A stretch of DNA of 63,715 bases, the filler included, from Octopus bimaculoides (taxonomy: Eukaryota), in assembly GCF_001194135.2 (NCBI RefSeq). It is 7 parts of 7 records of this genome, joined end to end, with 100 filler letters (N's around TTAATTAATTAA, not from the genome) between each part and the next. Parts side by side here need not be neighbours in the genome. Positions count along the whole stretch, not along the records: positions 21,677 to 32,879 come from NC_068990.1; 6 more parts are not named here. One strand, given 5' to 3'. Under the pieces are notes generated by a model. That model did not search any database and was not told the origin of the DNA. It worked only from the letters and a program-made list of their open reading frames with translations. A program made the translations under genes and the position numbers. Below, piece after piece: positions 1 to 63,715 of the stretch; position 1 is the stretch's first letter, and every line of letters starts with the position of its first letter.

Positions 1-418
1 CAAGTCATAACCTTATCCATCTATTGTTTTCATAATCGGTCATAATGTCTTATGTTTAAGATGATTCCCATGCTTTCCCTGATGAGAAGGTTACAATTTT
101 AATATCAAAGATCCCTATGGATCACACAGGTTGTAATCCTTTGAAACATATGTAGGAATAAAGTATGCAATTATAACATGCGTTTTCTCCATTCCTTAAA
201 TTCTTAAATATACTCAAATACCCAAAATTTCAAGGAGTTCCTGCCTTAAAAACAGGAACTAAACCACAGTTATTTTGTGTTCTTTGCTACATTGGTTTCT
301 ATTAACCCATTTATTCTATCAGAAGAATTTTTATTCATTAAGATAGAAGAAATACACATAATTATATATATATATATGTATGTATGTATGCGTATATATA
401 TGTATGTATGTATCTATC

Positions 419-800
419 AGGGCCGTTGTGTGGCACGTAAAAAGCACCATTCAAGCGTATTCATTACCAGCGTCACCTTACTGGCACTTGTGGTGGTGGT
501 ACGTGGAAAACAACATTCGAGCAAGTGCGTTGCCAGTGCCGCTGGACTGGCTCCTGAGCAGGTGACATGTAAAAACACCTTTTGAGCATGGCCGTTGCCA
601 GTACCACCTGACTGTCCCTCATGCCGGTGGCACGTAAAAGCACCCACTACACTCTCAGAGTGGTTGGCATTAGGAAGGGCATCCAGCTGTAGAAACTCTG
701 CCAGATCAGATTGGAGCCTGGTGCAGCCATCTGATTCACTAGTCCCCAGTGAAACCGTCCAACCTATGCCAGCATGGAAAGCGGACGTTAAACGATGATG
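419..800 (+). mobile_element. SINE-like repeat with internal ~65-bp repeats and an RTE-type 3' tail ending in (GAT)n
   Basis: The motif GG(C/T)ACGT-AAAA-CACC recurs about 4 times. The 3' part (GGAAGGGCATCCAGCTGTAGAAAC...CCAGCATGGAAAGCGGACGTTAAAC-GATGATGAT) recurs in reverse at 4046-4246. Confidence 0.75.
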
Positions 801-811
801 ATGATGATGTG

Positions 812-847
<36 letters not shown>

Positions 848-854
848 TCGCCAT

Positions 855-1044
855 GATAGATCACTGACCACTACATTTATATTTTTTTCTCCTTGTTTCT
901 CTCCTTATTTCTTTCTGTGTTCCTTTCAGTTGAAGAGCGTAGCTCGAAATGTCAAAGACCTTCTCTATTCCCGAGCGTTAAACTAATACATCCATTTGTT
1001 GTTTACACCACCTGTCTTCGTCTGTTGTTTTTTCGTAAATTCTC

Positions 1045-1047
<3 letters not shown>
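855..1047 (+). mobile_element. Dispersed repeat flanked by (TA)n, carrying a degenerate minimal hammerhead motif
   Basis: CTTT-CAGTTGA-A-GAGC-GTA-GCTC-GAAA-T-GTC-AAAG at 923-957. Related copies lie at 39590-39703 and 63480-63680 and share the downstream CGAGCGTTAAACTAA-like motif. Confidence 0.65.
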
Positions 1048-1088
<41 letters not shown>

Positions 1089-1197
1089 GCTGATTAATCA
1101 TTCCTTTATCTTTTTCCATTATTTTCCTCCGTCATTTCTTTTCCTTATGGTCTCAAATGTGGAATCACCAGAGTAAACGTAGATTTTCTTTGTCAAG

Positions 1198-1345
1198 AAC
1201 TGAAAGTAGCGGCACATTTGTTTCACTACCTTCATCATTCAGTACCAAGCATGACTTCAATCGTTCTGGCAACACTAGAGCTTTCCAAAAGAATATTGCT
1301 GAACAAGTGGAACCCATTCCACTACCAGCACCCAACCAGTATCAG
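1198..1345 (+). CDS. STPG1: Probable internal exon of an STPG1/MAPO2-like (sperm-tail PG-rich repeat) gene
   Basis: Translates to ...GTFVSLPSSFSTKHDFNRSGNTRAFQKNIAEQVEPIPLPAPNQYQ, resembling the STPG1 segment I recall as YTIPSDFISKRDFSNSCSSMFQLP...TPAPNYY. Phase-0 donor CAG|GTAAAG at 1345/1346. The acceptor is uncertain (AG at 1196-1197 or 1208-1209). Confidence 0.6.
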
Positions 1346-1409
1346 GTAAAGAAATAATTATTTTGATATTTCCTTATTAACTCATTTTTCCTTCTGTTAA
1401 TCTCTAAAC

Positions 1410-1921
1410 CAGTGTTTCTCAACTGGGGTTCCCTCGAACCCTAGGGTTCCGCAAAAGGTCCCTAGGGGCTCCGCGAGAAAGAGTGAGATAAGTTAATGCT
1501 AATTTCACAATCATAATATTACCGTACATGCACAACATATTATTAGTTACTGCAATATTGGAATATAGACATCATCCTATCTGACCTATTACGTTATCAA
1601 AAAAAAAATAATAACTGCCATGCATGCATGTATGTATGTATGTATGTATGTCATTATTCAGTTTATTTCAAGATTTCTTGCCAATAAAGAAAGAACCGGT
1701 TTCTAACTTAGATCCAAGGTTCCTTCATTGGAATTTCAACATCAACAGCAGGGTATTTTTGTCTGTCTGTCTGTATGTATGTATGTATGATTTTTATCAC
1801 ATGAGCTACGATGAAAAAATATGAGAAAGATATGATATATAATATTTTTTGTGCAGGGCTTCCTTGAGACATGTAATTTATTTTAAGGATTACACAAGGG
1901 TAAACAAGTTGAGAAAGACTG
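1410..1921. mobile_element. hAT (Charlie-type) non-autonomous element
   Basis: TIRs CAGTGTTTCTCAAC / GTTGAGAAAGACTG. The 8-bp TSD is CTCTAAAC (1402-1409) / ATCTAAAC (1922-1929), close to the nTCTAGAn Charlie target. Confidence 0.85.
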
Positions 1922-2289
1922 ATCTAAACATTATGAATTCAGAAGAACACAATGGTGGTGGTAGCAATGGCAATGGTAGCAGTAGCAACATGTTGGGAGG
2001 GATGAAGGAAGGAGGAGGAGGAGGGTGATGACGATGAGAACAATCCTGTTGTTGTTTAGTCCTTAGGTCAGCTCAGTCATCAAAACTGTTCCAGTCATGC
2101 CCATCCTGTCTTTTCCTTAGATATTGCATATCTAACAATGCAAGTTGGCTGAACTGGAATATATGTCAAAAAGGATTTAGTTTCATCCTTCAAATTTCAC
2201 TTGTATAGAGTTAACTATATGTTTTAATAACCTTATCTATGCTCAACTCTATTGAAAAACATGAATACTGTCTATCTTTTTTTTATGTC

Positions 2290-2397
2290 AATTCAAGGTC
2301 AATAAAATAAGTACCACTTGAGTATTGGGGTCTATGTAATTGGCTTATCTCCTCCCCTCAAATTAGTGACCTTGTGCCAAAATTTGAAAACAATAGT
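2290..2397 (+). mobile_element. 3' fragment of the main tRNA-derived SINE family
   Basis: GGTCAATAAAATAAGTACCA...GGGGTCTATGTAAT...CCTTGTGCCAAAATTTGAAA is shared with the copies at 3635-3900 and 54862-57272. Confidence 0.7.
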
Positions 2398-2513
2398 AAT
2401 GCTTCTTGATGTTAGTATACTTGATATTCTTTCAAATGACTTTCTGGTTATTTATCCTGCTTTTCCAGCTCTTCTTTTGATTTTAAGATAAGTGTATTAT
2501 GACCTGTATTTCA

Positions 2514-2807
2514 GGATGGTCATTTTTTTTCTTGCCAAATAAACGCATGTACTATATGTTCATTCTTCATTCCTTTATTATTGTTCTTCTTTTATCCTGT
2601 GTCCATTGTCTGGAAATCTTTCATCACACACCTGTGACCTCTTCAGCAACTCATCCATCTCATGTGTTTCCACTGGAGAGGTCACAGGTGTGTGACGAAA
2701 GATTTCCAGACAATGGCCGTAAGATAAAATAAGAACAATAATAAAAGAGTGAAGAACAAATTTATAGTGCATGCATTTATTTGGCAAGAAAAAAATATTG
2801 ACCATCC
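2514..2807. mobile_element. Palindromic MITE with ~125-bp inverted arms
   Basis: The left arm GGATGGTCA...CACACCTGTGACCTCT is the near reverse complement of AGAGGTCACAGGTGTG...TGACCATCC. No clear TSD. Confidence 0.8.
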
Positions 2808-2949
2808 CAAAATATTACAATATCCGTTTCAACACATGATTTCACATCAAGAACCTTACAAAACAAATTCATAAATGCATTAATACCATTAATTTTAAAA
2901 TAAAGGTCACTAGTTCAAATTTAGCCTGGTGCCATGTACATAATCAAGA

Positions 2950-2997
2950 ATTAGACACCTAATGACCTGTTTATCATCAGGTCATTAGGTGTCTAAT
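2950..2997. other. Perfect 20-bp inverted repeat with an 8-nt spacer
   Basis: ATTAGACACCTAATGACCTG tttatcat CAGGTCATTAGGTGTCTAAT. Confidence 0.95.
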
Positions 2998-3010
2998 AGA
3001 ATACCTTTAA

Positions 3011-3230
3011 CCCTTTTGTTACCATATTTCTGCCAAAATACACTGCTTTTGTTTCAATTAATTTTTGAACACAATGAAGAATTTAACAAAATAGCTGTCA
3101 TTTTCAAGCTGGTATTTGAAACATAAATTAAAATGAAATTTTGGTGGAAGCTTTCAATTTAGATCACTTTAAACAGGCACTTTATATAACAGAGCCAGGA
3201 GCAGTCTTGGGTAGATTGATCTCAAATGGG
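3011..3230. mobile_element. piggyBac-type MITE
   Basis: TTAA on both sides (3007-3010, 3231-3234). Termini CCCTTTTG / CAAATGGG. Confidence 0.7.
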
Positions 3231-3544
3231 TTAATCCTATGATTAAAGGTTTTCTAGCCATGAGCCACCTTTTCATTTTCTACATAGTATATCTAGGACT
3301 ATATTATCCTATGCATCCCTACTTAAGTCTTTTAAGACAGGAGGGTATGTTTCAGAGGAAATTTCACTGTCATTTTTAATCACCACATAGAAGCTCTTTT
3401 GTTGGTTTGTGATGGTGATAATGCTGTTACTAATGCTTTGTTATTATTTTCCCTCAAGTTAACTCTGATCATGTAGACAATCTTGTTTTTTCCTTTTTTC
3501 TAGAACGTTGAATGGCCACATAGACGTTCCCTTTTTGATATAGT

Positions 3545-3990
3545 TAAGGAGTCTGCTTTACAGCCATATGGTTTCGGGTTCAGTTCCACTGCATGATACA
3601 GCAGACAAGAGTCTATTATTTTAGCCTTTGGTTTAAGGCAGTGAGCTGGCAGAATCATTAGCATATCAAGCGAAGTGATTAGTAGTATTTCCTCTGTCTT
3701 TTAAGTTCTCAGTTCAAATTTGCCTTTTATCCTTTAGGGATCGATAAAATTTGCCTTTCATTCTTAAGGGGTTGATGAAATTTACCTTTCATCCTTTAAG
3801 AGTCAATAAAATAAGTACCAGCCAAGCACTGGAGTCAATGTAATTGACTTATCCACTCCCTAAAACTTGCTGGCTTTGTGACAAAATTTGAAACCAATAT
3901 TCTAGCCTTTGGTTGACCAATGCCTTGCAAATGAAATTTGGTAAGCAGAGGCCATATAACTGTATGAAAGCCTGTCATGTATGTGTTGTG
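3545..3990 (+). mobile_element. Nested SINEs: a main-family SINE (3635-3900) inserted in an older tRNA-headed SINE
   Basis: The outer head GTCTGCTTTACAGCCATATGGTTTCGGGTTCAGTTCC resembles 58964-59030 and resumes after 3900 (TCTAGCCTTTGGTTGACC...). The inner copy starts AAGGCAGTGAGCTGGCAGAATC. Confidence 0.65.
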
Positions 3991-4045
3991 TGTATACACA
4001 CAAATATATATTCATATCTATCAAGATATCTATATATATATATTA

Positions 4046-4246
4046 GCATGGGTTGGACGATTTGACTGAGGACTGGTGAAACCGGATGGCAACACCAGGA
4101 TCCAATCTAATTTGGCACAGTTTCTACAGCTGGATGCCCTTCCTAACGCCAACCACTCAGAGAGTGTAGTGGGTGCTTTTACGTGTCACCCGCACGAAAA
4201 CGGCCATGCTCGAAATGGTGTCTTTTATGTGTCACCCGCACAAGCC
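4046..4246 (-). mobile_element. Reverse copy of the 419-800 SINE-like family, cut by a gap
   Basis: Reverse complement matches roughly 560-780. Confidence 0.8.
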
Positions 4247-4346
4247 NNNNNNNNNNNNNNNNNNNNNNNNNNNNNNNNNNNNNNNNNNNNTTAATTAATT
4301 AANNNNNNNNNNNNNNNNNNNNNNNNNNNNNNNNNNNNNNNNNNNN
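4247..4346. other. Assembly spacer of 44 N + TTAATTAATTAA + 44 N; the same 12-mer recurs in N runs at 21621, 32924, 42700, 47212 and 50436
   Basis: An identical 12-mer with stop codons in all six frames sits inside 100-base N blocks. Confidence 0.9.
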
Positions 4347-4671
4347 TATATATATAATGCAAGAGATTTAGGGGTTAATGATTCAACCCACTAAGGGATA
4401 GTATCTATCCAATATACTGCTGGGAGGGTACCCAATTATTGTTACACTAGTGTTATATCAAGTGTAATAATTGGGTGCGGGTAAAAGGGGGATATTTTAC
4501 CCTAAATTTATATAACAATAAGAAAATGGAGGAGAGTATGCGGTATCCATCGACTTGCAGACAGTGCATTCCATTGAATTTATTTGTTTCTTTTGTAACT
4601 AAAATGACAAAAACCACAATATACAGATGCTTGGCATGGTATGTCATAAGCATCTGTATATTGTGGTTGAC

Positions 4672-4838
4672 AACTGACGCTAGTGTGTTTACGTCCCCGT
4701 AACTTAACTGTTCGGCAAAATAGATCGATAGGATAAGTACTAGGCTTACAAAGAATAAGTCCTGGGGTCGATTTGCTCGATTAAAGGCGGTGCTCCAGCA
4801 TGGCCTCAGTAAAATGGCTGAAACAAGTAAAAGAATAA
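4672..4838 (+). mobile_element. 3' part of a SINE family (same tail as 59220-59388)
   Basis: GTGTTTACGTCCCCGTAACTTA...CCAGCATGGC...TGAAACAAGTAAAAGAATAA. Confidence 0.7.
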
Positions 4839-5984
4839 TGGTTGTGTGTCAGCAAGCTACCTAGAATAGAAGACTAAATTTGAGACCATCGCCAAGCAGG
4901 TTTTAAGAATCAACAAAAAAAAAAAAAGGAAGAAAATTATGTTTTAACGTAAATCATTTCAGAAAACCGAAAGATTCCCTTCATATCTGGAGTATATAAA
5001 GTATAGTTTCTCTCAGATGCGTTGCAGCAGCAAAAAAACCAAAAATGAGAAAAAGGGGTAAACAACACGATATCTGTATAAAACAAAGTGTGAACAAAAT
5101 TGAGTACAAGTATTAATCACATATGCATTCCCATTTCTACACAAATGCGCATTGCTCTTTCAGGCTTGTACCTAAAGAAATATAATGTTTATGCAATTCA
5201 CACACTATCACGTACAAGCTTCCACACACGAACAAAACAAACATCGAACGTATGGTATTTAAATTACTTTAACATAAGGTGCAACAAGCTCCATTTTAAA
5301 CAGTGGAAAGGAACCGTTGTCTTAGATGATAAAACTACAAAGAAGAAGGGATTAGCGGTAAATTTTGTTTGTGAGTCACGGGCAAACGCGATAGGTAAAA
5401 AGCATCAGCACACGTGAAGACGCGGTCTTCTGTTAAGAATTTTACGCTGTAAAGCTGGACCCATTTCTTAGTGTTAGTACCCAAATGAAAAAACAAAAAA
5501 TAAAATCGAAAAGTGAGCGATGGACAGATGACAACTACACAGAAGCATTATATGCATTCCACAATGCAACACTATACACAAATCACACAGGAATAATTTT
5601 AAAAAAGAGACATACGTGATAAAGAGGTAAAATAATGAAGATAGAAGGAAAATGCAAAAAAAAAAAGTCCATCGATATATCTTACGAGAATGGAAATTTT
5701 CCAAAAACAGAAATAGAGAAGCTCATACAGTAAATATCCATTAAAATGAACAACTCCACGTGTACTTTACAGGTCCGATAGCCAACTGATGTACACAACT
5801 CACATTACACACACAACAGAAAATGTAAACGCTAATGCAACAAAACACTCCAAGTAGAACCTATAACAAAACAGTGATGCAATACAGAACCAAGAAGAAT
5901 TTGTACAGCCCTTTAGAAAGGTGACAATGCCACACACACCTCAACAAGAATAAAACAGAGATAGATTGCTTAATATAAGCTGTA

Positions 5985-6668
5985 AGACACTTCAGCAAAC
6001 AATAAAGGTATGAAATTAGGCATAGATAAGTGAAGTTAAAAACCAGAAAAAAGAAGCAAGTGAAGGCTTTCCATGATAGATTCCCAAAGACAGCTGCAGA
6101 AAATAGTAATAGTGAGACATGATTATGTTTGCTGAACGGAAGGCTAGAAAGAGAGACAGAAAATTTGTTAGTAGCACAGATCAAAATTTGAAGATTAATT
6201 GGATAAATGATAAATGTCATATCTAGGTCGTAAATCAAAATAGGAAAGTTTTGTTTATATGATAAGTGTAATATGCTGGTACTGAAAGACTACAAGAAAA
6301 TGCACGACAAACTAGGGAGACTACTTCACGGGAGGTTATGTAGATAGCTAGGATTTGACCATACTGATAAATGGTGTGAACATGAACCTAGTAAAGTACT
6401 AGAAAGTAAGAAGTATAAGATGTCATGGGACTTTAACATTCAGACCTACACAGTAATAGAAGTTAGGAAGCCTGATTTAGCAGGAGTACACAAAGCGAAT
6501 AGAAAGTATCACGTAACTGACTTTGAGAGGTATAGAGAAAATACAAATATGAGAGGTGTAGAGAAAGTAGCAAAGTACCAGAAACTAGCCAGTGGGTTAC
6601 TGAAGCTAAGGAAAGTTCAGGTAAAATGTGTACTTGTAGTTATAGGTGCATTGGGAACTATCTCTTAA
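5985..6668 (+). mobile_element. Decayed Dong/R4-clade LINE, C-terminal restriction-like endonuclease region
   Basis: YKKMHDKLGRLLH...KWCEHEPSKVLE...WDFNIQT...RKPDL...EKVAKYQKL...VVIGALG matches the RHD/PD-D/K-KY motifs of RLE-encoding LINEs. Stops and frameshifts are present. Confidence 0.8.
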
Positions 6669-6989
6669 CATATGAACAGATGGAGAGAGGAAATAAGCCG
6701 CACCTCCTACAGCGCCAGTAGTCAAAGTGACAAGCAGGGAGGAGCGGCAAAATATGAAAAGAAAGGAGGCGTAAGCCTTGGACAGCGAATGGTGTACAGT
6801 ATCCAGGAAGAAAAAAGAAAAGATTCCACACTTCTTCCACGAACACTTGTCTCCAGAGCATGTCCACAGACATTGACACCCAAACGGCTACCACAGTCCC
6901 CAACCCTCCACCTCTAACACTAATCTCCCCCGCCCCACAGTTACAAATATACAAACAAACACGCAGAACCCTCAAATGTCTCAATTTTT

Positions 6990-7330
6990 TTCTGTATTGT
7001 TTCTAACATTATCGACTCAGTGTAGATGTTAATGAAGTTTGATGAAAGAAAACAGTCCTGACGAACTCCTTTCTATCTTTTGAACTTTCTGAGTTCTCAT
7101 TATTTACTCGAATGTAAAGCTGCTTGATGAGCCTAATAAGGTATTTCGGAATGCCGAGATTAGAGATGATACGTCACATGTAGCCATAGTTTGCACAGCC
7201 AAAGGCCATTCTGTGGTCAATGCAGGAAAAGAAATTTGGAAGGTTGTCTATACTTTTATCTAAATGGTGCAGATGATTTCTTGTGCCAGGTTCGCTTTAA
7301 AATCAGCCTATTCTTGAGCTATTTTGGGTT
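6990..7330 (-). mobile_element. Decayed LINE reverse transcriptase fragment (RTE-like)
   Basis: The minus frame gives IDHRMAF...LGIPKYLIRLIKQLY...KGVRQDCFLSSNFINIYTE, corresponding to RT motifs A-B. Confidence 0.7.
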
Positions 7331-7937
7331 TGAGGAATGGTTTTAAACATTTTAGGATGATGACCAAAAGTGCTTCCTTTTTTATCAGCTAGAATTTAAA
7401 TCTCTTTAGCTATCCTGACCTCGATAATTAAATTCTGTATACTTTACTCAAGTAAAAGGACTATATTATCATTTTTAGAGACAATGGGAAAAATCCTATA
7501 ATTTCTGCACAAAAGTAATAAAATGGTGATATCACGTTTTATTTCGCTTTATTCATCGAAATGAGCCTATGATAGTTCGGTTTAACGAGGGCAGCAGTAT
7601 CCTATAATCTAATGTATCTCTATTTATCTTATTGTATATGAATATCCAGAAAAGAGCGATGAAAGTTATTGCTATGGTAAATTGCTCAACAAATCGCAAG
7701 GAACACTACAGCATTGGATCAAAATTGAGCAAGTTTTCACAAACGTACATTTTGTGTCTACTTTTAGAATATGCTTGGCTCTGTTAATATGAAAGGTCAT
7801 CACATTGAGAGGCATGCATTAGTTATCAATAACGTACTTCTTTGTATACCGCCAAGTTTCAACTCAAAATTCTTGTCATATAAGAAATCATTATAATCGT
7901 GATTATTAGGTGTAGTCATATACGTTTAATATAATTC

Positions 7938-7945
7938 TGAGAGAG

Positions 7946-8036
<91 letters not shown>
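7938..8036. repeat. (GA)n microsatellite
   Basis: Directly visible. Confidence 0.98.
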
Positions 8037-8037
<1 letters not shown>

Positions 8038-11000
8038 GTAGAGGGATGTGTTTGGCAAGTATAAGTATTGTCCCGAAGTACATGAGTTAGTCGTACAGGA
8101 ATTGCTTTGTAGGCCTATAGTGAAGAGTGAATTTGGGCATTCTGGTTTTGTATACATTGTACTGAAAATTAAATCCCCGAGAAGTAGATTTAATAAAATG
8201 ATATTTGTTTTCGTTCATGCAGTAAATACCGAATGTGAGTACTTCATCACTGTGCGCTACCAATTGACACCACATATTTCAGGTGCAGTAGGCATGTAAG
8301 GATATTACAATTTAACGCAGATTTCCGTTAGGCATAGCTGGAACTTTCATGTCATGATTCGGAAAGATATTTCCCGTCGTTGGGAAGTCACGCTAGAGCT
8401 TTCACAATAATTCTGTTTGAAAAGAAGAAAATAGGATTTAATCACATATTCCCTCTTTGCATAACAATGTTTTTAATCATGCAGTTCTTTATACTTAAAG
8501 TTATTGCTGGTGTTTCACAGTTCTGTTTCTCTTCTGTGCATCTATATTCAAATAATGTCCACCTTGAATTGTAAAATGTGCTTCTATTCTTTTCATTATA
8601 GATTCAATTAATTGAACACTTGTATTAATGAAGGACGAAAGAGCTAACCGAGTTGTAGTTTATATTTCTCGTATGGCTGGTATGTAACGTCGTGCTAATT
8701 CTCATTAGATAATGGTCTTGGTGAAGAATTTAATAAAAGAATAGAGTTAACCAGTGAATTAATATACAGAATATTTAGAATTCCAACATGGAATTAAAAA
8801 AAAACATTATCATTCGTGCTTATTGTCCCATCATTATCTGTATTACTAATCTATAATAAGTTTTGAAAGAGTCCTGTATTACTGCGACACATAAATCATT
8901 TCTCTGCAACTCTTTATAAATAAATCAATAAATTTATATCTCTTCTAGAAAGAGAAATGTATAACCATGAATAAAAGTCTATTAAATAATGTTACAATTA
9001 TATACTGTCACTACCTAGACCATGCTTAAGCTGAAGTTAATTGCAAGTTAGTCATGTATTTTTGCTCAAATCAAGTAAATGATTCATTTACGCTTACTCC
9101 TAAATTATGAAAAGTACTAACAGGTAGTTAAAAGTCATTATTCGTATTCTATAAATGATCAGTTCACTTTGAAGCTGAACAAAATACTCAAGCATTACAC
9201 TCTCGAGAGATTGCTACACCAAAAACAAAATATGATCCCAATATAATTTTAGAGAAAATATAATTTTGAGAAAAAAAACAAAAAAAACATAATGTTGACA
9301 ATCATATAAGAATAGGAAAATGAACATATCGGTAATAAAATAGTAAGCCTTCTTGTTATAGATAATTTACATTATATATGTTTTATTTTTGAAATTTATC
9401 AAATGTCAGTGAGATACTAAACAGCACTCGACATTTTCTACTAGGGATGCACGCTCGTAAGCTATGATAAATATTGACCATAAATTTAGCTAGTTGATGT
9501 TATCGAGGTTATTTTCCTGTGTACGTATATTTATTATACACTGCAGGACTGGTCGACGTACTAATGTACTTCAGCTCTCGTTTCATTCTTAAAGTTGTTT
9601 ATTGTTGGTAAAGCTTAATTAAAAATCTATATAAGACAAAAATGCTGTCAATGATTAACAAGATAAATGCCATGTGGCAACATTATGAAACCATTTACAA
9701 AGGAACTTACGTCTAAAAGTCAATAACAATATACCATGATAACAGCTTTTTGTTTAATTTATTTTTCATTTTCTCATATCATTTAGTTTCTCTTATTCTT
9801 CATCCTTTCTATAGTGCATGCCTGGGTTACATATTGTTAAAGATATTGATGATTTTGAGACAGAAATAGAGCTTTATTCCTTTCCAGAAATAGAGCATTG
9901 TATTAGATATCAGAATGAAGGGAAAACTTGTCAAATAATTCTCGTTAACAAATTAATAAACTTTTTATATATTGTTTATTGATTAGCTCTGGACGGTGAA
10001 TAGATAAAGTTAGGCGAGATCACATTCTGCTGAAATTGCAGCTTTTCACTTAAACTGTTGTAAGTTCAAAGCTCTAAATGCAAATGAAAGTGAACAAGGG
10101 GAAAATATGGAAACAGTTTTGATGGGGAGAAATAACTGAGTGTTATCATCATTCTGGTATTGAGGAACCATAGTACGGTGCAGAGAAGTGCGAGTGAGTG
10201 AGCCGTAAGTGTCTGATGGAGATGGCACAAAACAACCTAACATATACTTACACTAGAAAAATAATCCAAAAGAGATAGTAGTGCTGTGCAGTGGATGTCG
10301 GCATGCTTTTTCAACGACTTCATAGCAATCAGTCAAGTGGTCTTTCTTCCCTCATTTTCGCCGACGTAATAAGAGAAAACCAGGAAAAGAAAAATCGATT
10401 GTCTTTAATTTTTAAATAACTATAGACTAATTTCAAGATCTCGAGTTATGTTGTACTGAAAAACCTAGAACAAGGGAGAAATGTTACTAACCACAACAAC
10501 TGGAATATTTAATAAATGTATTTATAGAGAAATAAGGAAATGTTACATATTTTTCCCCTCTTTTCATAACAAAAATATCTTTCAACATTGGAAAAAATGT
10601 AAGCACTCAAACAGTTCTCACCTCTTAAGGATATTCACCTCTCTCTCTCGTCTCAGTAATAACTGTCTCTCTTTCTTCATAAGCAGCAACAGTTTCCAGT
10701 CATATAACTACATATATCTTATCGTGATTCTTTATGAAAAAGTTGAAATATAACATTCTTGCTAAATATATGACTGTTGATGATAGTTAAAGCAATAATT
10801 AATTAATGTTCACTTTATGGTATCGTTTACAGGATGTGTTTGTTTTTGAGATTTTCGAGAGTAAAATTCAACGATGCTTTTATTTACTCGCTGATTCTCT
10901 CTAAAATTTGATTTTTTCGTCGACAATATTTTATATATATGGATTAAGTGATACGTTATAGAGCTATTATGTATTTTATAATTCACGAAGGAACAAATTC

Positions 11001-11337
11001 GAAAGCAATTTTTATCGAGTTTCAATTTCCAAATTTATTTTGATACCTTAAACAAACACATCATACGTTCAGCAACGTTGGTGGCGAGGTTTATTTAATT
11101 GATTCATAGTCTCATTGATTCCACTTCATGTATTACTAATGTGTAAGAGCAAATGACTTATACGAACCCTTTATGACTATAATAATATCTATAATTAGCT
11201 CATATATACAAATTATTGGAAAAAAAACGAATATTTTCATCAAAAGAATGTGATAAATATTGATATATTCGTCGTTATGTTCTTTCAAAGAAATATATTA
11301 AAGAAATTCCAACAGAAAACTTGTCTGCATGCTAAGA

Positions 11338-11340
<3 letters not shown>

Positions 11341-11387
<47 letters not shown>

Positions 11388-11435
11388 NNNNNNNNNNNNN
11401 NNNNNNNNNNNNNNNNNNNNNNNNNNNNNNNNNNN

Positions 11436-11500
<65 letters not shown>
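11341..11500. repeat. (CA)n microsatellite spanning a gap
   Basis: Directly visible. Confidence 0.98.
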
Positions 11501-11501
<1 letters not shown>

Positions 11502-14500
11502 GTACATACATGAACTACCAAATTCATCATATTTTGCAAAAGGACATAAACCACATATTTAGTATACAAAGAATAAATAAGTAATGTACTTGGAATATAA
11601 TCAATGTCTGTATTCTTTTCACATTGAATAAACATGAGGGTTCTGGTATTATTTTCTTCTTACTGACTGTATAGTTACCAAATTGACATAATATGAAATC
11701 AAGAAAGTGATGTTGTTGTTAAGAATATATGAAATGTCGAGTCATGTGAACTGACCTTTGAAATGTCTATTATACATGAACAGAAAAAAAAAACTGCCAA
11801 TATTAAATTAAAGATAGTAAAGAATGTTGTACATAAAACATTTTGTTTCTTGTATAATATAGCCACAGTTAACACTAAATGTTTTGGATCTGATTGCTTT
11901 GTTAATTCTTAAGTTATACATTTCTTAATATTGCAATATATTTAATGTTCAACAATTTTAGTAATTCTAAGTTTTGATTGATATTGTTTTTAATATGTTT
12001 TCTATTATATATTTGCTGAATATAAAATGATGCTCCACGTCAAGGAATAACAACTTACGAAATATTACATTTTAACTCGGCAATACATTCTCACAGGATG
12101 TATGTGCAAAAACCCTGCAGAAAAAAGGAACAACTAACACAGCTTTAAATGAAAATACTGGGATCATGGGCTCATTACGTTTTCCGTATATACTCAAATA
12201 TAATATACATAAGTAGATAAATCAGAAAATAGGAGAAAATCATATTTAATTAGCAACAAACGTAGATGAAACAAAATTTCTTTTAATCTCGGAAGCGACA
12301 CTCTCTCGTAGTCGTTGTGACCCTGAATTCAAAAGCAACATCCAAGAATAATTATGTAAACAATTTTCGAGGTATTTAAATGTGTATGTTCTCAAAACGA
12401 AATCATTGAAAATTGCTAGTAAAGATACAACTCTCATAAAACAACTCTGGTGAGGCTTAATTTTATTCTATGATATAAGCCACACTGGCATGATTGAATT
12501 GATATGTAATTGATATTTTAACGTAGATGCATTTGTATACAGAATAAACTGGAGTAGTATGATTTTTAGTTCTTGATATTTCGGTGATGAGAGGGAACTT
12601 AGTTGCCACTTCAGAATTTTTTATCGCATACATTTAAGTAATGTTTTTGTGATAATGACTGCTAATCTAATTACAATCCACGTTAATTATAATATTACCA
12701 CTATTAACAAATATATTAATAACAGCAATATCGTCATCATATTTAATACTATAATATTTACCAATTATAACCCATTTTACACACACGTATTGTATCTAAG
12801 TGTGCAATACTTATAGTAATGCTGAGAACCATAACACGTTATTTATTATTTAGACAAAAGGTTATAAGTTTGCTTATAATATTGGCCTCTATTGCAGGCA
12901 CAAGGACTGGAATTCGGTGAAATATGAGTATCTTATTTTATCGAGCCCAGAAGGAATGAAAGCACATTTGTTTAAGCAGATTTGAAACACAAAATATAAC
13001 GAGGCAGACGTTTCACGTAGACAACGCCATCTAGTTAATTTCGCTAAATTAGAAAATATATTCTTTTATCATTCTTTATAGTGTTGCTTGCAGAGTAAAT
13101 TTGAATTATAGGAATTACCACAAGCATTTATATGTTCAAGTATTCTTAGTAGTGTCCTGAAGATATACGTTGTGAGTGTTAAGGGAAATATTGCAGGTGA
13201 TCCTAATTAGTTTTACAGCAAACAGAAAAGTTAGCATGGGATCCAGTAGATTTTTGAAAGAATTGAAGTGTGATTCCGTCCCTTTCAAGTGGCCAATATC
13301 ATTTTGCGCATACATGCAGAAGGTAAACGCCTCAGAGAATGGCAAATACACATACTCTAGTTGAATTTTAGGCACCCTAACTGAAGCTTTTATAGAATAG
13401 CCTAGAACGCGAGTTATATAGTTAACAAGGATGAAAATCATCTGGCTAAGCAATTAAAAGTTTGAGACCGTATACAACACGTCAATGCAAATCACATATA
13501 CCATTGCAGAAATGCAAGGAAATCTTTATCCAAAACACTAAGAATCGACTAATAATTTCTAAGGGAAATGAAGTAAGAATGTTACAGAAAAAGACTTCAA
13601 ATGAATTCCATGCAACAAAAGTGTTACGATTATCTGCTTTAAGTTTTCGCCACAAAACAAATTGATATTTTGTAGGGTTTAATAGGGTGAACTTTCATTG
13701 ATAAATTTATATGAAATTGCTCGTCAAACTGCAGAAATAGTTCTACAAATTGCAACTACAAAAATTCCGTAATTTAAAATAACTTATTTTGGGCTATCCT
13801 TAAAATTTCGTGTGGCAAAAATAGTAAACATCCACCTCTTATATTTTAGAAATTCTCAGAAATTGAGAGGTGATCATGATGTTACTTAGGGAGAGTAAAA
13901 TTGAAGTTATATAATAGGAAATGATACCATTAGAATTAAAAAAAGTTACCTTTTATAGTATTTATCCAATTAAATATCTATGCAACAACAAATACTCACC
14001 TGAAAATAGCTAACATCGTATGTATCAGAATCAATCTACACAAAGACATACGCAGCCAATTCCATCAACCGAGTGAATAGACAATGTCACACCTAAACCA
14101 AGATTACTAAGTACTTCGCATGCAACAGTAATACATGTATCTGTATTTTGCTTTCTGATATGGATGTTTTCCAAAAGAAGTATCCTTATACACTATTCAG
14201 TTTTTTTTAAACCGATGCAATTTCAATGAGAAATGGAATGTCAATTGTCAATCTGGCTTGGAGTCATAAGTATAAAAATGGGTGGAACCGTGGGAAACTT
14301 ATCCTCTTTCCCATTCTCTCATTGCCTTGGTTTCTGTCACTTTCTATCTGTCTCCATTCCCAGATGTATGTTTACGTTTTATTTTTTACTTCCTTATATA
14401 GGTGTTCTTCATATACCCATCTTTTTACATATACAGATATACATAAACTTATCTTAATCTACATTTTCTGGGAGGGGTTTCTACCCCTCAAACTTCTTGC

Positions 14501-14830
14501 TGCATTTCCTACATATGTTTATGCTTTTTCGATGGAAATGCTTTTTTATATAAATGTAAATGTTTTCACAAATAAAACTGCACTTCACTTTCGAAGCTCC
14601 GATGAAGCTACAGGGTGATAAACAAGCTCTTAACCATGAGTGCATTGCATCTTAAAGCAGAAACAGTTGTCAGCTAATGAAGTGCATCACATATTTTCTT
14701 ATACCTTTGTCATTTTAATTACTTATATATATATATATATATATATTATTATAAGATCTGGTAATTAGTCATATATTAATATATTAATTAATATCGATTA
14801 ATTATCAGTATATATATATANNNNNNNNNN

Positions 14831-15625
14831 TTATACGGTGCCGGGTTTTACAATCCTGTAAATAATAATAATGGTGTTTATATAAGCTTAAAGATTATGG
14901 TGATCACCGTACAATGACTAAGGAAAATAGTCCAATAAAGAGGAATATAAGCCATTGACAGAAAAAAGAAGGCTTTTCTATTCGCGTGGGACTTGAACAC
15001 ACATCCTTTGTTAACGCGGCTAAGTGCGTTACCTTTACACCAGCGAATTAGCCTCTCTGTTTCTGTCAAATTTAAGAACTATATTAGTTTGTATTTGTTT
15101 ATGTAAACAAACTTTCTATGTGCTTTCTGTGCGAATGTCTTTGTTATACGGTGCCGGGTTTTACAATCCTGTAAATAATAATAATGGTGTTTATATAAGC
15201 CTAAAGCTTATGGTGATCACCGTGCAATGACTAAGGGAAATGATCTAATATATAAATACCATTATTATTATTTACAGGATTATAAATCACGGCACCGTAT
15301 AACAAAACCATTCTCACCGAAAGTACATAGAAAGTTTGTTTACATAAAGCAAATACGAACTAATTTATTTCTTAAATTTGAATGAAACAAGCAGGCTAAT
15401 TCGCTGGTGTAAAGGTAACACACATAGTCACATTAAAAAAGAGTAGTGGGTTCAAGTCTCACGCGGGTAAGAAAGCCTTCTTTTTCTGTCGAAGGCTTAT
15501 ATTAGACTATTAGACTCTTTACTAGACAGTTTTCTTTAGTCATTTCACCGTGATCCTTTAGGCATATATAAATCCCATCATTATTATTTACAGGATTATA
15601 AAACATGGCGACGTATTACAAAACC
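14831..15625. repeat. Tandem plus inverted repeat of a ~313-bp unit containing a tRNA-like Pol III module
   Basis: The unit start TTATACGGTGCCGGG recurs at 14831 and ~15144, and an inverted copy spans ~15250-15625. tRNA-like segments lie at 14980-15048 (-) and 15399-15467 (+), with A-box TGGTGTAAAGG, B-box GTTCAAGTC and a downstream T run. Confidence 0.8.
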
Positions 15626-15637
15626 ATTCGCCCCCCC

Positions 15638-15674
<37 letters not shown>

Positions 15675-18600
15675 ACGTGGTTCGTTCATATATTTATGCA
15701 CTTGTATTTTCTTTTACATTTCTTTCCTACAGCTATTGCAATATATTTCTATTATTCCATTGCGTGCCATTTGAAATGCTTAGCAATGCGTTTGGAAAAT
15801 ATCGTCCCATATTTTGTATATTGTATTCTTGTTCCTTTTGACATAGCGAGACTTTTCAAAATTTGAAGAAATCGCATATTAAATTCTAATATAAAACATT
15901 TTTCAGCTTACNNNNNNNNNNNNNNNNNNNNNNNNNNNNNNNNNNNNNNNNNNNNNNNNNNNNNNNNNNNNNNNNNNNNNNNNNNNNNNNNNNNNNNNNN
16001 NNNNNNNNNNNNNNNNNNNNNNNNNNNNNNNNNNNNNNNNNNNNNNNNNNNNNNNNNNNNNNNNNNNNNNNNNNNNNNNNNNNNNNNNNNNNNNNNNNNN
16101 NNNNNNNNNNNNNNNNNNNNNNNNNNNNNNNNNNNNNNNNNNNNNNNNNNNNNNNNNNNNNNNNNNNNNNNNNNNNNNNNNNNNNNNNNNNNNNNNNNNN
16201 NNNNNNNNNNNNNNNNNNNNNNNNNNNNNNNNNNNNNNNNNNNNNNNNNNNNNNNNNNNNNNNNNNNNNNNNNNNNNNNNNNNNNNNNNNNNNNNNNNNN
16301 NNNNNNNNNNNNNNNNNNNNNNNNNNNNNNNNNNNNNNNNNNNNNNNNNNNNNNNNNNNNNNNNNNNNNNNNNNNNNNNNNNNNNNNNNNNNNNNNNNNN
16401 NNNNNNNNNNNNNNNNNNNNNNNNNNNNNNNNNNNNNNNNNNNNNNNNNNNNNNNNNNNNNNNNNNNNNNNNNNNNNNNNNNNNNNNNNNNNNNNNNNNN
16501 NNNNNNNNNNNNNNNNNNNNNNNNNNNNNNNNNNNNNNNNNNNNNNNNNNNNNNACACACACACACAACTCAATAACTAAATTGTAATAAAATATGATAC
16601 AGAAGTAAACGCGGAACAAGAGAAAATGGAATATTTGATTAGGGATCATACATAGGAATTAAAAATGATGATAATATTAACAAGGTGGCACACATAATGC
16701 CGTACTCTGGATTATTATGATGGTCTTATTAATAATTTCACACATAGTAGTTAATGGCTATGATTTATTGAACTTAGGACAAGGAAATTGACCGATATTC
16801 ACATAACTGTAGGATTGAACGAATGCCAGATGTATACTACAGCACTTGTGTCTGATATATTCTGCAATCATAATTTATGTCTAGACAAACTGACTTAAAT
16901 ATTTTCAATAAAAGGTGTCGTTTCGAAATCATAAAATTCTCGCATATATATCTGAAGTAAATATGCACTTAAACATGTAATGTCTGTTTGCATCTACTAA
17001 ACTTAAATTCAAATCCATGTTTCAAAATACGCAAATATATATATATTTTTATTTGGGTTGTTTTACTTTTGATCCAAAAGTGAACCCTGATTCAAATTTG
17101 TTCCAAAGACTTTCCCGTTTTAACTAGTTTCTTATCCATTGAAAATTTAAGAGGTGTTTGCTTTCTGATAAACAGGTACATTGTATTATGCATTTCCAGT
17201 GCAAGTTCACATCGCTTTATACTAATCTTCTAGCAAGTATGCACATTAATAACAACATATTGCAGTGTTCCTTTAAATGTTGTTGCGCTTTCTTCCTCGG
17301 CACCTTCTGCATCGTCATTTACATAGTACTGCTCAAATCAGCAAGCTATGTCAAATAACCATACCGTCAATGGTCACATAGAAAATCTGTGCGTATATAA
17401 GATATATGCTGATTTCATTTAACGTTTCAGAAAAAATGCAAAGTTGGTAAAAAGCCTAGGTGATGATGGGGTGACGTGGCAATACCTGATGATATTGATA
17501 AAATCATATTACTTGGGCTGCTAGTTATGAATGAGGATATAAAGCTGTCTGAAACGATGAGCATTCAACTTATATGTATTTCATGTGGAGACACCAAACC
17601 AGCTTCACCCTGCAGACAAGATAATAAATGTACCAAAAGATAGACTAGATACATTCTTTAAGAAACGTAGATCGACAATGGTGATCAGCATACAGCTGTA
17701 CCACCGATGTACGCCTGAAAACGGCGGCAAGACACCAGCCGTTAACGTTTGATGACACGAGCTGACTTTTGACAATCTGCGAGTAAGTCTCACGCAACAA
17801 ATCGTTATGCAAGCTTCACTAAAGAGTCAACAAACGATCGTTACGGTAGCTCTGAGAATATGTGATGTAAATTACAGCAATAGTGACAGTAACATGGTTG
17901 CCATTGTTCTTGTAAAAGGTCCTAAAGAGAGTGGGTTGGATAAAGTCAAATGATATGAGACTGATACACTTTCAGCAATAAAAGAGTTTACAGAATCTTT
18001 GGATGTGATATCCACCAATGCTACTCAATAGTGGTTGGTATGGTTCTGTATCCGGGGAATGGGCGAACAAAGTAAAGCTCATCATTTGGCATAATCTCTG
18101 CTTGACACTAAACTCACTTACAATTTCTGCTAGAAAATTGAATTTATTGTGACTTCGTGTATCGCCTTCTCACAGGGGAAACGACTAAATTCAGTTGTCC
18201 AGTACATCAGTGAAACACAGCAGGAAACAAATTATCACATTACTCCTAATATCTCCTACAGATATCGTCCGAAACAGATCTGTGAAGGAGAAAACAACAG
18301 AAATCTACTGTATTTGAGACCTGTAAAAAAATCAATAGAAAGTGTCACTACTAAGAATCAGGTTGTAAATGATCTAACCAGCTTTCAGAACTGTCTTGGA
18401 CCAATAAAAATCACTTACAAGATTCTGTTGCCAGAGTTTAAAGCATGAGTTACGCTGCTTTGTGATCGAGATTCTCTAATTTTTTGCAATGTCACAAGAT
18501 TTGCTATAAAATATAATTGACTGTATTCTCTTGAAGTAACAATAGCGTCTGGAAAAATTCTATGTGACAGTTACGTTATTACTAGAATACTACTGAAATC

Positions 18601-19017
18601 AACTAGTTTGCGATTCTACTTTCAAATATTTCGAACCTTCCATAAAAAAAGTTTACTATAACCATTAGTAAATATCAAACTTAAAACGAATTTAGCAAAT
18701 CTAGCGTTTCCACTTGGTTAGATTTGCGTAGATACTTCAACAGCTGGGAAACTTCATTCATTTTTATCTAAGTACCAGACTGCAAAATTAGCATTATTGT
18801 TAGTTTCGTAGTCTTCAGAAAGGCGAGGTGAACAAGTATAATTTGATATAAAATTTCATTTAACTGCAATATACAGAGGTCCTAATTACTTAGTTATATT
18901 GTTTGTAATACATGCGGAATTATTGCATTGTTTGTCAATAAATTAGCCAGGATTCACTTATTTCCTCGCCTGTCGATATGTAATCTACAAACCAATTAAA
19001 GCTAATATCCCGGGCAC

Positions 19018-19101
19018 ATATAAGAAGCAAGGTCAAACATAAGAAGCAAAGGCAAATATAAGAAGCAAGGTCAGATATAAGAAGCAAGAGTAGATTATAA
19101 G
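19018..19101. repeat. ~19-bp tandem repeat, 4 copies (ATAAGAAGCAAGGTCAAAC consensus)
   Basis: Directly visible. Confidence 0.9.
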
Positions 19102-19319
19102 TTCGCTCCAGCTCACAACATATAGGAAAATAAGTGACAGTCTGTCACTGATATTCCAGCAAGCAAAATAGCTAGCTAGAAAATCTCTATAAGAGATGAA
19201 ATTAATAGCTATACTGAGAAGTAATATTTATCGACTAATAGCCGTTCCGTAGGAACCGACGTTTTTACAGTTTTTAACCCCAGGAGGAGCGAACTACTGA
19301 TATCTCTTGCGGACAGACG

Positions 19320-19367
19320 CCACCACTGAGGATGAGCACAACGAACTCGAAACCTGGCGGACTGGTG
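19320..19367 (+). ncRNA. Type I hammerhead-like motif with a U16.1A substitution
   Basis: CCACCA-CTGAGGA-T-GAG(cacaacgaa)CTC-GAAA-CC(tggc)GG-AC-TGGTGG. Stems I, II and III all pair, but the cleavage triplet reads GAC rather than GUC. Confidence 0.55.
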
Positions 19368-19526
19368 GTCTCATCGTCGTCACTAGAAGATGGTAGGTGT
19401 TTGCTCTCTTGCAACATTTATCGGGTTTCTAAGGAACAGCCATGTTGTAGTGGCGATAAACATTACTTCTCAGTTATAGTTACTACTTTCATCTCTTATA
19501 GATAGTTTCCAAGTAGCTACTTTGCC

Positions 19527-19587
<61 letters not shown>

Positions 19588-19639
19588 TTTATTTTTTTAT
19601 TATTATTATTGTTGTTGTTGTTGTTGTTATTATTATTGA

Positions 19640-20165
19640 GTGAGTGAGAGAGCAGTGCATGTCACCAACGTGACACTGGGGTAAAATATACACAGTCCAG
19701 AGTACCCATCATGACTACCTGTCTGATAAGGGTACACCAGACACATGCATCACAACCATATGTGCGCAACATAGTGATCTCGTATCATGATAAACAGCGC
19801 AAGGTGGGTCCCAGTTTAAAATTTCTTGACGTCAAGTAGCCCAACCTGATCAAAAGGTCCCTGAATAAGGGTTGTTTAATGATGTTGAACGGAACACCCA
19901 TGTTTCCAAAGGTGAATTGTCCAAACCCAAAGAGTTACTCTCAACACATGGCTATTATATTTCTGTCAGGGATCAGAGATGCACGTATCGTCAGCCACCA
20001 AGGGACATACTCAACTGGTTGAGGTCAAACAACTGACAAGCAAATCTGTAGTATTGAACAGAATATTTGCTGTAGCCCATGTTTTATACCAAGACAAAAC
20101 AATGTACATGATAACACTTCCAATCCGTTAAGATCAGAAGCTATGAGAGTCACTGCCTGGTACTG
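19640..20165 (-). mobile_element. ~525-bp non-coding interspersed element embedded in (TAA)n
   Basis: Complex sequence with sharp boundaries against (TTA)n arrays at 19528-19638 and 20166-20270. No ORF. The strand is inferred from the TAA orientation. Confidence 0.55.
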
Positions 20166-20197
20166 CATCATCATCATTATTATTATTAATATTATTA

Positions 20198-20264
<67 letters not shown>

Positions 20265-20303
20265 CATTATTGTTGTTGTTGTTGTTGGTGGTGGTGTTGT
20301 TGT

Positions 20304-21439
20304 TATTCAGTAGTTTTATTTTTATAGCGTGCTTTTACTTCACTACCGAACGCAGCTCTATGTGCCTTGGGCATGTGCTGTGGTTTGCTGTGATGCTCTT
20401 ATGGTTATTCTGTTGAAAGTGTTTTGCGTAAGATGTGTGCAGTGCTCGGTAGTGTATGTTATATATACTTGTAAGTCCTGGTGTTTTTGTTATGTATTCG
20501 TCTGAATATTTTTTTATCATACCTAATGCGCCTACTATGATAGGAATTGTTTCTGTTTTTAGATTTCACATTCGAGTTACCTCTATTTCCAGGTCTTTGT
20601 ATTTTGAAAGTTTCTCCTTTTCTTTTAGAGAAACGTTGTCATCTGCTGGTATTGATACATCAATTGAAAGCATTTTTCTCTTCGTGATCTCTGACAACTA
20701 TATCAGGCCTATTGGTCTAGCGTGTGCCTAGACCATCTTTTTGCATTTGTTATTCCATAGTGTTGGCATAGCTTCCAGTGTATGTCGGTCTCAGCTCTGT
20801 CGTGTCTGTGAATATATTCCTTCTTAGCCAGGACTGGGCAGCCAGAGATAATATGATTTATTGTTTGTTGTCCATCACCACATGTTCTGCAGTTACTTGC
20901 AGAAACGTTAGTACGCCGGGCGAAATGCATAGCGGTATTTCGCCTGCCGTTACGTTCTCAGTTCAAATTCCGCCGAGATCGACTTTGCCTTTCATCCTTT
21001 CGGGGTCGTTAAATTAAGTACTAGTTACGCACTGGAGTCGATATAATCGACTTCATCCCTTTGTCTGTCCTTGTTTGTCCCCTCTATGTTTAGCTCCTTG
21101 TGGGCAATAAAGAAATAAGTTACTTGTTATGTTTCTTTTCCTTATATATTTTTGGTAATTTCTGGTGGGGCAGGCTTTGGTCTTGTGCAGCAATTAAAAA
21201 TCTTTCAATCTCTGCTTAGAGTCCTGGGAATTTTCTCTGTCTATTTCTTTTGCATTTAGTTTAGCCCAGTATTTGCCACGTAGGGGCTTTTCTTGCCATC
21301 GTTCTATCATGGTCCGTTGTTGTTCTAGTTTTAGTTTCGATTTCATTTGTTTTATAGCTTCTTCTTCTTCTTCTTCTTCTTCTTCTTCTTCTTCTTCTTC
21401 TTCTTTGTTAGGTAGTATGATTTGTTGTTAGTATTTGTC

Positions 21440-21440
<1 letters not shown>
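20304..21440 (-). mobile_element. 5'-truncated Dong/R4-clade LINE flanked by (TAA)n and interrupted by a SINE
   Basis: The minus frame gives WQEKPLRGKY...CRTCGDGQQTINHIISGCPVLAKKEYIHRHD...IHWKLC (CCHC finger plus RHD). (TTA)n arrays lie on both sides. Confidence 0.85.
20900..21117 (+). mobile_element. 5'-truncated main-family SINE with a 9-bp TSD
   Basis: AGTTACTTG at 20891-20899 and 21118-21126. Removing the SINE and one TSD copy restores the Dong frame RNITSNCRTC. Confidence 0.9.
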
Positions 21441-21528
<88 letters not shown>

Positions 21529-21676
21529 CATAATAATAATAATAATAATAATAATTGTTATTATTATTATTATTCANNNNNNNNNNNNNNNNNNNNNNNN
21601 NNNNNNNNNNNNNNNNNNNNTTAATTAATTAANNNNNNNNNNNNNNNNNNNNNNNNNNNNNNNNNNNNNNNNNNNN

Positions 21677-21714
<38 letters not shown>

Positions 21715-22570
21715 CATTTATATACTATTTTGGTATATTCTACTGACGAGGACAAAGTAATTGTTATATTGCTAAGCCAGAAATCGTTCGATCTAGAATT
21801 AACTTCCAAATAAAATTTGCTAAATCTTTTTTATTTATCACCTCGCTTTGAGCCTGTGTTAATGGAGTGTTTCATGTGGCTTTAAAGTCGTTTGACGTCT
21901 ACTTCTAGCATGTTGGTGCTGTTTCTCACTACCCTTAATTATAATTATATCTATTTAATTATATATCTATATCTGTATATATTTACTCACATAAGTACAT
22001 ATATACATTTACGTGCATACATATTTATATACATATACCTATGTGTGTGTGTGTATGTCAGGTCGCTCTTGTTACCAGATCGACCTGATGTACACACACA
22101 CACATAGATATATGTATATAAATAAGTGTGCACGTAAATGTATATATATGCATATATGAGTAAATATATATGACCCAGTACAACCTGTTGCATGGTCGAG
22201 TCATCGGCGACTAAACCGGCAACCCCACCAAGCTTACGTGATGAGGAGGGTGACTGTTGGACACTCTGCGGGATAAAAAACAAGGCCCGTCAAAGGGCGG
22301 AAGAACTCAGAAGAGTCAATGGCTATCCAATAAAGTATGTAAAGTTGTGTGGGTGTATTTTATGTTGTGTTTATATGTGTGTGTATTCTTGTGTGTATTT
22401 CTATTATGAATTTTTATATTTTTATTTGTATTATATATATATATTTATATTTTTTATCTTGTTCAGTGTATATGATGGTGTATATTCATTATTACTAACT
22501 TTGTGGCAGTTAATGTGTGTCTGTGTGTGTCAATGTCAGAGCATGTAAAAACCCTATGACGAGCGGATAG

Positions 22571-23397
22571 TAGCTCTGGATCTTTTTTAAAACGGGGGCC
22601 ACAGTATTTTCTTAACGAAACACTTTGAAACTTGGAACACTGGTAGAATGTGTCATATAAAACATCTTTTTCTCTTAGTCTTCTTAAAAAAAAAAAAGAA
22701 ATCCCTAAGTTATTCCATGTTAAAGTTGTCGTATTTCTGTAATTTCAACCAATCACTGACGTCCATTCAGCCGATATACATTAAGTGCCGACTACATAAA
22801 CAAACGATTCTGAAACAATTCTATCGGTGATAAAATTATTATTTCCTTGTCAAAAAATGGCTGAAGCATATTGGCAGTAGCTAATAAACCTTTCTATTAT
22901 AGGCTAACCCTTACCCTAACCCTAACCCTAACCCTAGGGTTAGGGTTAGGGTAAAACAGCAANNNNNNNNNNNNNNNNNNNNNNNNNNNNNNNNNNNNNN
23001 NNNNNNNNNNNNNNNNNNNNNNNNNNNNNNNNNNNNNNNNNNNNNNAAAACGAAGCAAAAAAAAAGAAAATGAAAAAAGCAAATTTAAAATGAAAAAAAA
23101 GCAAATTTAACGAAGGAAAACGAACACTGTCAGAAGTTATGGAGATTAAATACGCTTTACACCGCTTAATCAGCCAAAGGAGTAAATGTAAACAACTGAA
23201 TACTTGTCAGTGATTGGTTGAAATTATCGAAATAAGACAATTTTTTACATGAAATAAATTCGAATACAAAAATATTTTTCTGTTCTATAACACAAAATAG
23301 ATAAGTATACGAAGTTTGAAAGTCTTTCGGTACCAAAAACACTACGTAAAACATTAATGAAAACTGTGGCCCCCGTTTTAAAATAGATCCGTAGCTC
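22571..23397. mobile_element. Foldback-type non-autonomous DNA element with long imperfect TIRs
   Basis: GGATCT(T/A)TTTTAAAACGGGGGCCACAGT and AATTTCAACCAATCACTGAC are present in inverted orientation at both ends. No TSD was found. Confidence 0.75.
22904..22953. repeat. Inverted junction of telomeric repeats, (CCCTAA)n then (TTAGGG)n
   Basis: CTAACCC TTACCC TAACCC TAACCC TAACCC TAGGGT TAGGGT TAGGGT, centred on CCCTAGGG at 22932-22939. Confidence 0.9.
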
Positions 23398-23399
23398 TT

Positions 23400-26300
23400 T
23401 AGTCTTGGATGACAAGCTACCTAGGAGAAAGATACGCCGAAATTAAACCTGCAGTCTCGATGAGCATCCATTGATGAGAATCTATTCCTCTTTGTGGGTT
23501 ATGCTTTTGGTACTTAGAGAATGAGATTGGGTGGGTGCAAGCCCTCTCCTCACTTTAAAAAGTTTCTGGCACGGGTATTGCTTGAGAAAATTTTGCTGAA
23601 GTTACACGAGCTCAATGAATGGGGCTGGTCGTAACCCTAAAAAAGGCTTAAATACAATTATGAGATCCATAAACTATTGGTAAGGAGATGCAAAAGTATG
23701 CAATGGACATTGTAGCGTTATCAGAGACGAGATTTCTTGGGCAAGGTGATTTTACTTAGAAATCCAGTGGCTACATATTTTATTGGAGTGGGAAAGAAGA
23801 AAAAGAAAATTGCAAAAAAGAAAGTGGTACTGCTTTTGCTCTGAAAACCTCCTTGGTTGATAAGTTAGAGGAACTGCCATACAGTGCAAACGATAGAATG
23901 ATATTGCTGAGGCTACCTTTAAAAAAAGGTCGGTATGTACCCAGTATGAATGCAAGTGATAATGAAAAGCTCTCCTTTTATGATGTATTGAACGAAAATA
24001 TCCGCAAAATTTCAATCGAGGATAAGATTATCATATTGGGTGACTTTAATGCTAGAGTTGGTAAAGATCATGAGACATGGGGTGTGATTAGAAAACAGAG
24101 TGGGAAATTGTAACAGCAATGGCTTACTTTTGTTACAGATGTGTTCTGAGCTGAATCTATTAATTATGAGCACTGCTTTTCAGCAAAAAGATAAGTACAA
24201 AACTACATGGATGCACCCTGGTTCAAAACGATGGCACCTAATAGACTACAAGATAACTAGAAAGCGAGATAAGAGAGATTTCTGTATAGTGCGAGTCATG
24301 CGGAAACAGAATGTTGGACAGATCATCGCTTGGTTCGTAGGAAGATCAAGTTTGTAGTGAAGCCATAAAGTAGACAAAGTGGCTCTGGCATCCCTAAATG
24401 TTTGAATGTGAATCTCCTTAAGGATAAAGCAGTCAGAGTAGAATTTCAGCAGAAAATCGAAAATTTGGATTGGACAGATGAGTGGATAGACTTCAGAGGA
24501 CAACTATACAATTTAAATAAAGGAGTTTTAGGAGTAAAGAAGAAACATCAAGATTGGTTTGATGAAAGTGATGGAAATATTCCACATTTGTTGGAAGGAA
24601 CACGAAAGGCATTGCATTCATTACTAGCAACTGAATCTGACCAAAATAGAACTTTTTTCAAAGAGATAAAAGCAGATGTGCAAAGAAAGATTCGAAGCAT
24701 GCAAGACACTTGGTGGCAGAAGAAAGCAGAAGAGATAGAGGCTGCTTCCAATGTTATGAACACTAAGTTATTATATACTCTCCTTCATGAGGTGTATAGC
24801 CCATCCTACTTTGGCTCATGTGAAGAATAGGAATGGTGTTTTATTGAAGGAGGCCAAAGACATCTTAAAACGATGGGAGGAACATTTCAATGAAATTTTG
24901 AATCGACTATCAGTTGTTGATGAAAAGAGTTTTGATATGATTCCACAGAATGCGCCCATTGAGTGATTAGATGACACCCCATCAGTGGAGGAAACAATAA
25001 AAGCAGTCTGAATGTAGACCTGTTTAACTTTGCGGGGTACTACTTGCTAGAAATGCTGACAGCAGTAATACAGAAGATATGTAAAAATGAAGTTATGCCA
25101 AAAACTGGAAGGATGCGGTCATGGAAGTTGTGTTCAAGGGTAACGTACAAAAAGATGAATGCAATAATTTTCGTGGTAATTACCTGATTGACACAGCCGG
25201 CAAAGTTCTATCACGAATAATGCTGGACCGGCTGCAGATATATGTGGGTGGCTAATGAGATTCTTCCTGAACCATAGAGTGGATTCAGAAATGGTAGGGG
25301 TACTGTTGACATAATCTTTTCTGCACGGCAGTTACAGGAAAAGTGTGTGGAACAGCAAATAGGACTTTATCAGGTATTCATTGATCTTACTAAGGCTTTT
25401 GAATCTGTCAATCGAACTGCCTTGTGGGAGATCTTGAAGAGACTTACATGCCCGGTAAAGTTTTTCACTATTCTGAAGCAGTTTCATGATGGCATGGAAG
25501 TAAGTATCAACATTGGCGAAAAGCTCTCGGAGCCTATCACAGTCATGAATGGGGTAAAACAAGGTGACATACTAGCACCCACTCTCTTCACCCTCTATTT
25601 TACTATAGTTTTTTTCTAATTAGCTTTCAAAGGCTCTTATGAAGGTATATATATCAGATATCGTACAACAGGAAAAATCTTTAACATCCACTCTTATTAG
25701 TGACCTCCTTTATGCAGATGACTGTGATACTGTCACTCATACTGAGGAGGAGATGCAAAATCTTATGAATGCAATTTCAATGGCTTATGAGGCACTTGGC
25801 TTAACCGTAAATCTAATCAAAATTGTCGTCATGTTTCAGCCAGCACCAGGAATACCATACATAGAACCTGGTATTTTCGTGTATGGAAGAAAACTTGCTG
25901 TGGCTTCTAAATTTGTTAACTTTGGAAGCACACTAAACATGTCAGCGAATCTTGATGATGAAGTGTCACTACGCATTCAGAAAACCAGTTTTGCTTTTGG
26001 CAAACTGGAAGACCGCCTGTGGTCTAGACATGGTATTTCCACTGCAACAAAGATTTAAGTATACAATACATGTATCTTAACCTCTTTATTATATGCTTGC
26101 GAAACTTGGACTGTATATCGTAAGCACTTAAAACTTATGGAACGTTTTCATCAACAATGTCTCAGAAGGATTTTGAGGATCAGCTGGAAAATGTTTGTGA
26201 GTGACGATGAGGTACTTGAAAGAGGGAAATGCTTCACTATTGAAACTTTGCTATTGCAGTATAGATTGAGATAGAGTGGATACTTAGTCAGAACGACAGA

Positions 26301-26933
26301 CAACAGAATGCCCAAACAACTTTTTTACAGAGAATTGGTGACAGGTAAGTGTCCATCCCACAAACCAAAGATGAGGTACAAAGAATGTCTGAAGTTGGGA
26401 TTGAATGAGATAAATGTTCCAATTGACAACTGGGAAGATTTAGCACATTACCGAGAAAAATGGAAAAAATGTTGTGTATGAAGGCAAAAATGAATTTGAA
26501 AGGAAGAGAATGGAGCGTGCAAAGATCAAAAGAAAGATGAGAAAAAATGACAGGAATGATGCTATAACAAGCATTAATGAACGTGATGATCTTACATGTG
26601 ATGAATGTGGAAAGATTTGTCTTAGTAAAGCTGGGCTAAAGAGCCACATGAAATCACACATTCCACAACCGCACATTGATTACAGATCGACAGATGATTT
26701 CGAATGCATACTGTCATAAAGTATGCAGATCGAAAAGTGGCTTGAAAAGGCATAGTAAAGTTCATGGAGCTGTAAACTATACAATCACCAAGTTTTCTTG
26801 CACTAATTGTCAAAAAGCATGCAAGTCTTTGGCAGGCTTCAAGAGCCATATTCGTACAGCTCATCGATGATATTCAAGGGTATAAAGAAATCAGGCAATG
26901 GCTCTACTCGAAATCGATTTGGCAACCATCATG
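23400..26933 (+). mobile_element. Near-full-length decayed RTE (BovB-like) LINE: APE + RT + three C2H2 zinc fingers
   Basis: APE motifs ILGDFNARVG and NSNGLLLL...TWMHP...WHLIDY. RT motifs FIDLTKAF, GVKQGDILAPTLF and LLYADD. C-terminal fingers at 26590-26870. Many stops and frameshifts. Confidence 0.95.
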
Positions 26934-27269
26934 TGTGTGTATGCGTGTGTGTGTGTGTGAGCGCGCGCTCAAGCCTCTGTGTGTTTATATAATATGCTAT
27001 ATATGAATTCTTTAAAAAGAGGTTAGCAAGCTACGTAAATATTTTGTCAGTATTCCAATATATGTTTAAAAGGTAAAGGAAGAGCAATTCTCATAAACTT
27101 GGGAGAAGTTTTTATCAAAAATCTGTAAAAGACCAAAGTAAGAAACGCTTTCTACGGCCAAATGCCCTTCCTTACACCATATCACAGACTGTAACGGGTA
27201 CTTTTACTTGTGGTACCTTCACTAGAGAAGCTCTTTTTCCTTTCTCGACAAGATTGGATAGATCTTTTA

Positions 27270-27659
27270 GCCTATGTTGATCTATTTGTCAATGTAGTCT
27301 ATAAATTTACAGTAACTACTCCAACTAATAATTTCATTTATGTTGGTTGCACAATCAACCTTAAACAACGATTATATAATCATTTTTCTTCATTTAGACT
27401 TAAACATAAAGCCAATAGCACATCATTATCTAATAAAATTTGAGAATTGAAGGAAAATGGTATCGATTTTAATCTTAAATGGGAAATCGTCAGGCGAGCA
27501 CAACCTTATAGAAATAGTAGATATGGCTGTGGATTGTGCTCTATGGAAATTTACGAAATTTTTAAACTTAAAGATAATCCTAATCTAATTAACAATAGAT
27601 CTGATCTTAGGGTTCTATGTGTGCATTGTTACTCCCGCACCTTTAAATATTTTAAAAAG
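27270..27659 (+). mobile_element. Penelope-like element, GIY-YIG endonuclease C-terminus (Neptune-like), cut by a gap
   Basis: VVYKFTV...IYVGCTINLKQRLYNHFSSF...LSNKI*ELKEN...KWEIV...PY...CGLCSME...LINNRSDLRVLCVH. Confidence 0.85.
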
Positions 27660-28655
27660 NNNNNNNNNNNNNNNNNNNNNNNNNNNNNNNNNNNNNNNNN
27701 NNNNNNNNNNNNNNNNNNNNNNNNNNNNNNNNNNNNNNNNNNNNNNNNNNNNNNNNNNNNNNNNNNNNNNNNNNNNNNNNNNNNNNNNNNNNNNNNNNNN
27801 NNNNNNNNNNNNNNNNNNNNNNNNNNNNNNNNNNNNNNNNNNNNNNNNNNNNNNNNNNNNNNNNNNNNNNNNNNNNNNNNNNNNNNNNNNNNNNNNNNNN
27901 NNNNNNNNNNNNNNNNNNNNNNNNNNNNNNNNNNNNNNNNNNNNNNNNNNNNNNNNNNNNNNNNNNNNNNNNNNNNNNNNNNNNNNNNNNNNNNNNNNNN
28001 NNNNNNNNNNNNNNNNCTTGATTTACCCCTAACCTGCTGTCCATCACTACTTAATCTATCTTCCTCTAAATTTGAAATTACTACTATCCCTCCAATTAGA
28101 TTTAAATTCTTGTTTGATTCACTAGTCTGTTAAACAGCAGCATAGTCGAGATGGTATGCTTTCTTCTCTTACTCTTGTTTTTGTAAACATCTTCAAAATG
28201 ACTTTCTAAAATGAAATTCCATTATGCAGCTGAGGAGTACATTTTCATTGTAAATTCTATGTGGTGTTCTCACTACATGAATAAATGGAGCTTGTACGAA
28301 ACGTACTACTGCTATAACCTATTGAATTTTTGTTGCTTATCTTCAAATATATATATATGATATTTAAAATATAATGTTAACACGGTATGCAAAATAGTAT
28401 TCCCGGTTTCCTGTAGCTACTGTAATTGTTGAGTATATACACACATTGGTTGCTTGTTTGTCTAGGCTTGATCAAATTGATGTAGACGCCTTTGATGAGA
28501 ATGCAATAAGATACGAAAATCGATTAAGCTTGTTCAGTCTACGGAGAAACAGCTAAATTAGCCCTGTTTATAAAGGTACTATATAGGTTACACACACACA
28601 CACACACGCAAACACACACACACACACATATAATTCACCGTCACTAAAAGTGCCC

Positions 28656-28920
28656 GAGGATGCAATGAGCACCGGCATTACTAGAATTCAGCTTCACCAG
28701 TGTGCACCGGAATTGCGAGAATTCAGTTTCACCACCAGCAATGGAGTGAGCATTACTGACGAGTATTAATTTCTGTACGAAATTTGCATGCTAATCTAAT
28801 GCAACTCGTTTGCTGTGGGGAATTGTCTCTCCTGTCGATTCAACTAGAACATTGTGCTCTATGTGGCTAAAGAGTCTATGAGTCTTATTTCTGGTAATGC
28901 CGGTGCTCATCTTCATCCTC
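28656..28920 (+). mobile_element. ~265-nt fold-back unit enclosing a hammerhead ribozyme (retrozyme-like or PLE terminal repeat)
   Basis: 28656-28686 (GAGGATGCAATGAGCACCGGCATTACTAGAA) pairs with 28889-28920. The internal extended stem I spans ~28731-28820. Confidence 0.65.
28750..28802 (+). ncRNA. Canonical type I hammerhead ribozyme, predicted cleavage after C28796 (AUC)
   Basis: GCATTA-CTGACGA-GTA(ttaatttctg)TAC-GAAA-TT(tgcatgct)AA-TC-TAATGC. All conserved core nucleotides are present and stem I is a perfect 6 bp. Confidence 0.85.
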
Positions 28921-29371
28921 AAAGACCATAAAGGCTACATCTACAGCAATCGTTTCATAAGATTTATCATTCTGTATGTGTGTGTATGTGCGCGCGCGTG
29001 TATGTGTTTGCACGTATGTATATGTGAGTGGATACGTGCACATGTGCGTGCGTGTAATTGGTTATTCAAACTTAGAGTTTCTTTTGTAATAAACAGCAGA
29101 ATGGTTACATAATACTTGTATGTCTTATCTACGTTTTCATTACATACATGCATGCATGCATACATACAGACAGACATTCATGCATAGTACACACATACAT
29201 ATATACATACATGCATATATACATATATGCATGTAAGCATGCATTCATTCATACATACATACATGCATGCATGCGTACCTACCTACATACATACATACAT
29301 ACATAATGCATGTAAGCACACATGCATACAGACAAGCATACATATATGACATACATACATACATACATACA

Positions 29372-29405
<34 letters not shown>

Positions 29406-29760
29406 CATACATACATACATACATACATCAAATCTTCAAATACATTATATCACATCATAATTACATTATTTGCTCATGGTTGTCCTTGAAAAATTTACCG
29501 TGAATCAACAACAAAGTCCAGTTGTATAAGTGGATCGTATTACTTATTATGTGTGACTGGTCAACCAATCAATAATCTGTGCCTCTAAAGTTATCCATTC
29601 AGATCGAGCGACTTGCCCCGGATCAATGTAACCCTTACACATTAACGTCCCGATCCTGCAATGAGGCATGAATGTCTGGCTTGGGTTTTAATCACAATAT
29701 CTCATCTGCACACGTCACGACTACAAATGATAGCGTAGTTCACTCACTGATCCTGGCCGT

Positions 29761-30283
29761 TGTTGTCGGTTCATTCGCTCAGCACCTAGTGATATTCGCC
29801 AGTGACTCAATAAGCTCATCTGCCAAAATAGTTCTCATCCTCTATGCTGTATCCCATGATTTCAACTTACCTGAACCAGGATACAGTAGCGGCACAAGCA
29901 GTCAGCGCCATGTGGATGAGATCTCGCGGCAGCCATTGCCATCTCCGAGACTGGAGCGAGACCTCACCTGCATCCATTTGCCATGCGCGAGCTCACAACG
30001 AGGCTCGCGATGGCAAACTATATAAAGGAAGAAGCCATGAGGTTGATCTCTTTTCCCCGCGACCGCTTGTAGAGCACACTTCACTAGTTGAGCCTCTAGG
30101 CTAGTCCGCTTGTCGCATCTCCTGAGACAATGGGCCCGCGTAACGGAGAAAGACGAATTATACCACATGAGATGGCTGCAAAGAGCAACGTACCACACCT
30201 TTGTATATATTGTAAATAAAACTAATAGAGAACCTGCGTTTTGCCTAATACTTCTTTACTCGACTGCTTGAGCCTTAGCAACA
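29761..30283 (+). mobile_element. Solo-LTR-like insertion nested in the Gypsy integrase
   Basis: TGTTG...CAACA termini, a TATA-like CTATATAAAGG (~30017) and AAATAAAA (~30215). Removing it rejoins tgg ccg t|cg atg aat aag. Confidence 0.6.
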
Positions 30284-30838
30284 CGATGAATAAGAAATTA
30301 ATGGGAGAAAGGTGATATTCAACCGATATCCAGAACCTTGCCTCTCATTATAATACAATGAAAATATCTTTAAGACCGTCCACTAGATCTATCATAATGT
30401 CTGGAGGTATTACTTTGAATTTCTTCAAAGTCATCAACAGTTTGGGGATGGGAGGCTCGAAAGCTAAAAGATAGCATTTTGTTTTGAGACGCACTTGCTC
30501 ATCAATGCGATATTTAAAATTCAACAAACCAACCTTGTTAGAGATTGGTTTATCGAATTTTTCATTAAATGCATTTGTAGTGAAACCTCTCTCTCGGCCA
30601 TTCAATCACAAATGATAACGAAGCTGCTAGCATCTAGCCTTCGGTTACCTTGGCCCTTAATGTCCTACATCCTGATTGGTTCTTATTTTTGCGCGGCAAT
30701 TGTCCCCATGTTCTGCTTGCTAAGGGGGCATTATATCCAATCGACGGCTTCAGATAAGATCACGTGAGAAGGAGTTTTACTGGGTTTCCGGTGAGCCCTT
30801 TTTCGTCTATAAATAAGCCCGATCCAACGACGGCAATT

Positions 30839-31066
30839 GTCTTCGATTTCAGATCCCTCACAGGTCTGGTCGTTGACCACACATACGTCTTCGATTTCAG
30901 ATCCCTCACAGGTCTGGTCGCTGACCACACATATACAGAACACAGCTACAGCCAGTTCCANNNNNNNNNNGTCTGGTCGTTGACCACACATACGTCTTCG
31001 ATTTCAGATCCCTCACAGGTCTGGTCGCTGACCACACATATACAGAACACAGCTACAGCCAGTTCC
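30839..31066. repeat. 48-bp tandem unit (2 copies) plus an exact duplication of 30864-30960 across a 10-N gap
   Basis: Directly visible. The duplicate across the gap is probably an unmerged contig overlap. Confidence 0.8.
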
Positions 31067-31759
31067 AGCGTCGACGTCTTCACCACCAATGTACTGTCTA
31101 CCACAATGTCGTCGCCAGCAACACCAACACCAACATCAACAAGCTCAGTTTTATCTTCACTGTATGAGTGGAGTTTCCACTCACGAACAACAGTCAGAAC
31201 TAACCAGCGAGAATATTCCGTACTAGGTAACACAGGTCGCAGCATTCGACGCTCAACACACATAGTGTGATACTACAGCTCTGCTCCTTGGCCACAACTT
31301 CCTGCGTATGAACATTCTAAATCTTGTGTAACTCTTATACGAACTGGTTTTCTCTATCTCAGTGTTTTAAGACTGTTTTACAGACACTCTTACTATGTTC
31401 TGTGTTTCCTCTCATTCATACGCACACTTGTACACTCACATATTGTATACACACTATTGCTTATATGACTGTTCGTCACTTCACATTGTTGTATACCTTC
31501 TCTTGTACACAAAGGCCTGATTTATCTACTGTCTTAATTTTATATGTCGCATGCACGCACACACAGACAAACAGTTTCACTTTGTTAATAAATTTATTCT
31601 CATTATATATCTAACGGTTGAGTTTGTCCTAAGTTCTTTTACGGGCACAATGGCTCGTATCTCTCTTACGACGAGCCTTCCAACTTATATATCTTGTTTT
31701 GTGTTCGACCGTGCGACATGGTAAAAAGGAGCCTTTTACCGTCTACGTCGCCATCTCCT

Positions 31760-32470
31760 TTGGTTCGCACGGTCGAAGTATTACACATTGATACAAATGA
31801 AATACCCAACAAAAGTAAGTTTTTGAACGAAGATATTGAGTAATGCCTTATGAAAGTCTTTCTGAATGACACACATGGTAGAAGTATGATGCAAAGTATA
31901 TTTTAACGGGCAAGTAGTTTGAAGTGCTCTTCTATATGTTCTTGTAATTTTTAATAGAGCATTAGTGTACATACTCTATTTCTCTTCTCAGTATGAAATG
32001 TTGTCCACTGACTGAATAGATGAGATGCAATTTTGAAAGTTCTATCAACAAAGTCGTCATTTTTATTTAACAAAATTTGCAGATTTTCTTCTCTGATAAG
32101 GATTTTAAAAACTCTATGAGGATCATCCAAACAACAAGTACTCCCTCTCAGTATAGTTTTCATCAGTTCATTATTCGTACCAGTTCATCATCCAACTTCT
32201 GTTTTTGTCCTATCAATCTCTGGATAGATGTATTTTAAAACTTGAACAACTGTGATAGAATGATCAGTGTAGTGAAACTACCTCCCGCCATTAGATACAA
32301 ACTACTATCGCCATTACATACAATCTTCTCATTTAAATATAAATAAATGCGAGCGTAGTAGAGAACCCATTCCTTGTCCATCACGTGACTGATCATTATT
32401 CGAATCGGCAACTTCTTCGAACCGTTGCTAAAGATTGTTTTACTTGACATATCACAGGTAGTCAACTACC
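31760..32470 (-). mobile_element. Decayed MULE (Mutator-like) transposase
   Basis: DRTFKIASHLFSQWTTFH...YTNALLKITRTYRRAL...KDFHKALLN resembles the MULE motif DGTF..AP..F.Q...IH...YALL..K...TY...DFE.A..N. Confidence 0.65.
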
Positions 32471-32569
32471 ATAGAGTAGACAACCCCATCTAGATTAAGT
32501 TAATTGGAGACAAGTTTGGAAATTTGAAATTTAAACCACAGAGTAAAGAAGCTATACAGAATATCTTCA

Positions 32570-32791
32570 TCTTTTACTTGTTTCAGTCATTAGACTACGG
32601 CCGTGCTGGGACTATGCCTAGAATTTTTAGTCGAACGAATCGACCCAGTACTTATTTTTTTAGCCTGATACTTATTCTATCGGTTTCTTTTGCCGAACCG
32701 CTAAGTTACAAGGACGCAAACACACCAACACCGGTTGTCAAGCTGTTGGGAGGGGGACAAACACAGACACAAAGACACACACAAATAGATG

Positions 32792-32800
<9 letters not shown>
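32570..32800 (-). mobile_element. Reverse SINE 3' part (family of 58964-59388)
   Basis: TCTTTTACTTGTTTCAGTCATT...GAACCGCTAAGTTAC...AAACACACCA is the reverse of the tail at 59220-59388. Confidence 0.75.
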
Positions 32801-32873
<73 letters not shown>

Positions 32874-33069
32874 TATATANNNNNNNNNNNNNNNNNNNNN
32901 NNNNNNNNNNNNNNNNNNNNNNNTTAATTAATTAANNNNNNNNNNNNNNNNNNNNNNNNNNNNNNNNNNNNNNNNNNNNTATATATACATACATGTATAC
33001 ATATATATTTGTATATATATATATATGTGTGTGTCAATATGTGTGTGTCTGTATGTGTGTGTGTGTGAA

Positions 33070-33345
33070 TGCGCATTCCCTGGTTGGTAGGGTATTGAAA
33101 GCACGATCCTGCAGCTGTGGCTTCCATTCCCTGACTGAGTGCGGGTTGTGCTCTTGGGCAAGACACTTCATTTATCGTTGCTCCATTTCATTCAGTTGTA
33201 AATGGGTAACAGACTAGCTTTCTGTTGGCCTCCTTGCGGAGCTAGCAGGGTAGCATCGTTCGAGTGGTAAAACGATGCAAGGAGCATTGTGACCAGCGAT
33301 GTATAAAACATCTGATAGTCTGGTCGTTCACGTGGATCAAGTGAT
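33070..33345 (+). mobile_element. tRNA-headed CORE-like SINE
   Basis: CTTGGGCAAGACACTTCA...CAGTTGTAAATGGG resembles the CORE-SINE central domain. Confidence 0.65.
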
Positions 33346-34802
33346 ACATATATATGCACGCGCGCCGGAGTATGTGTAGGTGCATACCTATGACATATCA
33401 CAAGTCTTCCTTGCCAGTCTCGCTTCAATCTAACTACTCTTCTTTTAATTCCAGCATGACTTGACAGCTTATTTCAGATATTTTTCTTTCCTCTGCTTTT
33501 CTCCTCTCCATATCTTTTCTGTAGAACAGCATAGGCTCGAAATATTAAAGACTACTATTTTACCTTCTAAAATTAACATACTGAGTTCGTTCTTCTTTCA
33601 CTTTATCTTTTTTTTTTTTAATTTTGTAATATATATTCAGTTTATCGACAAAATTCGATATCTTGTCAAAATGATTTGCAAAATTCATTGAATATTTGAA
33701 AGGATTAACAATTCGTCCAGAATACAATACTATTGTTCTGTTGTTACATGAAAAAAAAACCTAAACTGCATTTATTGGGGATTAACGTTGCCTTCAGTCT
33801 TTAAATATATATTTTCGAGAGTTATTATGCATAGACTTATTCATCGTCTGTTGTACTGGAAAACATATGTGATTGTAGAACTAGAAAGGTGATAGGAGGT
33901 ACAATTTGCTCTACGTGACTGAAGTAATGTATTGGACATAAGGTTGATGTTTTCTTAGTGATCGTTGAACTTCCAAACACTTTTGAAACAGTAGATAGTC
34001 ACTCTCCAGAGTGCATTGGAAAATGTTGGCTGTCCACTCGAAAATGTTGATATTTTGAAATTGTGGCATGGTGTTAGAAAAGCAAGGGTAAAATTCGGTG
34101 GTAAACAATCATCTACGAACTTCATTGGAAAATGATGTGAGGCAGAGAGCCATCACTGCCCGATCAATTATTCCGCAGTAACTTTCATAATAACATTCAG
34201 GGAATGTGATACGTTTGTACATCGTCAGTTTTTTTCTTTTACATGCAGGTATTAATAAGGGAGGGGTTCGTTATACTTATTATGTCACTCATGGAATAAC
34301 ATAGATTTATAGACACGTTAAATCCATTTTTGTAGTCATGGTTTTCACTATAAATTTGCCTTAAAAAAGGCGATGTTCACACTGCCCTCTGCCTATGTGA
34401 ATCAGCATTCGTATGTGAACCGTTATTGTTTAACGTTCTTCACGTCATTTCTCTTGAGACTACCCTTCTCCATTTTGCTACTTTTCATGAAGAAATTCGA
34501 TGAAGAACAGGGATGTAGAGTAGGTTTCGATAGATTAGAAACACGACTTTTGGAATAGAAAGATATTCATATTTGCATTGATTTCGGCGACTCTGAAGCT
34601 AGTTTCATTAGAACAACTTTTTTTTGGGGGGGGGGAGCACATAAAACAGGGACTACTCACCAACGTGAGATACGTTAATCTCTTTCGAAGAAGATTTTTG
34701 AGACTTTTACTACGTGTACGTCAGAAGAATAGTATTCGAGATACAGAAATTCTTCAGAGGAGAAAATATTTGAATATTAATTTACATGTTATAAAATGTA
34801 TT

Positions 34803-35183
34803 GTCGAGGCGCAATGGCCCAGTGGTTAGAGCAGCGGACTCGCGGTCATAGGATCGCGGTTTCGATTCCCAGACCGGGCGTTGTGAGTGTTTATTGAGCG
34901 AAAACATCTAAAGCTCCACGAAGCTCCGGCAGGGGATGGTGGTGAACCCTGCTGTACTCTTTCACCACAACTTTCTCTCACTCTTACTTCCTGTTTCTGT
35001 TGTGCCTGTAATTCAAAGGGCCAGCCTTGTAGCACTGTGTCACGCTGAGTATCCCCGAGAACTACGTTAAGGGTACACGTGTCTGTGGATTGCTCAGTTA
35101 ATTTCACGAGCAGGATGTTCCGTTGATCGGTTCGACTAGAACCCTCGACGTCGTAAGCGAAGGAGTGCCAACAACAGCAACAA
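34803..35183 (+). mobile_element. Full-length tRNA-derived SINE with a 12-bp TSD
   Basis: A-box TGGCCCAGTGG, B-box GGTTTCGATTCCC, (AAC)n tail, and ATAAAATGTATT at 34791-34802 and 35184-35195. Confidence 0.92.
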
Positions 35184-35249
35184 ATAAAATGTATTAGATG
35201 GGCTAGGCCTGTCTCATGGCTTAAGAGTGACATACTCTTCCACCAGCCA

Positions 35250-35440
35250 TCTATATATGAATAGAGTTTTTTTTTATAAGCAATCTTAGAACAAGCTTAT
35301 GAAGAAATATAAGACTATCGAACGAGAAATGCAAATGACGACTGTCCTAAGAGACATAAACATGGAAATTAAGAACTGGAAAAACTTGTCAACAAATTGC
35401 GCATCTTGGAAAAAAAATAGTTATGGCGGTAGAGAAATAC
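35250..35440 (+). mobile_element. Short RTE-like LINE C-terminal remnant
   Basis: KYKT...LRDINMEIKNWKNLSTNCASWK resembles the RTE C-terminal pattern RYKD...I...W..LA.DR..W. Confidence 0.45.
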
Positions 35441-36026
35441 ACAAAATGAATTTATTATATGGCCAAAGTTACAGCGTACAGCTTGGAACTTTAAAAAATA
35501 TTAAGATTTATGACTGTGTGACAAGTAAAGTAAGAGGGGATATGCAATATGAGAAGCAAGCATTTTCAAATATCTAACATGAACTTAAGTTTGCTGGTCA
35601 CAGGCAGCTTTACCGTAACATGTTTAGCATGTGACCTGCTAATAATACTTCCGGTAATGTAGTAATGCAATAATACATGCACGTGATGCGACCGTATACC
35701 AGTGTGATGTGCAAACGACGTTGAAAGTCAACAGCAGGCTTTAAAACACACTATAGAGCAATGCAAAGGGGGAATTTTATGAATTCACAATCGCCAAGAC
35801 CGCACACACACTCGAATCTCAGATAGAAAAAGACACTCAAAAATCTAAAATTTTTCGACCCTGAATAAATTCTGTATATAGAAATCATCAATTGCTACCG
35901 AGAAACACTATCACTAACTTCTTCCAAATGCAGATTTCCAGACTATCATGTATGTTTGTGCGAGTGCGTTTGTGTGTGTGTGTTTGTGTTTGTGTGTGAG
36001 CGGGCGTGTGTGTATGTGTGTGTGTG

Positions 36027-36060
<34 letters not shown>

Positions 36061-37122
36061 CATGTGTATATGTGTGCACTTAGTTTTGTGTATGTCTATG
36101 TTTACAGATAAAAGTTATTTATTACAGTTAAACAAATAATACATTTATATTTATATATAATTGTAGCTTTGATTTTGTCTGCTTGCGAGCTAGTGCGTAT
36201 GTTTCTCCTTGTCTGCTAAATTTGGATGTTTCTAAAAAAACAAAATCTCAATGCAATTATGTAACTAGTCTGATGCACTTAATTCGTTTTGTGAATTGAT
36301 TCAAAATGTCAAATACGTTTGTTTTTTTTAACAACCAACATATCCTATGCGCAATTACATAGTTATTGTCAACATTCTTTGTCAATAAAATAGAAATGGA
36401 CACCAATTCTTCTGATTCGTATTGACAGAACCTGGTTAGGTTGTTTTTTTTCTTTAGAAACTTATTTACTTTCTTTCTTCCGTTGCAATATCTCCTGGAT
36501 TTTGATTAGTTCGGACAAAAACACTTCCGATGATTTTTTTCTTTTTTTGCTATTGTGTTCGAAGTTTTGCAAATTATATAACATTGTAGAAGCCAGGAAT
36601 ATTTTACTTTCGGGAAAGTGTATTTATTATATAATACCAGATTTGATTGATATTCTGTTCCATGAGTATATACTATCACTAGAGAAAATATTCTATCAAC
36701 ACTTTTGGATTGATAAAGTTAATAGTTATGTAATAGCATAATACTTGATAAAAGACGCTTTCGAATTCAGCTTATTTTATATGTTATACCTAATGCAAAG
36801 CAGCGTAAATTTTTCCTATTGTCCGTCATTGGTGAGATGAATAAAACCATAATATGAAATAGATTATAACTGAGTTTATTGAACATTAAATCAAGAGATA
36901 TAAAGAAATCATATAAGGTTATTAACAAGAGAATAGCAAGAAGAGTTGGCTGTGCAATATAGCAGTCAGAAATATATACCATATATCTGATTATCAGAAA
37001 CACAATCATTCGCGTATACATACATACATACATACATACATGCATGCATACATATATATATATATATATATATATCAGAAGCACTGACGTATCTCGTCAC
37101 GAGATATACTTGGCAATTTGTA

Positions 37123-37453
37123 ATTGTTCTACAAACGAAATAAAATCATATTTCGTTACTTCTAAATTGCTCCGCCAAATTATTGCAGAACAAAAATACA
37201 AGCATGTGCGTGCTGATCTACACACACACACACACACACAGACACACACACTGACACACACATATGTACACACATACACACACGCACACGCACAGACACA
37301 CATATACATGCATACATCTGAGTGTATACATAAATATAGTCACGCATTCGTAGACATATGCGTGCTTGTATGCCTGTGTGTTTCGTTGTTATTTTTACTG
37401 CTTTGTAATTTAGTACTAACGAAAATATGATTTTATTTCGTTTGTAGAACAAT
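37123..37453. mobile_element. Small foldback element with ~36-bp inverted repeats around a (CA)n-rich core
   Basis: ATTGTTCTACAAACGAAATAAAATCATATTTCGTTA (37123-37158) is inverted at 37417-37453. Confidence 0.7.
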
Positions 37454-38207
37454 CAGAGATAGCTGAATATATTTAGTGACACTGATCAGATGATGGGTCA
37501 ATATTTCCTTTACTTTAATTGTCAATGCAGAGCATCCATCCTAGCATCAATTAACTCTAGTTCTCTTCGTTATGATACTTTTATGAGGTAAAGCTATCTC
37601 CAATTAGTGTATATTTAGGAAATCACCTCCTTGAAATGGGAGGAGATATGCCCTTAATCAATATTTTGAATCACCTTTGAATTGTGAAAATTCAAACGTA
37701 AGATAAATCATGGAGAGTTAACCAATATAGTGAGTTGCTGTTGGAAACTATATAAATTGGTAAATGAGATAACTTCAAAATTTATTGATGTTATAGTATA
37801 GTGTTAGAAACAAATTGTCCGTTTTATTTATGGATGTTGACGACAGATTCAATTCTTGCTCAAACATTTAAGAGAACATTTTACATGTATAACTAGCGAT
37901 TATTCAAATACAACTAAACGTTATGGAGCTGAACATTTCGAACTAAAATCATGTCAATGCTATAAATTGCTTGAAGGGAATCTAGAGATGGATTTATCAA
38001 TATCATCGACACTCTTATATATCATCAATTCCGGAAATGAACACATAACTTTTGGAAATACGAATAAATACATATATAGAGAGGATGCTTGCGAACTCAC
38101 TCATTTCTATTGGAATCTTCATTAAATAAATCAGTAGGAATATTACCTAAGAAAATTATTTTCCAATGCTCTATTGGTACATTTTTATATTAGTTAGGTG
38201 GATAAAA

Positions 38208-38745
38208 AAGCCGCTGAGCTGGCAGAACTGTTAGCACGTAAAACGAAATACTTAACAGCATTTCGTCCGTCATTACCTCCTGACGCCAAATTTCTCCGAA
38301 GTCGAGTTTGCCTTTCATCCTTTCAGGATCGATAACATAAACATCAGTTGAACAATGGGGATGATGAATTCCACATATTTCCTCCCCTGAAATGGCTGGC
38401 TTGTGCATAAAACACGAATACGCAACATAAGCTACATTAGTTTCCAGCAAAAAGAAATTGGAAGAGAAAGTATAGTGTGTACAATAATGACAACATTTTC
38501 TTAAAATTTAATATAGTGTTGCATGAAGGCGACAAGCTGGCAGAAACGGTAGCACGCCGGGCGAAATGCTTGGCGGTATTTCGTCTGACTTTACGTTCTG
38601 GGTTCAAATTCCGCCGAGGTCGACTTTGATTTTCGTCTTTTCGGGGGTCGATAAATAAAGTACCAGTTGCGTACTAGGATCGATCTAGTCTACTGACCCC
38701 CTCCCCAACAATTTCCGGCCTTGTGCTTAGAGTAAAAAATAAATA
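38208..38745 (+). mobile_element. Two tandem main-family SINE copies (38208-38420 decayed, 38526-38745)
   Basis: Both have the GAGCTGGCAGAA..GTTAGCACG head and the body CGACTTTG..TTTCATCCTTTC.GGGTCGATAAA. Confidence 0.85.
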
Positions 38746-39497
38746 AATATAGTTGTCACTGAAAAGAAAATGAAATAAACTTAAATAAGAAAAAAAGACT
38801 TTAGAGAATAGAAGCAAACTGAATTTCTTATGCCTGCAGAGTTTTTCATCTAAAAAATAAATTCGGAAATTCTTAGCATGAAATATTCAAAACTTAAAAA
38901 TCTGGAAGTGTTTAATTTATAAAAATAGATATATTATAATGGTTCTAGATGGTGTGGATTTAAATAATCCCAAGCTTAAATGATTTTGTTCCAGTTTATG
39001 TAGGTCGAGATTAATTGAAAGGAAAACTAATGTAGTTACAAAAGTGAGAATTAACCAAGTAAAATATAGTGATGGAGAGAGAACAAATAAATGTAAATTT
39101 GTGAACGGTGCAAATATGTCAATTGTAATAGAAATATAGTTTTAAAAATATTCTTCATATGCAACAAGATATTTCAAATATTAACAGATTATTATACCGT
39201 TCTATATGAGCAGAAGCAAAATTACAAAAGAAAAAAGAGAAAAGAAAAAACTCTATTGAAAAGCTATATGCTCAGAAACAATAAGATAGACGGGTAGATT
39301 TATCAATTGATTATGTTAGAAAAAGCTACTGAAAACGAAATTGAACACCGCTATTCTTTAAACTTAGACAGTAAATTTGTCTGAGATACTTGTAAATCGA
39401 CTTTTAAATATAACTCAAATTACTGGAAAGTTAGTCAGTTTGAAATAATTATTTCTACATTAATCTCTTTCCTGCTACCACATTGTCCGTTGATCTG

Positions 39498-39574
<77 letters not shown>

Positions 39575-39589
39575 GATTGGGCGCTAGCA

Positions 39590-39703
39590 ACTAAAGCTTT
39601 CTTTTTTTTATTCTCTCTCTGTCTATTTGCTCCTGTTCCTTTCAGTTGAAGAGCGTAGGCTCGAAACCCAAAGAACTTTCTCACCTTCCCGAGCATTAAA
39701 CTA
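39590..39703 (+). mobile_element. Second copy of the hammerhead-bearing dispersed repeat, cut by a gap
   Basis: CTTT-CAGTTGA-A-GAGC-GTAG-GCTC-GAAA-CCC-AAAG at 39639-39673. Similar to 855-1047. Confidence 0.7.
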
Positions 39704-40094
39704 NNNNNNNNNNNNNNNNNNNNNNNNATATATATATATATAGGTATGTATGTATGTACGTATGTATGTATGTATGTATAAGGAAAATAAAACAAGATAG
39801 AAAATTCTGAAATAATTTTATCATGAAGAAAATGTTAGTACAGGTTTCAGTCTTTGCAATTAAATTGTGGAAAAATTAAATGAAATTTTTCTTAGAATAT
39901 TTCTACAGTCCTCAAATACACGGGACATTTTCGGTCTTTTTTTTAAGTTCCCTCTCCCACTTTCACATGTGTGAATGCTCGGTAGGTTAGGCAGTAGCAG
40001 TAGATCAGAAGAAATATGTGGGACATGAGTTCTGGCTTTTGATTATTTAAGCAGTAGTAGCCGAAGAAGTAGACGGCGAACGCAAATATCGATG

Positions 40095-41110
40095 TGTTCG
40101 CTAAATGCTATCTTTCTGTATTCCCGAATTTTGATCTGAGATCAATGTAGGTCCATCCTTCGGCGTAGACTGTTTTTTGCTTGGCCTATGCATTGCTTTA
40201 GACATCCTGAGCAATTTAATGCATATATTAGGTTCTCCGAAGCACATGTGAAGTTGTTTTCCCCTGTAAAACGTTGACCTTGTTGGAAGGAGAGCCTCGA
40301 TCCATCAATTAGGTTCATGCACATATCACTGTTAGGTTTTCCACATTTTTTTTACGGACACTTTCAATGTTGACGAATATTCTTGGGCTTGTGTTAGTAG
40401 ATTTTTTTATTGACTTGGGTTGTCTTTTGCCCTTTATGGTGGTGTACGCTTGGAGAATTATATTCATTCTGTGGTCCCCTTTTTATTAGAGGAATGTTCT
40501 TGAGGAATGTGTCGAAGGCTTCATTGTTTAGGAGGGGGTGGAGATGTATGGTATGGCTTTTGGTTGTAAATCCTTCTTTAGTTTAGGATGTTTAAGTTCG
40601 TAGATGTTGAGCTGTAGGGCACGGTGAAAGCCTATATCAGTCCGTTTCTATTTTGTTGCTGGATTTCTTAATGTGGTTGTGAGGAATAGAAGTTGTTGAT
40701 GGCTATATGCCATCGTAAATTGAATGTTTATGTCAAGTTCATTTAGAAGTGCTTGGAATTTTAAGCCTCTCTTTACTTTCATGCCAAGGAATGAAGCAGT
40801 CATCCAGATACCCCTTCCAGTTATTTTCTATGTAGAGGGGGAATAAAGACTGATTTCAAGATATCCCATGACTAGGTTAGCAAAGAAGGGTGCCTTTCTC
40901 GTACCAATCGCTGTCCCCGGTTTTTGTCAACAGAAGATATCTTTGAAGACGAAGAAATTATTCTCCAAGATGAATTTTAGCCCTTCTATTACGAATTCTT
41001 TTTTGGAGCGTGTGGGGTGTTCATTGAAGTAGATCCCTACCGAGAATTGGATTGCCACAATTCCTAGGCCATGGCTTTAATTCAAAATGTATTCAACGGA
41101 CTTGGTGAAG
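40095..41110 (-). mobile_element. Decayed Penelope-like element (Penelope/Poseidon type), RT and GIY-YIG remnants
   Basis: The minus strand gives LKFILENNFFVF...GTAIGT..AP..ANLVMGYLE and NFTCASENLIYALNCSGCLKQCIGQAKNSLRRRMDLH. Confidence 0.8.
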
Positions 41111-42216
41111 TATCTTCATACATTTAGCTACACTAGAAAATGGATATACAGTATCATCTAGCTATCTGTCACTCTACTACTAATAACAAGTGAACACAAT
41201 CATAATTATTTCCGTAACTCTCAGTGGATCACTTCCTTTCGGTTAGAAACACATTTTTCTATTACTAGTAAAAAGAAACTTCCTCGCTTGCTCATCTCTT
41301 AGGGAAAGAAAAATACATGTATACATTGGGTCTAGTAGTCTTAGGTACGTTTAGTTTGAAAACAAGAGAAAGATTTTAAATCATTGTCTACACAGACAAT
41401 GCTGACCTGCAAGTAAATAACAAATTACGAAATAAAATCATGACAGCTTTCTTAATATAAACTCGTGCTTTATATTTGTATGGTTATACTACGAGTTATA
41501 TTGAAAAATATTTTAAATGTGAAATAGAATGTCAGAATAAGTATATTGTAATAGAAATTTTATGAAAAATAGTGCAAACTTTTATTAAAAGTATAACAAA
41601 ACACGAACTGCAGAACGAAATGTCGAAAAATATGTATTTAGCTTTCATTCTTTATTTTTATCTCAAAGAATACGAAATATTTACAAAAAATGGGAATAAA
41701 ATTAATACGTAACATTGATATTTATTAAATGCTCTTGATAGGTCGTCAATGCTTGTTTGCATGTAAATAATTTCTAAGAAGGAAGCGAGTGACACCAAAC
41801 ATTGTATAACATACTAAATGAAAACAACGGCTGAAAAAATACAAAAATAAAAACAAAGTAAATAAAGCAATTCATTAAAAAAATATTGAAATTTTACATC
41901 TGTCCATCTGTCTAGATGTCTGTCTCCCACTCAATCACCGTTTCTCTTGTTCACATTTTCTCTTTCTAACTTAAAAATGAATATATCGATATTTTCGTTA
42001 ACTGTCTGTCCTGTTATTATAATATATATATAATAACAAATATATATATATATATATGTGTGTGTGTTGTGCGTGTGTGTGTGTACGTGTGTGTTGAGCA
42101 TATATATATATATATATATTGTATGTGTGTGTATTGAAATATCAGCATGCACATTTCATATTATTTTACATAATAAATGCATATATATATATATACATAT
42201 ACATACACATATATAC

Positions 42217-42272
<56 letters not shown>

Positions 42273-43397
42273 ACTAACGCGCATATATATTTATAAATAC
42301 TGTGACGTGTATAGAGTTCCGAATTTGCATGAGCTAAACAGTTTTCAGCAGAATTTAACAACTTATTCAGTGCATGCGCACTGGTTTGGTAATATTGAGT
42401 GTATAACATAACAAAGAAAAGAATCAGTACATAAAATCTAGGAAGTTGTGAAAACATGTAGTTTTCTTTCAATAGCTTTGACGTGTGTTTAACCATCAGG
42501 ACGAATGCAATTATCATTTTGTACACCCATATAAATATGCATATGTATGTACGTATTCATCTCTCCCTCCCCCTCTCTCTGTATCTATTTATATATATAC
42601 TTACATATATTTACGTATACACACACACACACATACACACACACACACACACACANNNNNNNNNNNNNNNNNNNNNNNNNNNNNNNNNNNNNNNNNNNNT
42701 TAATTAATTAANNNNNNNNNNNNNNNNNNNNNNNNNNNNNNNNNNNNNNNNNNNNTTGCGTTGACAACTCAGCATTTCAGCATAAGAGACCAACAGTACC
42801 AGGCTTAAAAAGAAAAAAGTCCTGGGGTCAAGTCATTCGACTAAAAGTTCTTCGAGGTGATGCCCCAGCATGGCCACAATCTAATGGCTGAAATAAGAAA
42901 AAGATTAAAAATAAAAAGACTTGTAGGGAAAATATAAATCTTGGGGTTTGATTTGTTCAATTTGAACCCTTCAAGGCTCTACTGTTCAACCGAAAAAAAT
43001 AATTTTTTACTTCTTTCATTTGGAGCATGAGGAAGAGGAAAAAAAATCTAATTTAGAGAGATTTAGTCAAATATTCCACTTTTCCATTTATAAAACTGAT
43101 TGTTTGGAACAGAACAGAACAGAACGGAGACGATAAAAGATTCTCATTTGAAATTCTTCTCCTGGGTGGTTTTTTAATTTAAATATAACAAAGAGGTTTT
43201 GTATCGGAGAAGAAGCCGAACTGGAATCAAGAGGGTTAAGAGACCATTGATATTACATGACGATATGTGTGCTATGCTTTAATATCGCCGTTTCTTTATT
43301 TTTGTTTTTTTGTTTTTTTTGTATTTTTTTTTTAACCATTTCATTTCTTTATTGTTGTTAATTACATTTTTTCTCTCTCTCTCTCTCTATTTTCTAG

Positions 43398-43499
43398 ATT
43401 AAAAAATTTCAGACTCTGGATACTGATGAGGACAGGATTAAACAAGCCAGAGATATTTATGACCAGTTTATTATGAGAGAATTGCTGGCACAATGTCAC
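43398..43499 (+). CDS. GRK2: Internal exon (RH domain) of a GRK2/3-subfamily G protein-coupled receptor kinase; cephalopod rhodopsin kinase belongs to this subfamily
   Basis: A long polypyrimidine tract and TTCTAG acceptor, a 102-bp phase 0/0 exon IKKFQTLDTDEDRIKQARDIYDQFIMRELLAQCH, and a GTAAGT donor. Collinear with human GRK2 [34 protein letters not shown] (recalled). Confidence 0.93.
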
Positions 43500-43507
43500 G
43501 TAAGTAG

Positions 43508-43790
43508 TTAACCTCCTCCCTTGCTTGATTTCGATTTTTCAAAGTTTATAAATGACCCCCCCTCCTCTCGACTTACGACTGAGCTCCGTTCCAACTGAGC
43601 GGTCATAAGTCCACCTGGTCGTTCTTCTTCTGCCATTGTGTGTGCTTCCAATTCAGTCCACTTTTCATCTGAAACTTCTTTTGTTTCACAATCTAGCAAC
43701 TCCTCCGCATCTTCGAGTTCACATTTTAATTCTAAATTGTTTGCTAGTTTAATTATGTCTTCTCTAACCACTTCATGGGTCTCATTTTCT
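43508..43790 (-). mobile_element. Tigger/pogo transposase C-terminal remnant
   Basis: IIKLANNLELKCELEDAEELL...ELE...EEE...QLERSSVVSR resembles the Tigger acidic C-terminus. Confidence 0.6.
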
Positions 43791-45504
43791 CTTAAGAGTG
43801 AGATAGAGGATGGAGTGTGGTAGTGGTGGTGAGGGGGATGATTTGGCTGCTATTTCTAACAGTTTGAATGCCTGCATGGAAGTTTTCCTGTTGGTTCAGC
43901 ATGTTTGTTTTGTAGTTGCCCATTGTTGTTTACTCCCAGGTCAGTCCTGATCAGGCAGACCTATCTATGATCAAAAGGGCATTCCATATATGACCATCCC
44001 ATTCTTTTTTATATACACAGTGTATCTAGGATCTCATTATCTATTGTCCCTTTTTTTTTTTTAATTAAGACTGTGTGCATCGGTGGGGGAGTGTATTCAA
44101 GGAAGATAATTTGGTTACCATTCTTAGCAGGCAGGTCAAGCAATGTTTCTGTTGTCTGCAATTGTTTTGAGTCGGGGTCATTACTTTGTAAACTCGATCC
44201 CCCTCAGTCATCACCCCCACCACCAATGCCACAACATCCCTGTCTGCCCCCCCCCCCACTGACGTTCAGCCATCACCACCATTTCCAGTCGAAAATAATA
44301 GAAAACTATATTTGATAAATTGTATCATAAGACTTGGTATTTTTGCATTAAATTTATTACAGATAATAACATTTTTTTCTGTCAAATGAAATTGGCAATG
44401 AATTATGATTTAATAATATTTATTTTCTTAACTTCCTCCTTCTCCCCTCTTTCGCTCTCTCTCTCATGAAGAGCCAACACCACCACCACCACCACCACCA
44501 CCACTCACCTTCAGACAGCTGTTTCATCAGGAGCCTAATTTATGATGGTTTGCCATAGGGGTTACACAACGCCAAGATGAAAGACAGCTTAGATATATAT
44601 CTTCTTTGCCAGAGTCTTGAAGTTTTCGTAGCAAAATATGTTTCAATAAGCAATATGATTCATTGCGAACTTTCTTCCCCACCAAAACGGAATTTAGTGA
44701 CTTGCAGTCAGATGTCATATGTTTCTCAGACTGGAATCTGTTTAAAAAACGTGGCACATACAGTTGCTGTAAACCAGGGGGAGGGGAAAAAAAAAACAAG
44801 CGGGGTGGTACGTAAAGTTGATTGATTGTTTTTGAAGAAGAAATGCTTTTCACGCACTTTTGAGAGGATAGTGTAGAAGATGTGTGTATTGAATATACAA
44901 AAATGTAGCCTCTCAATAACAGAACAAGTAGCCATCCTGTTTTGGTTTTTGTCATGTCCCGGCAGCTAATGTTTGAGCTTCTCAGTTCTTATCAAGAAGA
45001 CAACATCCACTTTGAAAGTAGATAAGTGCATAGCTGTGGGTTTGTCTTGGCAAATAGACAGTATTTTGGTTCTTATGATAAGAGAGGGAAAGAAAGAGAT
45101 GGAGGGGAGAGAGCGAGAGCCGTGTAATTTGACTGCTACAGAGGGCAGGCTATTTTATTTTCGAGCAAATCTGTCATTACAGATAGAAAACTTGAATTTG
45201 TGTTTGTTAGGAAACCAAGAGCCACCAGGGTTATTTTAATTATGCCAGGGTTTCTTCTGAACTAGATCTTGCTAATGAAGAGATTTAGGGCAAAGAGATA
45301 GTAGTGTAGGCCTTACAACAACAACAACAACAACCACTTCAGGACATGTAATAATGTTCATCTTGTGAAATAACTAACATGTTAAGAACAGCACAGTGAC
45401 TATAAAACACTGCTCTAGACATCATCACTACTCTCTCACTGGCTTCAGTCACTGGATGGTGGCCATACTGGGGCATCACTTTGGAAAGTTTTTAGTCTAT
45501 CATA

Positions 45505-45730
45505 GTGAAGGCACATGGCTTAATGGTTAGAGTATTTGACTAATGATCATGAGGTGGTGAGTTCAATTCCTGGCAATACATTGTGTCCTTGAGCAAGACA
45601 CTTCAATTCAGGTTGCTCCAGTGCTTGCAAAAATGAGTTGTACCAGTAATCCAAAGGGGACCAGCTTTGTCATATTCTGTATCATGCTGAATCTCCCTAG
45701 GAACTACGTTAAGGATATGTGTGTCAATCA
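45505..45730 (+). mobile_element. tRNA-headed CORE-like SINE
   Basis: TGGCTTAATGG...GAGTTCAATTCC boxes and GTGTCCTTGAGCAAGACACTTCA. The tail is related to 34803-35183. Confidence 0.8.
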
Positions 45731-45759
45731 TCCACCCATCCACCCATCTTCTCTGCCCA

Positions 45760-46640
45760 CTATACCTGGGAGGGTTGTTGGGGTAATGTCTTCAGGCACC
45801 TCCTCAATAAGGTCCAATGAGAAGCAACAGTCATTACCCTTTCCAGATGGATTTCCAAGCATGACCAACTGAGACTATGAACATCATCCAGCCATCTCAT
45901 TCTTGTTCTATCACTAAGTCTCCTGTCAGTTGTTGGGGTAGAATCCTTAGGCACTTCCTTCATGGGGTCCTATCATAAGCATCCATCATTACACTTTCTG
46001 GCTGGATTCCCAAGCACGACCAACTGAGACTATGGATATCATCCAACCCTCTCATTCTTGGTCTTCCCTTAGGACTGCTGCTGAAAGGTCGACTCCTAGG
46101 TCACCTTCTTGGCTTGGCTTGAAGAATCAGTCTTGCAACTCTTTCCTGTAACCTTCTAACCACATATCCATAATACCAGAGCTATGACGTCTCAATGCAG
46201 AGAAGCAGCAGCTCAGCCTGGAGAGACTCCCTGATCTCCAAGATATGCACCATGTCAGATAATGTTACTCTAGGAATCCTTCAAAGAAAACCCATTTCAA
46301 CCACTTCTACTTTGGATAATCAGTTACTTATTAGATCAAGAATTTCTTCGCATTCCTTACACCCGTCTTCCATTCTTCTCTGTCATCCAGGACATTTTTT
46401 AAATCTCTTGGTTAGTATGTCCAGTGTCCTTTAGCCATTGGTTGATGTAGTTTCTTTCGGCTCTCCTTCTACGTTTACCATAAGGAGGTTGCCACACGAG
46501 TTTCAGCCACTGACTTTTCCTTGCTACACCAGCAGTGACCATTTCATCCCTGCCTGTGCTTCCATATGGCCTCTGTGATATACGTGATGTCTTGGTCTGG
46601 TTGTTTGTTAGTCACGTGATGACACAGGTCCTGAAAAGAA
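45760..46640 (-). mobile_element. Decayed RTE LINE 3' fragments, with the C-terminus partly duplicated
   Basis: RTRMRWLDDVHSLSWSCLEI and a second GRPRMRGLDDIHSLSWSCLGI; also LRRITGVTRQDHITN. Confidence 0.7.
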
Positions 46641-46889
46641 TCTTATCTATCAAGATCAAGGCCAATAAAATGAAACATCAGTCAAGCACTGGAGGGGGGG
46701 GATTCATTTGGGTCAACTCATCCCCACCACCACCACCGTCAAAATTACTGGCCTTGTGCCCTAAATTAGATTTATTTATGGACTTAATAAGTTATTGTTT
46801 TCATGTAAACTGACACAACTCGAAACTGGTTTACATTGATAAACACAAACACAAATTCACACGCTCATACCATGCGTTATTTTGGATGA

Positions 46890-47058
46890 CAGATGACATT
46901 GACCCCAGTGTTTCACTGGTACTTAATTTATTGACCCCCAAAAGGATGAAAGGTAAAAATCGACCTTGGTGGCATTTGAACTCGGAACGTCAAGACAGAC
47001 AAAATGCTTAGCAGCATTTTGCTCGGCGTGCTAGCGATTCTGCCAGCTCACCACCTTA
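46890..47058 (-). mobile_element. Main-family SINE on the reverse strand
   Basis: Reverse complement begins AAGGTGGTGAGCTGGCAGAATCGCTAGCACG. Confidence 0.85.
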
Positions 47059-47269
47059 ACAATAATAATAAGAGCTTCTGATTTAGATACAAGGTCAGTG
47101 ATTGGAGAGGGGACTGGTTAATTAATTATACTGACCCCAGTACTTAACTGGTACTTTATTTTCTTGANNNNNNNNNNNNNNNNNNNNNNNNNNNNNNNNN
47201 NNNNNNNNNNNTTAATTAATTAANNNNNNNNNNNNNNNNNNNNNNNNNNNNNNNNNNNNNNNNNNNNGG

Positions 47270-49568
47270 AATGAGTGATGTTGATAAAGATGTAATCTTC
47301 TCTTCAGGGAAATTCATGAGAGCCAACTTAACCGTAAGACATTATAACCGAATGTGATAACTGTGGGTAGAGAAGATTGCTACATATCTTATTTGAAAAA
47401 ACCGTTGGAAGTTGCAACGCTACGAGACAGTACATTGGACAAGGGGGGAAGAAAAGAAGGATAAAGAGAAAATTAGAATTTGTTTTAAAGGACCACAAGA
47501 AAAACTTTTGGAGTAGCCCCAAATTACGTCTTATCTGCCCATCTAAATTGGACATAGGTGTTCTTAGCATAAATATACTAGACAAATATATACCTACTTT
47601 AGTCAAAAAATTAAAACTTAGTTTGTGGTCCAATTCAACACAAGTAGTAGATTGGTTTAGTAACATTAATGATAAACATAACACCAAATTTATCCAGTTT
47701 GATATATCCAACTTCTATTCTTCAATTAACCCCATTTTACTCAATAAGGCACTCTGGTTTGCTCATAATAAGGCGGGTCTTTCCAGAGAAAAGATTGATG
47801 TTTTAGCAGCTAGAAAATCTATAATTAAATTTAACCCTTTAGTGTTTGCATTATTCTGCCAAAATTAATGCTTTTTCATCCACATTGTTTTGAACTAATC
47901 ATGCATTATCTTGTAGCTATGAGATTTTGATGAGGTAGCTGTTAATTTTTAAAACGATATTGTAGGGTTGGTGTGAGAGACCAGATTTGGCCAGTTTGAA
48001 CATAAAACAAGCAGAATACTTTTGGCCGGATATGGCCGGTTTAAATGCTAAAGGGTTAATAATAAACTCTGGACACGCAAGGATACTCCCGATGTTTTTG
48101 ACGTGCCTATGGGAAGTTCTGACTCAGCACAGATAGCCAACTTGATCTGCGCATATATTCTCTATGAGATGGCAGACCAGTTCTCAACCATTAGGGGTGG
48201 TCTGTACCGAGATGACTGTTACTCTATCTCCACAATGCCACAAACCAACAAATACAAAAAGTTATAAATAGATTAGTCAGGTTTTTCCGAAGAATGGGTT
48301 TTGGCATCGTTTTTGAGGATGATATCTTCATAGCCAATTTCCTTGATGTTACTCTAGACCTACACACCAATACTTTTTTCCCTTACCATAAACCCTCCAC
48401 TAACCTTAAGTATATTAGCCAGTTTAGCAATCATCCTAGAATGGTAACCAGAAATTTAGTTAGGAACATATCACTCAGATTGTCAAATCTATCCGCAAAT
48501 ATAAATATTTTCAACTAAGAGGCTGACTTTTATAACTCTGCCTTACTTACTAAAAGCAGGTCAGATACATTAATTCTACTTGCGTTCTTTCTACCTATGA
48601 TAATAAAGACATTAAAATTGATGGTAACAATAAACACAATGATTGTCCTCATTATAATCTTGTTGACAATAATATACAGACAAACACTTTTTTACATTAT
48701 AGGGGAGGTAACTGACACTTTAAACCCTTTTTTAATAATAATGATAAACTGAAGTTTTTTAGAAATAATAACGCACATAAAAAACTTGGATCTGATAAAA
48801 ATCAGATCCAAGTTCTTAATTCCATTTGGAAAACAGATTAAATCCAATTTGGCTTCCCAGTTCCGAAATGCTGTTAATAAGAATTTTCCAAGACATTCTC
48901 ACTATTTCCCAGTCATAAACACGCACAAGGTTAGATAAGGATTTTCAAACACAAAAAATATCTCGCAAATAATATCTACACACAATATGAGACTATTAAA
49001 TTCACATCCAGGTACCGATAGCAATAACATTAATTCCGACAATACAAACCATCACCATTATAACAATAACAACACAGATAATAATGTAAGTAACAATAAT
49101 TATAATAAGAAATATAATAATAATAATTACCACAACAACATCATTATTTCAGAAGTTAATAGCAACAGAATTAGTTTTTTAAGTGATAATGCGAAATCCA
49201 AGAACACTGTATATCAATGTAAAGTCACCTCCTCTACCGATGTATCTTCTTACATTGGATCTCCCTCCTCACCGATTTCCAGAAAAATTTCAAACCATTA
49301 TTCTACATTTAGGGATAGAAATAAACACAACAGCACGGGTCTTAGCAAGTTAATTTGGGAACTTAAAGATAACAACAAACAATTTAATTTAGACTGGTTA
49401 ATTCTCTCTACGTCAATACCATACGATAAAGGTAAGAAATTTTGCCCGTTATGTAATACGGAACTGTTCTTCATTTTATTCTCGAAGAATAAACTGGTAA
49501 ATACGTTTATTGAAAGAGCATATAGATGTAAACATTGGCAAACACATACATTTAGTTCATATATATAA
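47270..49568 (+). mobile_element. Penelope-like element (Neptune-like), RT + GIY-YIG, lightly decayed
   Basis: LKDHKKNF..LRLICPSK, FDISNFYSSI, FDVPMGSSD, GLYRDD, NFLDVTLDL, SNHP, then VYQCKV...YIG...SNH..TF...LSKLIWELK...CPLCNTE...CKH. Confidence 0.92.
47835..48055. mobile_element. piggyBac-type MITE inserted in the PLE RT
   Basis: TTAA TSD (47831-47834, 48056-48059) and TIR CCCTTTAG / CTAAAGGG. Excision restores RKSIIKFNNKLWTRK in frame. Confidence 0.92.
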
Positions 49569-63578: not shown

Positions 63579-63682
63579 GCATCACTACTTTCTTAATCTT
63601 ACATCGAACGTTAAACTAACTGATATCGTTTTCACTTTGGTGTCTCTGTTGTTATTCCCGTTATAAATTATTTGTGCGTGTG

Positions 63683-63713
<31 letters not shown>

Positions 63714-63715
63714 GT

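What the first reader, a model, noticed from the sequence alone, without database searches (positions are those of the whole stretch)
28656..28920. Intact type I hammerhead ribozyme nested in a ~265-nt self-complementary unit
Seen: a complete core (CUGACGA, G10.1-C11.1, GAAA, AUC) and a 6-bp stem I that extends through GAGT/ACTC, CAGCAA/TTGCTG and CCAC/GTGG. The stem III loop contains the palindrome GCAUGC, a possible dimerisation site. A further ~31-bp helix closes the unit (28656-28686 with 28889-28920). It lies on the same strand as, and ~1.1 kb after, a PLE GIY-YIG remnant. Established: PLE terminal repeats and animal retrozymes carry type I hammerheads, and retrozymes yield small circular RNAs. 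Inference: this is a retrozyme-like or PLE-terminal self-cleaving element, possibly still active. If it is co-transcribed with a + strand host intron, it could cut the pre-mRNA.
Basis: partly seen in the sequence, partly recalled or inferred. Interest (0 to 1): 0.85.

Follow-up and report, generated by a model that had tools for sequence, protein, structure and literature searches.

The report
Lone hammerhead ribozyme hairpin near transposon
A 265-base hairpin carries a complete hammerhead self-cutting RNA motif at its tip and looks like a single stranded copy of a known kind of animal ribozyme-bearing mobile element, sitting just past the decayed end of a Penelope-like retrotransposon that has its own, different hammerhead.

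Summary
At 28750-28802 (+) there is a full type I hammerhead: stem I 6 bp, CUGACGA, helix II 4 bp with G10.1-C11.1, GAAA, helix III 3 bp with a GCAUGC loop, and C17 at 28796. It sits at the tip of a 265-nt hairpin (z = -9.3). A motif this strict arose once in 22,117 shuffles of the piece.

The upstream GIY-YIG is a Penelope-like endonuclease remnant, specifically of the Hydra clade. This second motif has homologues with compensatory changes in Octopus sinensis and in a sequencing-run contig. The element ends near 28343 at a (TA)n tract, so the reported unit lies about 310 nt beyond it and is a separate insertion.

The unit's 6/4-bp helix layout, size, GC content and rod fold fit an animal non-LTR retrozyme. 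However, it is a single copy with no tandem partner, no target-site duplication and no relative found anywhere I could search.

The active fold is 9.5 kcal/mol less stable than a competing fold, so monomer activity is probably weak.

Verdict: a real motif, a new member of a known kind, and probably a relic. No cephalopod genome could be searched at the DNA level.

The parts
28656..28920 (+). 265-nt self-complementary unit (long hairpin) with hammerhead 1 at its tip
   Evidence: Fold is -106.5 kcal/mol, z -9.26 on + and z -7.0 on -. GC is 43.8% against 37.4% for the piece.
28750..28802 (+). Hammerhead 1 (type I). Stem I 28750-55/28797-802; core CUGACGA 28756-62; helix II 28763-78; GAA 28779-81; helix III 28782-95 with GCAUGC loop; C17 at 28796; predicted cut after 28796.
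   Evidence: Read from the sequence. The strict descriptor hits only here and hit once in 22,117 shuffles.
28656..28686 (+). Outer closing helix, 5' arm. It pairs with 28889-28920 and is nearly perfect, like a terminal inverted repeat.
28889..28920 (+). Outer closing helix, 3' arm
28663..28732 (+). 35-nt tandem duplication inside the left arm (28663-97 and 28698-732, 83% identical)
28226..28312 (+). Stem I GCAG/CUGC (plus bulge, plus UUAU/AUAA); CUGAGGA 28230-36; helix II GUACA 28237-41 / UGUAC 28293-97 with a 51-nt insert; GAAA 28298-301; short helix III A28301-U28307; A17 at 28308.
   Evidence: Descriptor hit; a motif of this class is expected 1.5e-3 times per piece. It has homologues in L001 (two copies) and L040, with compensatory changes.
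28147..28343 (+). 3'-terminal module of the Penelope-like element that carries hammerhead 2. Homology to the Octopus sinensis 257-bp repeat ends here.
   Evidence: Boundaries are approximate.
28345..28358 (.). (TA)7 tract at the 3' end of the Penelope-like element, the typical Hydra-clade target
   Evidence: Craig et al. 2021, PMC8557442. The same junction is seen in the L001 minus copy.
27288..27659 (+). Hydra-clade GIY-YIG endonuclease remnant. It is 5'-truncated (the CxCx5C linker is missing), has one TGG>TGA stop at 27441-43, and runs into an N gap at 27660-28016.
   Evidence: Pfam GIY-YIG E 1.6e-6. 2,497 relatives. 56% identity to the O. sinensis copy. Motif comparison.
28590..28628 (.). 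(AC)n microsatellite 27 nt left of the unit
28973..29030 (.). TG-rich microsatellite 52 nt right of the unit, of opposite polarity to the left one

Best explanation
The 265-nt unit is a solitary genomic copy of a retrozyme-like element. These are non-autonomous retroelements that depend on Penelope-like elements. Their RNA is a rod with a canonical type I hammerhead at one tip. The unit lies in microsatellite-rich DNA about 310 nt past the 3' end of a decayed, 5'-truncated Hydra-clade Penelope-like element, which has its own hammerhead.

Shown:
- The motif, the rod, the neighbouring element and that element's separate hammerhead.

Inferred:
- In such elements a multimeric + strand transcript is cut by the hammerhead. 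When helix III is short and palindromic, two copies pair through loop 3 to do this.
- The monomers are then ligated into circles by a host ligase and copied back into DNA by a Penelope-like reverse transcriptase/endonuclease.
- Here only one copy is present, so at most one cut (after C28796) is possible and no circle can form.
- The catalytic fold is strongly out-competed by a rod-extending alternative fold.
- The copy is therefore most likely an inactive or weakly active relic.
For: - Complete core and three helices. The motif is very unlikely by chance in this piece.
- Stem I runs straight into a rod of about 100 bp (z -9.3). This is what a type I hammerhead circle must look like.
- Helix I of 6 bp, helix II of 4 bp and a short helix III with a palindromic loop match the 'canonical' animal layout of PMC4209133. 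PMC7229834 places that layout in non-LTR retrozymes of 170-400 nt with GC below 45-50% and highly self-paired RNAs. The unit is 265 nt and 43.8% GC.
- Monomeric copies of retrozyme families are reported to be common and dispersed (preprint 10.64898/2026.07.22.740005). The same preprint reports that such families derive from the terminal repeats of Penelope-like elements.
- A Hydra-clade endonuclease remnant lies on the same strand.
- Relatives of that endonuclease are followed by same-strand hammerheads with palindromic helix III in L041, L042 and L043/L044, in tandem and inverted arrays within (TA)n.
- Hammerhead 1 shows no sequence similarity to hammerhead 2 or to any of those. It lies beyond the (TA)n end of the element.
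Against: - No second copy or tandem partner exists in the 11.2-kb piece.
- No target-site duplication of 5 nt or more.
- No relative in any fetched locus.
- Nothing from a six-frame translation search of 5.8 billion proteins.
- Only chance 22-nt matches in prokaryotic genomes.
- G.U pairs are balanced between strands (7 against 6), so the rod could equally be a DNA-level palindrome.
- The near-perfect outer 31 bp with a diverged interior looks like a terminal-inverted-repeat element.
- No Rfam hammerhead hit.
- The active fold is 9.5 kcal/mol above the minimum free energy.
Confidence: 0.6

Rival explanations
1. The unit is still part of the same Penelope-like insertion, as a further terminal repeat, a 'tail', or a partial tandem or inverted copy. 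Hammerhead 1 would then be a second element-borne ribozyme.
For: - It is on the same strand, about 1.1 kb after the endonuclease.
- Penelope-like insertions are often complex tandem/inverted arrays in microsatellites (seen in L041).
- A 16-nt direct repeat (14/16) at 28131 and 29090 brackets both hammerheads.
Against: - Homology to the O. sinensis and L040 copies stops near 28343 at (TA)n.
- The 310 nt between and the unit itself match nothing in those loci.
- The two hammerheads share only the core.
- Terminal repeats of one element should be near-identical.
- About 0.7 such 16-mer pairs are expected by chance (my estimate).
- The 488 nt between the two cut sites does not fold better than shuffles (z +1.6).
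Confidence: 0.15
2. The unit is a DNA-level palindrome or foldback/miniature inverted-repeat transposon. The hammerhead-like centre has no RNA role: either an old ribozyme captured in the loop, or a snap-back copy made during reverse transcription.
For: - The 31-bp ends are near-perfect while the interior has diverged.
- Both strands fold well.
- There is no strand bias in G.U pairs.
- The flanking microsatellites have opposite polarity, as in an inverted duplication.
- The piece holds other inverted-repeat elements.
Against: - No target-site duplication.
- By my estimate, a complete core with helices II and III arising by chance in a 41-nt loop has odds of about 1e-9 per hairpin.
- The + strand is 11.6 kcal/mol more stable than the - strand.
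Confidence: 0.12
3. The hammerhead has been taken over by the host and acts in cis on a host transcript. The comparison (from my own knowledge) is the conserved intronic hammerheads of amniotes.
For: Only that the core is intact in otherwise decayed surroundings.
Against: - No host gene or conservation could be shown.
- Retrozymes are reported depleted from introns.
- The active fold is disfavoured.
Confidence: 0.04

Closest known systems
Animal non-LTR retrozymes (Cervera & de la Pena 2020, PMC7229834; Li et al. 2026 preprint)
   Same: - Canonical type I hammerhead (helix I 6 bp, helix II 4 bp, short helix III with palindromic loop).
- Unit size within 170-400 nt and GC below 45%.
- Rod-like, highly self-paired RNA with the ribozyme at one end.
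- Occurs alongside Penelope-like elements.
- Dispersed monomers are known.
   Different: - Single copy here, with no tandem array.
- No family members found and expression unknown.
- Helix II is AU-rich and marginal, and a competing fold hides the core.
Hammerheads in the terminal repeats of Penelope-like elements, including the Hydra clade (Cervera & de la Pena 2014, PMC4209133; Craig et al. 2021, PMC8557442)
   Same: - Type I, with a palindromic helix III.
- Same strand as, and downstream of, a GIY-YIG endonuclease.
- Microsatellite setting.
   Different: - Penelope-type motifs seen here (L041, L042, L043) have helix I of 4-5 bp and helix II of 6-8 bp, and lie 0-270 nt after the endonuclease.
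- Hammerhead 1 has the 6/4 layout, lies beyond the element's (TA)n end, and is unrelated in sequence.
- Hammerhead 2 (28226-28312), not hammerhead 1, fills this role.
Newt satellite 2 / Schistosoma Sm-alpha type hammerheads (own knowledge; covered by Rfam Hammerhead_1)
   Same: Type I, short helix III, dimer-dependent cleavage, carried on short repeats.
   Different: No score against Rfam hammerhead models at E<=10, apart from a weak RAGATH-1-hammerhead match. No satellite array.

Membership tests
Hammerhead ribozyme, type I | Conserved core C3 U4 G5 A6 N7 G8 A9 / G12 A13 A14 / A15.1-U16.1 / H17 | tested here: met
   CUGACGA at 28756-62, GAA at 28779-81, A28782-U28795, C28796
Hammerhead ribozyme, type I | Three helices around the core, helices II and III capped, stem I open, G10.1-C11.1 | tested here: met
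   Helices of 6/4/3 bp, G28763-C28778. One hit in 22,117 shuffles.
Hammerhead ribozyme, type I | Match to a curated covariance model (Rfam) | tested here: not met
   No hammerhead family reached gathering score; the best was RF03152 at 15.9 bits against 56.3. A positive control, the L041 Penelope hammerhead, is also missed, so the test is insensitive for this class.
Hammerhead ribozyme, type I | Site-specific self-cleavage | not testable with these tools
   Energy model only: the active-compatible fold is 9.5 kcal/mol above the minimum free energy.
Hammerhead ribozyme, type I | Covariation in the stems among relatives | tested here: inconclusive
   No relative of hammerhead 1 was found. No cephalopod genome can be searched at the DNA level with these tools.
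Animal non-LTR retrozyme | Head-to-tail tandem repeats of 170-400 bp, each with a hammerhead | tested here: not met
   Single copy in 11.2 kb. Monomer derivatives are, however, described for these families.
Animal non-LTR retrozyme | Unit size, low GC, highly self-paired predicted RNA | tested here: met
   265 nt, 43.8% GC, z -9.26
Animal non-LTR retrozyme | Multi-copy family; linear and circular RNAs in vivo | not testable with these tools
   The indirect protein-space search was negative.
Penelope-like element terminal (pLTR) hammerhead | Lies inside the terminal repeat / 3' end of the element | tested here: not met
   Homology to other copies ends near 28343 at (TA)7; the unit starts at 28656. 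This feature is met by hammerhead 2 at 28226-28312 instead.
Hydra clade of Penelope-like elements (for the GIY-YIG remnant) | No CC between GIY and YIG; CxxC and CxH either side of the E and N residues; CxCx5C linker; RWK and DKT motifs in the reverse transcriptase; C-terminal endonuclease; (TA)n targets; hammerhead present | tested here: met
   - The window shows VVYKF..YVG without Cys, plus CGLC and CVH.
- The linker is seen in relatives P0003 and P0004; RWK and DKT are seen in P0109.
- (TA)7 at the 3' end.
- Hammerheads after the endonuclease in L041, L042 and L043.
- The linker and reverse transcriptase are missing from the window copy itself because it is truncated.

The most novel reading that the evidence does not exclude
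The unit founds an undescribed cephalopod family of hairpin-shaped hammerhead elements that spread as single units rather than tandem arrays. Their genomic ends would lie at the far tip of the RNA rod, because reverse transcription is primed in the terminal loop of a circular or multimeric template. They would be mobilised by Hydra-clade Penelope-like elements. This would be a retrozyme with the genomic look of a miniature inverted-repeat element.
Probability: 0.12. Interest if true: 0.6.

Novelty: new member of a known kind. Interest (0 to 1): 0.35.

Why it matters
If the unit belongs to a living family, cephalopods would join corals, mussels and salamanders as hosts of ribozyme-made circular RNAs. 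The side-by-side pair here would also be useful: a Penelope-type hammerhead on the element's own 3' end, and a canonical hammerhead on a separate short unit. It would be a compact example for the current proposal that animal retrozymes are non-autonomous offshoots of Penelope-like elements. As it stands, the locus is one probably inert copy and changes nothing in that picture.

Tried and rejected
- **Rfam scans.** The piece and 301-nt sub-windows gave no hammerhead. I rejected this as evidence against the motif once the L041 control also failed.
- **Repeat search in the piece.** No second copy.
- **Protein route to relatives.** The word-indexed search found nothing for the endonuclease and only P0003 for the octopus copy. 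The exhaustive HMMER search worked.
- **Six-frame translation of the unit against 5.8 billion proteins**, used as a proxy DNA search: nothing.
- **Pattern scans.** The 22-nt arm motif in prokaryotic genomes gave three chance matches. The 20-base core pattern in metagenomes gave 30 bacterial coding matches without helices.
- **Exact look-up of ten window reading frames** to name the source genome: none on record.
- **Target-site duplication search:** none.
- **tRNA-derived SINE idea:** no tRNA found.
- **Two-hammerhead 488-nt circle idea:** the interval does not fold better than shuffles.
- **The O. sinensis 257-bp repeat as a rod-like analogue of the unit:** it is not self-paired (z 0.21).
- **Selenocysteine reading of the in-frame TGA:** rejected, because the codon aligns to tryptophan.
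- **Paper supplements with hammerhead sequences:** not held, or no match.

Full report
**Observation.** The sequence at 28750-28802 (+) spells a complete type I hammerhead:
- Stem I is GCAUUA/UAAUGC.
- The core is CUGACGA.
- Helix II has four pairs closed by G10.1-C11.1, with an 8-nt loop.
- GAAA follows.
- Helix III has three pairs (A-U, U-A, U-A), and its loop holds GCAUGC.
- C17 is at 28796.

Stem I continues through small internal loops into a rod that closes with a near-perfect 31-bp helix (28656-86 with 28889-920). The 265 nt fold at -106.5 kcal/mol against -67 for shuffles (z -9.26). The complementary strand also folds well (z -7.0).

**Chance.** A descriptor I wrote (I>=6, II>=4, III>=3, G10.1-C11.1) hits only this site in the piece. 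It hit once in 22,117 dinucleotide shuffles. That rate still allows about ten chance motifs in a genome of a few gigabases. The decisive point is the roughly 100-bp rod in exact register with stem I. As a control, thirty metagenome matches to the bare core pattern were all GC-rich bacterial sequence without helices.

Rfam finds no hammerhead here. It also misses an undoubted Penelope-type hammerhead (L041). I therefore treat this negative as uninformative.

**Surroundings.** The + strand upstream holds three things in order:
- A decayed LINE at 23853-26870, with an endonuclease/reverse transcriptase and C2H2 fingers.
- A GIY-YIG reading frame at 27288-27659 (Pfam E 1.6e-6).
- A run of 357 N.

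The exhaustive protein search found 2,497 relatives of the GIY-YIG frame. The nearest known location is Octopus sinensis chromosome CM016863.1 (L001). Others lie on contigs of sequencing runs SRR118693xx.

The frame and its relatives show the diagnostic features that Craig et al. 2021 give for the Hydra clade of Penelope-like elements:
- No cysteine pair between GIY and YIG.
- CxxC and CxH flanking the catalytic E and N.
- A CxCx5C linker.
- RWK and DKT motifs in long relatives.

The window copy lacks the linker and the reverse transcriptase, so it is 5'-truncated. Its in-frame TGA aligns to tryptophan.

**A second hammerhead.** The relaxed descriptor found another intact core on the same strand at 28226-28312:
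- Stem I is GCAG/CUGC.
- The core is CUGAGGA.
- Helix II is GUACA/UGUAC around a 51-nt insert.
- GAAA follows, then a short helix III, with A17 at 28308.

A motif of this class with G10.1-C11.1 is expected 1.5e-3 times per piece.

This region is homologous to a 257-bp repeat present twice in L001, and to the end of L040. In each of the three loci with an endonuclease frame (the window, the L001 plus copy and L040) it lies downstream of a Hydra-type endonuclease on the same strand. The local alignments to the L001 plus copy and to L040 beat all 200 shuffles; the L001 minus copy was equalled by one shuffle (MAFFT alignment).

| Position | Window | L001 | L040 |
|---|---|---|---|
| Stem I | GCAG/CUGC | UUUGG/CUGAA | UGUAA/UUGC |
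| 10.1-11.1 | G-C | A-U | – |
| 10.5-11.5 | A-U | G-C | – |

The core is invariant across these copies, so the differences in the stems are compensatory changes.

Homology stops about ten bases after TTGTTGCTT. In the window that is near 28343, and (TA)7 follows. The L001 minus copy likewise ends at (TA)n. This is the target preference reported for the Hydra clade.

Other relatives of the endonuclease carry same-strand hammerheads with palindromic helix III:
- L041: 31 nt after the stop, repeated at 290-nt spacing, with an inverted copy, all within (TA)n.
- L042: four copies in 20 kb.
- L043/L044: overlapping the stop.

Hammerhead 2 is therefore the element's own terminal ribozyme.

**What the reported unit is.** It starts about 310 nt beyond that 3' end. 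It shares no sequence with hammerhead 2 or with any fetched locus.

Its layout differs from the Penelope-type motifs seen here, which have helix I of 4-5 bp and helix II of 6-8 bp. The unit has the 'canonical' animal 6/4 layout with a short helix III and palindromic loop (PMC4209133). Cervera and de la Pena 2020 place that layout in non-LTR retrozymes. Size (265 nt), GC (43.8%) and the rod fold all fit.

A type I hammerhead in a circular RNA must have the rest of the molecule growing out of stem I. A ribozyme at the tip of a rod is therefore the expected shape. A 2026 preprint reports that retrozyme families derive from Penelope terminal repeats and that dispersed monomer copies are frequent.

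My best reading is a solitary retrozyme-like copy next to, but not part of, the Hydra-clade remnant.

**Weak points.**
- There is no tandem partner, no target-site duplication and no relative. The attempts included a six-frame translation search used as a stand-in for a DNA search.
- G.U pairs are balanced between the strands (7 against 6).
- The outer 31 bp are far better conserved than the interior.
- The flanking microsatellites have opposite polarity.

The last three features would also fit a DNA-level palindrome. None of the collections available allows a nucleotide search of a cephalopod genome. The key test, copies with covariation, therefore remains undone.

**Activity.**
- Helix II alone is worth -0.3 kcal/mol.
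- In the minimum-energy fold the core is taken up by AAUUUC/GAAAUU and AGUAU/AUGCU.
- The best fold compatible with catalysis is 9.5 kcal/mol higher. The same figure is 4.4 for the young L041 hammerhead, whose helix II appears in its minimum-energy fold.
- Loop 3 can pair with a second copy through GCAUGC, as in dimer-dependent animal hammerheads. No second copy is present in cis.

I expect weak or no cleavage of a monomeric transcript. With one site, no circle can form. The idea that hammerheads 2 and 1 together release a 488-nt RNA is not supported by its fold (z +1.6).

**Verdict.** The motif is real and not a chance match. The Penelope context is confirmed and refined to the Hydra clade. 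The retrozyme-like reading is the best available, at about 0.6. This is a new member of a known kind, of modest interest.

Noticed in passing
window 28226-28312 (+): A second intact hammerhead core with a 51-nt insert in helix II. It has homologues with compensatory changes in Octopus sinensis (L001 6803-6868 and an inverted copy) and in L040. It is the 3'-terminal ribozyme of the Hydra-clade element.
   Followed up: yes
window 23853-26870 (+): A decayed LINE (endonuclease/exonuclease/phosphatase domain, RVT_1, two C2H2 fingers) broken by frameshifts. It lies directly upstream of the GIY-YIG remnant and is unrelated to it.
   Followed up: partly
window 27441-27443: The in-frame TGA in the endonuclease remnant aligns to the W of SKIWELK in relatives. 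It is a plain nonsense change, not a selenocysteine codon of the kind described for Naiad elements.
   Followed up: yes
window 22722-22770 and 23196-23244: 49-nt inverted repeat arms (84% complementary) enclose (CTAACC)5.5 telomere-like repeats at 22904-22936 and an N run. This may be a miniature inverted-repeat element.
   Followed up: no
window 21976-22170: A 97-nt-arm palindrome (89% complementary) in AT/TG-rich simple sequence. It accounts for several of the sub-threshold microRNA-model hits from Rfam.
   Followed up: no
window 30839-31068: A minisatellite of 48/107-nt period. Two 97-nt copies are 100% identical across a 10-N gap, which may be an assembly artefact.
   Followed up: no
window 28131-28146 and 29090-29105: A 16-nt direct repeat (14/16 identical) brackets both hammerheads. 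About 0.7 such pairs are expected by chance in this stretch (my estimate), so it is not taken as a target-site duplication.
   Followed up: partly
window 28590-28628 and 28973-29030: The unit is flanked by (AC)n on the left and TG-rich repeats on the right, of opposite polarity. Both contain GCAAACACA or its complement. Unexplained; it could hint at an inverted duplication.
   Followed up: partly
L041 3660-4963: A 5'-truncated Hydra-clade element in (TA)n. It has a 100% identical 290-nt tandem of its 3' end, an inverted copy at 98%, and a hammerhead in each. Rfam 15 does not detect these hammerheads.
   Followed up: yes
L001 5271-5683 (Octopus sinensis CM016863.1): An intact Hydra-type endonuclease frame. 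The gene model that contains it (P0003) is named 'myelin gene regulatory factor-like A' by NCBI, which is likely a transposon-derived misannotation.
   Followed up: partly
L039 4151-4174 and 7905-7928: A full-length relative (628 aa) is flanked by direct repeats 3,754 nt apart. Each repeat holds CUGAAGA...GAAA, but I could not draw a hammerhead around it.
   Followed up: partly
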